From Myxococcota bacterium (lineage in GTDB: Bacteria; Myxococcota_A; SURF-8), in the NCBI GenBank assembly GCA_963674735.2, contig CAXXQS010000002.1, positions 704,001 through 768,000 of the forward strand: a stretch of 64,000 nt of DNA, written 5' to 3'. The notes below the pieces were generated by a model. That model was not told where the DNA came from, did not search any database, and saw only the letters and a program-made list of their open reading frames with translations. Each line of letters opens with the position of its first letter. The first letter of the stretch is position 1. The position numbers and the translations under genes were made by a program. This document shows, in pieces, positions 1 through 64,000 of this stretch.

Positions 1-447
1 GAACTGGTTCTGCCGATCATCGACGAATTGCTGCTGCGCGGCGAAGCGTTCTACGGCCAGAGCCTGAAGGACGTCATGGGCGGCCTCGGACAGGACATCA
101 ACACCTACACCGGCGAAGAAATCAAAGGCATGGGCGGTTGGGCCGAGCTGTACGGCAAACCCTTCGGCCTGTGGCACCTCGCACTGGGCTTCGCCATCGA
201 CACCCCCGACGACGGCACCATGGACGTCGGCAGCGCCGCCGCCCTCGAAGCCTTGCGCTTCAGCCACTGGTCGGTTTACTTCAGCAACATGTTCAACTTC
301 GGTTCCGGCTTCGGCGCGCGCCTGGGCTACACCTACATGCGCACCGAGTACCGCATCGCCAAGGACGCCACCTACGCCACCACGGATTACATCAAAGAAA
401 ACGCCAACAACCACCGCGTGAACGTGGCCATGTTCTACAAGTTCTAA
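1..447 (+). CDS. C-terminal part of an outer-membrane beta-barrel porin (possibly DcaP-like); 5' end outside the window
   Basis: Frame open from base 1; alternating amphipathic strands (GGWAELYG, GARLGYTYMRTEY); ends in YKF, a typical C-terminal aromatic beta-signal. Confidence 0.6.
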   Translation, partial: ELVLPIIDELLLRGEAFYGQSLKDVMGGLGQDINTYTGEEIKGMGGWAELYGKPFGLWHLALGFAIDTPDDGTMDVGSAAALEALRFSHWSVYFSNMFNFGSGFGARLGYTYMRTEYRIAKDATYATTDYIKENANNHRVNVAMFYKF

Positions 448-469
448 GCCCCGCACTCGTTTCGATTCG

Positions 470-502
470 GCCCCCGGCATCCCCCGATGTCGGGGGCTTT
501 TT
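470..502 (+). terminator. Rho-independent terminator
   Basis: GCCCCCGGCATC-CCCC-GATGTCGGGGGC hairpin followed by TTTTT, just after the porin stop. Confidence 0.85.
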
Positions 503-532
503 CGTTGAAACGCATCCCGTTTGCTGTAATTC

Positions 533-562
533 TTGACAGCCCGACCCAACTCTCTGTATGGT
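533..562 (+). promoter_or_regulatory. Putative sigma70 promoter
   Basis: TTGACA-18 nt-TATGGT about 40 nt upstream of ATG 603. Confidence 0.45.
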
Positions 563-602
563 TGGCGACTGAAAGATCGGAAGTCGTTTATCGGAGTTCA
601 TC

Positions 603-1595
603 ATGACCCATCGTCGAATCGGTGAAATCGTCCCATTAATCTTCCTCACCCTCTTTGCCCTCAGCGCCTGCTCGGCGGATGACACGGAAACACCGGACGA
701 CGGTTGCAGCTCCGACTCCGACTGTAACGGCGGGGAACTGTGCGTGTGGGGCACCTGCCATCCCTTCTGCACGTCGGACGACGACTGCGAGGACGACCTG
801 ACATGCCACTCCAAAGGCGTGTGCGCCGAATGCGCCGGGCATGACGACTGCGCCGACGGCGAAGCCTGTTCCCAAGGCACCTGCACCCCGCTCACGGACG
901 GCGACGACCCCGATGGCGACAATCCCGACATCAGCCTGTGCGAACAAACCACCGACTGTCCCGGCGGCTACATCTGCAATGGCGGTCTGTGCATTCCGCT
1001 TTGCACCAGCGACCGGGATTGTCCCGAGGCCTTCCCCATCTGTCATCCCGACCATTACTGTGCCGAGTGCCTGCGCGACGTCGACTGCAGCGCGAACGCC
1101 ATCTGCCAGAAAGATTTCTGTGTCGAACGGAGCGCTTGCGAAGAAACCTGCGACGGTGAAAACGGCTTGTATTGCGACGAGGAAGAAGGCGAATGCGTGT
1201 TGGTCGTCTGCCTCGCCTGCGATGCCGAGGATGATTGTCCGAGCGGAGATGTCTGCGCCGCTTCCGACATGGCCGACGGGCACCGCATCTGCTTGCCCAC
1301 CGGCACCTGCCCGGACGGCACCGCTCGCCAATTCGACGGCTACTGCCACCCGCTGGCAACCTGTCAGGATCTGGCTTACGCCACGCTCGCGAATAGCTGC
1401 CGCAATCCTTCCGATCAGACCTTGCCCCCCTGCGGGGACGACCTGGTCTGCCTGTACAACCCCAGTGGCACCTCGTTTTGCAGCCAAACCTGCAGCGACT
1501 TCGAAAGCGACTGTTCCGCCGACTTCCCCGACGGCTGCTGCGCAACGGCGCTCGACGACCAGACCTACTGCCTGACGGCACCCTTCTGCCCGTGA
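603..1595 (+). CDS. Cysteine-rich repeat lipoprotein
   Basis: Lipobox LSAC; about 7 modules of the type C-x2-D-x-D-C-x5-C-x3/5-C; DGDDPDGD acidic linker. Confidence 0.85.
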   Translation: MTHRRIGEIVPLIFLTLFALSACSADDTETPDDGCSSDSDCNGGELCVWGTCHPFCTSDDDCEDDLTCHSKGVCAECAGHDDCADGEACSQGTCTPLTDGDDPDGDNPDISLCEQTTDCPGGYICNGGLCIPLCTSDRDCPEAFPICHPDHYCAECLRDVDCSANAICQKDFCVERSACEETCDGENGLYCDEEEGECVLVVCLACDAEDDCPSGDVCAASDMADGHRICLPTGTCPDGTARQFDGYCHPLATCQDLAYATLANSCRNPSDQTLPPCGDDLVCLYNPSGTSFCSQTCSDFESDCSADFPDGCCATALDDQTYCLTAPFCP

Positions 1596-1746
1596 AATCA
1601 TACACAACAAAAACTGATGCTTAACTTGCCGTATAATGCGGAATGGTGCATCGTGAGCATGAGCTCGAATTCCGAATGCGAGTAATGGCAACGAGAATTT
1701 GACAGGTTGCGATCACACATATTTGATAAAAATGTAGGAGCTTGTC

Positions 1747-2247
1747 ATGAAACAGATCGCGGGTTTTCTCCTTCTCATGCTGGTCGTGCTGGGTGCTTCG
1801 GCCTGCGGCGACGACGGCAAAACGGACGGAAACGCTCGCTGCATCGAGACTTACGCGGTTGACAAAGGCTACGGCCATGAGGAGATCATCCCGGACGCCT
1901 ACGCATTCCTTCAACGCCCCTGCGACGATTCGAATACCGATACGGTTTGCACCATGGAAGACCTGCGGGCCCTCTGCCGAGCGGACGGCGGAGCGGATTG
2001 CGACGGCGAATTCATCTCTTCGGAGGCGGCGGCCTGCATCGCCGCCCTGAAAGGGGTGGAAGCGGTGGAGGGCGGTTACTACCGGCTCATGCTGGATTAC
2101 CCGGAGAAGGAAAAAACGCTCGTCTGGAGCGCCGGTCTTGTCACTTTTAGCGAAAAAGACTCCACCATGCATGAAACCGAGGTGCGCCTGCACGCCGTCT
2201 CGGGGAACTTCATCGGTCTAACCGACAGCCTCAGCACCATGGACTGA
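1747..2247 (+). CDS. Hypothetical lipoprotein
   Basis: AGGAG RBS; hydrophobic signal ending in ASAC-GDD. Confidence 0.75.
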   Translation: MKQIAGFLLLMLVVLGASACGDDGKTDGNARCIETYAVDKGYGHEEIIPDAYAFLQRPCDDSNTDTVCTMEDLRALCRADGGADCDGEFISSEAAACIAALKGVEAVEGGYYRLMLDYPEKEKTLVWSAGLVTFSEKDSTMHETEVRLHAVSGNFIGLTDSLSTMD

Positions 2248-2433
2248 TCCCCGACGACGCACCATCGAAAACGCCTGTCAAACACCCCCCTTCCGCCCGT
2301 AATTCCAAAGCTCGCCCGGGCTTGGAGGCTTCGAAAAGCTCTTTACATTCCGTAAGTGGAAATGGTAGAGTTAATCGTTTGTTTCTACTGGACTTTCAAG
2401 ACAATTTGAGTTTCAGTGAGGGGATCTTGCGAC

Positions 2434-5400
2434 ATGAAGACGGTGGACGACGGGATTGAAATCGATGAGATGGATCAGAGTGACGTTCCGGAAACATTGA
2501 CCGGCGAAACATCCATCGAACAGGCGACAGGCGCGGAAGCTTCAAGCGAGACAGAAAACGACCGACCACTCGAAGAAGCCGCAACGGAAACGGACGTGGA
2601 ATCCCAGGCGAACGCAGCCGCCGAGGCGGGAGATGAAACCCCGCCTCCCGATATGGACGCCGCAGACCCCACCGAAGCGGTACCAAACGAAGACGATGAA
2701 GACGACGTATGGGGTCGGATTCTCGCCCAACTCGAACAGGAACTCGCTCAAACAGACACTCCCGAACAACAAGCGGCCCTGCATCACCACCTCGGCACCA
2801 TCCTCGACCAGCAGCTCGGCCAAACCGAACGCGCCATCCTGCATTTTCAGCAGGCCTATGCCGCCGATCCCACGCATCAGCCTACCCTGAAAGCCGCAAC
2901 GCGTCTGTTCCGCGAAATCGGTCAGTGGGACATGGTCATCGAACTACTCGAAGCCCAGGAAGAAAGCACCCTGACCGATTCGGAACGTGTGGATCTCTTG
3001 ATGGAGCAAGCTTCGATCGATTTCGCCCACCTCGACAAAGCCGATGTCGCCATCGACCGACTGAATACCGTCTTGGAAATCGATCCGACAAACTATACGG
3101 CATTGAAACTGCTGGAAAAATTCCTCGTCATCCGCGACGACAAGGAAGCCTTGACCGCCTTTTACAATCGCTACATCTACGATGCCAACTTCGCGGCGTT
3201 TCACTTGCCCATGCTGCTGAACCTGGCGCAAGTTCTGGAAGAATCGACAGACCGCCAGCCTGAAGCCATCCCGATCTACCAGAAAATCATCGAGCTGGAC
3301 CCGAAAAACCGTCTGGCCATCAGCGCCCTCAAACGGCTGCTCATGCGCCACAAGCGCTGGGACGATCTGTCGGAAGTCTACCGCCACGAGGAAGACATCA
3401 CCGAGGAACCGAAGCGTAAAGCGCTTATCCAATACCTCCAGGCTCGCCTGTGCGCCGATCGTCTAAACGACCGCGAGAGAGCCGAAGCGCATATCCGCCG
3501 CGCGCTCGAAATCGATCCCGACAACATCATGCTGTGGGACGAGCTCGAAACCGTCAACGAGGCACGCCGCGACTGGCCCGCGTTGGCCGACGTACACGAA
3601 CGACAATACGAGTTGGCGATCAACCCGGAAAAGAAACTCGACATCGCCTTCAAGCTGGGAGCGCTCTACCAAGAACGCCTGGAAGACTATGAGCAGGCGG
3701 CCGACTGGTACGAAAAGGCTCTCGAAGCCAAAATGGATTACCTGCCCGCCCTGCATGTTCTGGGAAAACTCTACGGCCGCGCGGGCGACCACGCCAAGCT
3801 GATCGGCCTGCTCGAAAAAGAAGCCGACTGCATCGACGACATCAAACTCAAGGCAGCCAAATATTTCATGATCGCCGAACAGGCGCAACGATCCCTCGGC
3901 GACCACGAACGGGCGGTCGACGCCTACCGGCGGGTGCTCGAACTGATGCCGGGCTATCTCCCGGCCATCAAAGCCTTGTCCGAATTGTACGGATTTTTGG
4001 GTCGAGTGGACGACTTGATCGCCATGAACGAGTTGCAGCTTTCCCTCAATCCGTCGCTCAACGGCGAACAGTTCGTTTATCTGCTCGAAAAAAACGCCTC
4101 CCTGTGGGAACACAAGGGCGGTATCGACGAAGCCATCGACTGCCGCCGCCGCATCCTCGAACGCCATGCCGGTCACATCAGTTCCATCCAGGCTTTGGGA
4201 CGCCTTTACGCCAAGGCCGAAAAGTGGGAGGAGCTGATCGAGATCAACGAGCGCGAAGGCCAGATCATCAACGACCAACACCGCATTATCGCCCTCGTTC
4301 ACAAAAGCGGCGAGATCTGTGAACAAAAGCTCGACGACGAAGGACGTGCCGTACGTTACTATAAGCGTGTGCTCACCTTGAGCCCGTCGTACCTGCCCAC
4401 CGTCAAGGCCCTAGGCGCCATTTATCAGCGCCAAAGCCGCTGGGACGAACTCATCACCTTGTATCATCGCGAGCTGGAATCCGTCGGAGAAGGGGAACAG
4501 GCCATCAGCATCCGCTTCAAAGTGGCTCAGATCTACGACGAAGAACTGGATAACGCCCATCGCGCCGAAACCCATTACCGCAAGATTCTGGACGACGACC
4601 CGGATTTCACCCCCGCCCTGCATGCTCTGACCAAGCTCTACCAGCGCGAGAACAATCACGCCGCCCGGGTCGAGTTGTACGAAGCCCAGGCGGAGAAAAG
4701 CACGGAATCATCGTCACGGCTGCTGGCACTCTATAAAGTTGCCGAGTTGTACGAAACCGGCCTGGTGGATATGGGCAAGGCCGAATCCACCTACCGGCGC
4801 ATCCTCGACATCGACCCAAATAATCTTCCGGCGCGACGCGGCTTGTTCCGCACCTATGCCATGGCGGACGAACGCGAAAAGCAGCTCGACCTGCTCAACC
4901 AGGAGATCGACGCTGAAACCGAACCCGAGCGGCAATTGCCGCTTCTGATCGACGCAGCACACCTGTACAACGAAATGGGCGGCAACCCCGACGAAGCGGT
5001 CAAGCTGTTCCTCCGTATCCTCGACATCGAACCGGCCAACGACATGGCCTTCCAGCAATTGGAACGCCTCTACCGCCAACAACGCCGTTTCGAGGAATTG
5101 GCCGACCTGTATGAAGCGCACTTGTCCCGCATCGAGTCGGACGACGACAAAATGCCGCTTCTACGCATGCTGATCGACGTACTGGAAAACCATCTGGGCG
5201 ACTTCGATCGTCTTTTGGCCGTTTACCGCGAGTTTCTGCGTATCGAACCGCTCGACAGCACCGCGCTCGACTTCTTCGAAGAAGTCTATGCCCGCGAACA
5301 TCAGTGGGATGCGCTTCTGGATGTCTACGACCGCATGCGGCAGATCAGCGAAGACAAAACCCAGTTGCTGCACCTCTATCTGGTTTCCGGCCAGATCCTG

Positions 5401-7656
5401 GAACTCGAATTGAAGCGTTACGAAGAAGCCCTGAAACGCTATGAAAGTGCCCTGGAATTGGAACCGGAATCGTTTTTGGCCACCGAAGGAGCCAAGCGAG
5501 TCTATGCTCGCCTCGAACACTGGTCGGCTTTGAGCGATCTGCTCGAAAAAAACCTGGAAAACGCGGCGTCCACCTCCACTTACATCGTAACGGCCTACCA
5601 CCTGGCTTTTCTCAAAGAAGGCAAGTTCGGACGTCTGGACGAAGCCCGGCAGTTGTATGTCAAGGTGCTGGATCTCGATCCCGCCCACAAAGACGCCTAT
5701 CGCCGCGCGAAAAAATTGCTTACCCAGGAAAAAGATTTCCAAACCCTGGTGCAAATCCAGGAAAAGCGACTTGGATCCCTGGAAAACGACGACGAACGCC
5801 TCGATCTGCACCGACAAATCGCCGAAGTGGCGGAAAACCAGCTCTCCGATCTGCCGCTGGCCATTCATCACCGCCGTACCATCGTCGAAAAGTCGGCCGA
5901 CGATGTCGCCGCCAAGCGCCACCTGGCCGATCTTTTAGCGAAGAACGCCGAGTGGGAAGAGGCGATTGCGCTGTATGAAGAATTGGCTCCCAAGCTCGAC
6001 GATGCCGAGGATCTGCGCAGTCTGCATTTCGAAATGGGCCACATCTACCAGAAAGAATTGGGCAACCATTCCCGAGCGGTCTCGGCCTTCGAAACCGTTC
6101 TGGCTTACGAGCCCGACGACCTTCAAGCCATGGAACGCCTGGGCGATTTGTACAAGGAATTGCACCTGTCGGAAGAAGCCTGCGAAATTCTGCAGAAATT
6201 GCTGGCCCATGAACTCCCCAAAGAAAAAGCGATCCGCTACAACCTCACGATCGGTGAGATCCTACTCGACCAGATGAGCCAGGAAGAAGAAGCCCTGCCA
6301 TACTTCGACCGTGCCCTGGAACTCGATCCGTCCCACCCCGCCACGGTCGATCTGCTGTCGGCTCTGTTCGAACGGCTGGGACGCTGGGAGCGTCTGGTCG
6401 AACTGTACGAGCAGAATATCGATCGACTCGACCCGAACGCCATCGACCAGCGCACCGGTCTGATGCTGGGCCTCAGCCGGATCTACGTCGATAAGATCGG
6501 GGACGTGGAAAAAGCGCTGGCCAAACTGGAAACGGCCCACCGCCTCGACCACAGCAACACCGACATTCAAGCTGCCCAAGCTCGCGTTATGGGCATGAAC
6601 GCGCTCTATTATCTCGACGCGATCGATAAACACCACCAGCTTCTGCGCGAGAACCCCTTCCGCGTGGAAAGCTACCGGGAACTGTCACGCATCTACACCG
6701 AACGCAACGAACAAGACAAAGCCTTTTGCAGCCTCTCGGCGCTCGATTTCCTCAAAGCCCTCACCCAAGACGAGGCCGAGGATCTCTACAGCCTGCGCGA
6801 CCGCGTCCCCGGCGGCATCGCCGCCGTCATTCCCGAACGCGAGCAGGAACGCCTGTTGGTGCACCCAGCCGAACGCGGACTGCTGCGCGACATTTTCCGG
6901 CGTATCGAACCGGCGCTCTACAAACTCGAACCGGTGGATATGAGTCCCTACGATCTACCCAATTGCAAGGTGGCGGGCGTAAATTCGTCCATCTATCACC
7001 TCATGGAGAACGCCGCGTACCAACTGGGTGTCGATCTCTTCAAAATTTACATCAGCCAGAAGCAACCCGATCTGCTGGGAGTGGAGAACACCAAGCCGCC
7101 GACCATCGTCATGGGCGGCAACCTGGCTTTTGCAAAAGAGGGCATCAAGCGTTTTCTGGCGGGTATGGTGGTCAGCCGCATCGCCAACGGCCACGTGCAG
7201 TTCGTCGATATGCCATCCGACCGGTTACGCTACTGGGCGGAACTGACCGGTCACCTTTACATCCCGGAAATCCCAGTCCATAGTCCGGACGCACCCGACG
7301 GCGTGGAGAAATGGGCCGCACGCCTGAACCGCGCCATCCCAAAACCGGCCCGTAAGAATCTCGAAGAGTCCGCCCGCCAGATGGTCAAGCAGGAAACCCC
7401 GCTGGATTACGACGCTTTCAAGCTTGCCATGCGCCATAGCGACAATCGCATGGGACTCCTTTTGGCCGGCGATCTAACCGCTTCCGCCGAGAGTCTGGTC
7501 TATCTCGACAGCCATGAGCCTTATCGTACCGGAGCGAAGACTTGCGACGTGGTCGAAGCTTTCAGCTCCAACGACCAAATCAAGGAACTGCTGCTGTTCA
7601 GCGTATCGGAAGAGTATTTCGAACTGCGCCGCATGGTGCATTTGAACGTGGAGTAA
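2434..7656 (+). CDS. Very large TPR-repeat protein with acidic N-terminus and a degenerate M48-peptidase-like C-terminal domain (resembles myxobacterial gliding-associated TPR proteins)
   Basis: Dozens of TPR-type motifs (A..Y..ILELDP.N..A..AL..LY); C-terminal FLAGMVVSRIANGH ... DNRMGLLLAGDL. Confidence 0.85.
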   Translation: MKTVDDGIEIDEMDQSDVPETLTGETSIEQATGAEASSETENDRPLEEAATETDVESQANAAAEAGDETPPPDMDAADPTEAVPNEDDEDDVWGRILAQLEQELAQTDTPEQQAALHHHLGTILDQQLGQTERAILHFQQAYAADPTHQPTLKAATRLFREIGQWDMVIELLEAQEESTLTDSERVDLLMEQASIDFAHLDKADVAIDRLNTVLEIDPTNYTALKLLEKFLVIRDDKEALTAFYNRYIYDANFAAFHLPMLLNLAQVLEESTDRQPEAIPIYQKIIELDPKNRLAISALKRLLMRHKRWDDLSEVYRHEEDITEEPKRKALIQYLQARLCADRLNDRERAEAHIRRALEIDPDNIMLWDELETVNEARRDWPALADVHERQYELAINPEKKLDIAFKLGALYQERLEDYEQAADWYEKALEAKMDYLPALHVLGKLYGRAGDHAKLIGLLEKEADCIDDIKLKAAKYFMIAEQAQRSLGDHERAVDAYRRVLELMPGYLPAIKALSELYGFLGRVDDLIAMNELQLSLNPSLNGEQFVYLLEKNASLWEHKGGIDEAIDCRRRILERHAGHISSIQALGRLYAKAEKWEELIEINEREGQIINDQHRIIALVHKSGEICEQKLDDEGRAVRYYKRVLTLSPSYLPTVKALGAIYQRQSRWDELITLYHRELESVGEGEQAISIRFKVAQIYDEELDNAHRAETHYRKILDDDPDFTPALHALTKLYQRENNHAARVELYEAQAEKSTESSSRLLALYKVAELYETGLVDMGKAESTYRRILDIDPNNLPARRGLFRTYAMADEREKQLDLLNQEIDAETEPERQLPLLIDAAHLYNEMGGNPDEAVKLFLRILDIEPANDMAFQQLERLYRQQRRFEELADLYEAHLSRIESDDDKMPLLRMLIDVLENHLGDFDRLLAVYREFLRIEPLDSTALDFFEEVYAREHQWDALLDVYDRMRQISEDKTQLLHLYLVSGQILELELKRYEEALKRYESALELEPESFLATEGAKRVYARLEHWSALSDLLEKNLENAASTSTYIVTAYHLAFLKEGKFGRLDEARQLYVKVLDLDPAHKDAYRRAKKLLTQEKDFQTLVQIQEKRLGSLENDDERLDLHRQIAEVAENQLSDLPLAIHHRRTIVEKSADDVAAKRHLADLLAKNAEWEEAIALYEELAPKLDDAEDLRSLHFEMGHIYQKELGNHSRAVSAFETVLAYEPDDLQAMERLGDLYKELHLSEEACEILQKLLAHELPKEKAIRYNLTIGEILLDQMSQEEEALPYFDRALELDPSHPATVDLLSALFERLGRWERLVELYEQNIDRLDPNAIDQRTGLMLGLSRIYVDKIGDVEKALAKLETAHRLDHSNTDIQAAQARVMGMNALYYLDAIDKHHQLLRENPFRVESYRELSRIYTERNEQDKAFCSLSALDFLKALTQDEAEDLYSLRDRVPGGIAAVIPEREQERLLVHPAERGLLRDIFRRIEPALYKLEPVDMSPYDLPNCKVAGVNSSIYHLMENAAYQLGVDLFKIYISQKQPDLLGVENTKPPTIVMGGNLAFAKEGIKRFLAGMVVSRIANGHVQFVDMPSDRLRYWAELTGHLYIPEIPVHSPDAPDGVEKWAARLNRAIPKPARKNLEESARQMVKQETPLDYDAFKLAMRHSDNRMGLLLAGDLTASAESLVYLDSHEPYRTGAKTCDVVEAFSSNDQIKELLLFSVSEEYFELRRMVHLNVE

Positions 7657-7678
7657 CCCACACTCGAAGGGGGACGCG

Positions 7679-8470
7679 ATGGATCTCGGAATTCGCAATA
7701 AAACCGCCATTGTCTGTGCCGCCAGCCGGGGGCTGGGTTTGGCCGTTGCCACCCGCTTGGCCAAGGAAGGCGCCAAAGTCGCCATTTGCGCTCGCAATAT
7801 GGAGGCGTTGAACGAGGCTGTCGAACAAATCAATCCGGTAGCCGAAAACGACGTTTTCGCCTATCCCTGCGATGTCACCGACCCGCAACAGATCGATGCT
7901 TTTCATGACGCCGTGGTGGAAAATCTTGGAACGGTAGACATTCTGGTCACCAACGCCGGAGGACCGCCGCCGGGAACCTTCCAGAACGTCACGTCCGAGC
8001 AATGGCAGGCCGGTTTCGACTTGACGCTGATGAGCGCCGTTCATTTCATTCACCGCGTCCTACCTGCTATGCAAGAAAACGGCTGGGGCCGTATCCTGGC
8101 CATGACTTCCATTTCGGCCCGCCAACCGCTCCCCAACATGATCCTTTCCAATGCCATCCGGGCAAGCGTGATCGGAGCCATGAAAACGTTGGCCGACGAA
8201 GTGGCAGGCCGCGGCATCAACGTCAACAGCCTGTGTCCGGGCTTCATTCTGACCAGCCGCATGGAAGAAGTGGTACGCGCCCAGGCCGAGCAGGGCGGAA
8301 CCGATTATGACACACGGCTCAAGCAGGTGGAAGCCTCGATCCCGGTCGGACGATTGGGTAAGCCGGAAGAATTCGCGGACATGGCGGCCTTTCTCGTTTC
8401 CGAGCGGGCATCGTTCGTTACCGGAAGCACCGTTCTGGTAGACGGCGGCATGTATCGCGGCTTGATGTAG
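7679..8470 (+). CDS. Short-chain dehydrogenase/reductase (SDR, FabG-like)
   Basis: MDLGI..KTAIVCAASRGLG, NAGGPPPG, SxxxR-type atypical catalytic motif (LSNAIRA), PVGRLGKPEE, VDGG. Confidence 0.9.
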   Translation: MDLGIRNKTAIVCAASRGLGLAVATRLAKEGAKVAICARNMEALNEAVEQINPVAENDVFAYPCDVTDPQQIDAFHDAVVENLGTVDILVTNAGGPPPGTFQNVTSEQWQAGFDLTLMSAVHFIHRVLPAMQENGWGRILAMTSISARQPLPNMILSNAIRASVIGAMKTLADEVAGRGINVNSLCPGFILTSRMEEVVRAQAEQGGTDYDTRLKQVEASIPVGRLGKPEEFADMAAFLVSERASFVTGSTVLVDGGMYRGLM

Positions 8471-8493
8471 CCCATCCGCAACAGGAAGCAACC

Positions 8494-9114
8494 ATGCAGA
8501 ATCACAGACTCATACCGATCATTACCGGACTGACGGTCCTCTTTCTGATGCTCGCAGCTTGCGAGGACGATGCCAAGCTGAAATTGATTTACGAAAACGA
8601 CTTCGAGTCGGGCGTGATCGGACCGGAATGGAAAAACGAGGGCGGCGACTGGCAGATCGTCAAGGGCACCTTGCGTTCGCGCCGCGCCTTGAACAAGGAT
8701 CTGGTGCTGAACACGCCTTTACCGGCCGAAGCGGTGATTCAACTGGACCTTATCTCCCATTCCCCCCATGTCGACATCAAGGTCCGCGCCTGGGGCGATA
8801 GTCGCGGAGATCTGCACGACGGTGCCTATCACTTCATTTTGGGCGGCTGGCACAACAAATATTCCATTATCGCGCCACAAGGGGAGCACGACAAACGCCG
8901 CATCTCACGCAGCGATCCGATGAAGCCGAACCACTGGTACAAGGTGAAAATCACGCGCCGAGCGGGTATGATCAAACTCTTTGTGGATGGAAAGAAATTC
9001 CTGAGCTATTCCGACACTGAGCCGCTCGACCCGGCCATTTTCCGGCACTTCAGTTTCGCCAACTGGGAAACCCCCTGTGAATTCGATAACCTGAAGATCT
9101 TCGCCTACGAATAA
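8494..9114 (+). CDS. Lipoprotein with ConA-like/jelly-roll (DUF1080-like) domain
   Basis: Lipobox LAAC; YENDFES, W.I..G.L, WYKVKITR..G.IKLFVDGK, FDNLKI. Confidence 0.7.
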   Translation: MQNHRLIPIITGLTVLFLMLAACEDDAKLKLIYENDFESGVIGPEWKNEGGDWQIVKGTLRSRRALNKDLVLNTPLPAEAVIQLDLISHSPHVDIKVRAWGDSRGDLHDGAYHFILGGWHNKYSIIAPQGEHDKRRISRSDPMKPNHWYKVKITRRAGMIKLFVDGKKFLSYSDTEPLDPAIFRHFSFANWETPCEFDNLKIFAYE

Positions 9115-9218
9115 GCCAAGCTCTCCGATAAGACAAAGACTCCTCCGCCTTTCGAAGAACATCCGAAGCTTTCAATCGGGGAATAGCGGTGGTGAATACC
9201 TAGAACAGGCTGAAATCG

Positions 9219-10451
9219 CTACAAATTTTCGACAATCGCCGCAGCGAATTCCGAACATTTCAACAAGGTGGCACCCTGCATCTGGCGTTCCAGGTCGTAG
9301 GTCACGCGCTTCTGGCTGATGGTTGTGGCGATTCCGTCGTAAATCAGGCGCGCCGCCTCGTCCCAGCTCATGAATTCCAACATCATCGCCGCCGAGAGAA
9401 GCAGCGAGGAGGGATTCACCATATCCAAACCGGCATACTTGGGAGCGGTTCCGTGGGTCGCCTCGAACAATCCCATTCCGATACTGGTATTGGCCCCCGG
9501 AGCCATGCCGAGTCCGCCCACCTGGGCGGCACAGGCATCGGAGAGGTAGTCGCCGTTGAGGTTGGAGGTAACAATAGCGCTGTATTCCTTGGGGCGCAGC
9601 AAAATCTGCTGGAACATCGCATCGGCGATGCGGTCTTTGATCAACAATCGTCCTTCGGTCGGGTGGCCTTCCCATTGCTCGGCCTCGGTCACGATCCGAT
9701 CACGGTAATTTTTTTTGTAGTAAGCATACACCCAGTCGCGAAAGGCCCCCTCGGTGTATTTCATGATGTTGCCCTTGTGCACGATCGTGATGGAGGGCAG
9801 ATTTTTGGCCAACGCATGACGGATGGCGGTTTCGGCGATGCGTTCGGTCGCTCCTTGCGACATCGGTTTGATGCCGATACCCGAATCGGGACGAAGCACC
9901 TTCCCGTGCGTATCGCGCACCAATTCGATAAAACGCCGGGCTTCGTCGGAACCCGCGCGAAATTCAATTCCCAGATAGGTATCTTCCGTATTCTCGCGGA
10001 AAATCACCACATCCAGATCCTGTTGGTTTTTCACCGGCGAAGGAACACCTTCAAACCAGCGCACCGGACGCACGCAGGCAAAGAGATCCAATTCCTGGCG
10101 CAACGCAACGTTGAGCGAGCGAATCCCGCCGCCCACCGGGGTGGTCATGGGGCCTTTGATGGCCACCCGATATTCACGAATGGCTTCGATGGTTTCCTTC
10201 GGCAACCACTCCCCCAACTCTTTGTACGCTTTCTCGCCTGCAGGGATGTTCCACCAATGAATGCGACGTTCCCCGCCATAGGCCTTCGCAACCGCGCCAT
10301 CCACCACCAAACGCATGGCCGGGGTAATATCCACACCCGTCCCGTCTCCTTCGATAAAGGGAATGATCGGATCGTTTGGGACAATCAACTCACCGTTGAT
10401 AAAATCTATTTTCCGACCACCGATCGGCGGGGACAGTCTTCCGTAATCCAT
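9219..10451 (-). CDS. icd: NADP-dependent isocitrate dehydrogenase
   Basis: [69 protein letters not shown]; GGAGG RBS. Confidence 0.97.
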
Positions 10452-10829
10452 CTAAGGCCTCCTTGCGAACGGTACACCCCCCGAACAAGCTGAATCACTC
10501 CTTAGAGATAAGGGAGAGAAACGGGCGAACAATATTCCGCCCCATTTGCCGGTCGCGAAGTTCCAATGTTATACTCGTTTATTGTTTACCAAATGCAAGG
10601 GGTTCCAATCAAGGAAAAGCGTGGTATTTCCGAATTCTTCATTAATTTCAGGGAATTTTAGTTCCGCTTTGAAAATCTTACCCACGAAGAATGAATTCGC
10701 GGCGCATTCGGGGAGACTCGAACGGCCTGTCACCCATCACCGATTGCATCATCTTGACGACCAGGCATAACCCGCCGCTATGTGGATTAGAGGCGTATGG
10801 ACGGATCTATTGAAAAAGGGAGCGATTCT

Positions 10830-11753
10830 ATGAACATCGGTATTATCGGCAGCGGAAATGTGGGTATCACCACGGCCTTCGCCATCGCCGAAAAAGGGAG
10901 TGGCCACGTCCTGTTGTACGACAAGGTGGAAGGTCGTGCGAAAGGCAAAGCTCTGGATCTCGCGGAGGCCGCTCCTCTGCGGCGCTACGGCACGCGCATC
11001 GAGGGTACCGACAACTTCGACGACTTGATGTTGAGCGACATCCTGGTCATTGCGGCGGGCAGTCCACGCCAGGCGAACATGAGCCGGGTCGACTTGCTCG
11101 ATGAAAACCTGCCCCTGATCCACGAACTGGCCGACGCCATCAAAAGCGGCTACCGCAAGCCCGATCCCCCCATTGTGATTCTGCTGACCGAACCGGTAGA
11201 TCTGATGACACTCGCCTTCATTCGTCGTTCGGGTTATCCGCGCGAGCGCGTTTTGGGTGTAGGCGGGTTGCTGTCGTCGGCGCGCATGCGCTACTTCATC
11301 GCGAAAAAACTCAACATTTCACCGGAAGATATCGACGCCATGGTGGTCGGCACCCATGGAGACAAAATGGCCGTCCTGGAACGCTACACCCGCATCTCCG
11401 GCCTGCCGCTGAGTTTCTTTCTCGACCGCGAGCAGATCGATTCGGTGGTCAAACAAACCATCGACGCCGGGCATCAGATCGTGGAGCAGGCCAAAATCGG
11501 TTCCAGCTTCTACACCCCCGGGGCCGCCGTGGGCGCCATGGTGGACGCCATTTCGCGCGATCTCAACCGCGTAATGGGTGTCTCCGTCAAGCTCACCGGC
11601 GAATTCGGCATCGAAAATCAGTGTTTGAGCGTCCCGACCATGCTCGGTCGCAACGGCGTCAAACGCATTTTCGAGTTGAAGCTGAATGAGCAGGAGCGAG
11701 CGGCGCTGCATGCGTCGGCGAAATTCCAGGAACCCTACCTATCGAGAGTGTAA
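10830..11753 (+). CDS. Malate/lactate dehydrogenase-family paralogue with divergent active site
   Basis: GSGNVG, KGKALDL, AGSPR..MSR.DL, GTHGD are present, but TEPVD replaces (S/T)NP.D and LSSAR replaces LDSAR. Confidence 0.85.
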   Translation: MNIGIIGSGNVGITTAFAIAEKGSGHVLLYDKVEGRAKGKALDLAEAAPLRRYGTRIEGTDNFDDLMLSDILVIAAGSPRQANMSRVDLLDENLPLIHELADAIKSGYRKPDPPIVILLTEPVDLMTLAFIRRSGYPRERVLGVGGLLSSARMRYFIAKKLNISPEDIDAMVVGTHGDKMAVLERYTRISGLPLSFFLDREQIDSVVKQTIDAGHQIVEQAKIGSSFYTPGAAVGAMVDAISRDLNRVMGVSVKLTGEFGIENQCLSVPTMLGRNGVKRIFELKLNEQERAALHASAKFQEPYLSRV

Positions 11754-11765
11754 GCGAGGCTGAGT

Positions 11766-12698
11766 ATGAAACCGAAAGTTACCATTGTCGGAAGCGGAAA
11801 TGTGGGCGCAACCGCCACGTACTACCTGGCCGAACGCAATATCGCCGAGGTGGTGATGGTGGACGTCAAAGAAGGCGTGCCGCAGGCCAAGGCGCTCGAC
11901 GCCAATCACACCGCACCGCTTAGAGATTACGATGTCACCGTCACCGGTTCGAACGACTTCTCCGCCATGAAAGATTCCAAGGTGGTGGTGGTCACGGCCG
12001 GTCTACCGCGCAAGCCCGGCATGACACGCGAGGATTTGCTGAACACCAACGCGCGGATCATGAAGTCGGTCTCGCAGAATATCGCCGAATACGCCCCCAA
12101 TTCCACTGTCATCGTGGTGTCCAACCCCCTGGATATCATGACCTATGTCGCTTGGAAAGTAACCGGCTTCGGCACCAAAAAAGTGATGGGCATGGCAGGC
12201 GTTCTCGACTCGACGCGCTTCCGCACCTTCATTGCGCAAGAACTGCGGGTGGAACCGAAGGAAGTACAGGCGTTGGTTTTGGGCGGCCATGGCGACGAAA
12301 TGGTTCCGCTGCCCGAATATTCGGTCGTGGACGGCATTCCGATCACCGAACTGATCGAACCGGCTCGGCTGGAACAAATCATCGATCGCACGCGCAAGGG
12401 CGGCGGCGAAATCGTGGGCTACCTGAAAACCGGTAGCGCCTTCTATGCCCCGGCGGCCAGCACCATCGAAATGGTGGAAGCCATCATACGTAACAAGCGC
12501 CGCATTCTGCCCGTGGCCGCCTATTGCAAGGGCGAGTACGGCATCCAAAATGCCTTCATGGGCGTCCCGGCGTTGATCGGTAAAAACGGCATCGAAAAAA
12601 TCTACGAGATTCCGATCGCCGATCGCTGGAAGGAACAGATGCAGAAGTCGGTTAAATTGATTCAGACCACCATCGACAAACTGGATATCGAACTATAG
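11766..12698 (+). CDS. mdh: Malate dehydrogenase (LDH-like type)
   Basis: GSGNVG, TAGLPRKPGMTREDL, VSNPLD, GMAGVLDSTRFR, LGGHGD, GSAFYAPA. Confidence 0.95.
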   Translation: MKPKVTIVGSGNVGATATYYLAERNIAEVVMVDVKEGVPQAKALDANHTAPLRDYDVTVTGSNDFSAMKDSKVVVVTAGLPRKPGMTREDLLNTNARIMKSVSQNIAEYAPNSTVIVVSNPLDIMTYVAWKVTGFGTKKVMGMAGVLDSTRFRTFIAQELRVEPKEVQALVLGGHGDEMVPLPEYSVVDGIPITELIEPARLEQIIDRTRKGGGEIVGYLKTGSAFYAPAASTIEMVEAIIRNKRRILPVAAYCKGEYGIQNAFMGVPALIGKNGIEKIYEIPIADRWKEQMQKSVKLIQTTIDKLDIEL

Positions 12699-12839
12699 AT
12701 AAACAAGGGTAAATGCTCGCAGAAGAACAATCGGTTCCCGGGACAAGCCAAGTCTGACCGGGGCCGCTCGTTCAACTTCGCGGACCGGTTCGCGGCCGGA
12801 GGCGAAACATGGGGCAGGGCGTGAATGGAGGTAACCGCG

Positions 12840-15605
12840 ATGGCATCCGATGAACTTGTCACCATTCCCCGCGGCGGTGCGGCGACACACTGGAACGCCG
12901 ACCTCATCGAAGATCTGCATGCGCGTTGGAAGGAAAATCCGGCGGCGGTGTCGGAATCCTGGCAGATGTTTTTCGAAGGATTCGAACTGGCCATGTGTCC
13001 GCGCAAATGCGTGGCCGCCGACCAGGCCCGCGCCCAATCGGAAGTCAACCGCATGATCTTCGCCTACCGCTCCCTGGGCCACATGGAAGCGCGCATCGAC
13101 CCGCTGGGGCATGTCCCGCCTTCTCATCCCGATCTGGATCCGAAAGGCTTCGGTTTCAGCGATGAAGATGCAACGCGAGTGTTCGACACGGGTTCCCTCG
13201 TCGGACCGGCGCGGGCTCCACTCAAAGACATCTTGGCCCACCTGCGCGACACCTACACCCGCAGTATCGGGGTCGAGTATATGCATATACAGGAGCCGAC
13301 GGTGCGCCGTTGGTTGCAGGAACGCATGGAGCCCATACGCAACCGCCCGCCATTTCCGAAAGAAAAGCGCCTGGAGACGCTCCGCCTGCTGATCGATGCA
13401 GAGGTATTCGAAACGTTTTTACATACGTACTACCCCGGACAAAAACGTTTTTCGTTGGAGGGAGCCGAAGCGCTCATTCCCTCCATGCACGCCATCGTCG
13501 AATGGGCGCCCGAGCTGGGCGTGCAGGAAATCGTTCTCGGCATGAGCCACCGGGGTCGTCTGAACGCCCTGGCGAATATCCTCGACAAATCTTACGGCAT
13601 GATCTTTTCGGAATTCGAAGACAGCCCGGTCGACCAGGTTTGGGGAAGCGGCGACGTCAAGTACCATCGCGGCTACGCCTCGGACCACGTCAACGCCCTG
13701 GGACAGACCGTGCACCTGAGCCTGACGTCCAACCCCAGCCACCTCGAAGCGGTGGATCCGGTCGTGGAAGGCCGCGCACGCGCCAAGCAGCGCCAACACG
13801 ACGACATGGAGGAACGCCGCAAGGTCGTACCCCTGATCGTCCACGGCGACGCCAGCTTCGCCGGACAAGGTATCGTAGCGGAAACACTCAACCTTTCGCA
13901 GCTTGACGGGTATCGTACCGGCGGCACCATCCACCTCATCGTCAACAACCAGATCGGTTTCACCGCCACACCGGAAGAAGCGCGTTCGTCCCATTACGCC
14001 ACCGATGTCGCCAAAATGATCGAAGCTCCGATTTTCCATGTCAACGCCGACGATCCCGAAGCCGTTGTGTATATCAGTGAACTGGCTTTGCGTTTTCGCC
14101 AGGAATTCCACCGCGATGTGGTCCTCGATCTGGTGTGCTACCGCCGCCACGGTCACAACGAAGGCGACGATCCCGCGTTCACCAACCCGACGATGGTCAA
14201 AGCCATCAAGGCGCGCCCCAGTATTCGCCGTCTTTACATGCAGCAACTTCTGCGCGACGGACTGATTACACCCGACGACGAAAGCCGCCTCACCAGCGAG
14301 ATCAAGGCCCGGCTTAAAGCCGAACTGGACCGCGTCAAGTCGGGTGAAACCGACAAAGAACCGCATGCCTTCGAGGGTCTGTGGGCGGCCTACAATCGTC
14401 CCTACTCCATCGCCACGGTTAAAACCGGCGTTTCACTGGACGATTTGGAGAAAATGACACGTGGATTGGCCACGGTCCCGCCCGGCTTCAAAATCAATCC
14501 CAAAGTAGCTCGCCGCTTGGAGGCAATGCAGACGGCGGTCCTGGGCGGTGGCAACATCGACTGGAGCTTCGCGGAATCGCTGGCTTTCGGTTCACTGCTG
14601 GTCGAGGGCACGCCCATTCGCCTAAGTGGCCAGGATTCGGCACGCGGCACCTTCAGCCAACGACATTCCGTGTGGATGGATGCCGATAGCGGACAAGCCT
14701 ACAAACCCCTCAACCATCTATCTCCCGGCCAGTCCAAATTCTGCGTCTACAACAGCCTGCTTTCCGAAGCGGCCGTGCTGGGCTTCGATTACGGGTATTC
14801 GCTGGCCGAACCGCGCATGCTGATTCTGTGGGAAGCGCAATTCGGTGATTTCGCCAATGGTGCACAAGTCATCATCGATCAGTTCATCGTCGGCTCGGAG
14901 TCGAAATGGCAACGCACCAGCGGCCTGGTGATGCTGTTGCCTCACGGTTTCGAAGGTCAGGGCCCCGAGCATTCCAATGCCTATTTGGAACGCTACCTTC
15001 AAGCCTGCGCCGAAAACAACATCCAGGTCACCTATCCAAGCACCCCGGCTCAATACTTTCATCTGCTGCGCCGCCAGATCAAACAGCCCTTCCGGCGTCC
15101 ACTGATCGTGATGACCCCCAAAAGCCTGCTGCGCCATAAATCGGCGGTTTCGCCCATCGGCGAGCTGGCGACCGGACATTTTCACGAGATTTTGGACGAT
15201 CCCGCCGCACCGGAAAAACCGGAACGGCTTATTTTCTGCAGCGGCAAGGTCTACTACGACCTGATACAAGAACGCGAAAAGATGGACAAACCTTCCAGCG
15301 CGATTGTACGCGTCGAGCAATTCTATCCTTTCGCCGACCACCTGATGCCCGATTTCGCCGAACGCTATGCCTCGGCACGTGAGGTGCTGTGGGTGCAGGA
15401 AGAACCGCAAAACCGGGGAGGTTGGACCTTCATCAAACCGCGCATCGAAGAACATTTCAAAAAAATACCCGTAAGATATGTCGGACGTCCTGCCAGCGCC
15501 AGTCCAGCCGTGGGATCGCACAGCACGCACCGCGAAACACAGGCAGACATCGTCCGGGAAGCCTTGACACGTATCGCGCCCTCAGCGGCGCAAACCCGTT
15601 CCTGA
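12840..15605 (+). CDS. sucA: 2-oxoglutarate dehydrogenase E1
   Basis: KRFSLEG, GDVKYH, NPSHLEAVDPVVEG, HGDASFAGQG, RLSGQD, WEAQFGDFANGAQ, GQGPEHS; GGAGGT RBS. Confidence 0.97.
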   Translation: MASDELVTIPRGGAATHWNADLIEDLHARWKENPAAVSESWQMFFEGFELAMCPRKCVAADQARAQSEVNRMIFAYRSLGHMEARIDPLGHVPPSHPDLDPKGFGFSDEDATRVFDTGSLVGPARAPLKDILAHLRDTYTRSIGVEYMHIQEPTVRRWLQERMEPIRNRPPFPKEKRLETLRLLIDAEVFETFLHTYYPGQKRFSLEGAEALIPSMHAIVEWAPELGVQEIVLGMSHRGRLNALANILDKSYGMIFSEFEDSPVDQVWGSGDVKYHRGYASDHVNALGQTVHLSLTSNPSHLEAVDPVVEGRARAKQRQHDDMEERRKVVPLIVHGDASFAGQGIVAETLNLSQLDGYRTGGTIHLIVNNQIGFTATPEEARSSHYATDVAKMIEAPIFHVNADDPEAVVYISELALRFRQEFHRDVVLDLVCYRRHGHNEGDDPAFTNPTMVKAIKARPSIRRLYMQQLLRDGLITPDDESRLTSEIKARLKAELDRVKSGETDKEPHAFEGLWAAYNRPYSIATVKTGVSLDDLEKMTRGLATVPPGFKINPKVARRLEAMQTAVLGGGNIDWSFAESLAFGSLLVEGTPIRLSGQDSARGTFSQRHSVWMDADSGQAYKPLNHLSPGQSKFCVYNSLLSEAAVLGFDYGYSLAEPRMLILWEAQFGDFANGAQVIIDQFIVGSESKWQRTSGLVMLLPHGFEGQGPEHSNAYLERYLQACAENNIQVTYPSTPAQYFHLLRRQIKQPFRRPLIVMTPKSLLRHKSAVSPIGELATGHFHEILDDPAAPEKPERLIFCSGKVYYDLIQEREKMDKPSSAIVRVEQFYPFADHLMPDFAERYASAREVLWVQEEPQNRGGWTFIKPRIEEHFKKIPVRYVGRPASASPAVGSHSTHRETQADIVREALTRIAPSAAQTRS

Positions 15606-15618
15606 AGGAGTTTCGGCC

Positions 15619-16929
15619 ATGTTGATCGAGGTCAAAGTACCGGAGGTAGGGGAATCCATCACGGAAGGCACCCTGGTGGAGTGGTTACAGGCGGATGGCG
15701 CGGTCATTGTGGCCGACGATCCGCTTTTCGAGCTTGAAACCGATAAAATCACCATGGAAGTGGTTGCCCAGGAATCGGGACGCCTGAAAATCCTGGTGGA
15801 AGCCGGGGCCTTGGTGCAAATCGATCAGGTGGTCGCCCAGATCGACACCGATGCGGCGACAACCGACTCGCACCCGGCAGTGGCGACACCCGACAAGCCA
15901 CCGACGGAATCCAAAGAACAGCCGCCCCCGGAACCGGCGTCCGAGCCCGCGCCGCCCCTCGCTCCGGCAGCGGGATTCGACCAGGCGCAGGCCAAACTGG
16001 CCGACAGCGCTTCCGCGCCTTTGTCCCCGGCCGTGCGACGGCTGGTCAACGAGCAAAAGCTCGACCCCGGCAGCATCCCCGCCACGGGTCGCGACGGACG
16101 ATTGACCAAAGGCGATGTTCTGACCCACATGAAGACGGACAGCCCCGCCAAGCCTGTGCAGGCACCGACCAAAGCGCAAGCGACCGCTCCGGTCGTCGAA
16201 CCCGTGCAGCCGCCTCCGGCCTCAGACGGTCCGCGTCAAACGCGCCAGCCTCTTTCGCGCCTACGGCAACGCATCGCCGAACGACTGGTGGAAGCGCAGC
16301 AGAACGCCGCCATCCTCACCACCTTCAATGAAGTCGACATGAGTCACGTGATCGAAATGCGCAGTCGCCTGAAAGAAGGCTTTGAGAAAAAACACGGCGT
16401 GCGCCTGGGGTTTATGTCGTTTTTCGTTAAAGCGGCCGTGGACGCACTCAAAACCGTTCCGTCCCTCAACGCCCAGATCGATGGCGATACCCTCATCCAA
16501 AATCACTTCTACGACATCGGCGTGGCAGTGGGCACCGAACGGGGCCTAGTGGTACCGGTTCTGCGCGATTGCGACACCCAAAGCTTCGCCGACATCGAAA
16601 AGGGCATCGGCGAATATGCTGCGAAAGTCAAAAACAAAACCATCAATCTGCAAGACCTGTCGGGGGGCGTTTTCACCATCAGCAACGGCGGCGTCTACGG
16701 TTCCCTGATGTCGACACCGATTCTGAATCCGCCCCAAAGCGGCATTCTCGGCATGCACGCCACGAAAAAGCGGGCGGTGGTGGTGGACGACCAAATCGTA
16801 ATCCGCCCCATGATGTATCTTGCATTATCTTACGATCATCGTATTGTAGACGGAAAAGATGCCGTCACGTTCCTGAAGCGGATCGTCGAATGCATCGAAA
16901 ACCCGGAACGCATGCTTTTGGAGGCGTAG
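15619..16929 (+). CDS. sucB: Dihydrolipoamide succinyltransferase E2
   Basis: Lipoyl domain ETDK, E3-binding SPAVRRL..GRDGRLTKGDV, catalytic YDHRIVDG. Confidence 0.96.
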   Translation: MLIEVKVPEVGESITEGTLVEWLQADGAVIVADDPLFELETDKITMEVVAQESGRLKILVEAGALVQIDQVVAQIDTDAATTDSHPAVATPDKPPTESKEQPPPEPASEPAPPLAPAAGFDQAQAKLADSASAPLSPAVRRLVNEQKLDPGSIPATGRDGRLTKGDVLTHMKTDSPAKPVQAPTKAQATAPVVEPVQPPPASDGPRQTRQPLSRLRQRIAERLVEAQQNAAILTTFNEVDMSHVIEMRSRLKEGFEKKHGVRLGFMSFFVKAAVDALKTVPSLNAQIDGDTLIQNHFYDIGVAVGTERGLVVPVLRDCDTQSFADIEKGIGEYAAKVKNKTINLQDLSGGVFTISNGGVYGSLMSTPILNPPQSGILGMHATKKRAVVVDDQIVIRPMMYLALSYDHRIVDGKDAVTFLKRIVECIENPERMLLEA

Positions 16930-16932
16930 AGT

Positions 16933-18330
16933 ATGGAGCGGTTTGATCTGGTCATCATCGGAGCGGGGCCCGGCGGCTATGTGGCCGCCATTCGGGCCGG
17001 ACAGTTGGGATTGAAAACGGCGCTGGTGGAAAAAGAATCCAAACTCGGGGGCACCTGCCTGCGGGTGGGCTGCATTCCGTCGAAAGCACTGCTTGAATCG
17101 AGCGAACTCTATCACCAGGCGACGCACCGCCTCAGTGAACACGGGATCCAAGCCGACGGCCTGCGTTTCGATCTGCCCACGATGCTGGAACGCAAAACGC
17201 GTATCGTGGATGAACTGACCGCCGGGATCAAAGTTCTGATGAAGAAAAACAAGGCTATCGTGTTTGCCGGTACCGGTCGTTTGGCGGGAGACGGAAAAGT
17301 CGTCGTCAGCCAAGAAGGCGAGGAAACGACTTTACAGGCAGACGCCGTTTTGTTGGCCACGGGAAGCGTCCCGGTGGAATTGCCGAACCTGCCCTTCGAC
17401 GGTCAACACATCGTGTCATCCACGGAAGCACTGGCCTTCGAAACGGTTCCCAAACACCTGGTCGTCATCGGCGGCGGAGCCATCGGACTCGAATTGGGGA
17501 GCGTGTGGGGACGCCTCGGCGCCAAGGTGACGGTGATCGAAATGATGCCGCGGATCGCTCCTTTCGCCGACAGCCAGGCCTCGCAGATCCTGGCACGTAC
17601 GCTCAAACAACAGGGACTCGACATTCGTGTCAATACCAAGCTGCTGGGCGCGAAAGTGACGACCGATGGGGTGCAAGTCAGCGTTGAAGACGTCAAGGGT
17701 AAAACGGAAGAACTCACCGCCGACAAGCTGTTGGTGGCGGTGGGCCGCCGTCCGTTCAGCACCGGACTAGGCCTCGATGAGGTCGGCGTACACCGCGATG
17801 AAAAAGGCCGGGTGGAGGTGAACGAGCGCTTCCAGACGAGCGTCCCGGGCGTATATGCCATCGGCGACCTGGTGCGCGGCCCGATGCTGGCCCACAAAGC
17901 CGAAGAAGAAGGCGTTGCGGTAGCCGAAGTCCTGGCCGGAAAACCGGGTCATGTCAACTACGAAGCCATTCCCAATGTCATCTACACCGATCCCGAATTG
18001 GCCCAGGTGGGGCTGACCGAAGATGAAGCCAAGGCAGCCGGACACACGGTCAAAGCGGGCAAGTTTTTCTTCAAATCGAATGGTCGTGCTAAAACGATGG
18101 ATGCCACCGACGGCTTCGCCAAGGTGGTCGCCGACGCCGAAACCGACAAGGTTCTGGGTGTTCACATTGTCGGCCCGCACGCATCCGAACTGATCGCCGA
18201 AGCGGTGTTGGGGGCCGAATTCCAGGCCAGCGCCGAAGATATCGGTCGCACCACCCACGCCCATCCCACATTGTCGGAGGTGCTGAAAGAAGCCGCCCTG
18301 GCGGTGGACAAACGCGCCATTCACGGCTGA
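16933..18330 (+). CDS. lpdA: Dihydrolipoamide dehydrogenase E3
   Basis: GAGPGGYVAAI, GGTCLRVGCIPSK, HAHPTLSE. Confidence 0.96.
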   Translation: MERFDLVIIGAGPGGYVAAIRAGQLGLKTALVEKESKLGGTCLRVGCIPSKALLESSELYHQATHRLSEHGIQADGLRFDLPTMLERKTRIVDELTAGIKVLMKKNKAIVFAGTGRLAGDGKVVVSQEGEETTLQADAVLLATGSVPVELPNLPFDGQHIVSSTEALAFETVPKHLVVIGGGAIGLELGSVWGRLGAKVTVIEMMPRIAPFADSQASQILARTLKQQGLDIRVNTKLLGAKVTTDGVQVSVEDVKGKTEELTADKLLVAVGRRPFSTGLGLDEVGVHRDEKGRVEVNERFQTSVPGVYAIGDLVRGPMLAHKAEEEGVAVAEVLAGKPGHVNYEAIPNVIYTDPELAQVGLTEDEAKAAGHTVKAGKFFFKSNGRAKTMDATDGFAKVVADAETDKVLGVHIVGPHASELIAEAVLGAEFQASAEDIGRTTHAHPTLSEVLKEAALAVDKRAIHG

Positions 18331-18351
18331 CATTTCAACAGTCCATAAACC

Positions 18352-18384
18352 AAGCGGACCGCCCCCTGGACGGTCCGCTTTTTT
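18352..18384 (+). terminator. Rho-independent terminator after lpdA
   Basis: AAGCGGACCG...CGGTCCGCTT perfect 10-bp stem followed by a T tract. Confidence 0.9.
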
Positions 18385-18422
18385 ATATGCCACGAATCCA
18401 GACAGTGATGATCTTCGAAAGT

Positions 18423-19184
18423 TTACAACTTCAGGTCCACGGTAATGGGGCAATGATCGGAGCCCAAAACCTCGGGTAGGATTCCCGCCGCCTTGACCTG
18501 CGGAATGAATTCGTTGTTCACACAGGCAACATCGATACGCCAGCCCACATTCCGCTCACGCGCCCGGGCGCGATAGGACCACCAGGTGTAGTGCTCCGGT
18601 TCCGAATTGAAAAGCCGGAAGGTATCGGCATAACCGGCCTCCAGAAAACGGGTCAGCGCCTGGCGTTCCTCGATGTAATATCCGGCGGAATTCTCGTTGG
18701 CCTTCGGACGAGCCAGATCGATCTCGGTATGGGCGATGTTGTAATCTCCGACCACCAGCACGTGCCGTCCCTCTTTGACAAGCTGCTCGCAAAAAGCCTG
18801 CATGGCGTCGCAGAACGCCACTTTATAGTCGATGCGTGCCCGTTCGGGTTGACTGTTCGGGTAATAAGCGTTGACCAACACGAAATCGCCCAGGTCGGCG
18901 ACTTGCACACGCCCTTCGACATCAAAGGCTTCGACTCCCAGTACGCCCACTGAAAGCGGCGGTGTTTTGGCAAAGATCGCCGTTCCCGAGTAGCCTTTGC
19001 GTTCGGCCGACTGCCAGTAGGTGGTATAGCCCTCCGGTTCAAGCAAAGCCGCACTCAGTTGCTCCGACTGCGCTTTGGTCTCTTGCACACACAAAAAATC
19101 CGGCTGTTGTTCGTACAGGAAATCCAGAAAGCCTTTCTTTTCGCAGGCGCGAATGCCATTTACGTTCCATGAAATGATACGCAT
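18423..19184 (-). CDS. xth: Exodeoxyribonuclease III / AP endonuclease
   Basis: MRIISWNVNGIRA, CVQETK, GYSG, GDYNIAH, YTWWSYR, GWRID, SDHCP. Confidence 0.95.
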   Translation of the reverse strand: MRIISWNVNGIRACEKKGFLDFLYEQQPDFLCVQETKAQSEQLSAALLEPEGYTTYWQSAERKGYSGTAIFAKTPPLSVGVLGVEAFDVEGRVQVADLGDFVLVNAYYPNSQPERARIDYKVAFCDAMQAFCEQLVKEGRHVLVVGDYNIAHTEIDLARPKANENSAGYYIEERQALTRFLEAGYADTFRLFNSEPEHYTWWSYRARARERNVGWRIDVACVNNEFIPQVKAAGILPEVLGSDHCPITVDLKL

Positions 19185-19371
19185 ACCCTGTTTGCTCCTT
19201 GCTATCAGTGCCATCCAGCAGTCAGCCGCCGACCGGCCGTCCATAGCATACCGATTTCAGCGGTGGCTGTCACGCCCATGCCCCATTTTACTGATTTTTC
19301 ATCCGTTTAAGATTGACAGCCCGGCCTGTGCTTGGCACACTTGCCGAAACACAAACGACCAGGAACAGTTG

Positions 19372-20073
19372 ATGACGCAAACGCCCACTCACCCGGCCTC
19401 GATTCCCTTGCGGCTGCAACTCCGCCTCGACATTCTCAATTCCAAAAGCGAAGACGAATCGGCGCTCTTGATGTCGGCGGACCGCCATAAACTGGTGTTT
19501 CGCGCTCACCGACCCTTTGCCCCCGACGAAACCATCACGATCATCGCCGAGCCAAGCATGCAGCATCAGTACCGTTTTGACACGCATATCGTGCACTCTC
19601 AGCGCATCCTGATCCCGGAGCAGCAGCTGGACTATTTTGAAATCCACGCCGAGGTGGGAACAAACGAGGATCAATACCTGGAGTTTCTAACCGGCTTACA
19701 CCAAACCTGCCAAGAACTGGGTGAAGATGTGCGGCTGTATGTCCGGCTGCCGGTAACTCTGGCTCACAACAATCGAGCCATCAACACTCACTGCGAAAAT
19801 ATCAGCGTGGGCGGCGCATTCATCGAATATGACGCACACACCGACCTGCCCAAACCGAAATCGGACATCGACCTGTCGATCGGCGGTGCCGAATCCACCA
19901 GTCCCTGCTTCAAGGGCAAAGGAAATGTGCTGTACACCATCACCCCACAAGATGCCGAACGCTTCGGCGTACAGCCCGGTTTGGGAATCCGCTTGCATTT
20001 CGACGAATCGACCCGGCAGCAGTGGACCGATTATGTCGAGACACTTCGCCGCGAAGCTTTGGCCACTTCCTAG
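19372..20073 (+). CDS. PilZ-domain protein (possibly tandem PilZ-like)
   Basis: RLYVR (RxxxR) followed by NISVGGAFI and PGLGIRL; upstream TTGACA-17-CACACT promoter-like element. Confidence 0.75.
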   Translation: MTQTPTHPASIPLRLQLRLDILNSKSEDESALLMSADRHKLVFRAHRPFAPDETITIIAEPSMQHQYRFDTHIVHSQRILIPEQQLDYFEIHAEVGTNEDQYLEFLTGLHQTCQELGEDVRLYVRLPVTLAHNNRAINTHCENISVGGAFIEYDAHTDLPKPKSDIDLSIGGAESTSPCFKGKGNVLYTITPQDAERFGVQPGLGIRLHFDESTRQQWTDYVETLRREALATS

Positions 20074-20127
20074 CGCCGTCCTTGCCGCCGCCTTCACATC
20101 GTGCTAAACCATGCACAGGAGGTGGAG

Positions 20128-22257
20128 ATGTCAACCCTCAGTTATTTCACTCGCTTTTTAACGATCCTCGCGACGCTTGGCGTTCTGTCGATTGCGGCTT
20201 GTCAGCCGCCCCAGACCGAAACCGCGCAACCCGCGGAGGCGGATCGTGAAAAAGCCTCCGTTGTCTGTTCGCAAGATGCAACGCGCTGCCTGGAGGGCCG
20301 CCGTCTTCAACACTGTCAGGATAACGCTTGGGTCGCCGTGGGCGACTGTGCATTCGATGAAGGTTGTGACAACACTTCGCCGCCCGTTTGTCGACCTTTA
20401 ACCCTGGGTCCAACCAACACCCTCGACCCGCTACCGGAATCGGCCGCATTGAGCGATATCGAAAGCCTGTTCGCACCCGTGATGAGCACCCCCGTCTGTC
20501 GCATGTTGACGGCGCGCGTCCGAAGTGGACAAGCCATCCTCACCGATAGCCGACGAATCGGCCTAGAGGGGGCACAGAAAGCCCGTTTGTTCCGCTGTGC
20601 CCTGGCATTGGCGGTGGAAGAAATCCGCCGTTTGTCGCCTGCCGATCCGGCATTGGCCGACTTGGACCGGACTATCGTCCAGTTGCGTGAGGAAGGTTAC
20701 GAAACGGACTATCGTCTGGAAACGATCGTCTCGGCACCGCATTCCGACCGACCGACCGACCTGCCCCTTGCCGAGTTGGCCTTTCAACTGACCTCACTCC
20801 CCAGCACCGGCATCGCCCAAGCCTCCCGGCTCGATGTGGCAAGCATCCCCGATCCCAAGGTCCAGCTGTTCGTCAGTTACCGCAGTAAAAGCCCGGATGG
20901 AAAGCAAACCCTGGTAATGGGTCTCAAAGAGTTGCTACGTCGTCTGAAATCCGGCCTCAGCGCGTTCTTCGATACCGAACGTTATCGTGACGCCACCGCC
21001 ATCGCCGCCGACCCGACGGTCCCCGAACTGATCCGAAAAGTGGTCCATCGCATTGCACTCCCCAAACAGATGCTGGCTTGCGATCCCGATTGCGTCGAGC
21101 TTGTCCGGAATTTGCTTCCGGATTTGAAGCGTTGGGCGCGCAACGGCGGAAAACAGGCCGACATCGAAAGCCGCCTATCCGCACTCACCGAGACCGAACG
21201 CCACGCGCTGTCACCCGGTATCGGCCTTCTGGCTGCGGCTCAAATGCTCAGCCAGGGCGGTTGGCTCGATCCACCGTTGCGACCGGATCAACGGCTCGCT
21301 GTGGCGGACTGGATGCGGATATGGCAAGCGGCGGCAGGTGATGCGGCCTTTGCCCGGAATCTCTGGGCGCTTCTTCGGGCCGCGCCCCCCGAATTTGCCA
21401 GCTTCCGCATCGGCTTCAATCGACTTCCCGCCGAATACCTGCGCGAACGGGTGATTCCAACACTCAACCAACCGCTCCAGGATAATCTGGCCCAGATCCT
21501 CCCGATTTGGGTGAACCGGGATCGTCTGGTGGCGGAACGCGAATTGATTCTGCGCTACCCGAGCTATCGAAAAAACACCAAACAGCGCGATTTCATTCTC
21601 GATCTCATCGGACACAGCCCCACTCGATCCGCCCTGCCTTTCCTGCTCGACCGTCTGAAGGAAGGCATCGCAACCCCAACCACCTTACAGGCTCTATTAC
21701 GGAATTCGTCAAGTAAAACAAAAGTGTATGACTTGCTACCGGATCGTTTGCCAAAATTACCCAACGACGCCGTTCTGACCGCATTGAACGATCTCTTCCA
21801 TCATGTCAGCACCCGACCGGATTTCGCCACTCATCCGCTGATACCGGTTTTGCGTAAATTGTACGATAACTCGCGTCATTTCGATGTGTTCCGCACCACT
21901 CATGCCTTGCTCAAACGGGCCGAGATCGGCCCTGAGTGGACATGGCCGAGCCGTCCGGGCGTCATCGACACCTTCGTCACTTCAGACGCCGACGAAAGCG
22001 GCCACAGCGCGCTATACGATGCCGCTCTGGCCAGCATTCCCAACGCCGATGAAGATTTCATGATCGCCCTCTTGCACTACGCCAACCTGGTCAACCCCAT
22101 CAAACGCCCACGCCTCGCCCGCTTTTTGTCGGATGTACCGGGAGACCTTGCGATGCACGAAAACGTCTTGCGGCGTGTCATACGCTGCACGGACACTCCC
22201 GAGTGGGCCGACCTGGCCAAGCAGGCGCTGGATGGCTTGGAAACTCGTAAACCCTAG
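20128..22257 (+). CDS. Hypothetical lipoprotein with N-terminal Cys module and helical C-terminus
   Basis: GGAG RBS; lipobox IAAC; C-x6-C-x8-C..W..C..C..C module. Confidence 0.7.
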   Translation: MSTLSYFTRFLTILATLGVLSIAACQPPQTETAQPAEADREKASVVCSQDATRCLEGRRLQHCQDNAWVAVGDCAFDEGCDNTSPPVCRPLTLGPTNTLDPLPESAALSDIESLFAPVMSTPVCRMLTARVRSGQAILTDSRRIGLEGAQKARLFRCALALAVEEIRRLSPADPALADLDRTIVQLREEGYETDYRLETIVSAPHSDRPTDLPLAELAFQLTSLPSTGIAQASRLDVASIPDPKVQLFVSYRSKSPDGKQTLVMGLKELLRRLKSGLSAFFDTERYRDATAIAADPTVPELIRKVVHRIALPKQMLACDPDCVELVRNLLPDLKRWARNGGKQADIESRLSALTETERHALSPGIGLLAAAQMLSQGGWLDPPLRPDQRLAVADWMRIWQAAAGDAAFARNLWALLRAAPPEFASFRIGFNRLPAEYLRERVIPTLNQPLQDNLAQILPIWVNRDRLVAERELILRYPSYRKNTKQRDFILDLIGHSPTRSALPFLLDRLKEGIATPTTLQALLRNSSSKTKVYDLLPDRLPKLPNDAVLTALNDLFHHVSTRPDFATHPLIPVLRKLYDNSRHFDVFRTTHALLKRAEIGPEWTWPSRPGVIDTFVTSDADESGHSALYDAALASIPNADEDFMIALLHYANLVNPIKRPRLARFLSDVPGDLAMHENVLRRVIRCTDTPEWADLAKQALDGLETRKP

Positions 22258-22264
22258 ATTTTGC

Positions 22265-23176
22265 TTAAGGAAATTGAACCTGTAGCGCCACCAGGTAGTA
22301 AGGATCAAGCAGGTCTCGGAAGCGTTTTTCAAGCGGAATGCTCGCCTCGAAACGAATCACCGCCCATTTGTACTGCGCTCGCGGGCCGATCGTCACGGCG
22401 TGCAAGGAACGCGGCCGCCGGATCGGCAAACCGAGAAGATCTCCCAAATTGGCTCCCGAAGAATTCGGGTCGACAAGACCAGTCAGGCTGGCATTGAGTT
22501 CCACATAACCGAACAAATCATAGCCCAAACCCAAACCGTAATTCAGCAACCAGTTGTTATCCTTACGATTCAGCGCATCGCGTTCGCGAACCAACGGTGC
22601 CCAGGTAAAGCCGCCCTCGACCTGAGCGAAGAAGCCATGGGTCTGAAAGCATGCAGCCAACTCCGGCGTCACGGGAAAGCTATCCTCAAAGGCATACTGA
22701 AACCGATAATGCCAATGAGAGAGGATGGCCCGGCGCGGGTCTTGCGGAAGCCCGAAATCGACGGAATCCGCCCGTTCGTAAGTCGGCATGTACAAACGCA
22801 GACCGAAACCGAGCGACACCCACTCGGCCAAGTCAAGCCGGTAGCTCCCTCCCACAAGGATATTACCGCGAATGAAGTTGTCGGCCCCGTCCACACCGCT
22901 ATAGCCGGAAAACGGAACCGCCAGCCGCAGGTGCCAGCCTTGAGCGACATTCACATCCGCCGCCAACAGATAATGCTGAAAATGCGCCGGAAGCGGCTCG
23001 TTCATCCATCCGGCCGCAACTTCCAGCTCGATGCGGCTGCGCTCCGAATAGTCCGTCAGACGCAGCGGATGCGCTCCGAAGGCGTCAACAGCCGGATATA
23101 CAAAGAAAAACGTCCAGACCAGAACGGCAAACCGCAACAGGTCGTGTAGCGAAAATTTTGGGCTGGACCGCATCAT
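22265..23176 (-). CDS. Putative outer-membrane beta-barrel protein
   Basis: Signal peptide; alternating aromatic/hydrophobic strands; ends VALQVQFP. Confidence 0.55.
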   Translation of the reverse strand: MMRSSPKFSLHDLLRFAVLVWTFFFVYPAVDAFGAHPLRLTDYSERSRIELEVAAGWMNEPLPAHFQHYLLAADVNVAQGWHLRLAVPFSGYSGVDGADNFIRGNILVGGSYRLDLAEWVSLGFGLRLYMPTYERADSVDFGLPQDPRRAILSHWHYRFQYAFEDSFPVTPELAACFQTHGFFAQVEGGFTWAPLVRERDALNRKDNNWLLNYGLGLGYDLFGYVELNASLTGLVDPNSSGANLGDLLGLPIRRPRSLHAVTIGPRAQYKWAVIRFEASIPLEKRFRDLLDPYYLVALQVQFP

Positions 23177-23318
23177 ACTGCATCCCCTTCTTCCATGCCT
23201 GGATTGTAGCAATCGCGGTCCCTGGGAGCAAGGGAAACCGCCGACATATCCCCGTTACGTCCTTGACCCGTCCCAAACGATCTGGTAAGCATCAACGGTA
23301 TCGATGAAAGGATCTTTG

Positions 23319-24047
23319 ATGATTCCCCTGCGCGACACCATCCCCTCGCAAACCGTTCCCGTGGTCAACTACCTGCTGATCGTGGTCAATCTCGCCGTTT
23401 TCGTCTATCAGTTCATGTTGCCGGAAGGAACGAGCCACCAACTCATAACCGATTATGGAATCGTTCCGTTACGCACCGTTCATTTTTTCATCGGCCACGA
23501 TATTTCTTGGCAAGAAGCGCTGCTCCCTCTTTTCAGTTACATGTTTCTGCATGGCGGCGTACTGCATCTCGCTGGGAACACCCTCTATCTCTGGATTTTC
23601 GGCGATAATGTGGAAGACTATTTCGGCCATCTCGGCTATCTCGTTTTCTATTTGCTATCCGGAGTCGGATCGGCGATGATTCACCTGTTGTTGGGCTGGT
23701 CGTCAGACATTCCGACGATTGGCGCCTCGGGCGCCATAGCCGGAGTCATGGGAGCCTACTTGGTCTTGTATCCACGCGCGCGCGTGCTGACCTTGGTACC
23801 TATCTTTATTTTCATTCAAATTATGGAAGTTCCGGCAATCGTATTTCTCGCTTTTTGGATCTTGATTCAATTTATTTCGGTCGGAGGCGGACAGGAAGGC
23901 GTCGCCTGGTGGGCGCATATCGGTGGTTTTTTTGTGGGAATTGCTTTACTGCTCGCCTTTCAGTCAACAAAAGGCGGAAAAGGTTCTCGGGGGCATCATC
24001 GCGGCAATGGGGGAAACGGTGGAGGCCGCGTTATCCATCTCAACTGA
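23319..24047 (+). CDS. Rhomboid-family intramembrane serine protease
   Basis: MIPLRD, FLHGGVLHLAGN, GDNVED, IGASGAIAG, WAHIGGF; upstream TTGACC-17-TAAGCA. Confidence 0.93.
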   Translation: MIPLRDTIPSQTVPVVNYLLIVVNLAVFVYQFMLPEGTSHQLITDYGIVPLRTVHFFIGHDISWQEALLPLFSYMFLHGGVLHLAGNTLYLWIFGDNVEDYFGHLGYLVFYLLSGVGSAMIHLLLGWSSDIPTIGASGAIAGVMGAYLVLYPRARVLTLVPIFIFIQIMEVPAIVFLAFWILIQFISVGGGQEGVAWWAHIGGFFVGIALLLAFQSTKGGKGSRGHHRGNGGNGGGRVIHLN

Positions 24048-24080
24048 CAAACGCCGTATCTAAACGAACGAAAGCGAATA

Positions 24081-24446
24081 ATGGAAAAACGGCTCCAATG
24101 GATTCTAATCGGCACCAGTGTGTTCTGGGGCGGAATGCTGGGTGTCTTGCTGATTATCGGACGCTATGAATATCTGGACGGCATCCTCGCCGGCGGAAGC
24201 CTGGGATTGGGCAGCTTCGCTCTTTCAAACTGGCTCGTCCAGCGGATGGGAGCCGAGGTTGAACACCCGATCAAGTTGATCCTGATAATGGCGCTGAAAC
24301 ACCTGGTGGTGTTAGGCGGCGCAATCTTGTTCATCCTGGTTCTGGGAGTCTCGCTGTTCGGATTCGCGCTGGGCTTCGCCTGCCTGCCGCTTGCGGTAGC
24401 CGTTGAATCGCTCTTCGGCCCCGGACGTCCTGCCAAAACAGACTAA
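24081..24446 (+). CDS. Small four-TM membrane protein, possibly AtpI-like
   Basis: 121 aa; GILAGGSLGLGSF, LK..VVLGG, GFALGF pattern. Confidence 0.5.
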   Translation: MEKRLQWILIGTSVFWGGMLGVLLIIGRYEYLDGILAGGSLGLGSFALSNWLVQRMGAEVEHPIKLILIMALKHLVVLGGAILFILVLGVSLFGFALGFACLPLAVAVESLFGPGRPAKTD

Positions 24447-24473
24447 CCCGTTGAAACAACAGGAAATAACACC

Positions 24474-25610
24474 CTATTTCACATCTTCGATGCAGGCATT
24501 ATCCACGCAGATGTAATCAGGCCGACAATCCGAGTTGGGTCCACAGCTGCCCCGGCAGTTGCTATCGTCGAAACAAGAGAAATTGCCCGGGCAAGGGGCC
24601 GGATCTTCACGGGGATTGGGCACACAGCCCGCAAAATTGACGCAATTCTGACCTTCCCATAAGAGATACCCTGAAATACAGGCATCCTGGGGGCAGATCA
24701 CTTCAGCCAGCCACGTTCCCGAAGAACAGCGCTTGTAACCCTGGCCGTGACAGATCTTATCGCTATGATCGTACAACGCGGCCGGATCGCCTTCGGCTAG
24801 ATCCACATGATCGACACAGGTAAAGGAATCGGGGGCGCAATAACGACCGTTATCGTCCCAGTCGAGCTGACACGCGTGGCCGGGCAGACAATCATCCGCC
24901 GTGCTGCAGGGATATCCATCCTGATGATTGGGACGGTCAAGCTCCCAGGCGTCATCATCCGCATCGCCATCCGGTGGCGTATCGCTATCCACGGTATCCG
25001 CATCGCCGTCCGGCGGACCATCTTCCAGGCAGTAATCATCTTGTTCGGGATCGGGGTTGCTGACACAACCCTCGCTACAGGTATTGCGCGGCAATTCAGA
25101 GATCACATAACCGCAATTGGGGTAGTTGCAATCGAATAGTTGCTTGCATTGATAAAGCTGGCTTCCCTTGCACACCATCACATCATGGCTAACCTGACCA
25201 TCTCGACAAAAAACTTGCGAAACGAAATCGCCACACTGTGGGTCGAGGTTATCTCCCGTGCAACCTTCCGCCTCGACGTCACTCTCCGTGGATTCCGCAC
25301 CCTCCACGTCATCGTCGCCGATTTCTTCCCCGTCGCCGTCTATCGTCGGCTCCTCATCCACATCGCCATCCGTCGGCAACAGATCCTGATCCGCATCCCC
25401 ATCCGTCTCGTCGCCATCGGACGGAAGCGGATCATCGCCATCGATAATGCGTTTACATTCCTGATAAACACACTTGAAACCCGCCCCACAATCCGAATCT
25501 TTCAGGCATTCTTGATACGGATCGGCATCGTCGCCGCCTTTACAGGCAACCAACAAGCTCATGAACACAAAGACCATCAGCACGGTCCGGATCAATTCGA
25601 TCATACGCAT
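24474..25610 (-). CDS. Cys-rich lipoprotein with DGD acidic repeats
   Basis: Lipobox LVAC; CLKDSDCGAGFKCVYQEC module, repeated DGD, further Cys modules; AAGGA RBS. Confidence 0.8.
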   Translation of the reverse strand: MRMIELIRTVLMVFVFMSLLVACKGGDDADPYQECLKDSDCGAGFKCVYQECKRIIDGDDPLPSDGDETDGDADQDLLPTDGDVDEEPTIDGDGEEIGDDDVEGAESTESDVEAEGCTGDNLDPQCGDFVSQVFCRDGQVSHDVMVCKGSQLYQCKQLFDCNYPNCGYVISELPRNTCSEGCVSNPDPEQDDYCLEDGPPDGDADTVDSDTPPDGDADDDAWELDRPNHQDGYPCSTADDCLPGHACQLDWDDNGRYCAPDSFTCVDHVDLAEGDPAALYDHSDKICHGQGYKRCSSGTWLAEVICPQDACISGYLLWEGQNCVNFAGCVPNPREDPAPCPGNFSCFDDSNCRGSCGPNSDCRPDYICVDNACIEDVK

Positions 25611-25664
25611 CGGACATCCTTCTTTCACAACAGGTGGTCTGGCGAACCCTACCGTAATCGTAGA

Positions 25665-25693
25665 ATTATACCACATTGTGCGCAGGGTGCAAA
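25665..25693 (-). promoter_or_regulatory. Sigma70 promoter with extended -10
   Basis: TTTGCA-17-TATAAT with TG at -15/-14 on the minus strand. Confidence 0.6.
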
Positions 25694-25726
25694 AGGAGAC
25701 GTCAGGTTGAAGAAAGAATCGAGGGT

Positions 25727-26911
25727 TCAGGGGCGCACGGCCGGACTTTCGATCGGCGCGGGAGTGGAATAACCCAGCCATTTTCGACACCGATCGCGCC
25801 AGGCGCTGAAGGCCGGCCACTCGTCGGCTCTTTCAAGGCTGCGCCGCCGTGATCCATGGACATCATAGGGATTACGGATGCGCCCGCTGGAGGTTTGCAG
25901 TTGATAGTGAAGGTGCGGGGCCGTCGAACGCCCGGTATTGCCGACACGTCCGATTAGAGTCCCCGCCTTCAATCGGCGTCCCGATTGGACCTCTTTAGCC
26001 ACACTGTCGAGATGCAAAAAGAGTGCATCAAGCCCTTTATTGGGAACACGCACCTTGATATAGCGCCCGTTGTAGCGCTGGATACGACGGGAAACCTGCA
26101 ACACTTCGGCATCCCAAGGCAAACGTACCGGCGTTCCCACCGGGGCTTTGAAATCGATCCCATCGTGGCGCGGTCGACGATCCCGCAGCAGAGAAGTTAC
26201 CTGTTCAAACTCTTCAAGCGGAGAATTGATCAGTTCCGGTTGAACGCTAACACCTTCCCCGTCATAGTGACGCCCGAAAGCCTTGCCCGCCGCTTTGTAA
26301 TAGTAGGCTTCAAACAACCGATCGTGGCGTGAACTCTCGTAAAGCGCGGCCAATATGCGCAAACCATCGGTGGACTCGTCGGTATGTTCCCAAACCAACG
26401 AATAGCGGTCTCCCGGGCGCAAATCCCGTTTGAAATCAAGCTCAAAGAAAAATAGGCGTTTAAAATGCGCCGCCAATTGCTCCGCCAATAAACGCTCTGC
26501 CGGTTGCTCGGAATCCACATGCTGCGCAAAACTGGTATAAAGGGAATGGGTCAACAAGCCCGTCATCACTTGGGGCAACGTGGCCGGTAGCGCCGGTCCC
26601 TCGCTCCCATCCTCCAAACCCGTCCAAGGAGGAAGATCCGGGACATCCGCAGCGGCGACCTTGGGTACCGCTTCGGCATCGGGCATTTCCGGATTCACCG
26701 GAGCGGCTTTATCCTCCACGACCGAATCGGAAAGCACCGTGTCGTCCACTGCCGGTTCCTTCGAAACATCAGAAGAGTCGGATGCTCCAAAAATCCACGC
26801 GGCAAAAACCAAGCCCACAACAGCCCCCGCCACACAGGCAAGCACCCGCGTGATTTTATTTCGACGACGGAATCCGGGTAACTCAAGGCTGGCTGGTGAA
26901 CGCGTTCGCAA
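25727..26911 (-). CDS. M23-family metalloendopeptidase (MepM/Csd3-like) with N-terminal TM anchor
   Basis: DLRPGDRYSL, HDGIDFKAPVGTPV, GNTGRSTAPHLHYQ; start placed at TTG 26911 after a GGAG RBS (uncertain). Confidence 0.85.
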   Translation of the reverse strand: MRTRSPASLELPGFRRRNKITRVLACVAGAVVGLVFAAWIFGASDSSDVSKEPAVDDTVLSDSVVEDKAAPVNPEMPDAEAVPKVAAADVPDLPPWTGLEDGSEGPALPATLPQVMTGLLTHSLYTSFAQHVDSEQPAERLLAEQLAAHFKRLFFFELDFKRDLRPGDRYSLVWEHTDESTDGLRILAALYESSRHDRLFEAYYYKAAGKAFGRHYDGEGVSVQPELINSPLEEFEQVTSLLRDRRPRHDGIDFKAPVGTPVRLPWDAEVLQVSRRIQRYNGRYIKVRVPNKGLDALFLHLDSVAKEVQSGRRLKAGTLIGRVGNTGRSTAPHLHYQLQTSSGRIRNPYDVHGSRRRSLERADEWPAFSAWRDRCRKWLGYSTPAPIESPAVRP

Positions 26912-26980
26912 GCGGTAACTCCGTAAATACTGAATACACGAGGGGCATTGGTACCATCGCCGATCAACCCCTGTCAAGCA

Positions 26981-27436
26981 TCAATTCGACCGTTTCTCCG
27001 GTAACTTCAGTGATTTGTGGAAGGCATCGACAAACGCATCCCGGGTCGGCGACGATTGGAACAGGAATGTCAGGAAATCGATCAAGCGCTCAGCGGTTTC
27101 ATCGCCCATCGCATGCTCCATCTTACAGGCGTCTTCGATCGCGAGTTCTTCCGGCAATTCGAGGATTTCCTGAAAAAATCGTCGGATATTGCGCTCACGC
27201 CGATGGATTTTCTCCGCGATTCCGAGACCCGCTTCGGTCAATTTGACATAGCCGTAGCGTTCATGTTCGACAAGCCCCATCCCCTCGATTTTCTTCAGGA
27301 TTCCCGAGGTGCTCGGATAGGTGACCCCCATGGCCAGAGAAATTTCCTTCACCCGCACCACGCCCCGCTCTTTTTCGATTCGGTAAATGGCTTCCAGGTA
27401 ATCTTCGATATTCGATGTTATTTTATGTTTTGACAT
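26981..27436 (-). CDS. DtxR/MntR-family metal-dependent repressor
   Basis: EDYLEAIY, RVKEI, LTEAG..IA, EDACKMEH. Confidence 0.92.
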   Translation of the reverse strand: MSKHKITSNIEDYLEAIYRIEKERGVVRVKEISLAMGVTYPSTSGILKKIEGMGLVEHERYGYVKLTEAGLGIAEKIHRRERNIRRFFQEILELPEELAIEDACKMEHAMGDETAERLIDFLTFLFQSSPTRDAFVDAFHKSLKLPEKRSN

Positions 27437-27523
27437 CTTATCGTCCCCAAACCTGATTCGAGGGTTGGCCGCGAGCAAAAAATAAAGCGGCCTTAACTTG
27501 TTTCGGCATCCCTTAATACTGCT

Positions 27524-27552
27524 TTGTTAGCACAACATACAATACTTGACAA
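27524..27552 (-). promoter_or_regulatory. Promoter with overlapping putative DtxR/MntR operator
   Basis: TTGTCA-17-TAACAA on the minus strand, overlapped by the imperfect inverted repeat TTGTTAG-N5-CATACAA. Confidence 0.4.
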
Positions 27553-27602
27553 GCGCAAGCCGCAGGTTTCGGTAGAAAACGCGCCAACACCCCACCACAA
27601 AA

Positions 27603-29003
27603 TCAGGACAAAGGTCCTCCGGCGGGATCGGCAAAAACGCCGCTATCCGGTTTTTTCAGTTCACCTGACACATAATCCAATTCATCGAAGAACTGACGTT
27701 CATATTCCGCCGGCAGGTCTCGGGCCAGTCGAATGGCATCGGCCAACTCCGGTTGATGGCAAAGCGCGATCAGGTCGTCGTATAAGCGAACTTTTTCAGC
27801 CGACCCCAAAAGAGGAAAGAGATAGCCGTTAAGTTCGTCCAATGGCTTCCCCGCAATCAAAGGCTGCAAACGTTCCCACTCCTGCGACCCCGGCACCGGG
27901 GCCAATGGAGAAAAAATGGGCCGCGCACCCAGCATCACCATCGTAATGTAGGTACGAAACAGAAAACGGATCGTCTCGTCATCGTATGCAAATAATGAGC
28001 AGGAATGAAAACGGCCGACTTTGAACCCCACCTCGCGCAACAATCGTAACGTACGCACCGGCGCGCCGAAACGGTAAGGCTTTTTGAAGCGTTTCAACAT
28101 GATGGGGTCGGATGTCTCAAAGGGGATGGTCATCTGGTTCACTCCGGCCTTGAGCATTTTCTCGGCAATAGACGAGGTAAGCCGATTCGATTGAATCCCC
28201 ATATTGAAACTCATACGAACATCCGTTCCGGCCGCGATCATCAGGTCGAGAAACTGGTCGAGCGCGTCGGGAAACAGCATCACGTTGGGATCCCAGTTGG
28301 CAAACTGCCGGATACCAAAGCGTTTCCGAACCGCCAACAGATAATAGAGCACTTGTTTGGGTTTGAACCGCAGGGTGGGCTTCCAGCGATGATTGATACA
28401 AAAACTACATCGGTTAGAGCATCCTGTAGCCAGATTGAACAATCCGATTTCCGGCGGAGATTCGTAAAGCGACAGATCTCCGACTTCCCATTCGGCCGCC
28501 TCGTTTTTACCCTCGACGATGTCATCGGCCAGACTCGTGGCGGCATGCTCGGGCATCAATGTCGGATAAATTCCGCCGAGACGCACCGGGATGTCCGGAA
28601 AGACTTCCTTGCATACGGCGATGGCGTCGTGGGCGGTTTCCCAGTTGAAGGTCAGGCAGGCGGTTACCCATATTTCATCCGGACGCTCGCCGTCGTTCAG
28701 GGCTTTGCGAAGCTCGGACAGAGGACGCCCCAGCAGATAGGAAGGTCGCCATTCGCTGTCGACCCGATTGTTGCCCGAACGCTTGCGGCCGTACTCGGGA
28801 ACATGTGCGGGCCACTTGGATAAATACCAGCTTTTATAATGATCGTATTCCATCAGGTCGATCAGGCGCACCGAGTGCCCCTGTTTCTTCAACCAGGTTC
28901 CCAGTTTGAGTAACCCGTAGGGATAAGGCTCGGGATACTGCAGCAGTTGCCAGCGACTGACCACCTGAACCGGTGGATTGACGAAGACGATATGCTTGCC
29001 CAC
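27603..29003 (-). CDS. Cobalamin-binding radical SAM protein
   Basis: VFVNPP, PYGLLKLG, LGGIYPTLMPEH, GCSNRCSFC (CxxxCxxC), PVPGS; AGGAG RBS before GTG 29003. Confidence 0.88.
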   Translation of the reverse strand: MGKHIVFVNPPVQVVSRWQLLQYPEPYPYGLLKLGTWLKKQGHSVRLIDLMEYDHYKSWYLSKWPAHVPEYGRKRSGNNRVDSEWRPSYLLGRPLSELRKALNDGERPDEIWVTACLTFNWETAHDAIAVCKEVFPDIPVRLGGIYPTLMPEHAATSLADDIVEGKNEAAEWEVGDLSLYESPPEIGLFNLATGCSNRCSFCINHRWKPTLRFKPKQVLYYLLAVRKRFGIRQFANWDPNVMLFPDALDQFLDLMIAAGTDVRMSFNMGIQSNRLTSSIAEKMLKAGVNQMTIPFETSDPIMLKRFKKPYRFGAPVRTLRLLREVGFKVGRFHSCSLFAYDDETIRFLFRTYITMVMLGARPIFSPLAPVPGSQEWERLQPLIAGKPLDELNGYLFPLLGSAEKVRLYDDLIALCHQPELADAIRLARDLPAEYERQFFDELDYVSGELKKPDSGVFADPAGGPLS

Positions 29004-29016
29004 CTGAATCTCCTGT

Positions 29017-30048
29017 TTAGGGCGGATCAACCGGTACGTAGTACAGCGTGCCACGGGTCGAGTCACCTTGTACCAGCGATAAACGGCTCATACCCATTCG
29101 CCGCGAACCACACAGGTTGCGCCAACCATTCAAGGCTGATTTCCACTCCGATGATTCAGTGTACGCCTCAAGGCGTTCCGGCGTCAAACCATTGAGCGGA
29201 GCATTGAAGTCGAGTTCGGCACCGCTCGCAATTTCGACATATCCATCCGGTCGAAAACGTTGGATTATAACCGCGTCTCTCAAAACATTATCTTCGCACG
29301 CATGCGTTATTTCATCCATCATAGCCCAGTCTGGATAACGTGATTTCAACGAAACCAACGGCCAACGGCTGATCCGTTCGTATGTTTTAACGCGCAGTAA
29401 ACCCTGCTCGCAAAAGTCAGCCCCAATGAGATGCAGCCTCGACAAAGCGGCGGAATCGCCAAGATCGGGCGTAGTCGACAACAGGCGGTTCAACACAAAT
29501 TCCTTTTCTCGACGACACCCCGGAGGGAATTGCCAGTAAAGCTTGAACCGGCGCGCCTGCGGTCCGGCCTCCAGACCGAATAAGAGTTGAGGTGTAACAC
29601 CGGGGTCGGCCGCACGCAGAAGTGGTTCAGCCACCACCGACACCTCTGATCCGAAAGCGGCCAACATCACACGAAGCGTGGTCAAATCCAACGCCGCCGC
29701 CCCTCGCGCAAAGGCCGGAAAACTAATGGAAAAACGGTAAGGAAAAACGTCATCGCCGCGCCAGGCAAACGAATACTCCAAGCAAAACGCATAACGCGTC
29801 ATTACGCGTTCAAGGTGAGCGCAGAGATGCCGCTCCATTTTCTTGTAAGGAACAGCCACGCGACCGGAGTTGAGTCCGGCCATGTCCCGCATCGCCGTGA
29901 AATGAGCCTCCACCGACCGCAGGTCCAGGAGACGACGGTCTTGGTAGCAAGCCGGATACACCTCGCTTCTTCCCCGATCGAGATCGGGACAACCGGGAGA
30001 TGCCCGGCAGAAGACACAACGGGCCGTTGGAAGATTCGTCTTTGTCAT
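29017..30048 (-). CDS. Putative ABBA-fold prenyltransferase, LynF/TruF/PagF-like, with N-terminal Cys cluster
   Basis: Motif series CLEYS..YRF, QLLFGLE..RFKLY, LHLIGADF..G..RVKTY, terminal TLYY; N-terminal CVFC-x5-C-x13-C. Confidence 0.55.
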   Translation of the reverse strand: MTKTNLPTARCVFCRASPGCPDLDRGRSEVYPACYQDRRLLDLRSVEAHFTAMRDMAGLNSGRVAVPYKKMERHLCAHLERVMTRYAFCLEYSFAWRGDDVFPYRFSISFPAFARGAAALDLTTLRVMLAAFGSEVSVVAEPLLRAADPGVTPQLLFGLEAGPQARRFKLYWQFPPGCRREKEFVLNRLLSTTPDLGDSAALSRLHLIGADFCEQGLLRVKTYERISRWPLVSLKSRYPDWAMMDEITHACEDNVLRDAVIIQRFRPDGYVEIASGAELDFNAPLNGLTPERLEAYTESSEWKSALNGWRNLCGSRRMGMSRLSLVQGDSTRGTLYYVPVDPP

Positions 30049-30054
30049 GCGCCC

Positions 30055-44700: not shown

Positions 44701-44868
44701 GTGTCGCCTGATGGAGGCCCCAGTTGGGAAGGTCCATACGCGCCCGCCGGAGAAGATGTCAGCGCATTCGAAGCAACGTTGGCCTGCCCCGAAAACGGCG
44801 ATCTCGCGATCACATACGGTTCCATGCCCAAGGGTTTCGAGGAGATCCACTATGTCCGGCAACCCTGA
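41782..44868 (+). CDS. Large lipoprotein with BNR/Asp-box repeats (sialidase-like beta-propellers)
   Basis: Lipobox-like TCACC; six SxDxGxxW/F boxes (SYDGGQTW, SSDSGLTW, SIDYGQTF, SSDGGETW, SQDFGQSF, SPDGGPSW); TGATG overlap with the upstream gene. Confidence 0.82.
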   Translation: MMQPITNTRFSLTRCSQLFLLTLVALTCACCSDSHTRVPDPDGDAETLISPIESLQVEGDRGDINLLITTPADTAPIIDLQLEWRLSEQAWQPAGKLVIPAGGIPPRAQATLIWYSAIDLLGQQADVDLRLTPILDDGPHLPIVLSSIHIDNTFSDQEARLDANRPTPIWSSSPALSKTDSGALALVWLDGRFGGLDVMSAVSYDGGQTWGDTDYRLSTPAAAPATGPLAIPLTNGRTFVFWCSLENHSRRLLANVLKPNGQPQYNVPFSVSPELSELDKLLDADAQAAGDGATVAWADDHTGALRVYTATSADLDRGMGETIALSPLEDMDIEDAAPSLAVMDNVQHVVWRRSGDGCAIRHRQSSDSGLTWSDNEAVIIYPSEQISANGHGFSICIMQPKLLTFPDAIPRVVYVSPEADHPGIMMVQRNEDGAWTAPTTLSDLTAMPTESLATAQSSTGVTALAWMDRRHDVYDIYAILIDAKGEPLGPEIRLDSGFLDDNQMSYFPSISFGSGRFTFMWRDVDLETLQTSLWTATLALDGTATPAVKLVDEEEVTELVGNYDLATQSSVSLFAFDDFRRGPSGLHLLRLSDDDGLQELADRHPSDDLLPNGHAIFPVMAGDDGSFSIAWVGIHMGYIQAETTEIRSDRSSGTVSVLPGQLADQDTRAVRLARDSNGDRHFLFERDSENGSQVFHVSRSVKKGWSAPILLNVTDQGALGYRDAQLVSFPDMPRLGAAWIDTRNGRNGLFWRGFAPGSLWQTEQQLNDGLALDGGLVTVSSFQVESAASGLVAAAWLGASQGVYALYVRSSIDYGQTFETTDRLVMRDVGSDTVYDFAITHTGLMVLAIATESPGDQRGIFFVRSSDGGETWDDSARSVVVGDRDWQEPSLLLTSDGRLTITFWDVDENTNQSHFYVVHSQDFGQSFGEHQHLTSIDGTGGGQHLVQLCERPNRQRALLLQDEEREQARLHLYVSPDGGPSWEGPYAPAGEDVSAFEATLACPENGDLAITYGSMPKGFEEIHYVRQP

Positions 44869-45622
44869 CATTTCCTATTCTTACCGTCCCGTTATCGGAT
44901 TAACATGTTCACTATGGGCACAAAAGGAGGAGTGGATTCATCAGGAAGGCCGCAGCTTCGATCATCTCAAGCGTGAGTATTATCAGCTGATCGAAGCACG
45001 CGGAGGCATTCCACTGCTGCTGCCGAATGTGGAACAAACGGACACGCTTCAAGCCTTTCTTGATCTGATCGACGGCCTCTTGCTGTCCGGAGGCGATGAT
45101 GTCGATCCTATTTTCTACAATGAACCCAACCGCTACACCCGGTCCATCATTCACCCGCAGCGCGACCTCGTTGAGCTAACTCTGGCTCAAGCGGCCGCGA
45201 AACGCTTCATGCCGGTACTCGGCATTTGTCGGGGTATCCAGACGTTGAACGTGGCCTTCGGTGGTAACCTTTGGCAAGATACGTCCTTGCGACCCGGCAC
45301 CCAGGCGCATGCCTCCGGCACTCCCTTCGAACCGCTGTTTCACGATGTCACGCTCCATGCCGGAACCGAACTCGCCCGCGTGCTCGATACCGACCGTCTT
45401 CGCGTGACCAGTGTGCATCACCAGCACCTCAAGGATCTTGCACCCGGTTTCGTCGCTTCCGCAACGGCGCCGGACGGCATTATCGAAGGCATCGAGATCA
45501 TCGACGAAAGTCAATTCCTGCTAGGTGTCCAATGGCATCCCGAGTCGGAACCCGGCCAACTCGCCTCTCAAAAACTTTTAGATGCCTTTATCCAGCGCGC
45601 GGCAAACTATCATCGAAGATAA
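44852..45622 (+). CDS. Peptidase C26 / gamma-glutamyl-GABA hydrolase-family glutamine amidotransferase
   Basis: RPVIGLT, GLLLSGGDDVDP, LGICRGIQ, SVHHQ, GVQWHPE. Confidence 0.92.
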   Translation: MSGNPDISYSYRPVIGLTCSLWAQKEEWIHQEGRSFDHLKREYYQLIEARGGIPLLLPNVEQTDTLQAFLDLIDGLLLSGGDDVDPIFYNEPNRYTRSIIHPQRDLVELTLAQAAAKRFMPVLGICRGIQTLNVAFGGNLWQDTSLRPGTQAHASGTPFEPLFHDVTLHAGTELARVLDTDRLRVTSVHHQHLKDLAPGFVASATAPDGIIEGIEIIDESQFLLGVQWHPESEPGQLASQKLLDAFIQRAANYHRR

Positions 45623-45714
45623 AATCGCAACGACGTTTTATTGCATTTCTCGTCGTTGCAAGCTAAGCTTGAAACACCGTGAGCGAAGTTTTTCACAGAC
45701 CGACGGGAACGATC

Positions 45715-46704
45715 ATGCGTTTAATCATCATTCTGGTTGCCCTTCTTTTCCTTGGTTCGATTGCCCTTACACTGGCAACTTTCTGGCCTGAAATCAGCGG
45801 TCCTTCAGAAGAAAAGCCGTTACAAACCCAGCCGAAACAGATTCAAAATAAACCCCTATCCGACAATACAACGGCGCCGACATCACCGAAAGAGCCTTTC
45901 GATCCGGCAAAACGCGACACTTATACACAACGGGATGGAGCTGATTTCATTCTTGCGGCCGAAAGAGCCTACTACGATGCAGCCTCAGAGGATCCCAAAT
46001 CTCAGTTCACCATTGCGAAGCTGCTCGACCTTTGCAAAGCGCGCGCGCAGTTCGACCACCCGGCTCAGGTCGATTGTTTCAATCGTTTTTTCGATCTTGC
46101 AGGGGAAGTGGAGATCGATCCGGTGCTCAATCTCACCGCTTACAGATGGCGCACCATGATGGCGGTCAAGCATAAAAACAAGCGAGATGCCAACTTTTAT
46201 CTGGAGCAGTTGCTCGAACTCGAACCGCCCATGCTTCTGCGCGGCAAGGTATCGACCCCCATGCAAGCGTGGACGCAGTACATACGTGCTCTCACCCTCG
46301 ATATGAATGGTCAGTACAATGAGGCATTAAAGGCGATTGCGTTCTCCATCGAACTCTATGATGCAAGTGGAGAAAAAGACCCAGGAATCTACTACGACAA
46401 CTACCTGCAAAAAGCGGATATTTACGATCACATGCAAAAACCGGGGGAAGCGGTCAAGGTTCGCTTTGAATTGGTCACGATCCTGGAGCAAACCCTCGGA
46501 CAGATCCACCCCGACATCGCCATGGTACGCCTGCTGAATATCAAATCCCTCCTTGCCAACGGCGACAAAGAAAAAGCTCGTAGCGAGTGGGATTACGTCA
46601 ATAACGTCATCGGGCGGATTTTCCCGAAAAAACTACCACCGGAAATCAACAAAATTTTCGGCGAATTGATCGTCTTGCTCGACATGAATCAGCTGAATCC
46701 CTGA
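45715..46704 (+). CDS. Membrane-anchored TPR-like protein
   Basis: N-terminal TM helix; helical repeats; LEQTLGQIHPDIA resembles kinesin-light-chain-type TPR. Confidence 0.65.
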   Translation: MRLIIILVALLFLGSIALTLATFWPEISGPSEEKPLQTQPKQIQNKPLSDNTTAPTSPKEPFDPAKRDTYTQRDGADFILAAERAYYDAASEDPKSQFTIAKLLDLCKARAQFDHPAQVDCFNRFFDLAGEVEIDPVLNLTAYRWRTMMAVKHKNKRDANFYLEQLLELEPPMLLRGKVSTPMQAWTQYIRALTLDMNGQYNEALKAIAFSIELYDASGEKDPGIYYDNYLQKADIYDHMQKPGEAVKVRFELVTILEQTLGQIHPDIAMVRLLNIKSLLANGDKEKARSEWDYVNNVIGRIFPKKLPPEINKIFGELIVLLDMNQLNP

Positions 46705-46710
46705 CGATCC

Positions 46711-48891
46711 TCATCCCTTGATCGCCAAGCGCCCCACCTTGACCCGATCGGTGCCGTCGTTCGGCCCCACCGTAACCTGCAAGCGCTGAGGCCCTTTGAA
46801 GAACCCGATAAAAAGCTCCATCCGCCCGTTGCTCATGTTATGGGGGATGCGTCCCTGCCAAACATCTTGAATGATTTGACCGGGCTTCCAGCGATCGGTC
46901 GGGTAATAGCCTTTTCCGGGCGTATGATCGCCATTGAGCCGACCGCCCCCCAAAGGCGCATCGCCATGAATGAAGATAGAATAGTCGTCGCTCACGGATT
47001 GGAGCACTTTGAAGTAAAACGTCAGCGTTACCGACTCCCCGGGCCGATAGGATTCCTTGTCGCTGGCCCATCCCAGCAGTTGAATTTTATCTTCCCACTG
47101 AGCTTTCATGGGCTGTGGAATGATCGGAACCTGGTCGAGCACCACACCTTTTGATTTCTCCGGTATTCCTTCCGGCTTCTCCGTAGCCACCAGATAAGTA
47201 AACGGATGATCGCTGTTGACGATATACAACTCGCGTTGATTTTCCTTCTTGACCCGATCGCGGAGTTTTGAATAAACATTGCGATCCACCATGCAGAACA
47301 ATTTTCCCGGTCGGGCAAAAAACCGTTTGGTGGTGCCTTGCTTGCGCGAATTCAGATAGACGGATTTGTTCTTGAAGTAGTAGGATACGCTTCGACGCTC
47401 CCAGCTGTGGTACTCGCAGACCGGCTCGTCGTTGGTAGCCGCCTCCTGGTAAGCCTGCCACAACATCTTTTGGGAAAATGTATCGGCCAACCGCGGCAAA
47501 AGCCAGGTATTGCAAAACAAGGTAAACGCCATGGCGGCAACCATCAAACCCGTCAAACTGACCCACCCCATCTTGCGCCTGACGAGTGGCCATCCTAAAG
47601 CGACACCCATGGGAATGAAGAAGGCATACAAATACGGTCGCGGATTGACGCTGGTCGGTAGCGCGCGATCGTAATAGTAAATGAACAGGTGGATCAGATG
47701 CTTGTAGTGAGTCACCAGATCCTTGGCTAGAATGATGAAGATGAAAAGCGCCAGTAACGCTTCCAGTCGGTACTCGGATTTTTGCGGACTGGTCAGCAAC
47801 CGCGCCAAGTAAGCCCCGATGATAAGCGCCATAAAAGGCACCACCGGGAAGATGTAGTGATTGAACTTGGTGGAACTGAGTGAGAAAAAGATATAAGGCA
47901 TGGCAAAACACAGAAAGACCATCAGGTATCTCCGGCCCTTACCGATCAGGTCCGCACTTCGCCAACTGAGAAACCGCAGCACGGCCATCGGAAACAGGGC
48001 CGACCACGGGAAGGTGGCATAGAAAATCTGTTGCACGTATAGATCGAAGGTATTGTTGGGCTTTTTGATCAGCCCTGCAGCGCGTTCGAAATGATGATAG
48101 ATGAAAAATTCTTTGGCGTAGGACATCCCGAATTTGGCGGTCATGAAAACGAACCAAGGCGCGGCCAAAGCAAAGAAAATCAACAATCCGCGTCCGAAAC
48201 GCATGCGCTTGAGCACCGACCAGTCCCAGGATATGAAAATATAGCCCCCCACCACAGAAGCCGGCAGGACGACGGCGAGTAGACCTTTGGACAACATCGC
48301 CAAAGCCGAAAAAGCCCAAAAGGCATAGATCCAACGCGAACGCTTCGAATCGGTATGGAGTCCGAGAAGCAAACACCCGAAGGCAGTTGTCTGAAACACG
48401 ACATACGGCATATCGAAAATGGCCTGACGCGCAATAAAGAACCATTGCGGCGATGTCATCAAAACCAAGGTCGCCAGCCAACCGGTACGCCAATCGAACA
48501 GGCGCAGAGCTACGAAATTGAAAGCCAACAAACCGAAAAGACTCACTAGAACGATCGGCAAGCGCGCGGTAAACTCACTCTGCCCGAAAACCTGGAAAGA
48601 CGTTTTGTAGAGCCAAAGAGGCAAAATCGGCTTGGAAAACCAGCGATTGCCGTTCCGATAATGTGGAACCAGCGAGTCACCGGCATCGTTCATTTCCATG
48701 GCCACCTGAGAGTAATGCGGTTCCCAAGGATCCCAAAGAGCGTACGAACCCAAAGAAGGAAGATAAAGAGCCAATCCAATTACGACAATCAACAGGCTCA
48801 GCGCCACATCTCGCCGCAACCAGAAAGGCAACGTCCGTTCCCGATTTTCATCGTCCCATTCACGCCAGAACCGCCAACCATTCCGAGTCAT
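46711..48891 (-). CDS. ArnT/PMT-family (GT-C) glycosyltransferase with C-terminal Ig-like domain
   Basis: LWDPWEPHY, FSKPIL, EFTARLP, LSKG, PWF..M, STKFNHYIFP; C-terminal IQLLGW..PTDRWKPG. Confidence 0.88.
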   Translation of the reverse strand: MTRNGWRFWREWDDENRERTLPFWLRRDVALSLLIVVIGLALYLPSLGSYALWDPWEPHYSQVAMEMNDAGDSLVPHYRNGNRWFSKPILPLWLYKTSFQVFGQSEFTARLPIVLVSLFGLLAFNFVALRLFDWRTGWLATLVLMTSPQWFFIARQAIFDMPYVVFQTTAFGCLLLGLHTDSKRSRWIYAFWAFSALAMLSKGLLAVVLPASVVGGYIFISWDWSVLKRMRFGRGLLIFFALAAPWFVFMTAKFGMSYAKEFFIYHHFERAAGLIKKPNNTFDLYVQQIFYATFPWSALFPMAVLRFLSWRSADLIGKGRRYLMVFLCFAMPYIFFSLSSTKFNHYIFPVVPFMALIIGAYLARLLTSPQKSEYRLEALLALFIFIILAKDLVTHYKHLIHLFIYYYDRALPTSVNPRPYLYAFFIPMGVALGWPLVRRKMGWVSLTGLMVAAMAFTLFCNTWLLPRLADTFSQKMLWQAYQEAATNDEPVCEYHSWERRSVSYYFKNKSVYLNSRKQGTTKRFFARPGKLFCMVDRNVYSKLRDRVKKENQRELYIVNSDHPFTYLVATEKPEGIPEKSKGVVLDQVPIIPQPMKAQWEDKIQLLGWASDKESYRPGESVTLTFYFKVLQSVSDDYSIFIHGDAPLGGGRLNGDHTPGKGYYPTDRWKPGQIIQDVWQGRIPHNMSNGRMELFIGFFKGPQRLQVTVGPNDGTDRVKVGRLAIKG

Positions 48892-48904
48892 TCTACAACC
48901 TCTT

Positions 48905-49705
48905 TCAGGGCGTCGCCGCGCCCGCTTCCGTCCGCTGTCCAGTTACAGACGCCGCCGCATCCGGACTCGCTTCTGGAGACTTCATATTTCCCAACAATTT
49001 TATTATATTATCGTTTGTTAAAAGAGCCTGAAAATCGGGGTCACGCATAACGTCCCAAACCCGCCCCCCCCGAATATCTTCCATCAGAGATTCGTTCTCC
49101 ACCACTTTGCGAAACGCGGGTGATCGGGTGATTTCCTTGACCGCCGGATCCTTCATTACGCTCTTTTTGCGTTCCTTGTCGGCTGAAGCGTCAGCTAAAT
49201 CGGCCAGCTTCCGAGCGGTATCCGGCGTTAGACGATCTCCGATCGCAGAACGTTCCAAAGCTTGGCAAATCAACGATTCACGTACTAAATCAAGGGTTTC
49301 AGGACGATAACGATAAACCTGTTCCTTAACCAGCCCGAACAGGATGAACAACAGAACGACAATCAAAGCTCCCTTGGCCAGCCCGAGGACAAACCCCAAG
49401 TAGCGGTCCCAACCCTCCACCGTCTCCGACCCGGCATGAACCGTTCGAACAAATAGCTTGCCGATGAAAAGTAAGATCAGATAGAGAACCAACCAAACGG
49501 CAACCAGAGCTGGAAACTGTGCGATTTCACGCGACTGCCCCAGTTGTTCCTGCACAAAACCCAGCACGATGGGACGTGACCAGAGCGTTCCCAGATACGC
49601 CAACACCAAGGCCGCAAGTTTGACAATCTGCGCCAACCCCCCGGCAAAGTAGCCGAACAAGGCATACAGCAAGCAGAATCCAAGAATAACGGCATCCAGA
49701 GCCAT
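48905..49705 (-). CDS. CvpA-family membrane protein with C-terminal extension
   Basis: LD.VIL..ALFGYFAG, WDRYLGFVLGLAKG, S.I. Confidence 0.8.
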   Translation of the reverse strand: MALDAVILGFCLLYALFGYFAGGLAQIVKLAALVLAYLGTLWSRPIVLGFVQEQLGQSREIAQFPALVAVWLVLYLILLFIGKLFVRTVHAGSETVEGWDRYLGFVLGLAKGALIVVLLFILFGLVKEQVYRYRPETLDLVRESLICQALERSAIGDRLTPDTARKLADLADASADKERKKSVMKDPAVKEITRSPAFRKVVENESLMEDIRGGRVWDVMRDPDFQALLTNDNIIKLLGNMKSPEASPDAAASVTGQRTEAGAATP

Positions 49706-49885
49706 GAAACGGAACTCCCATGAAAAAGTTGCGTCATGGTAGCGAGAGATCTGCGGAAAGTCAATTGTGCAACACCCTAAAAACACTCGCTTGACGCCAC
49801 ACGCCACCAAGGCTACACTCGCAACGGCGGTATCGAAGAATAGCTGCCGGACCAACCGCTTATCTCAACAATTAAGGATGCAGCC

Positions 49886-50608
49886 ATGGCCACCAAGCCG
49901 ATCCTTCACCGACTGCTTTATTTTGCACGGGATACCGTCTGGCGGTCCTTGTTCCCGGTTTTACGCGAAAACGTACGCGGTCAGGTATTGGATGTCGGCG
50001 GTTGGGATTTTTTCACCACTGCGGTTGAAAAAGGTGTGACCTTCGAGATGTGGACCAACCTCGAACCCGACCCGGATCGCCCACTGCCGATCGAGGATCC
50101 ACGCTACAAGTTAGTCTGCGGTGATGGCTGCGCCATGCCTTTTGACGACGAAAGCTTTGATACGGTGCTGAACATCCAAGTACTGGAACATGTGCTGGAA
50201 CCCTTGGCCATGGTATCCGAATGCGCCCGCGTCCTCAAACCCGGCGGCCGCGTCGTCTTTCTCATTCCGCAAACCGGTGTGCTACACCTGGAGCCGCATC
50301 ATTACTACAATTTCACTCCGTTCTGGATCCGTCAAGCCATGGAGCGGTATGGGCTGTGCATCGAACGGCACGACCCCTTGGGCGGCGTCTGGAAAACGGA
50401 AGCTTCACACCTGTTTTATTTTTTGTATGGCCTAATCCGGCGGCGTTTGCGGTCGCCCATCGGTATCAAACGACCAGTGGCCTTTTATCTGCTTCTGCCC
50501 TTCATGAGCCTATATACCTTGCTCAACATCCCGATTTGTCTCTTTTTCGGTCTGGCCGACCTGCCGGAAGAAGCCAACAATCACTTAGTAGTTGCACGCA
50601 AGCTCTAA
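49886..50608 (+). CDS. Class I SAM-dependent methyltransferase (type 11)
   Basis: VLDVGG, MPFDDESFDTV, QVLEHV, RVLKPGG; upstream TTGACG-17-TACACT. Confidence 0.88.
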   Translation: MATKPILHRLLYFARDTVWRSLFPVLRENVRGQVLDVGGWDFFTTAVEKGVTFEMWTNLEPDPDRPLPIEDPRYKLVCGDGCAMPFDDESFDTVLNIQVLEHVLEPLAMVSECARVLKPGGRVVFLIPQTGVLHLEPHHYYNFTPFWIRQAMERYGLCIERHDPLGGVWKTEASHLFYFLYGLIRRRLRSPIGIKRPVAFYLLLPFMSLYTLLNIPICLFFGLADLPEEANNHLVVARKL

Positions 50609-50631
50609 ACGTCCGAATTCCCAAATCCAAT

Positions 50632-50660
50632 AAAAAACGCCCCCCGCAATCGAGGAGCGT
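50632..50660 (-). terminator. Rho-independent terminator
   Basis: ACGCTCCTCG-ATTG-CGGGGGGCGT followed by TTTTT on the minus strand, after the 50686 gene. Confidence 0.7.
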
Positions 50661-50685
50661 CTGAATACCGTGGAGATAAGAGCTG

Positions 50686-52743
50686 TCATTCAAGATGCAC
50701 GGGGGCTTGCCACACTCCGCTGTTGCGTGTGAAATTCCAGCGCTCGGTTTGTCCTTTCTCGGTCAGGTCCACCTGGAAGGGACCGAACGAGGGCGTATCC
50801 TCGTTGTCGATATAGATGTTGATCGTCGCGGTCGCTTCTTCTTTCCCGAGGCTGGTCAAGCACAGGTAATTGAGCGGATCGTTCACGGCATACGGGCAAT
50901 TCTCATCGAAATTGAGACGGAACTCGTAAGTGCCATCAGGCGCGTAAGCGTGGGTGACGGTCTCGGTCGTACACACCGAGGCGGAACCACAACCCATCAG
51001 GTTGATGGTGCCATAAGCGCTTGGAACCTGGCAGGTTCCCGTGCTGGCCGCGCAAACCTCCTCATTGTAAAGGTTCCCGAGTGGGATGACATACATCAAA
51101 TCCACATCGCTCAAAGCGCTGATTCCGCTATAACTCGCCTGAATACGCATGGTGGACAATCCGGCCGTGGCGGTTACCTCGACATTCTTCGGATCCGATT
51201 CATCCCCCTGCTCATCGGTCACCACCAACGAAATCAGGTAATTGCCCGCCACATCAAAGAGCAATGAAACCGTTGGCGAGGTCGTGTCGGGAATCAGGTT
51301 GGCCACCGACGCAGGCGGTTTGGTGAGATACCATTGGAAGGTCAGATTACCCGAATTTCCATCGGGATCCCGACTGATGGCCCCATAGAACGTCTTGGTG
51401 GAACCCACCGGAATTTCGAGTGGCGCACCGATGTCGGCACCGTTTTCCACCTGAGAGACACGCGCTTCGGGTTTTTCGTTGCGCGCACTCCCCTCCGCCA
51501 GAATGGGGAAGTAGAAACTGGTTCCGTTGAAATCGGTATCGACCCGCAGCTCGGCGTCGTAGTTTTCAACGGCACTGGGATTGAAGGTCAACTGAAATTC
51601 GTGATTGGCTCCGGCCGCCAAAGCAACCGGGTCCATGCCACCGGCCGATGAAGTGAAGATGGTCTGCCAGTTGTCAATGCCGGTGATCCGTAAAGAGGTG
51701 ATATTGATTTCGCCCACATCTCCTTTGTTGGAGAGCCGGACATCCAAGGGTTTCGCACCAAAAAGTGGAACCGATCCGAAGTTCAGGACGGGTGGGGTCA
51801 TGTAAATCTGGCCGATCACAGCATCGCCGCTGATCGGGACTTCGAGCACCTGACCGGCACTGTCGAGATTGGTATGGTATTCGACAACCAATTTATCGCT
51901 GTATTCACCCGCCGTTATGGGATCGAACCAGATGGTGAACGGCGACGAGGAACTCGCCGCGATGGTCAGCGGCTCGTCCTCGCTGATTTCCAATTCGTGC
52001 TCATAACTAAACGGCTGAGCGCCGTTGGATTGCATGTATACTTGGGTCACGATGATCTGGCTCGATCCGGTGCCCAGGTTGCCGATTTTAAGGCGCTTCT
52101 GGGCCGCGTGGGTACCCAAAGCTTTCTCTTCGAATTCCACCGCATCGGGATCCGAACCGATCTCGGCCTCCCCGATTTCCTTAACGGCATCGCCCGCTAA
52201 ATTCAACGTCGCCTCAGGCATGTTATCGCTATCATTCGAAATACGTAGAACTCCGGGATTCTCTCCCAGGACGATGGGCTGGAAACGGATTTTGAACGTG
52301 AAACTCTGACCCGGTTGAATGGTCGCTTCCATATAGCCGTCGAGCGACCAGGGGTTGTCCACTTGCGGTTCAGTGAAGGTCGCCTCGTAGAGGTGCATCG
52401 CCTGATTACCATCGTTGTAAATCACCACATCGGCAAAGGCCGAGTCGACCAGTTGCACTTCGCCGAAGTCCAACGTTCCGTCGGGGGTCATGCGAAAGAT
52501 GCGGGTGGGGTTGGGGTCATCGCCATCGGCCGGCAAATCGCCATCGATGGGAATACACACCTGATCCGCACCGCAAACCTCGCCGCTTGGACAATTGGAA
52601 TCCGTGGTGCAAGGGGTATCGCCATCCGCCCCATCCCCGTCGGGAGCGGTCGAGCTGCCGCCGCCGCAACCGGCCATCCATAGAGCGGCAAACGCCAAAG
52701 CCATCCAGATTAACGGACGAATACGGGTTTCGTGAGACGTCAT
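50686..52743 (-). CDS. Surface lipoprotein: Cys module, three ASH/choice-of-anchor-D Ig-like domains and a PKD-like domain
   Basis: Lipobox MAGC; CTTDSNCPSGEVC; LDFG.V..N.G repeats; SRDPDG..LTFQW..GNY.ISLVVTD. Confidence 0.8.
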   Translation of the reverse strand: MTSHETRIRPLIWMALAFAALWMAGCGGGSSTAPDGDGADGDTPCTTDSNCPSGEVCGADQVCIPIDGDLPADGDDPNPTRIFRMTPDGTLDFGEVQLVDSAFADVVIYNDGNQAMHLYEATFTEPQVDNPWSLDGYMEATIQPGQSFTFKIRFQPIVLGENPGVLRISNDSDNMPEATLNLAGDAVKEIGEAEIGSDPDAVEFEEKALGTHAAQKRLKIGNLGTGSSQIIVTQVYMQSNGAQPFSYEHELEISEDEPLTIAASSSSPFTIWFDPITAGEYSDKLVVEYHTNLDSAGQVLEVPISGDAVIGQIYMTPPVLNFGSVPLFGAKPLDVRLSNKGDVGEINITSLRITGIDNWQTIFTSSAGGMDPVALAAGANHEFQLTFNPSAVENYDAELRVDTDFNGTSFYFPILAEGSARNEKPEARVSQVENGADIGAPLEIPVGSTKTFYGAISRDPDGNSGNLTFQWYLTKPPASVANLIPDTTSPTVSLLFDVAGNYLISLVVTDEQGDESDPKNVEVTATAGLSTMRIQASYSGISALSDVDLMYVIPLGNLYNEEVCAASTGTCQVPSAYGTINLMGCGSASVCTTETVTHAYAPDGTYEFRLNFDENCPYAVNDPLNYLCLTSLGKEEATATINIYIDNEDTPSFGPFQVDLTEKGQTERWNFTRNSGVWQAPVHLE

Positions 52744-52801
52744 CGAACATCACCTTTCCGTTAGAACACACTGATCGTGGCGGTCACTACCTTGACCTAT
52801 G

Positions 52802-52830
52802 ATCATAGTATGTGCAACGGCGCGTGTCAA
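52802..52830 (-). promoter_or_regulatory. Sigma70 promoter of the 52743 gene
   Basis: TTGACA-17-TATGAT; the -10 lies within the perfect palindrome CTATGATCATAG (52797-52808). Confidence 0.65.
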
Positions 52831-52897
52831 TTTCGTTCCAGCGGTAATCGATCGAAACAAAAACCCGGGTTTGATCTCGCCGTCGGATCGGGTTCTA

Positions 52898-52926
52898 TTG
52901 ACTTTGCCCGTCACGTAAGACACAAT
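52898..52926 (+). promoter_or_regulatory. Sigma70-type promoter of the nitrogenase-like pair
   Basis: TTGACT-17-CACAAT about 70 nt upstream of TTG 52998. Confidence 0.5.
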
Positions 52927-52997
52927 CGGAGCTGTATCAGGAAAGCTATTCCATATCCAGCGCCTTTCCGGGCAACCCACAAGCGGAGCTTTGCAAT

Positions 52998-55094
52998 TTG
53001 ACATCACCGCGCGCCTTCATTTCTCACCTCGATCGCTTTCAGGACACCGCCCGACGGTTGGGGGCGCGAGTGGTTCTTCCACGTCCGGACGGCAGCCTGC
53101 TGGCCGTATGGACACATGACGATCAACGTGCCGAGTTGATTTGGCAACCACGCGCAATTGCGGGGGAAATAACCGATGATCGTCTGGCAGGCGAGTTCGT
53201 CGTTCGGGGTTTGGACGATGAACACATCAAACAAGCTTTGGATGTCTTCGCCGACCTTCAAGCGATGCCCAATCCTTTTCCGCCGCCTATTTCCGACGAC
53301 CCGAAGCAGCCGATACAGCTCAACCGCTGGTTTGTTCACGCTCATTTAACCTCGCATCTGGAAGTAGGACGTAGCGTGTGGGGACCGTTCCGACTGGCCA
53401 AAGTAAGCGAAAACGGCCCTCAGATCATACGCTTGCATTTCGAGGGAACCCAACCTCCCCTGGTAGTCGAAATCGGAAGTCTGCAAGCCGTCGAGAACGA
53501 CCTTGCAACGAATGGGTGGCACCCCGCCCCACCGCTGGCGCTACGCGTCTGCTCGGTTCCCGATACCGCCTCGCTAAACTCACCTCTGGCGCTTAAGGTA
53601 TTGGATTATCTCCGCTTCGCCCTCGCACGCAGTTTCACACCCGATCAACCGCTACAAACGCTCGGAACGGACGATCTTCCACCGGAAACGTCCCAAACCA
53701 AGACAAGCAAGCAGCAAGCCGAATTCGATCCACGCGATGAAATCGACCCCGGTCGATTTTTTATCGGTTGGTTGCGCCCAGGTGCAACCGAGGGAATTAG
53801 CACGCTTTTCGACGATCCCGACTTGGCGATTATCCTTTATGGAGCCAATTCCTGCTGCATGAAACATCCAGTCATCGACATCGACGATCCGGGCGCAGCC
53901 GGTGCCGCCCGTTTCGATGCGCTGGCTTTGACCCTGCCGCAAAGACGGGTGGCGGTGAGCAACATGCACGAGTTGGACCTGATCCTCGGCGACGAAACCG
54001 CTTTTCGTCAGGCCCTGGAGGATGCAATCGCCAACTCGAAAGCTAGAGCCGTCGTTGTGATCGCAACTTGTGTCGTGGATATGATCGGATCGGACTTGCA
54101 CGGTATTGTGAAAATGGCTCAGGATCGCAGCGACAAGCCGGTTTTATTGTTCGAAACCCGGCCCCAGTTTGCCGAAGCCGATTATTTGGGCGATATCTGG
54201 TCAACCTTATTCGAGATTGCCGATCCTCGGGAAGTTCCGAAGAAGCGGCACATCAACGTGATCGGTCTAGCGGCCCCCGCAAGCCGTAGCGCCCGAACTC
54301 TGAGGCGGGAATTGGCCGAACTGGACCTGACGGTCAACCACTTTTTTTTCCCTTCCTTCCGATTGCAGGCGCTCAGCGAGTTTTACCGGGCGGAAACATC
54401 GATCATCGCCGACACGCTGGCCACGCGCCTCGAATTCGCCACGATCGCAACCCGACTCCCCGAAACCCATCGCCATGCTCTCGATCCGCCCTTCGGCCTA
54501 GCGGCCAGCCTGAAATTCTATCGCTACATCGCAGAGTTGTGCGGAATCGAGGAAACGAAATACAAAACCGCAGTGACGCGTATCTGGAAAGCACAAGCGA
54601 CGGAATGGGAACATCTCCAATCCCGCGCCAAATCTTTTCGCGTCCTGCTGGTAATATCGCCGGAGGATGCCGACTTCCTGCTGGACCCCGGTTCTCGTTA
54701 CGGGTTGGACCTTCCCGCCATCCTGCTTGAAATGGGCTTTTCTTTGCAGATTCTGTGTCTGCCGCAAGAGCGTCCTTCGGATGCGCTAGCCCTGCGCGAT
54801 CGCCTCGCGCAAACGATCTCAGTTCGTGTCCCAAACACGGCAAACCTGTGTTTCGACGTTCTGGCCGATGTTTCCACCTTGCCGGAATGGTTGGCCAAAT
54901 CCGACGCCTCCCTGTTATTCAGCGAATTTCCGGGAGATACCCGCGCCCTTCAAGCCGGGCTGTTGCCCTTGACGCCGCATCACTTCGAGCCGGGATTGGC
55001 CGGTGCACGCCGGACTTTGAGGCGGCTGGTGCGTCTGGCCGAAGCCTCCAAGCGGCTGCTAGGAAAAGATGTCAAAGGAGGAAAGCGCTCATGA
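52998..55094 (+). CDS. Nitrogenase component-1-like oxidoreductase, subunit A, with about 240-aa N-terminal extension
   Basis: ILYGANSCC, SNMHELDLILGDE.AFRQALEDA, VVVIATCVVDMIGSDL, INVIG, PPFGLAAS..F..IA, LLEMGF, FEPGLAGA. Confidence 0.75.
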   Translation: MTSPRAFISHLDRFQDTARRLGARVVLPRPDGSLLAVWTHDDQRAELIWQPRAIAGEITDDRLAGEFVVRGLDDEHIKQALDVFADLQAMPNPFPPPISDDPKQPIQLNRWFVHAHLTSHLEVGRSVWGPFRLAKVSENGPQIIRLHFEGTQPPLVVEIGSLQAVENDLATNGWHPAPPLALRVCSVPDTASLNSPLALKVLDYLRFALARSFTPDQPLQTLGTDDLPPETSQTKTSKQQAEFDPRDEIDPGRFFIGWLRPGATEGISTLFDDPDLAIILYGANSCCMKHPVIDIDDPGAAGAARFDALALTLPQRRVAVSNMHELDLILGDETAFRQALEDAIANSKARAVVVIATCVVDMIGSDLHGIVKMAQDRSDKPVLLFETRPQFAEADYLGDIWSTLFEIADPREVPKKRHINVIGLAAPASRSARTLRRELAELDLTVNHFFFPSFRLQALSEFYRAETSIIADTLATRLEFATIATRLPETHRHALDPPFGLAASLKFYRYIAELCGIEETKYKTAVTRIWKAQATEWEHLQSRAKSFRVLLVISPEDADFLLDPGSRYGLDLPAILLEMGFSLQILCLPQERPSDALALRDRLAQTISVRVPNTANLCFDVLADVSTLPEWLAKSDASLLFSEFPGDTRALQAGLLPLTPHHFEPGLAGARRTLRRLVRLAEASKRLLGKDVKGGKRS

Positions 55095-56380
55095 AAATCA
55101 CGCCTTACTTCCTATCCGGTATATATCTGACATTGGCGGCACGACCGGACGTCGTCGCCCTGATCGACGCCCCTCGTTGCGAACAAGACGTGGGCGGGCG
55201 GGGCGGTTTCTTGCAAGACCGCAGGGGAACGCTTTTTGGCGACGGTGCCTACGCACGCAATCGACGCGTCTATTCGCCCGGCCACTGGATGCACCCGGGG
55301 GCGAGTTCCTCTGCCGAAGACGACCTGCTGAAGACTCTCGACAGCATCGCCGAGCGACATCCGAACAACCCCATCCTGCTCGCACGCGGATACCTGTCGG
55401 CACTGGCCAACACCGATCTGGCCGGGTTGGCGAGCGAGTGGTCGGAACGGACAGGTCACCGAATCGCAACGGTGTCCCAGGGGTCGCTGGACGATGATTG
55501 GCGCGATGGCGCAGCTGCCGCGCAACTCGCACTCCTGAGCATCTACGAAAATGACGACGCCCCGCTCCGTCCCTTGATTACAGGTTGGGGACCCATGCGC
55601 ATGGAAGGCGACGAAATTGGCAACCTGATTGAATTGCAAAGGCTTTTCGCCTTGGCCACCGGGACGGATGCGGGTTTTCTGCTTGACGGTCAACTAAACG
55701 GCGCCTGGCATCGGCCCGACGCTCCGCATATCGTACTGGGTGAGACCGACCCGGAAAACGCGATTGATTCCCTGCAACTTCCCGCCCTACCTTACGGCTT
55801 GGGGGCAACGGACGCCTTCGTACGAAAGCTGGCGGAACATCGTCATGAATTCTCGAACGATCCAGCCACGTTCGATGTATCCGTCTGGGATCGTGAACGC
55901 CAAGAAACCCAAGAGCAACTCTTGCCGCTGGCTATCCGGCAACTGGCCGGACGCGGAGCGGCCGTGGTCGCGGATCCGGCCCGCGCACGGGGACTGACGC
56001 ATGCCTTGCGAGAACTGGGGCTGGAAGTCGCCCAGGTCTACCTGTTGCGAAGGATGGATGCCGTTTGTCCGGAAGCGGACGAACTCAGCGCCCTTGGAGT
56101 GCAGGTTCTGCGCGACTCGGATTATTACGATGCCCGCGCGACGCTTTTCGAGGCCGCCGAGGACGGTGCCATCGAGGTCATCGTGGGAGCGGGAATTTTT
56201 CTGGATGCGACCCGCGAAGCCGGGCTGGCTTACGTTGAAGAAGGATTTCCTTGTTATCTCGACCACTTCATCATGCCGACGCCCACAATGGGAACTTACG
56301 GACTGTTGTATCTCGCCGAACGGCTGGACCGAGCATTAGCCCAACGCGCCCACCGCAACCGGAATCAAACTCGCGGTTGA
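55091..56380 (+). CDS. Nitrogenase component-1-like oxidoreductase, subunit B
   Basis: ATGA overlap and GGAGG RBS; LIDAPRC, LPYGLGATDAFVRKLA, LAGRGAAVVADP..LRELGLEV, EEGFPCY.DH...PTMGTYG. Confidence 0.72.
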   Translation: MKITPYFLSGIYLTLAARPDVVALIDAPRCEQDVGGRGGFLQDRRGTLFGDGAYARNRRVYSPGHWMHPGASSSAEDDLLKTLDSIAERHPNNPILLARGYLSALANTDLAGLASEWSERTGHRIATVSQGSLDDDWRDGAAAAQLALLSIYENDDAPLRPLITGWGPMRMEGDEIGNLIELQRLFALATGTDAGFLLDGQLNGAWHRPDAPHIVLGETDPENAIDSLQLPALPYGLGATDAFVRKLAEHRHEFSNDPATFDVSVWDRERQETQEQLLPLAIRQLAGRGAAVVADPARARGLTHALRELGLEVAQVYLLRRMDAVCPEADELSALGVQVLRDSDYYDARATLFEAAEDGAIEVIVGAGIFLDATREAGLAYVEEGFPCYLDHFIMPTPTMGTYGLLYLAERLDRALAQRAHRNRNQTRG

Positions 56381-56384
56381 CTTT

Positions 56385-56951
56385 CTACATCCTTTTCCCG
56401 CTTTCGGCCTCATGTTCGCGAATCAACCGACCCGGCAAACGGAAAAGCAAAAGACCATAGCTCAGAATCACGAACAGCAGCAAACCGACCCACGGCCACA
56501 CCATCCAGGACGGCAAGCTGTCGAATTGACCCGTAGCCAGTCCGACGGTGGCATGCGCAATACCCGCAAACAATAAATTGCAGCATAGCGCCATCGAGAT
56601 CATCATTTCAGTAACCACGCGAAAATACGCATCCTGCTTAACAGCCGGTAACTTTAAAAAAAGCTCTTTGCGTGGCAGGTTGACCCATTCGGGATGACGG
56701 GCGACCATCCAGCGGACAAGCCATGTCAGGCCATAAAGGAGAAGACTCATCAGCCAGGGAAACAATACGAAAAGGGCAATCAACTCAAAGCCCTTATTCG
56801 TCCAGCGGTCGGGTTCATTATGGAAATCGAAATGAATCGGCACGCGCTCGGGTAGAACATCCCACACTCGCCAGGCAAACCAGGGCAGATAGACCAAAAG
56901 CAGTGCATTTCCGACATGATAGAGGTTGAGGCGTAAACGGACGGACAACAT
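56385..56951 (-). CDS. DUF1648-domain membrane protein
   Basis: LPERVPIHFDFHNEPDRWTNK, PEWVNLP, four TM helices. Confidence 0.85.
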   Translation of the reverse strand: MLSVRLRLNLYHVGNALLLVYLPWFAWRVWDVLPERVPIHFDFHNEPDRWTNKGFELIALFVLFPWLMSLLLYGLTWLVRWMVARHPEWVNLPRKELFLKLPAVKQDAYFRVVTEMMISMALCCNLLFAGIAHATVGLATGQFDSLPSWMVWPWVGLLLFVILSYGLLLFRLPGRLIREHEAESGKRM

Positions 56952-57184
56952 ACCGGTTTCCTTTCGTTTTCCTAACCACAACAATCGCTTTCACGATCAA
57001 ACACAAGCAGATAGTTCTTGCTTCGCAATGTACACGGCTGTGAAAGAAAAGGCAACCAAGGCCTTGTTTTTTCAGAAACTTTCCGCTTTATACGATGTCT
57101 TTCCGTCTTTTGGTCACCCGTGAAAACGAATCTGCCAGCAAAAGACCTTGTGATCGGAGGCCGTCGCGGCTACAATGCCGCCCC

Positions 57185-58117
57185 ATGACACAGACGAAAA
57201 CCATTCTAACTCTCAGTCGCTGCCCCAACCCCACACGCCTCGATCATGCGTTGAGCCTGGAATTGCCGGATATCAGCCGCCGCCAGATCGTCAAGCTGAT
57301 TCAGAAACGGAAAGTCTGGGTGAATGACCGCCGGGTGTGGATCGCGTCGTGGAAAGTGAAAAACGGCGACCGCGTGAGAATCGATCAGTTGCCCATCCCC
57401 ACACCCCAGACGCCAGCGGTACCGCAAGAGTGGATTATCGCGGAAAAACCGGAGCTACTGGTGGTGAATAAGCCGGCCGGGCTGGTCAGCCATGCCACCC
57501 GCCACACTCCCGAGCTCGATCTCACCTCGCAAGTTCGTCAACGCTACGGCGAAAACGCGGCTCTTTATCACCGGCTCGACCGCGACACCTCCGGGCTGGT
57601 TTTGTTTTCGCGCAGTTCCGAACTGAATGCGGCGTTGGATCAAGCTTTCAAAGCGGGGACGGTGAGAAAGCATTACCTGGCAATCGTCGAAGCCGAAGAC
57701 GCCGCCGACCTCGAAGCCAGCGGTGTTTTCGACGAACCCATCGACCGCCACCCCAAGCGGCGCGACCGCATGCACACCCATCCGGACGGCCGTAAATCCG
57801 AGACACGCTACCGTTTTCTGGCTGAAGCGGACGGCTTGGCCCTTTTGCAGCTTATGCCCATCACCGGACGCACGCACCAATTGCGTGTCCATCTGGCAGC
57901 TCACGGCGCGCCGATTTTGGGCGACAAGCTTTACGGCCGAAAGTCCACCCCGGCTCCACGACTGATGCTGCATGCCGCCAAACTCGAACTCCCCATGCTG
58001 GGCGTCTTCCCACCGCAGCTTTTCCGCGCCCCCTGCCCTCTCGACTTTCTGGAGGCACTTCCGACCGACCTGCAAAACGCGGCCCGTGCCGCCGACCCGC
58101 TGAACATCGACAAATAG
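57185..58117 (+). CDS. RluA/RluD-family pseudouridine synthase with S4 domain
   Basis: RLD..L...SR, VNKPAGLVSH, HRLDRDTSG, TGRTHQLRVH, PILGD.LY, LHA. Confidence 0.93.
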   Translation: MTQTKTILTLSRCPNPTRLDHALSLELPDISRRQIVKLIQKRKVWVNDRRVWIASWKVKNGDRVRIDQLPIPTPQTPAVPQEWIIAEKPELLVVNKPAGLVSHATRHTPELDLTSQVRQRYGENAALYHRLDRDTSGLVLFSRSSELNAALDQAFKAGTVRKHYLAIVEAEDAADLEASGVFDEPIDRHPKRRDRMHTHPDGRKSETRYRFLAEADGLALLQLMPITGRTHQLRVHLAAHGAPILGDKLYGRKSTPAPRLMLHAAKLELPMLGVFPPQLFRAPCPLDFLEALPTDLQNAARAADPLNIDK

Positions 58118-58170
58118 CCGGAGTCAAAACCCACTGCCGATACGCCTAATCGCGTGACGACTGGCTGCAT

Positions 58171-59043
58171 TCACGAAGACAGCTTTTTAATGACATAATC
58201 AACGTAAATCCCGGCGGCATCGAGACCACGCGATTCACGCAAGCCCCGAAATCCGCCAAAAGCCGACACCTCGAAGACCCGCGGTCCCTCGGGTGTCTCC
58301 GCCACATCCACCGAAGTGAAATCGAGACCGAAACAGTCCTGAGCCTGCCGGGCTAGTTCAATCACCTCCGGCGATGGATCGTGGGCTTCGTAGTGACCCC
58401 CCGAATGCGTGGTCGTATTCCAGGAATCATTGCTTTTAACCCGCGAATAGGTCGAAAGATAGGTTCCTCCAACAAAGACCACCCCCAGATCCTTTCCCGG
58501 CGTTTCCACCATTCGCTGGATATACATGACCGGGTGTGCCGCACGGTATTCGCGCACGCGTGACAATGCTTCCGGACCATCCTCGATGATGACCATCCCC
58601 CGCGCTTTGGAAGTAAACAACGGCTTGAAAACCGCACGTCCGAAACGGGCGACGGCGACCAGCGCTTCGTCGATCCCTTCGGTGATGACGGTTTCCGGCA
58701 TGGGCACGCCGCCTTTACGCAACTCCAGTGTTCCGGTCAGGCGGTTGATGGCGCGTCCGATACGAAGGGGTGAGGAAAAAATACGCACGCCCTGCCGTTC
58801 AAGGTCGGCCAACAGTTCCAATCGGTCGCACATATGATGCGAATAAATCGGGGCCACTTTCTTCACCATCAACGCATCGAACTCGAATAGATCGTGGCCT
58901 TTGATGCGATAGCGGCGGTCGTGCAAATCCACCGTAAGGTCTTTCATTTCGAGTAACAAACGAAAGCCCGTTCGCTCTTCCACGGCATCGGCCAATCGCT
59001 CAGAGGACCACTTTCCGGCAATCCCAATCACTCCGATTTTCAT
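58171..59043 (-). CDS. GAK-system ATP-grasp enzyme (RimK-like)
   Basis: KIGVIGIAGKWSSERLADAV..RTG, KPLFTSKARGM, WNTTTHSGG.Y, FTSVDVAET, FEVSAFGGFRGL. Confidence 0.85.
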   Translation of the reverse strand: MKIGVIGIAGKWSSERLADAVEERTGFRLLLEMKDLTVDLHDRRYRIKGHDLFEFDALMVKKVAPIYSHHMCDRLELLADLERQGVRIFSSPLRIGRAINRLTGTLELRKGGVPMPETVITEGIDEALVAVARFGRAVFKPLFTSKARGMVIIEDGPEALSRVREYRAAHPVMYIQRMVETPGKDLGVVFVGGTYLSTYSRVKSNDSWNTTTHSGGHYEAHDPSPEVIELARQAQDCFGLDFTSVDVAETPEGPRVFEVSAFGGFRGLRESRGLDAAGIYVDYVIKKLSS

Positions 59044-59075
59044 TGTTCTTTCCACCTGATTTCTCCCCGGTCCGC

Positions 59076-60284
59076 TCAAGACAGACGGCTTCGGTACTCC
59101 TCGATGACTCCTTGTTTACTAATCGTATGGCGAGCCAGACGTTTCCGAACGGCCAGATCGTCCCAGGCAGGCTGCACTCCGATTTCACGGGCCGCTTTAG
59201 CCGCATCCTGGCGCGCGCTGTCTTTGACCTTCTCCCCCATGTGACAGTCGTCACCCATGGTGACCAAGAGTGGACGCTGCCGACGCGTAGCGGTTCGATT
59301 GAGACGCTGGACCGCACTGATCAGAAATTCCGTGTAGGCACGCGATTGCGGGTTCCACACCTCAAAGCCATCGACATCGTAATCGGCCAGCAAAATCGGC
59401 CAAAACTGCTCCGGATGCGGCACGATGATTCCCGCCCCACAGCTGCGTGCTTCTTCGATTATTTCGTTGACCTCGTAAAAATGTCGAGGATTGAATGCCC
59501 GTTTCACTTCAACCTTGATCGCGCGCAGCAACAGTTGAGCGTGGTCGATAAAACGGTCGGCATAGACGTTGCGAAGGCCATCGAAAAATTCACGCACCAA
59601 TTTATTGCGCAACATTTCAGGCGCAGCGCGCGACTCATTCCGCTCGATGAGTTGGATCAGCTTCCTTGAATAGATTTGCACAAAGCGAACCAGAACCGGA
59701 TCCGCCGATGATTCTTTCACCGCCCGTTCAAGACGATCGGCAAAAGCCGAGTCAAGAATGGAGGCGAGAAATTCAAGAAGCTGATTCGACCGGTAGTTGA
59801 AGGTATGGTCAATCATGCCTTTCAGGATGTCGGCCTGCTGCAAACGCTCGGTCTTGAAATGCATGAGCAACTGAACCTTCAAGCGAAACGCCTTGGCATA
59901 ACAATCGACTTCAACACCGGAATAGCCCTGGCGGTCGAGAATGCGGTTGTGTTGAGTCGGCACGATAAACTGGCACTCGGCATGGGGAAAGGTGGCCGCG
60001 AGACGCTGTTCGATCAGGTTCATGGGTACGAACTCGGGATGCCAATGCAGCCCCATCACCACTTGCTCACCGGAAAGAACGCGATGAGGTTGGACAATCC
60101 GTTGTTCCTGCTCGGGGGTCAACGTGGTCGACGTCACGGTGTCGTAAATAGCCTGATCCTCTTCGGTGACCTCTTCAGAGATAAAGGCAAGTTCCGACAC
60201 GCTTTGCGGATACAAACCGTTGCGAGGATTCACCGTCACATGGATTTCCGGTCGACCGAAACTCGGGTCATCGTGCTTAGCCAT
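59076..60284 (-). CDS. Conserved protein with PHP-like C-terminal motifs (GAK-associated)
   Basis: LHWHPEFVP, IPTQHN-like motif, VPHPEQFWP, DGFEVWNP, MGDDCHMG; AGGAG RBS. Confidence 0.7.
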   Translation of the reverse strand: MAKHDDPSFGRPEIHVTVNPRNGLYPQSVSELAFISEEVTEEDQAIYDTVTSTTLTPEQEQRIVQPHRVLSGEQVVMGLHWHPEFVPMNLIEQRLAATFPHAECQFIVPTQHNRILDRQGYSGVEVDCYAKAFRLKVQLLMHFKTERLQQADILKGMIDHTFNYRSNQLLEFLASILDSAFADRLERAVKESSADPVLVRFVQIYSRKLIQLIERNESRAAPEMLRNKLVREFFDGLRNVYADRFIDHAQLLLRAIKVEVKRAFNPRHFYEVNEIIEEARSCGAGIIVPHPEQFWPILLADYDVDGFEVWNPQSRAYTEFLISAVQRLNRTATRRQRPLLVTMGDDCHMGEKVKDSARQDAAKAAREIGVQPAWDDLAVRKRLARHTISKQGVIEEYRSRLS

Positions 60285-60528
60285 GGCATCTCCTGGAACC
60301 CAGCCATACAGTCGATGGATACGGCGCAACTCCGGACCGCATACGCGAATCAAGATGGGGTTAACCGGGTTTCTGTTCTTCCAAATGATTAAACACTTGG
60401 AATGTTAGGCGGCTATTAATTCTTTCTTGGCCCCATCGTATCATGAATGAGGGAGGAATCGGAAGCGATGCATCTAAATGCTTATTTCAGCCTTATTTTC
60501 CGGGATAATCTCGCCGCAATGAATCGCT

Positions 60529-60876
60529 TCAATCTCGCCTGTTCGCCAAGATTTCTTCGATGGCACGTCCGTCTTCCTGCTCCTCCACCCCTTGTTTGAC
60601 GGCCTTGTAATGAGCCATCAATGTTTCGGCAAATTCGGACTGGGCCTGCTGCGTTTGCGAGCCCGTCACCATCGGACGTTGAAGCATGAGACGCAGATAG
60701 CTTTCGTAGGGTTTTTCGGAGGTATACATTTTAAGCGTGTAACGCGCCACGAACGATCCGCAAGCGGCGCACTCGACAAACACTTCCACATCCTCGCCGG
60801 GCATGATGCGCATGTAATTCTTGAGTTCGACGCCGTCGCAGTTCGGGCAATGCTCCAGTCGGGATGTGCCGCGCAT
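60529..60876 (-). CDS. Small zinc-ribbon protein
   Basis: CPNC ... CAAC; AAGGAGG RBS overlapping the upstream stop codon. Confidence 0.75.
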   Translation of the reverse strand: MRGTSRLEHCPNCDGVELKNYMRIMPGEDVEVFVECAACGSFVARYTLKMYTSEKPYESYLRLMLQRPMVTGSQTQQAQSEFAETLMAHYKAVKQGVEEQEDGRAIEEILANRRD

Positions 60877-60889
60877 GGTCAGTCCTCCT

Positions 60890-62263
60890 TTACGCACCGA
60901 ACACCACCACGCAATAATACACGTAGAACAGGGAGAGCACCACCCCGAAAAGCGTCATCAACAATCCGACTTTAAGCATGTCGGAGACCGCGATCATGTC
61001 GGAACCGTAAGCGATGGCGTTGGGCGGAGTCGAGACGGGCAGAGCCATGCCGTAGGAGGCCGACAAGGCCGCCACGGCAGCGAAGTAGATGGGATCGGCC
61101 CCGCTGAGCGAGAGCGCGATAGGGGCGACCAGATTGGCGCTGGCGGTGTGGCTCATGAAGGTAGCCAGCAAAGCCGTGAGGGTTCCCATGATCAAACCGG
61201 CCATCAGCGGAGACAGGGCATTGAGGTTCAGTAGTTCCACCACCGACCGGCTCAGTCCCGTTTCTTGAATGGCCGCGCCCAGCGCAATCCCTCCACCGAT
61301 CAACAGCAGAATCTCCCAAGGCAGCTCCCTCAGATCACGGCGATTGGACAAACCCGCCACGGAAAAAACCAACACCGGCAACATGGCCACGACCGCCGAG
61401 GGAATCCCATGCCAGAAATCGGTGAGCCACAGAAGCACCGTCAAAGCAAAGGTGGTGTAAACGATTCCATGGCGGCTGGCCGCCCCCTCCTGCGCAGTGG
61501 AAATCCGCAAGTCACCCGCTTCTTTTCCGGGTGGAAAGAACAGCAACAGCGCCGCCCAGCACAAAATCAGCAAGACCAACATGGGCGGCACGCCATACAG
61601 CACCCACTGCACAAACGAGACGTTGATTCCACGATCGGCCAAAAGGCCGATGGCAATGGCATTGGGAGGCGTGCCGATGGGCGTCCCCACCCCGCCGATA
61701 TTGGCGCTGAACGGAATGCCCAGCATGAGCGCGCGTGCAAAAGGCGACCCTTTGGGAAGCTTGCGTACCACCGGCAACATGGCCGCCACCATGATGGCGG
61801 TGGTCGCCGTGTTGGACATCCACATCGACAAGAAGGCCGTCAGTCCCATAATACCCGCCAGCACCACCGATGGACGCGACCCGAGACGGGTGAGCACGGA
61901 ATTGGCGAAACTGACATCCAGATTGTATTTGGCAAAGATGCGTGCAAGAAAAAAGCCGCCGAACATCAGAATCACCACCGGACTAGCAAACGGCGACATA
62001 AACAAGCTGTAACGGTACGGTTCGAAGCCGAACAGATGGGCCAGCGGATCGAGCAGAAGCTGAATGGCTACCGCACCCATCAGGGCGGTGACGTAAAGCG
62101 GAATGATTTCGGTGATCCAGAAGAAAACAACCGTCGTGAAGACAGCGGCGACCAGACGAGCCGGGGTCGGCAACGCCCCACTGATGGCGAAAACCGCCAG
62201 CGCCAGAATCAGCCCGACTACGGAAAAAAGGACGTTGTGCGTCACCGATTTCGGTTTGCGCAT
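60890..62263 (-). CDS. SLC13/DASS-family anion permease
   Basis: WITEIIPL, SMWMSNTAT, ANIGGVGTPIGTPPNAIA, FMSHTA, LPVSTPPNAIAY. Confidence 0.92.
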   Translation of the reverse strand: MRKPKSVTHNVLFSVVGLILALAVFAISGALPTPARLVAAVFTTVVFFWITEIIPLYVTALMGAVAIQLLLDPLAHLFGFEPYRYSLFMSPFASPVVILMFGGFFLARIFAKYNLDVSFANSVLTRLGSRPSVVLAGIMGLTAFLSMWMSNTATTAIMVAAMLPVVRKLPKGSPFARALMLGIPFSANIGGVGTPIGTPPNAIAIGLLADRGINVSFVQWVLYGVPPMLVLLILCWAALLLFFPPGKEAGDLRISTAQEGAASRHGIVYTTFALTVLLWLTDFWHGIPSAVVAMLPVLVFSVAGLSNRRDLRELPWEILLLIGGGIALGAAIQETGLSRSVVELLNLNALSPLMAGLIMGTLTALLATFMSHTASANLVAPIALSLSGADPIYFAAVAALSASYGMALPVSTPPNAIAYGSDMIAVSDMLKVGLLMTLFGVVLSLFYVYYCVVVFGA

Positions 62264-62424
62264 TCCCTGTACTCCCAGCCTACACGTCCATACCACCTCC
62301 CGGGTTTCCCCTTCCAGCTCGCGGGGGCGAGTTTACCACCGCCGAATGGAAAAGCAACGAAAAGCGCCGGAGAAATGGGCTTAGGCAACCCCCACTTTGC
62401 GATCTACCATGAAAACAGGTTCGG

Positions 62425-64000
62425 TCAAGGATTGAGGTCGTCGACATCCCAGAAATGGATGCCGCTTTCCCAGTTCCCGGTTATCAAGGTTGCACTATCG
62501 GGAGTAAAGACGACCGCGTTGATACCGCTGCCGTTTCGCACCAACTCACGGGCCAGAATACCGTCTGATGTACGCCAGATTAGGACCTCGCCTTTGGTTG
62601 CATCACCCCCGGCACCGGCCAGAAGTTGACCATTTTGTGAAAGGGCCAGACTTTCAACTTCCATGGTGGAGTCCGTGAGCGTCTGCAAGAGCAACCCACT
62701 CGACACCTGCCAGACCTTGACGCTCTGATCGTCGGACGCGCTGAACAGAAGTTCCGAATCCGGTGTAAAAACGAGGCTATTGACCTGAGCCGTGTGGCTG
62801 TCGAAGGTATCGACCTGTGCGAAAGTCGCGCTATCGTAAAGAGCGATCAAGCCATCCGCCGCGAGGGTCTGCCCGCCAACCACCAACCGAGCGCCGTCGG
62901 GGGAATAGGTCAGGGCACGAATTTCACCCGAAACAACAACCTCATCCGCCAACAGAGCGCCATCGGACATATCCCAGAAGCGAACAATCCCCTCTCCACC
63001 GCCGGCGGCCAGCCGTGTGCCATCAGGGGAAAAGGCCGCCGCATACACATCATCTTCCAAACCATCCAGATCACGCCAGAAAGCGCCATCGCCAAGCCGC
63101 CACAGCTTGATCTCTCCATCCTTGCCACCTGCCACCAACCAATGGTCATCGGGGGAAATTCCCAGAGTATAAACAGCCCCCGCATCCATCGGTAAGTGGC
63201 CGATTTCCTTTCGGTCCTGAACACGCCAAAGCTTGACGGCCCCATCGGAGGACGCGCTGGCGAGCACAAATCCCCCAGCGTCAAGCGCCAGACTATTCAC
63301 CCGTCCGGCATGACCGGTGACGGTGCGCTCGATCTCGCCATCGGCCAAACGATACAAATCGATCCGATTGTCGGCGCGCGCGCCCGCCAGAATCGAGCCG
63401 TTCGGGTCGAACGCCACGGCCCAGGCTCGTTGCGGACTGGTGAAAAGGCTGAGATCCAAACCACCATCGGCCACTCGCCAAACTTTAATAACGTAGTCAT
63501 ATCCGGCTGTTGCAATGCGTGTCCCATCGGGTGAAAAAGTCAGATCCTTCAACTCGTCTACATGGGCGTCGATAACCCGCAAACTGGAGCCGTCGGCGAC
63601 ATTCCACAATTTCAGGGTGTTGACACAGTAATACCCGCAAACGGAAGCCGAAGCGAGGATCGATCCATCGGGAGAAACGGCCACCGACGTCACCCGATCG
63701 GGATGCGAAGGAATGCTGCGCAACACCTGTGCATCCGCCACCTGCCAGATCACGACCACTCCACCAAGGTCCGGGTCTTTTCCGGCCGAGGCGATCCAGG
63801 TACCGTCCGGGCTGAAAGCCAGGTCATTCACCGCGCCTTTAAGGCCGTCGAACGTGCGTTCCACGGTCCCATCCGCCAGATCCCACAACCACAATTCTCC
63901 CTTGTTGATTTCATCGACGGCATCATAGTAGTAGCTACCAGTGGCTAAATAGGCACCATCCGGCGAAAAGGCCACCGCATTGACTTCCTCGCTGTGCCCC
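62425..64000 (-). CDS. WD40-repeat protein; 5' end outside the window
   Basis: At least 12 repeats of GH..V..VAFSPDG..LAS.S.D..VKLW; frame open to the window edge. Confidence 0.92.
   Translation of the reverse strand, partial: GHSEEVNAVAFSPDGAYLATGSYYYDAVDEINKGELWLWDLADGTVERTFDGLKGAVNDLAFSPDGTWIASAGKDPDLGGVVVIWQVADAQVLRSIPSHPDRVTSVAVSPDGSILASASVCGYYCVNTLKLWNVADGSSLRVIDAHVDELKDLTFSPDGTRIATAGYDYVIKVWRVADGGLDLSLFTSPQRAWAVAFDPNGSILAGARADNRIDLYRLADGEIERTVTGHAGRVNSLALDAGGFVLASASSDGAVKLWRVQDRKEIGHLPMDAGAVYTLGISPDDHWLVAGGKDGEIKLWRLGDGAFWRDLDGLEDDVYAAAFSPDGTRLAAGGGEGIVRFWDMSDGALLADEVVVSGEIRALTYSPDGARLVVGGQTLAADGLIALYDSATFAQVDTFDSHTAQVNSLVFTPDSELLFSASDDQSVKVWQVSSGLLLQTLTDSTMEVESLALSQNGQLLAGAGGDATKGEVLIWRTSDGILARELVRNGSGINAVVFTPDSATLITGNWESGIHFWDVDDLNP

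Follow-up and report, generated by a model that had tools for sequence, protein, structure and literature searches.

The locus considered here raises the question of what a prenyltransferase-like protein and a radical SAM enzyme, encoded one directly after the other in a bacterium of the Myxococcota, might do together. Both genes lie on the minus strand of the window, i.e. the whole stretch of 64 000 nucleotides that was analysed, and are called X and R in what follows.

29017..30048, minus strand: gene X, ABBA/PT-barrel prenyltransferase-like protein P0001; ATG start, 343 amino acids, stop codon counted in
27603..29003, minus strand: gene R, radical SAM enzyme P0002 with an N-terminal Rossmann-like (B12-binding-like) domain; GTG start, 466 amino acids, stop codon counted in
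29010..29014, minus strand: AGGAG, putative ribosome-binding site of R inside the gap between X and R, read from the sequence
30055..30083, minus strand: promoter-like TTGACG-17-TACCAT, its 3' end 7 nt upstream of the X ATG; weak, from a consensus scan
27605..27618, minus strand: weak terminator-like hairpin over the R stop, from a consensus scan

The gap between the TAA stop of X (29019-29017) and the GTG of R (29003) is 13 nt long, ACAGGAGATTCAG, and the arrangement given in the preliminary description, namely two minus-strand genes with this gap and an AGGAG within it, can all be seen in the sequence. The consensus scan found three promoter-like sites against 1.9 expected in shuffles, and seven terminator-like hairpins against 4.4 expected. 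An alternative start for X, a TTG at 30150, would give a protein of 377 amino acids, the form of the database copy P0003; this longer start is unsupported by the homologues, the family starting some 6-10 residues ahead of the first cysteine. Within X, two regions can be distinguished:

29020..29931, minus strand: PT-barrel domain (residues 40-343), whose repeating helix-helix-strand-strand units make up ten strands, from predicted secondary structure and conservation
29932..30048, minus strand: N-terminal extension, residues 1-39, with C11/C14/C20/C34, zinc-ribbon-like and outside the barrel, from the alignment and structural matches

The fold on which the preliminary description had staked its reading of X is the one predicted, namely a PT barrel. 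The AlphaFold (AF2) model (pLDDT 93.3, pTM 0.92) has ten strands in paired units, all matches listed by Foldseek are prenyltransferases with LimF at the top (E 4.8e-9), and the same holds for all 50 entries listed by VIA, with Z values of 17.5-21.4. A profile of the X family (n=78) gave 12 matches in the PDB at E<=10, ten of which are ABBA prenyltransferases, with KgpF at E ~4e-4. The leads from the ESM Atlas are clusters of hypothetical proteins in which 12-41% of the members carry a prenyltransferase Pfam, a recognition that lies under the reliability mark. As PMC7973389 describes it, the barrel of the ABBA superfamily is built of ten antiparallel strands from alpha-beta-beta-alpha repeats, and ABBA/DMATS enzymes have no (N/D)DxxD motif, the charge of the diphosphate being neutralised by basic residues together with hydrogen bonds from tyrosines. 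In X itself (N/D)DxxD is absent, and the 10 of 78 family members that contain it do so at no conserved position. The conserved residues of the barrel domain are E91, R105, R167-K169-Y171, D211, K221-Y223, R264, D280 and Y336-Y337, and of these the near-invariant R105, R167, K169, Y171, K221, Y223, R264, Y336 and Y337 fall on predicted strands and may point into the barrel. The modelling supports the assignment of X as ABBA prenyltransferase-like.

The sequence motifs by which X was initially recognised are all present, with LEYS at 90, RF at 105, QLLFGLE at 154 and RFKLY at 167, followed in the C-terminal half by LHLIGADF at 205, VKTY at 220 and LYY at 335; the spacing from LEYS to RF needs correcting, being 11 residues and not 10. 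Judged from the 78-sequence alignment these motifs are not a product of chance: K169, Y171, D211, K221, Y223, Y336 and G158 are the same in every sequence, and 77 of the 78 keep E91, S93, R105 and S107, in a family whose members share only 20-35% identity. The N-terminal extension is carried by about half of the family, X included, 36 of the 78 having none at the first cysteine column. Where the region is spanned, all four cysteines are found in 40 of 41 members; structural matches to X begin at about residue 40 (VIA). The Cys4 module may bind a metal.

The family is a small one: a search of 1.84 billion sequences gave 85 representatives at E<=1e-3, and 15 of the 401 genomes sampled from the phylum have a member. 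X itself matches no model in Pfam or NCBIfam, a word-based homologue search returned X as its sole match, and a search for related loci with alignment A3 gave five genome loci and one metagenome locus. By these comparisons the X family is a distinct and so far unnamed one that is covered by no curated model and, being small as well, it is invisible to standard annotation and genome mining.

In one reading, which follows the preliminary description, X is a cyanobactin-type peptide prenyltransferase and R a cobalamin-dependent C-methyltransferase, and the two jointly modify a protein or ribosomal peptide whose gene lies elsewhere. In its favour, the two best PDB profile matches of the X family (E 4.2e-4 and 5e-4) are chains whose deposited name is LynF/TruF/PatF family peptide O-prenyltransferase, and PagF, KgpF, LimF, DciF and PatF align with X over nearly their full length at Z 19.6-20.0 in VIA. 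Against this, bacterial Trp prenyltransferases score equally or higher, CymD reaching Z 21.4 where PagF has 20.0 and KgpF 19.9, so that the two groups, bacterial DMATS and cyanobactin F-type, come out level. Moreover, TIGR04445, the LynF/TruF/PatF model (cut-off 140 bits), matches neither X at E<=1 nor any part of the host's whole genome at E<=10, and reaches one of the 78 family members, at E 0.0048, far under its cut-off; the DMATS model TIGR03429, by comparison, weakly matches seven of the 78 (best E 5.4e-5). The other DMATS model, PF11991, matches two of 84 representatives below its cut-off (E ~0.003), and X matches neither PF11991 nor TIGR03429. Similarly, the RxKxY and KxY motifs of the family align with both KgpF and IptA in the profile alignment, but at the invariant K221 IptA has Lys and KgpF has Glu. 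In other words, the X family is about equidistant from the bacterial DMATS enzymes and the cyanobactin F-type peptide prenyltransferases, and the specific label of cyanobactin-type is not supported. The acceptor end is open in PagF and capped in DMATS enzymes, and an open, solvent-exposed pocket for the acceptor, to be plugged by the peptide, is characteristic of the LynF/TruF/PatF type.

The part of that reading which concerns R hinges on cobalamin, and here the following feature is needed:

28398..28421, minus strand: CxxxCxxC radical SAM cluster motif of R, C195/C199/C202, invariant in a 12-sequence alignment (A4)

From its sequence R is a member of the radical SAM superfamily, matching PF04055 (Radical_SAM) at 55.5 bits and E 1e-14 (cut-off 29.5 bits); no curated-family NCBIfam model, nor any Pfam family beyond Radical_SAM, lies above cut-off. 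The AF2 model of R (pLDDT 90.1) consists of a Rossmann-like N-domain and a radical SAM core. TsrM, which acts at Trp C2, and MgmA, which C-methylates glutamine, are cobalamin-dependent radical SAM methylases, and their presence among the best structural matches of R (TsrM at the top in Foldseek, E 6e-14; MgmA at Z 21.0 and TsrM at Z 20.7 next in VIA) is consistent with a methylase. However, the top VIA match is AprD4 (PDB 6fd2; Z 24.9, rmsd 3.1, 375 residues aligned, R 1-437), which is also the best PDB profile match of R (E 1.8e-6), and the match of R to PF02310 (B12-binding) is partial, covering profile positions 50-116 only, with 30.3 bits against a Pfam cut-off of 32.1. The 14 NCBIfam matches of R at E<=1 do not include NF033070, the AprD4 family model of diol dehydratases. 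In a 2026 review (PMC12931638) AprD4 is described as binding no cobalamin. Since this is the closest solved relative, B12-dependent C-methylation by R is unproven and the attribution of both to R in the preliminary description stays an assumption. In the host genome, which is 94% complete, checks on cobalamin gave an ambiguous picture: CobS and PF02607 were not found, but PF02310 has 12 matches there.

The surroundings of the pair were considered for signs of a peptide pathway. The 45 ORFs of the window scanned with Pfam include neither a PatA/PatG-type protease nor a YcaO, nor anything that is evidently a precursor, an absence already remarked upon when the locus was first described. Nor did conserved short ORFs, of the kind then thought worth seeking beside the homologues, appear beyond same-genus pairs when small ORFs lying within 700 nt of 12 modules were compared. 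When large ORFs were masked, spurious long ORFs covered the GC-rich loci entirely. All-against-all clustering of the neighbours gave no third gene common to the X-R loci; sigma-54 activators, a common family, occur at four of them. In four relatives (G118, G148, G313 and G229), on the other hand, the gene cluster around X includes a subtilase, FGE-like proteins and several radical SAM enzymes, as the cyanobactin reading would have it, and radical SAM genes near the X-R pairs of relatives have weak, below-cut-off similarity to ApyD or rSAM_ocin (RiPP maturases). The many maturase-like neighbours in some relatives would favour a peptide substrate. Yet, because peptide machinery is not conserved beside the X-R pair, a small molecule is somewhat preferred to a ribosomal peptide as acceptor, either an aromatic metabolite or a free amino acid of an indole/Trp- or phenol-like type. 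Overall, joint decoration of a ribosomal product by a cyanobactin-type X and a methylating R is unlikely.

The association of X with R, by contrast with chance proximity, is observed repeatedly. Of the 18 loci with a strong match to X, 12 have R as the adjacent gene in the same orientation, downstream of X at 11 of them and upstream at 1, although some loci are not independent, being from the same genus (L007/L008, L029/L031, L034/L035, L036/L038) or the same genome (the window and L032). One further strong X locus ends at a contig end, and three lack an adjacent R (G004, G229 and G183). The adjacency recurs across several families of the phylum, and in several loci the stop and start of the two genes overlap or lie close together. 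The host itself has a second, paralogous X-R pair, in which the R copy is 34% identical to P0002. Further, three of 84 representatives are R-X fusion proteins, the R part of one being 51% identical to P0002 over 449 amino acids. Each fusion is a single sequence on one short contig, and since the R-then-X order also exists unfused (L012), a sequencing frameshift could mimic such a fusion. Among 41 relatives, every genome with an R match of >600 bits also carries X, namely G000 (with two such matches), G004, G006 and G009; none of the 36 genomes that lack X has one. Homologues of X do, then, co-occur with this radical SAM family, by adjacency, fusion and shared phyletic pattern, as the preliminary description had supposed, and the X-R link is strong. 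The dependence is not complete, since X can exist without R: G229 and G183 contain no R anywhere in the genome at E<=1e-20. A prediction of the R+X complex scored 0.01 against a mark of 0.32, which is uninformative either way on binding. With the predicted fold of X and the conservation of its family, linkage, fusion and co-occurrence with R are shown.

PatF is a catalytically dead PT barrel, and it is among the structural matches of X (Z 19.6). It may be asked, therefore, whether X is likewise dead, serving R as a substrate-binding or scaffolding subunit with no prenyl transfer, a role that the tight genetic coupling and the R-X fusions would fit and in which docking could be the task of the Cys4 module. 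We regard this as improbable. At least two genomes have X but no R, and the residues with which ABBA enzymes hold the diphosphate (basic residues and Tyr; PMC7973389), as well as the Glu of strand 1, are wholly or almost wholly conserved in 78 sequences at 20-35% identity, which is the pattern expected from selection on catalysis. That X and R are chance neighbours in unrelated pathways, as the lack of a third conserved gene and the three X loci without adjacent R might suggest, is scarcely credible in the face of the recurrent adjacency with overlapping or close stops and starts, the duplicated pair in one genome, the fusions and the shared phyletic pattern.

The probable reading is, accordingly, that X is a soluble ABBA aromatic prenyltransferase of its own family that works with R as an obligate two-enzyme module. 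We infer its activity, donor, acceptor and order of steps, and the cofactor and chemistry of R, as follows. DMAPP or GPP would be held by the Arg/Lys/Tyr ladder of X (R105, R167, K169, Y171, K221, Y223, R264, Y336 and Y337), and an electron-rich acceptor would be alkylated with E91 near the nucleophile. R, with a putative Rossmann-plus-TIM-barrel architecture as in TsrM, MgmA and AprD4, would act on the same molecule, either before or after X has prenylated it, by means of a 5'-deoxyadenosyl radical and with cobalamin or without it; it might methylate, dehydrate or rearrange the molecule, or form a C-C bond on the acceptor or on the prenyl chain. A further and more tentative possibility, doubtful as it stands, is that the pair and its fusions constitute a dedicated bifunctional catalyst which turns one bound molecule into a radical-modified prenyl product, with the Cys4 module as a docking or metal site between X and R. 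Examples would be a radical methylation, cyclisation or rearrangement, either of the prenyl group or of the ring that carries it.

The X-R pairing points to two-step chemistry on one substrate. ABBA prenyltransferases are widely used to alkylate drugs and peptides at a late stage, and C-H bonds that are not activated can be functionalised by radical SAM enzymes. To pair the two in a conserved and at times fused form would amount to a new biosynthetic logic, and probably to a new class of prenylated products; the carriers are poorly studied uncultured bacteria (related records are from Myxococcota, Deltaproteobacteria and Desulfobacterales). Being of only two genes, the X-R unit would be easy to test by co-expression.

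In comparison with known systems, a literature search for ABBA or cyanobactin prenyltransferases that are coupled to a B12 or radical SAM enzyme returned no paper describing one, and the 2026 review PMC12931638, whose subject is the B12 radical SAM enzymes, contains no word starting 'prenyl'. R shares with AprD4 the Rossmann-like N-domain and radical SAM core at 14% identity, TsrM and MgmA lying about 4 Z units lower while having in common with R the trait reflected in its partial PF02310 match. AprD4 is a radical SAM 1,2-diol dehydratase with an aminoglycoside substrate, and to our knowledge has no prenyltransferase partner. As regards X, the cyanobactin F-type enzymes (PagF, KgpF, LimF, PirF, DciF and PatF) have a barrel of similar size, PagF aligning over 265 of 296 residues (Z 20.0, VIA), but they differ in having Glu (in KgpF) where X has Lys221, in their cyanobactin gene context, which is missing from the 45 ORFs of the window, and in their cyanobacterial hosts, where records related to the host of X are Myxococcota or Deltaproteobacteria. 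The bacterial DMATS-type Trp/indole prenyltransferases (CymD, IptA, the 5-DMATS SCO7467, PriB, TleC and MpnD) likewise have the PT barrel in common with X, CymD aligning over 287 residues with an rmsd of 3.4 (Z 21.4) and 5-DMATS and IptA following at Z 20.5 and 20.1 (VIA), at an identity of just 13-17% and with a longer barrel, of ~350 amino acids against ~304. The Cys4 module is an addition in X relative to both groups. Several of the bacterial DMATS-type enzymes stand in two-gene operons with one tailoring enzyme; unlike theirs, the partner of X is a radical SAM enzyme.

The two genes follow each other on the minus strand across a gap of 13 nt (ACAGGAGATTCAG), inside which an AGGAG can be read, just as the preliminary description had it. 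Their coordinates, with a promoter-like site found by consensus scan, are as follows.

29017-30048, minus strand: X, the prenyltransferase-like protein, ATG start, 343 aa
27603-29003, minus strand: R, the radical SAM protein, GTG start, 466 aa
30055-30083, minus strand: promoter-like site of X, its -10 element ending 7 nt 5' of the ATG

A second consensus scan places a weak hairpin over the R stop; both scans barely exceed shuffle expectation. No Shine-Dalgarno sequence is visible 5' of the X ATG and, together with the position of the promoter-like site, this would fit, if weakly, a leaderless transcript.

At E<=1, X itself has no match in Pfam or NCBIfam, and it matches no PDB sequence. Run exhaustively over 1.84 billion representatives, phmmer returned 85 proteins at E<=1e-3, 34 of them at E<=1e-10, and an alignment of 78 family sequences supplied the profile and the conservation counts used here. 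Against the PDB this profile finds 12 sequences at E<=10, 10 of which are ABBA prenyltransferases; the best are 8ye0, the KgpF structure (E 4.2e-4), and 9vtd (E 5e-4), both chains deposited as LynF/TruF/PatF family peptide O-prenyltransferases, followed by IptA, other DMATS enzymes, CymD, SmiF and PriB. When members are scanned singly, the NCBIfam DMATS model is weakly matched by 7 of the 78 (best E 5.4e-5) and the LynF/TruF model by one (E 0.0048); Pfam Trp_DMAT is matched by 2 of 84 representatives (E ~0.003). One family member, P0081 (691 aa), carries an X-like domain (residues 427-573 matched) after some 420 N-terminal residues without a Pfam match.

The AlphaFold2 model of X, built with the family alignment (pLDDT 93.3, pTM 0.92), has ten strands in paired units with flanking helices, and Foldseek returns at least 130 PDB matches at E<=1e-3, all of those listed being prenyltransferases, with LimF at the top (E 4.8e-9). 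By VIA-align, where rows no more than one Z unit apart count as tied, CymD scores Z 21.4 (rmsd 3.4, 287 residues aligned), 5-DMATS 20.5, IptA 20.1, PagF 20.0, KgpF 19.9, PatF 19.6, LimF 19.6 and fungal FgaPT2 17.8. The model thus passes the fold check that could have refuted the preliminary reading, and, their Z rows being tied, the predicted PT barrel of X lies as far from the bacterial DMATS enzymes as from the F-type enzymes of cyanobactin pathways. The motif series cited earlier in favour of a cyanobactin-type enzyme is all present (LEYS at 90, RF at 105, QLLFGLE at 154, RFKLY at 167, LHLIGADF at 205, VKTY at 220, LYY at 335), save that LEYS and RF stand 11 residues apart, where 10 had been given. 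The narrower cyanobactin-type label is not borne out: the cyanobactin family model does not recognise X, and the surrounding genes are not cyanobactin-like.

Conservation gives signs of an active enzyme. G158, K169, Y171, D211, K221, Y223 and Y336 are invariant in 78/78 members; E91, S93, R105 and S107 are kept in 77, and D280, Y337, R167 and R264 in 76, 75, 74 and 69, respectively. These residues fall on predicted strands of the model, where they probably point inward, and the RxKxY and KxY motifs align to the corresponding KgpF and IptA strands. The (N/D)DxxD motif is absent from X. In ABBA/DMATS enzymes, according to a review (PMC7973389), this motif is likewise lacking, basic residues neutralising the diphosphate and tyrosines hydrogen-bonding to it.

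R has a Radical_SAM domain (E 1e-14), the CxxxCxxC cysteines of which (C195, C199, C202) are invariant in a 12-sequence alignment. The preliminary description made R a B12 radical SAM enzyme; its B12-binding match is incomplete and falls short of the cut-off (30.3 bits, cut-off 32.1). NCBIfam gives only weak, far-below-cut-off matches, including BchE, a RiPP C-methylase model and the ladderane-lipid enzyme. The top PDB hit of the R profile is AprD4 (E 1.8e-6), with TokK, TsrM and MgmA next (E 0.02-0.03). With the AlphaFold2 model (pLDDT 90.1), Foldseek scores are near-equal for TsrM (E 6e-14), AprD4 (2.1e-13) and MgmA (3.4e-13), and VIA-align puts AprD4 (Z 24.9, rmsd 3.1, 375 aligned) ahead of MgmA (21.0), TsrM (20.7), OxsB (20.0) and MiaB (~18.7). 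AprD4, according to a 2026 review (PMC12931638), binds no cobalamin even though one of its domains is Rossmann-related. With this as the nearest solved relative, R may or may not depend on cobalamin, and so may or may not C-methylate. In the window's genome (94% complete), CobS and the MetH-type cap domain were not found while PF02310 has 12 matches, a mixed sign as to cobalamin use.

The pairing of X with this radical SAM family recurs, so that the second refuting check set in the preliminary description, that of co-occurrence, is passed as well. Across the window and 20 fetched loci, X being found by the family HMM and R by the window's R protein (P0002), 12 of the 18 strong X loci adjoin R: directly downstream on the same strand in 11 (the window, L031, L029, L028, L008, L007, L034, L035, L038, L032 and L036) and directly upstream in L012. 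These locus counts overstate independence, because several loci are same-genus pairs and one genome supplies both the window and L032. In L010 the contig end truncates R to a fragment; L030 has a convergent, more distant 833-aa B12/radical SAM gene, and L009, L033 and L037 no adjoining R; on the short 2.4-kb contig of L011 R was not found. Two weak X-like loci, L039 and L040, are both without R. L032 (G000:C2:74521-76954; also L006, L027) is a second, paralogous pair in the window's genome, with an X of 341 aa (22% identical to the window's X) and an R of 482 aa (34% identical to the window's R); beside it lie an HlyD-type protein, a 4HBT thioesterase and a PMT_2 glycosyltransferase.

Among 41 relatives, X is present in five genomes, and matches to R of more than 600 bits are confined to four of these, G000 (twice), G004, where the two are unlinked, G006 and G009; in the fifth, G003, the sole R-like gene is the more distant, convergent one. 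Moreover, 3 of 84 representatives are R-X fusions with B12-binding and Radical_SAM domains, the R part being 51% identical to the window's R over 449 aa in P0020, 36% identical in P0075 and more distant in P0055. Each is one sequence on one short contig, so the fusions are provisional. No third conserved neighbour was found among the loci compared, and no conserved small ORF beside the pair beyond same-genus pairs.

In the window, an M23 endopeptidase also lies downstream of R on the same strand, and a divergent APH-family kinase upstream of X precedes LarC, Fur and a sigma-54 activator. The remainder holds TCA-cycle genes, an rRNA operon, which accounts for the ORF-poor stretch, and assorted enzymes.

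12825-18330, plus strand: 2-oxoglutarate dehydrogenase operon (E1, E2, E3), with two malate/lactate dehydrogenase paralogues and an isocitrate/isopropylmalate dehydrogenase 5' of it
26981-27478, minus strand: MntR/DtxR-like repressor, 124 nt downstream of R, same strand
31255-32439, minus strand: LarC (nickel insertion)
32599-33030, plus strand: Fur
34922-40199, minus strand: complete rRNA operon
34922-35037, minus strand: 5S
35110-38110, minus strand: 23S
38251-38323 and 38399-38472, minus strand: two tRNAs
38646-40199, minus strand: 16S
52998-56380, plus strand: two adjoining Oxidored_nitro (nitrogenase component 1-type) proteins, listed at 698 and 541 aa, their ORF calls overlapping

Metal-related genes (MntR/DtxR-like, LarC, Fur) flank the pair, a context not conserved at other loci.

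We read the pair as one coupled pathway, in which X would prenylate an aromatic acceptor and R would make a radical modification on the same molecule. As to the substrate, no YcaO, in line with the preliminary description, and no subtilisin-type protease occur in the 45 window ORFs scanned. Some relatives have richer clusters: six B12-binding and/or radical SAM proteins surround X in L028 (G118:C24:1-18000), one of them 1011 aa long with a B12-binding domain and three radical SAM stretches, all scoring below curated cut-offs; near X in G148 and G313 there are three or four B12/radical SAM proteins together with FGE-sulfatase-domain proteins; and the G229 cluster contains a SPASM-like radical SAM enzyme along with a subtilase and a PhyH dioxygenase. 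These clusters keep a peptide substrate in play, a small molecule or free amino acid being somewhat more likely than a ribosomal peptide.

The residue aligned to K221 is Lys in IptA but Glu in KgpF, which speaks slightly, as judged from the alignment, for a diphosphate site of the DMATS kind that needs no metal. Structural matches begin at about residue 40, and residues 1-39 are left unmatched by the solved prenyltransferases listed, except for a few rows reaching residue 15-37. This stretch bears C11, C14, C20 and C34, all four present in 40 of the 41 members covering all four positions (the region is missing at the first Cys column in 36 of 78), and is probably a zinc-ribbon-like accessory. 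Within the ABBA prenyltransferases, the X-R module is a variant that is new at the family level, and what is new in it is this accessory domain and the 'obligate' partner R, with two genomes, G229 and G183, having X and no R at E<=1e-20.

What the first reader, a model, noticed from the sequence alone, without database searches (positions are those of the whole stretch)
52998..56380. Orphan, highly divergent nitrogenase-like heterodimer pair without FeMo-co ligands or adjacent NifH
Seen: two translationally coupled genes (ATGA overlap) with their own sigma70-type promoter, both showing the motif order of the nitrogenase component-1 fold (PF00148). Subunit A has YGANSCC and IATCVVDMIGSDL at the positions of NifD Cys88 and Cys154. 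It has no Cys at the Cys62 position and none at the FeMo-co ligand Cys275 position (RAETSIIAD). Subunit B keeps one Cys (IDAPRC) and lacks the later TC motif. No nifH/bchL, nifB or nifEN lies in the window. Knowledge: this superfamily includes NifDK, BchNB, BchYZ, CfbD and MarDK. From memory, divergent paralogues co-occurring with radical SAM genes were reported in Elusimicrobia and some Myxococcales (Meheust et al. 2020), with unknown function. Inference: this is not N2 fixation. The 3+1 Cys count would suit one interfacial [4Fe-4S] cluster as in DPOR/COR, acting on an unknown substrate.
Basis: partly seen in the sequence, partly recalled or inferred. Interest (0 to 1): 0.88.

Follow-up and report, generated by a model that had tools for sequence, protein, structure and literature searches.

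The report
Third nitrogenase-like DK pair, NflH elsewhere
These two overlapping genes encode a very divergent nitrogenase-like enzyme pair of an already reported but uncharacterised group; its missing partner gene sits at two other places in the same genome, so it is real and unusual but not a new kind of system.

Summary
Gene A (52998-55094, 698 aa) and gene B (55091-56380, 429 aa) overlap by ATGA. Both pass Pfam PF00148, and an AlphaFold model of A matches NifD/K/E/N and MarD folds.

The pair is not orphan at genome level. The genome carries three A-B pairs, and two of them have an adjacent NifH-like gene. There is no NifB and no other PF00148 gene.

The pair belongs to a large family. 335 clusters at 50% identity score E<=1e-30, and 76 of 401 sampled genomes of the window's phylum have a match. 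The family is usually arranged H-A-B and often lies next to giant radical SAM genes. It also occurs in an Elusimicrobia genome and in 10 of 201 sampled genomes of that phylum. This fits the 'Group VI' nitrogenase-like group of Meheust et al. 2020.

Only three Cys are conserved across the family:
- A Cys286, the NifD Cys88 position
- A Cys358, the NifD Cys154 position
- B Cys30, the NifK Cys95 position

This suits one interfacial [4Fe-4S] cluster. A3 is at most about 35% identical to any protein found. It carries a 220-residue N-terminal domain with no Pfam or PDB match. Function is unknown, and the pair most likely uses an NflH encoded elsewhere. Verdict: new member of a known kind, moderate interest.

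The parts
52898..52926 (+). Promoter-like site TTGACT-17-CACAAT, about 70 nt upstream of gene A. It is weak.
   Evidence: 9 of 12 matches. The region had 2 sites against 1.3 +/- 1.2 in shuffles, so this is not above chance.
52985..52988 (+). GGAG Shine-Dalgarno-like motif, 9 nt before the TTG start
   Evidence: Read directly from the sequence.
52998..55094 (+). Gene A3 (698 aa): NifD/NflD-like subunit made of an N-terminal domain plus a PF00148 core
   Evidence: The start agrees with the alignment to paralogue A2 and relatives. The same 698-aa protein is on record (P0003). The AF2 model has pLDDT 87.1. Foldseek top hits are NifK/NifN/NifD/NifE/MarD at E about 1e-15 and 13-18% identity.
52998..53657 (+). 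Family-specific N-terminal domain of A3 (residues 1 to about 220, two alpha+beta halves). A low-confidence linker follows, to about residue 250.
   Evidence: No Pfam hit at E<=10. The model of residues 1-245 has pLDDT 89.2 and pTM 0.85. Foldseek against the PDB gave 0 hits at E<=0.001. VIA-align wide gave a best Z of 5.5, below its stated noise level. The domain is matched in 63 of 150 best family representatives.
53853..53855 (+). Codon of A3 Cys286 (NifD Cys88 / CfbD Cys39 position), a proposed cluster ligand. Cys287 follows at 53856-53858 and is not conserved.
   Evidence: Invariant in 46 of 46 family sequences. Aligned to the Cys of HGPVGC in Nif references. Codon checked.
53946..54929 (+). 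Stretch of A3 matched by Pfam PF00148 (residues 317-644)
54069..54071 (+). Codon of A3 Cys358 (NifD Cys154 / CfbD Cys94 position), a proposed cluster ligand
   Evidence: Invariant in 46 of 46 sequences. Aligned with the Cys of solved NifD-like chains and of Nif references. Codon checked.
55091..55094 (+). ATGA overlap: the start of B and the stop of A (translational coupling)
55091..56380 (+). Gene B3 (429 aa): NifK/NflK-like subunit
   Evidence: PF00148 at 67.4 bits. It is 42.7% identical to paralogue B2. All 7 columns invariant in 23 family B sequences are kept: G10, D43, R59, G165, R170, D174, P234.
55178..55180 (+). Codon of B3 Cys30 (NifK Cys95 / BchB Asp36 position), a proposed third cluster ligand
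   Evidence: Cys in 28 of 29 family B sequences. It is aligned to the GPGC/GPKGC Cys of group-IV and Cfb-type sequences. The later T/S-C site is ARGY in B3. Codon checked.

Best explanation
A3 and B3 are the catalytic (NifDK-like) component of a nitrogenase-like reductase of the 'Group VI' NFL type. They are the third of three paralogous pairs in this genome, which probably belongs to Myxococcota.

Inferred mechanism:
- The pair forms an A-B heterodimer or A2B2 tetramer.
- It holds one simple iron-sulfur cluster, most likely a [4Fe-4S], at the subunit interface.
- The cluster is bound by A Cys286, A Cys358 and B Cys30, plus a fourth ligand that is not a family-conserved Cys. Candidates are A3's own Cys287 or an invariant acidic residue of B.
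- Electrons arrive one at a time from an ATP-hydrolysing NifH-like homodimer encoded elsewhere. H2 at C2:235.8 kb is the likelier donor, because A2/B2 is the nearest paralogue. H1 at C1:1.58 Mb is the alternative.
- The electrons pass on to an unknown organic substrate, not to N2.

Shown here: family and fold, the conserved residues, the paralogue set, the absence of NifB/NifEN, and the recurrence of H-less pairs. Inferred: cluster type, the donor, and reductase activity. Unknown: the substrate.
For: **Family and fold**
- PF00148 is met by both proteins.
- The fold of A matches NifK/NifN/NifD/NifE/MarD.

**Paralogues in the genome**
- There are three A-B pairs and two NifH-like genes. The H genes score 272.7 and 265.9 bits on PF00142, and each lies beside a paralogous pair.
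- H1 and H2 keep the P-loop and both cluster Cys. These columns are invariant in 16 of 16 family H sequences.
- No NifB passes its cut-off, and there are no PF00148 genes beyond the six.

**A discrete family**
- On the family A profile, members score 235 or more. Every Nif, Cfb or group-IV D/K-like ORF in the 80 named loci scores 125 or less.
- In a FastTree of the A core, a 97 SH-like branch separates 155 family rows from 7 outgroup rows.
- In the H tree, the family H proteins lie outside the 75 Nif/Cfb-type H rows across a 97 branch.
- The family is large. 1460 representatives score E<=1e-3 and 335 score E<=1e-30. 76 of 401 sampled genomes of the phylum have a match. 10 of 201 sampled Elusimicrobiota genomes match at E<=1e-40.

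**Ligands**
- A Cys286 and Cys358 are invariant in 46 of 46 sequences. B Cys30 is Cys in 28 of 29.
- These positions equal NifD Cys88 and Cys154 and NifK Cys95.
- CfbD binds its [4Fe-4S] with exactly the Cys88/Cys154-equivalent pair (review section 6.2 read).

**H-less pairs are normal in this family**
- 4 of 20 fetched regions of relatives have A-B genes and no H gene.
- All 4 of those genomes have exactly one family-type H gene elsewhere.

**Signs that the pair is intact**
- Both frames are open and coupled.
- A3 keeps all 8 columns invariant in the 46-sequence alignment.
- A3 keeps 37 of 47 columns conserved at 70% or more, the 28th lowest of 155.
- B3 keeps all 7 invariant columns.

**Complex prediction**
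- A3 core plus B3 with a 4Fe-4S riding along gave weak support: ipSAE 0.46 against a best control of 0.00.
- The mark was reached by 58 of 80 solved complexes and 2 of 110 mismatched pairs. At 0.60 or under it was reached by only 7 of those 80 and by both mismatches that passed.
- Like complexes are solved, so this shows likeness, not binding.
Against: - No biochemical or expression data exist for this pair or for any member of the family.
- B3 keeps only 36 of 67 columns conserved at 70% or more, the 2nd lowest of 29. It has private changes: Thr at a column that is Gly in 28 of 28 others, a gap of about 10 residues near 215-224, and W197L. However, the B of G046, which lies in an H-A-B operon of the same subfamily, scores equally low at 36 of 69.
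- A3 has a long terminal branch of 1.27-1.29, against 0.6-0.9 for its nearest rows.
- The five genomes of the same taxonomic family have no counterpart of A3. Their best matches are 22-25% identical. So the pair is not conserved among close kin.
- Only three Cys are conserved, so the cluster type is a guess.
- None of the three loci in this genome has a radical SAM gene nearby; the nearest PF04055 match to each lies about 19-25 kb or more away. The hallmark context of the group is therefore missing here.
- Which H serves the pair is inference only.
Confidence: 0.6

Rival explanations
1. The pair is a relic or a repurposed paralogue. It arose by duplication or transfer within the family, lost its own H gene, and no longer works as a reductase. 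It would be drifting, or serving as a scaffold or regulator.
For: - No H gene lies beside it.
- A3 has a long branch.
- B3 is the second least conserved of 29 B sequences and has private losses.
- No counterpart was found in five same-family genomes.
- No protein more than about 35% identical was found among 1.84 billion representatives.
Against: - The two open frames of 698 and 429 codons are still coupled by ATGA.
- Every family-invariant residue is kept, including the three Cys.
- The A3 model is confident, with pLDDT 87.
- The B of a complete H-A-B operon in the same subfamily is equally divergent.
- H-less pairs are common in the family.
- GC (0.57 and 0.61) is close to the window's 0.557.
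Confidence: 0.15
2. The pair is a tetrapyrrole reductase, like DPOR, COR or CfbCD, that makes a novel cofactor. This is the proposal of Meheust et al. for Group VI. It concerns the substrate and is compatible with the best explanation.
For: - Three of the characterised nitrogenase-like enzymes with a simple [4Fe-4S] cluster reduce tetrapyrroles (review section 2.4).
- The authors point to HemN_C and B12-binding radical SAM neighbours in Elusimicrobia (passages read).
- A carries the CfbD-type Cys pair.
Against: - Isethionate reductase (Group IV-F) is also predicted to use a [4Fe-4S] cluster, and it cleaves a sulfonate. Cluster type therefore does not fix the substrate.
- The neighbours I annotated around this pair and the two paralogous loci include no tetrapyrrole gene. 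They are a PMT glycosyltransferase, CvpA, a methyltransferase, a secreted Ig/PKD protein, DUF1648, RluA, an ATP-grasp protein, PAS kinases, HD-type response regulators and DUF1015.
- The two radical SAM neighbours of relatives that I scanned matched PF04055 only.
- I did not search the genome for tetrapyrrole synthesis genes.
Confidence: 0.2
3. The H-less pair works without any NifH-like ATPase and takes electrons from ferredoxin or another donor.
For: - No H gene lies in the window.
- The genome has three pairs and only two H genes.
Against: - All characterised members of the superfamily covered in the review sections I read need their H-type reductase.
- All 4 of the 4 relatives' genomes with H-less pairs that I checked keep exactly one family-type H gene.
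- An H-less third pair beside Mar systems is on record in Rhodopseudomonas palustris (passages read).
Confidence: 0.04
4. It is a true nitrogenase or a NifEN-like cofactor maturase.
For: The best NCBIfam and PDB sequence matches of A are NifEN, NifE and NifD. All are weak: 39 bits or less, and E 0.0015 or worse against the PDB.
Against: - All scores are far below the curated cut-offs. NifEN scores 39.4 against 1229, and nifD 18 against 653.6.
- Only 3 of the 6 P-cluster Cys positions are filled.
- A has no conserved Cys or His at the cofactor site.
- There is no NifB and no further PF00148 gene.
Confidence: 0.01

Closest known systems
Group VI nitrogenase-like (Nfl) systems of Elusimicrobia, Gracilibacteria and Myxococcales (Meheust et al., bioRxiv 10.1101/765248, passages read; review PMC13474568 section 7, read)
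   Same: - The NifH-like partner has a P-loop and two cluster Cys.
- The D- and K-like subunits are very divergent, with at most four of the six P-cluster Cys. Here three are present.
- There is no NifB or NifEN.
- There are several D/K copies per genome.
- The family occurs in an Elusimicrobia genome and in Myxococcales-labelled genomes.
- Radical SAM genes lie beside the loci in 7 of 20 relatives' regions.
   Different: - This pair has no H gene and no radical SAM gene nearby.
- A3 carries a roughly 220-residue N-terminal domain that the passages I read do not mention. My Elusimicrobiota hits do not cover its first half: none of the 29 listed places starts before model position 135.
- I could not compare with the paper's own sequences, because the supplements are closed.
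[quoted passage not shown]
   Same: The catalytic subunit binds a bridging [4Fe-4S] cluster with the Cys88- and Cys154-equivalent pair. A3 keeps exactly these two.
   Different: - CfbD is a homodimer with 2+2 Cys. Here a distinct B subunit brings only one Cys.
- The TIGR03282 score is 28.3 against a cut-off of 268.4.
- H1 and H2 score 276-285 against the CfbC cut-off of 402.
DPOR BchNB/ChlNB (Group V)
   Same: It is a heteromeric N-B pair with one interfacial [4Fe-4S] cluster and an asymmetric ligand set. B3 Cys30 lies in an 'APxC' motif that I recall as the place of the BchB Asp ligand.
   Different: - DPOR uses three Cys from N plus Asp from B. Here there are two from A plus Cys from B.
- BchN scores 25 against 420, and BchB 26 against 490.
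NflDK3 of Rhodopseudomonas palustris, an H-less third DK pair beside two Mar systems (bioRxiv 10.64898/2026.08.20.746119, passages read)
   Same: It is a third paralogous DK pair without its own H gene, in a genome with two complete H-D-K systems, and its function is unresolved.
   Different: - That pair belongs to the Mar-like Group IV, at 52-56% identity to MarDK. It has P-cluster-type ligands and lies 9 kb from a MarH gene among sulfur genes.
- A3/B3 are 31-43% identical to their nearest paralogue and lie on the same contig about 520 kb from H2.
NifDK / NifEN
   Same: The fold is the same: Foldseek E about 1e-15 and TM to target 0.52-0.72. The gene order D then K and the translational coupling are also shared.
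   Different: Identity is 13-18%. There are no FeMo-co or L-cluster ligands, half of the P-cluster Cys are missing, and there are no maturation genes.

Membership tests
Nitrogenase component 1 type oxidoreductase (Pfam PF00148) | Score above the Pfam gathering cut-off | tested here: met
   A scores 85 bits and B 67.4 bits against a cut-off of 28.6.
Nitrogenase component 1 type oxidoreductase (Pfam PF00148) | Three-domain NifD/K fold | tested here: met
   The A3 model has pLDDT 87.1. 138 PDB chains match at E<=0.001, and the top hits are NifK, NifN, NifD, NifE and MarD. B3 was not modelled on its own.
Nitrogenase NifDK/VnfDK/AnfDK | Three Cys in D plus three Cys in K for the P-cluster | tested here: not met
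   Only the Cys88- and Cys154-equivalents in A and the Cys95-equivalent in B are present.
Nitrogenase NifDK/VnfDK/AnfDK | Cys275 and His442 ligands of the cofactor | tested here: not met
   A3 has no Cys between residues 359 and 514. The 46-sequence alignment has no conserved Cys beyond the two, and no invariant His. The exact equivalent of His442 was not aligned residue by residue.
Nitrogenase NifDK/VnfDK/AnfDK | Curated NCBIfam equivalog cut-offs | tested here: not met
   nifD scores 18 against 653.6, nifK 13.3 against 427.3 and vnfK 14.2 against 874.
Nitrogenase NifDK/VnfDK/AnfDK | NifB and NifEN present in the genome | tested here: not met
   The best NifB match is 22.6 bits against a cut-off of 343.65. 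Only six PF00148 matches exist, and they are the three pairs. Genome completeness is 94%.
DPOR BchNB / COR BchYZ (Group V) | Equivalog cut-offs, and a ligand set of three Cys in N plus Asp in B | tested here: not met
   BchN scores 25 against 420 and BchB 26 against 490. BchY and BchZ gave no hit for A3 or B3 at E<=10. The first Cys of N is absent, and B has Cys rather than Asp.
CfbD (Group IV-B) | Equivalog cut-off and a homomeric enzyme | tested here: not met
   TIGR03282 scores 28.3 against 268.4. A distinct B gene is coupled to A.
CfbD (Group IV-B) | Cluster bound by the Cys88- and Cys154-equivalent pair | tested here: met
   A Cys286 and Cys358 are invariant and fall at those positions. 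This shows likeness in how it works, not membership.
Methylthio-alkane reductase MarDK (Group IV-C) | P-cluster and L-like cluster ligands, MarB/NifB, and close sequence similarity | tested here: not met
   The chains of 9fmg and 9d9u match B3 only at E 1.3e-5 over residues 77-315 (titles). The ligands are missing. No NifB-like gene passes the cut-off.
Group VI NFL (Meheust et al. 2020) | NifH-like partner with an ATP-binding loop and two cluster Cys, placed outside NifH groups I-V | tested here: inconclusive
   - H1 and H2 have the P-loop and both Cys.
- They score below the cut-offs of nifH, CfbC, BchL and BchX.
- They lie outside 75 Nif/Cfb-type H rows across a 97 branch.
- No BchL or BchX sequence was in the tree, so 'sibling of group V' was not tested.
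- The partner gene is not at this locus.
Group VI NFL (Meheust et al. 2020) | D/K-like subunits very divergent from NifDK, with at most four of the six P-cluster Cys and no cofactor ligands | tested here: met
   Three of six positions are filled. Identity to solved Nif chains is 13-18%.
Group VI NFL (Meheust et al. 2020) | Homologues in Elusimicrobia and in Myxococcales-labelled genomes, several copies per genome | tested here: met
   - Locus L078, titled Elusimicrobia bacterium RBG_16_66_12, carries H-A-B-A'-B' with family A scores of 393 and 235. That genome has three A-type genes.
- 10 of 201 sampled genomes of that phylum match.
- L075, titled uncultured Myxococcales bacterium, has an H protein identical to that of G016, a genome of the window's phylum.
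Group VI NFL (Meheust et al. 2020) | Radical SAM genes next to the locus | tested here: not met
   At none of the three own loci is a PF04055 match close by; the nearest to each lies about 19-25 kb or more away. The feature is met in 7 of 20 relatives' regions. The paper itself says the number ranges from none to 13.
Group VI NFL (Meheust et al. 2020) | Clustering with the paper's own NifH, NifD and NifK sequences | not testable with these tools
   The sequences are in supplements, which are closed. The genomes named in the text (GWA2_69_24, GWC2_56_31, GWF2_62_30) were not among the 80 loci returned.

The most novel reading that the evidence does not exclude
A3B3 may be a functionally distinct reductase. 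Its interfacial [4Fe-4S] cluster would be held by only three Cys. That would leave a unique iron, or a non-Cys ligand, free to act on the substrate. The N-terminal domain has no match in the PDB and might bind or deliver a non-tetrapyrrole substrate. On this reading, Myxococcota would have spread one shared NflH over several such DK modules, and the system would be a new catalytic mode within the nitrogenase superfamily.
Probability: 0.12. Interest if true: 0.75.

Novelty: new member of a known kind. Interest (0 to 1): 0.45.

Why it matters
Group VI is the one large branch of the nitrogenase superfamily with no known reaction. The 2026 review says so in its section 7.

This genome offers a compact test set of two NflH genes and three very different DK pairs. 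The DK pairs are only 21-43% identical to each other.

The work here adds four usable facts:
1. Only three Cys are conserved across the family.
2. Many Myxococcota-type A subunits carry a confident N-terminal domain with no known fold match.
3. H-A fusion proteins exist.
4. H-less DK pairs with a single H gene elsewhere are a normal arrangement.

None of this reveals the substrate. The finding therefore sharpens an open question rather than answering it.

Tried and rejected
**Sequence and literature look-ups**
- Word-indexed homology search: A found only itself, and B found nothing. The family was found only by the full HMMER scan.
- ESM Atlas: only generic PF00148 clusters at 0.86, so no lead.
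I have no source names for the representatives.

**Locus searches**
- The search for related loci with A-family alignments of 46 and of 8 rows failed, because no stretch was conserved enough. I used an H alignment instead.
- Two metagenome scans, one with P0009 and one with an A3+P0009+P0018 alignment, gave no confirmed relative. The gene context of A3's nearest relatives stays unknown.

**N-terminal domain**
- Foldseek against the PDB gave nothing at E<=0.001.
- VIA-align wide gave a best Z of 5.5, on KA1-like and helix-grip/LysR-effector-like folds at Z 4-5.5. This is under the tool's stated noise of 7-8. It shows neither a new fold nor a relationship.
- A profile-profile comparison with the unmatched N-extensions of other family members used only 4 sequences and gave nothing, E 0.42.

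**Other tests**
- tblastn of the two giant radical SAM neighbours of relatives against the own genome gave only generic radical SAM hits, 38% identity or less. There is no clear orthologue.
- Sister relation of A3 and A2, meaning a recent duplication in this genome: the free tree does not join them. Holding them together costs 13.1 lnL, with p-AU 0.047. This is borderline, and I named the group after seeing a first tree.
- Sequencing runs: no RNA holder is listed. Three DNA-type rows of one study hold the stretch. I did not lay reads. This says nothing about expression.
- Cys-Cys distances could not be measured.
- I did not search for tetrapyrrole synthesis genes, and I did not include BchL, BchX, BchN, BchB, BchY or BchZ sequences in any tree.
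- The supplements of Meheust et al., which hold the sequence sets and gene-neighbourhood figures, could not be seen. They may already show the N-terminal domain and the Myxococcales loci.

Full report
**What is there**

- Two ORFs fill the reported interval exactly. Gene A runs 52998-55094, has a TTG start and encodes 698 aa. Gene B runs 55091-56380, has an ATG start and encodes 429 aa. They share ATGA at 55091-55094.
- The TTG start is credible. GGAG lies 9 nt upstream. The N-terminus aligns with those of paralogues and relatives. The same 698-aa protein is on record.
- The upstream gene (50686-52743) is divergent and the downstream gene (56385-56984) is convergent. The pair is therefore a two-gene unit behind a 254-nt spacer.
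Such sites are no more frequent here than in shuffles, 2 against 1.3 +/- 1.2.

**Family and fold**

- Both proteins pass Pfam PF00148, at 85 and 67.4 bits against a cut-off of 28.6.
- No curated NCBIfam model comes near its cut-off. For A: NifEN 39.4 against 1229, nifE 34.5 against 505, CfbD 28.3 against 268, BchB 26 against 490, BchN 25 against 420, nifD 18 against 654. For B: vnfK 14.2 against 874.
- Sequence matches to solved structures are weak. A's best is E 0.0015 to a NifD-like chain. B's best is E 1.3e-5 to the chains of 9fmg and 9d9u, which are methylthio-alkane reductase (titles).
- An AlphaFold2 model of A3, built on a 46-sequence family alignment, is confident at pLDDT 87.1. Its C-terminal 450 residues match NifK, NifN, NifD, NifE, VnfK and MarD at Foldseek E about 1e-15 and 13-18% identity.

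**The pair is not orphan in its genome**

- The window is C2:704001-768000 of a 5.26-Mb genome in 3 contigs, 94% complete.
- PF00148 matches six places, which are three A-B pairs.
- PF00142 gives two strong NifH-like genes, at 272.7 and 265.9 bits. Each lies beside one of the other pairs: H1-A1-B1 at C1:1.577-1.581 Mb and H2-A2-B2 at C2:235.8-240.1 kb.
- The paralogues are far apart. A3 is 33.5% identical to A2 and 21.3% to A1. B3 is 42.7% identical to B2 and 25.3% to B1. H1 and H2 are 44.9% identical.
- No NifB passes its cut-off; the best match is 22.6 bits against 343.65.
- The genome has 73 radical SAM matches, but none lies close to any of the three loci; the nearest to each is about 19-25 kb or more away.
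- The neighbours of the window pair are unrelated in function: a PMT-type glycosyltransferase, CvpA, a methyltransferase, a secreted Ig/PKD protein, DUF1648, RluA, an ATP-grasp protein and a CitMHS transporter.
- Loci 1 and 2 are flanked by PAS or 7TMR histidine kinases and by HD-type response regulators.

**A large, discrete family**

- A profile of A1-A3 searched against 1.84 billion representative proteins found 1460 at E<=1e-3, 667 at E<=1e-10 and 335 at E<=1e-30.
- In 401 sampled genomes of the window's phylum, 76 have a match at E<=1e-10, counting the own genome. All 5 genomes of the same family match. The weaker matches (about 1e-13 to 1e-40) are probably other PF00148 proteins.
- In 20 fetched regions of relatives, 16 carry an H gene next to A-B, in the order H-A-B or A-B-H. 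The other 4 have A-B, A-B-A or two A-B pairs and no H gene.
- All 4 of those genomes have exactly one family-type H gene elsewhere. An H-less pair is therefore a normal arrangement in this family.
- By BLAST clustering, giant ORFs with two radical SAM stretches lie in 7 of the 20 regions. One representative of each of the two clusters was checked in Pfam.

**Link to the published Group VI**

- A scan of named genomes with an H alignment returned 80 loci.
- On my family profiles, only three of these 80 loci carry A-like ORFs scoring 235 or more. They are titled 'uncultured Myxococcales bacterium', 'Elusimicrobia bacterium RBG_16_66_12' and an unnamed 'bacterium'. Every Nif, Cfb or group-IV-type D/K ORF in the other loci scores 125 or less.
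- The H protein of the Myxococcales-titled locus is identical to that of G016, a genome of the window's phylum. The phylum is therefore probably Myxococcota.
- The Elusimicrobia genome has three A-type genes. 10 of 201 sampled genomes of its phylum match at E<=1e-40, several of them with 3-5 places.
- Trees agree with this picture. A 97 SH-like branch separates 155 family A rows from 7 Nif- and group-IV-type rows. The H proteins of family loci lie outside a 97-supported set of 75 Nif/Cfb-type H rows. Both are FastTree trees with long branches.
- H1 and H2 score below the cut-offs of nifH, CfbC, BchL and BchX.
- These traits fit what Meheust et al. describe for Group VI:
  - a new NifH group in Elusimicrobia, found also in two Gracilibacteria and 14 Myxococcales genomes
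  - divergent D/K subunits lacking P-cluster Cys
  - no maturation genes
  - several copies per genome
  - radical SAM neighbours ranging from none to 13 (passages read; review section 7)
- I could not compare with their sequences because the supplements are closed. Membership is well supported but not proven.

**Ligands**

- Across 46 full-length A sequences, the invariant columns include just two Cys, Cys286 and Cys358.
- Across 29 B sequences, one Cys is conserved, Cys30, in 28 of 29. B also has invariant Asp43, Arg59, Arg170 and Asp174.
- With Nif references aligned to the family profiles, Cys286 and Cys358 fall on the Cys of HGPVGC and SECPIGLIGDD. B Cys30 falls on the GPGC Cys. Where the references have the second T/S-C, B has ARGY.
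- The conserved set is therefore the NifD Cys88 and Cys154 positions plus the NifK Cys95 position, 3 of the 6 P-cluster positions.
- CfbD binds its [4Fe-4S] cluster with the same two A-type positions from each monomer.
- A single interfacial [4Fe-4S] cluster with three Cys and an unidentified fourth ligand is the simplest reading. It remains inference.

**The N-terminal domain**

- A3 residues 1 to about 220 form a confident two-lobed alpha+beta domain, with pLDDT 89.2 and pTM 0.85 when modelled alone.
- It has no Pfam match, no Foldseek match in the PDB at E<=0.001, and only noise-level VIA-align scores, best Z 5.5.
- Of the 150 best family representatives:
  - 63 match the domain from its start
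  - 15 match only its second half
  - 13 have 180 or more unmatched residues instead
  - 59 have fewer than 180 residues before the core
- Six of the 150 carry a NifH-like domain fused in front. So does one A gene of the Elusimicrobia locus.
- None of the 29 Elusimicrobiota places starts before profile position 135.

**How isolated is A3/B3?**

- Its best identities are about 33-35%, to A2, P0006 and P0009.
- In five genomes of the same taxonomic family, the best matches are 22-25% identical and correspond to the A1 type.
- Among the fetched loci, only G046 shares the A2/A3 subfamily. Its A is 29% and its B 37% identical.
- In an IQ-TREE of 28 rows, A3 sits in a 100-supported 20-row clade as its own long branch of 1.27. 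A2 pairs with the G046-type protein at 96 support. Forcing A2 and A3 together costs 13.1 lnL, p-AU 0.047, which is borderline.
- A3 keeps 37 of 47 well-conserved core columns, the 28th lowest of 155.
- B3 keeps 36 of 67, the 2nd lowest of 29, and has a few private losses. The B of the complete G046 operon scores the same, 36 of 69. The low score is therefore a trait of the subfamily rather than a clear sign of decay.
- GC is ordinary: 0.57 for A, 0.61 for B and 0.557 for the window.

**Complex prediction**

- A3 core plus B3, with a 4Fe-4S cluster riding along, gave weak support. ipSAE was 0.46 (runs 0.49, 0.46, 0.46) against a best control of 0.00. Partner pLDDT was 82 or more, and the runs agreed in at least 36% of contacts.
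- The mark was reached by 58 of 80 solved complexes and 2 of 110 mismatched pairs. At 0.60 or under it was reached by only 7 of those 80 and by both mismatches that passed.
- Nif-type complexes are solved, so the pass may reflect likeness only. No contacts were returned, so the convergence of the Cys residues could not be checked.

**Verdict**

It is a divergent extra member of an already reported but uncharacterised group. Its reductase partner is encoded elsewhere in the genome. An H-less third DK pair also has a precedent in the Mar-type systems of Rhodopseudomonas palustris. The new details are the 2+1 conserved Cys set, the unmatched N-terminal domain, the H-A fusions and the regular occurrence of H-less pairs. 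They are useful for whoever takes on Group VI, but they do not reveal the reaction.

Noticed in passing
window 34922-40199 (- strand): A complete rRNA operon (5S, 23S, 16S) with two tRNA genes in the 16S-23S spacer.
   Followed up: no
window 27603-29066 (- strand): A 487-aa ORF with a radical SAM match (PF04055 at window 28011-28436), about 24 kb upstream of the pair. It is the nearest radical SAM gene. No link to the pair is shown.
   Followed up: no
L078 9783-12089; proteins P0046, P0058, P0101, P0103, P0123, P0131: Fusion proteins with a NifH-like domain in front of the A core occur in the family. They are 6 of the 150 best representatives. One of them (P0058) has the H domain, then the N-domain, then the core. 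One gene of the Elusimicrobia locus is also a fusion.
   Followed up: partly
L069 7379-12236 and L070 7751-12642 (G133, G168): An A-B-A gene arrangement with no H gene in the 20-kb region. The single family-type H gene lies on another contig.
   Followed up: partly
L072 6578-8929 and 13545-16541; L073 2157-8767 (own loci 1 and 2): The two complete H-A-B loci of this genome are flanked by sensor histidine kinases (7TMR-DISM or Cache plus PAS domains) and by three response regulators with HDOD or HD domains. Similar kinase and regulator clusters recur beside family loci in G036, G054 and G268.
   Followed up: partly
G348:C256, G268:C4, G022:C100, G171:C25, G517, G583: Some A-like matches in other genomes contain one or two in-frame stop codons (TGA or TAA). 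They may be pseudogenes, frameshifts or recoding.
   Followed up: no
window 59076-60353 and 60529-60897 (- strand): ORFs of 425 aa and 122 aa have no Pfam match at E<=0.001. The 425-aa ORF overlaps the start of a RimK-like ATP-grasp gene by 4 nt.
   Followed up: no
G000:C2:848916-849617 (L003), outside the window: A third, weak PF00142 match (43.2 bits, just over the cut-off) lies about 89 kb downstream of the pair. It is probably a different P-loop ATPase.
   Followed up: no
L090 5812-6825 (Intestinimonas massiliensis): An H-like protein on a long branch falls outside the 75 Nif/Cfb-type rows in the H tree. Its neighbouring PF00148-like ORF scores only 25 bits on the family A profile. The placement is unreliable.
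   Followed up: no
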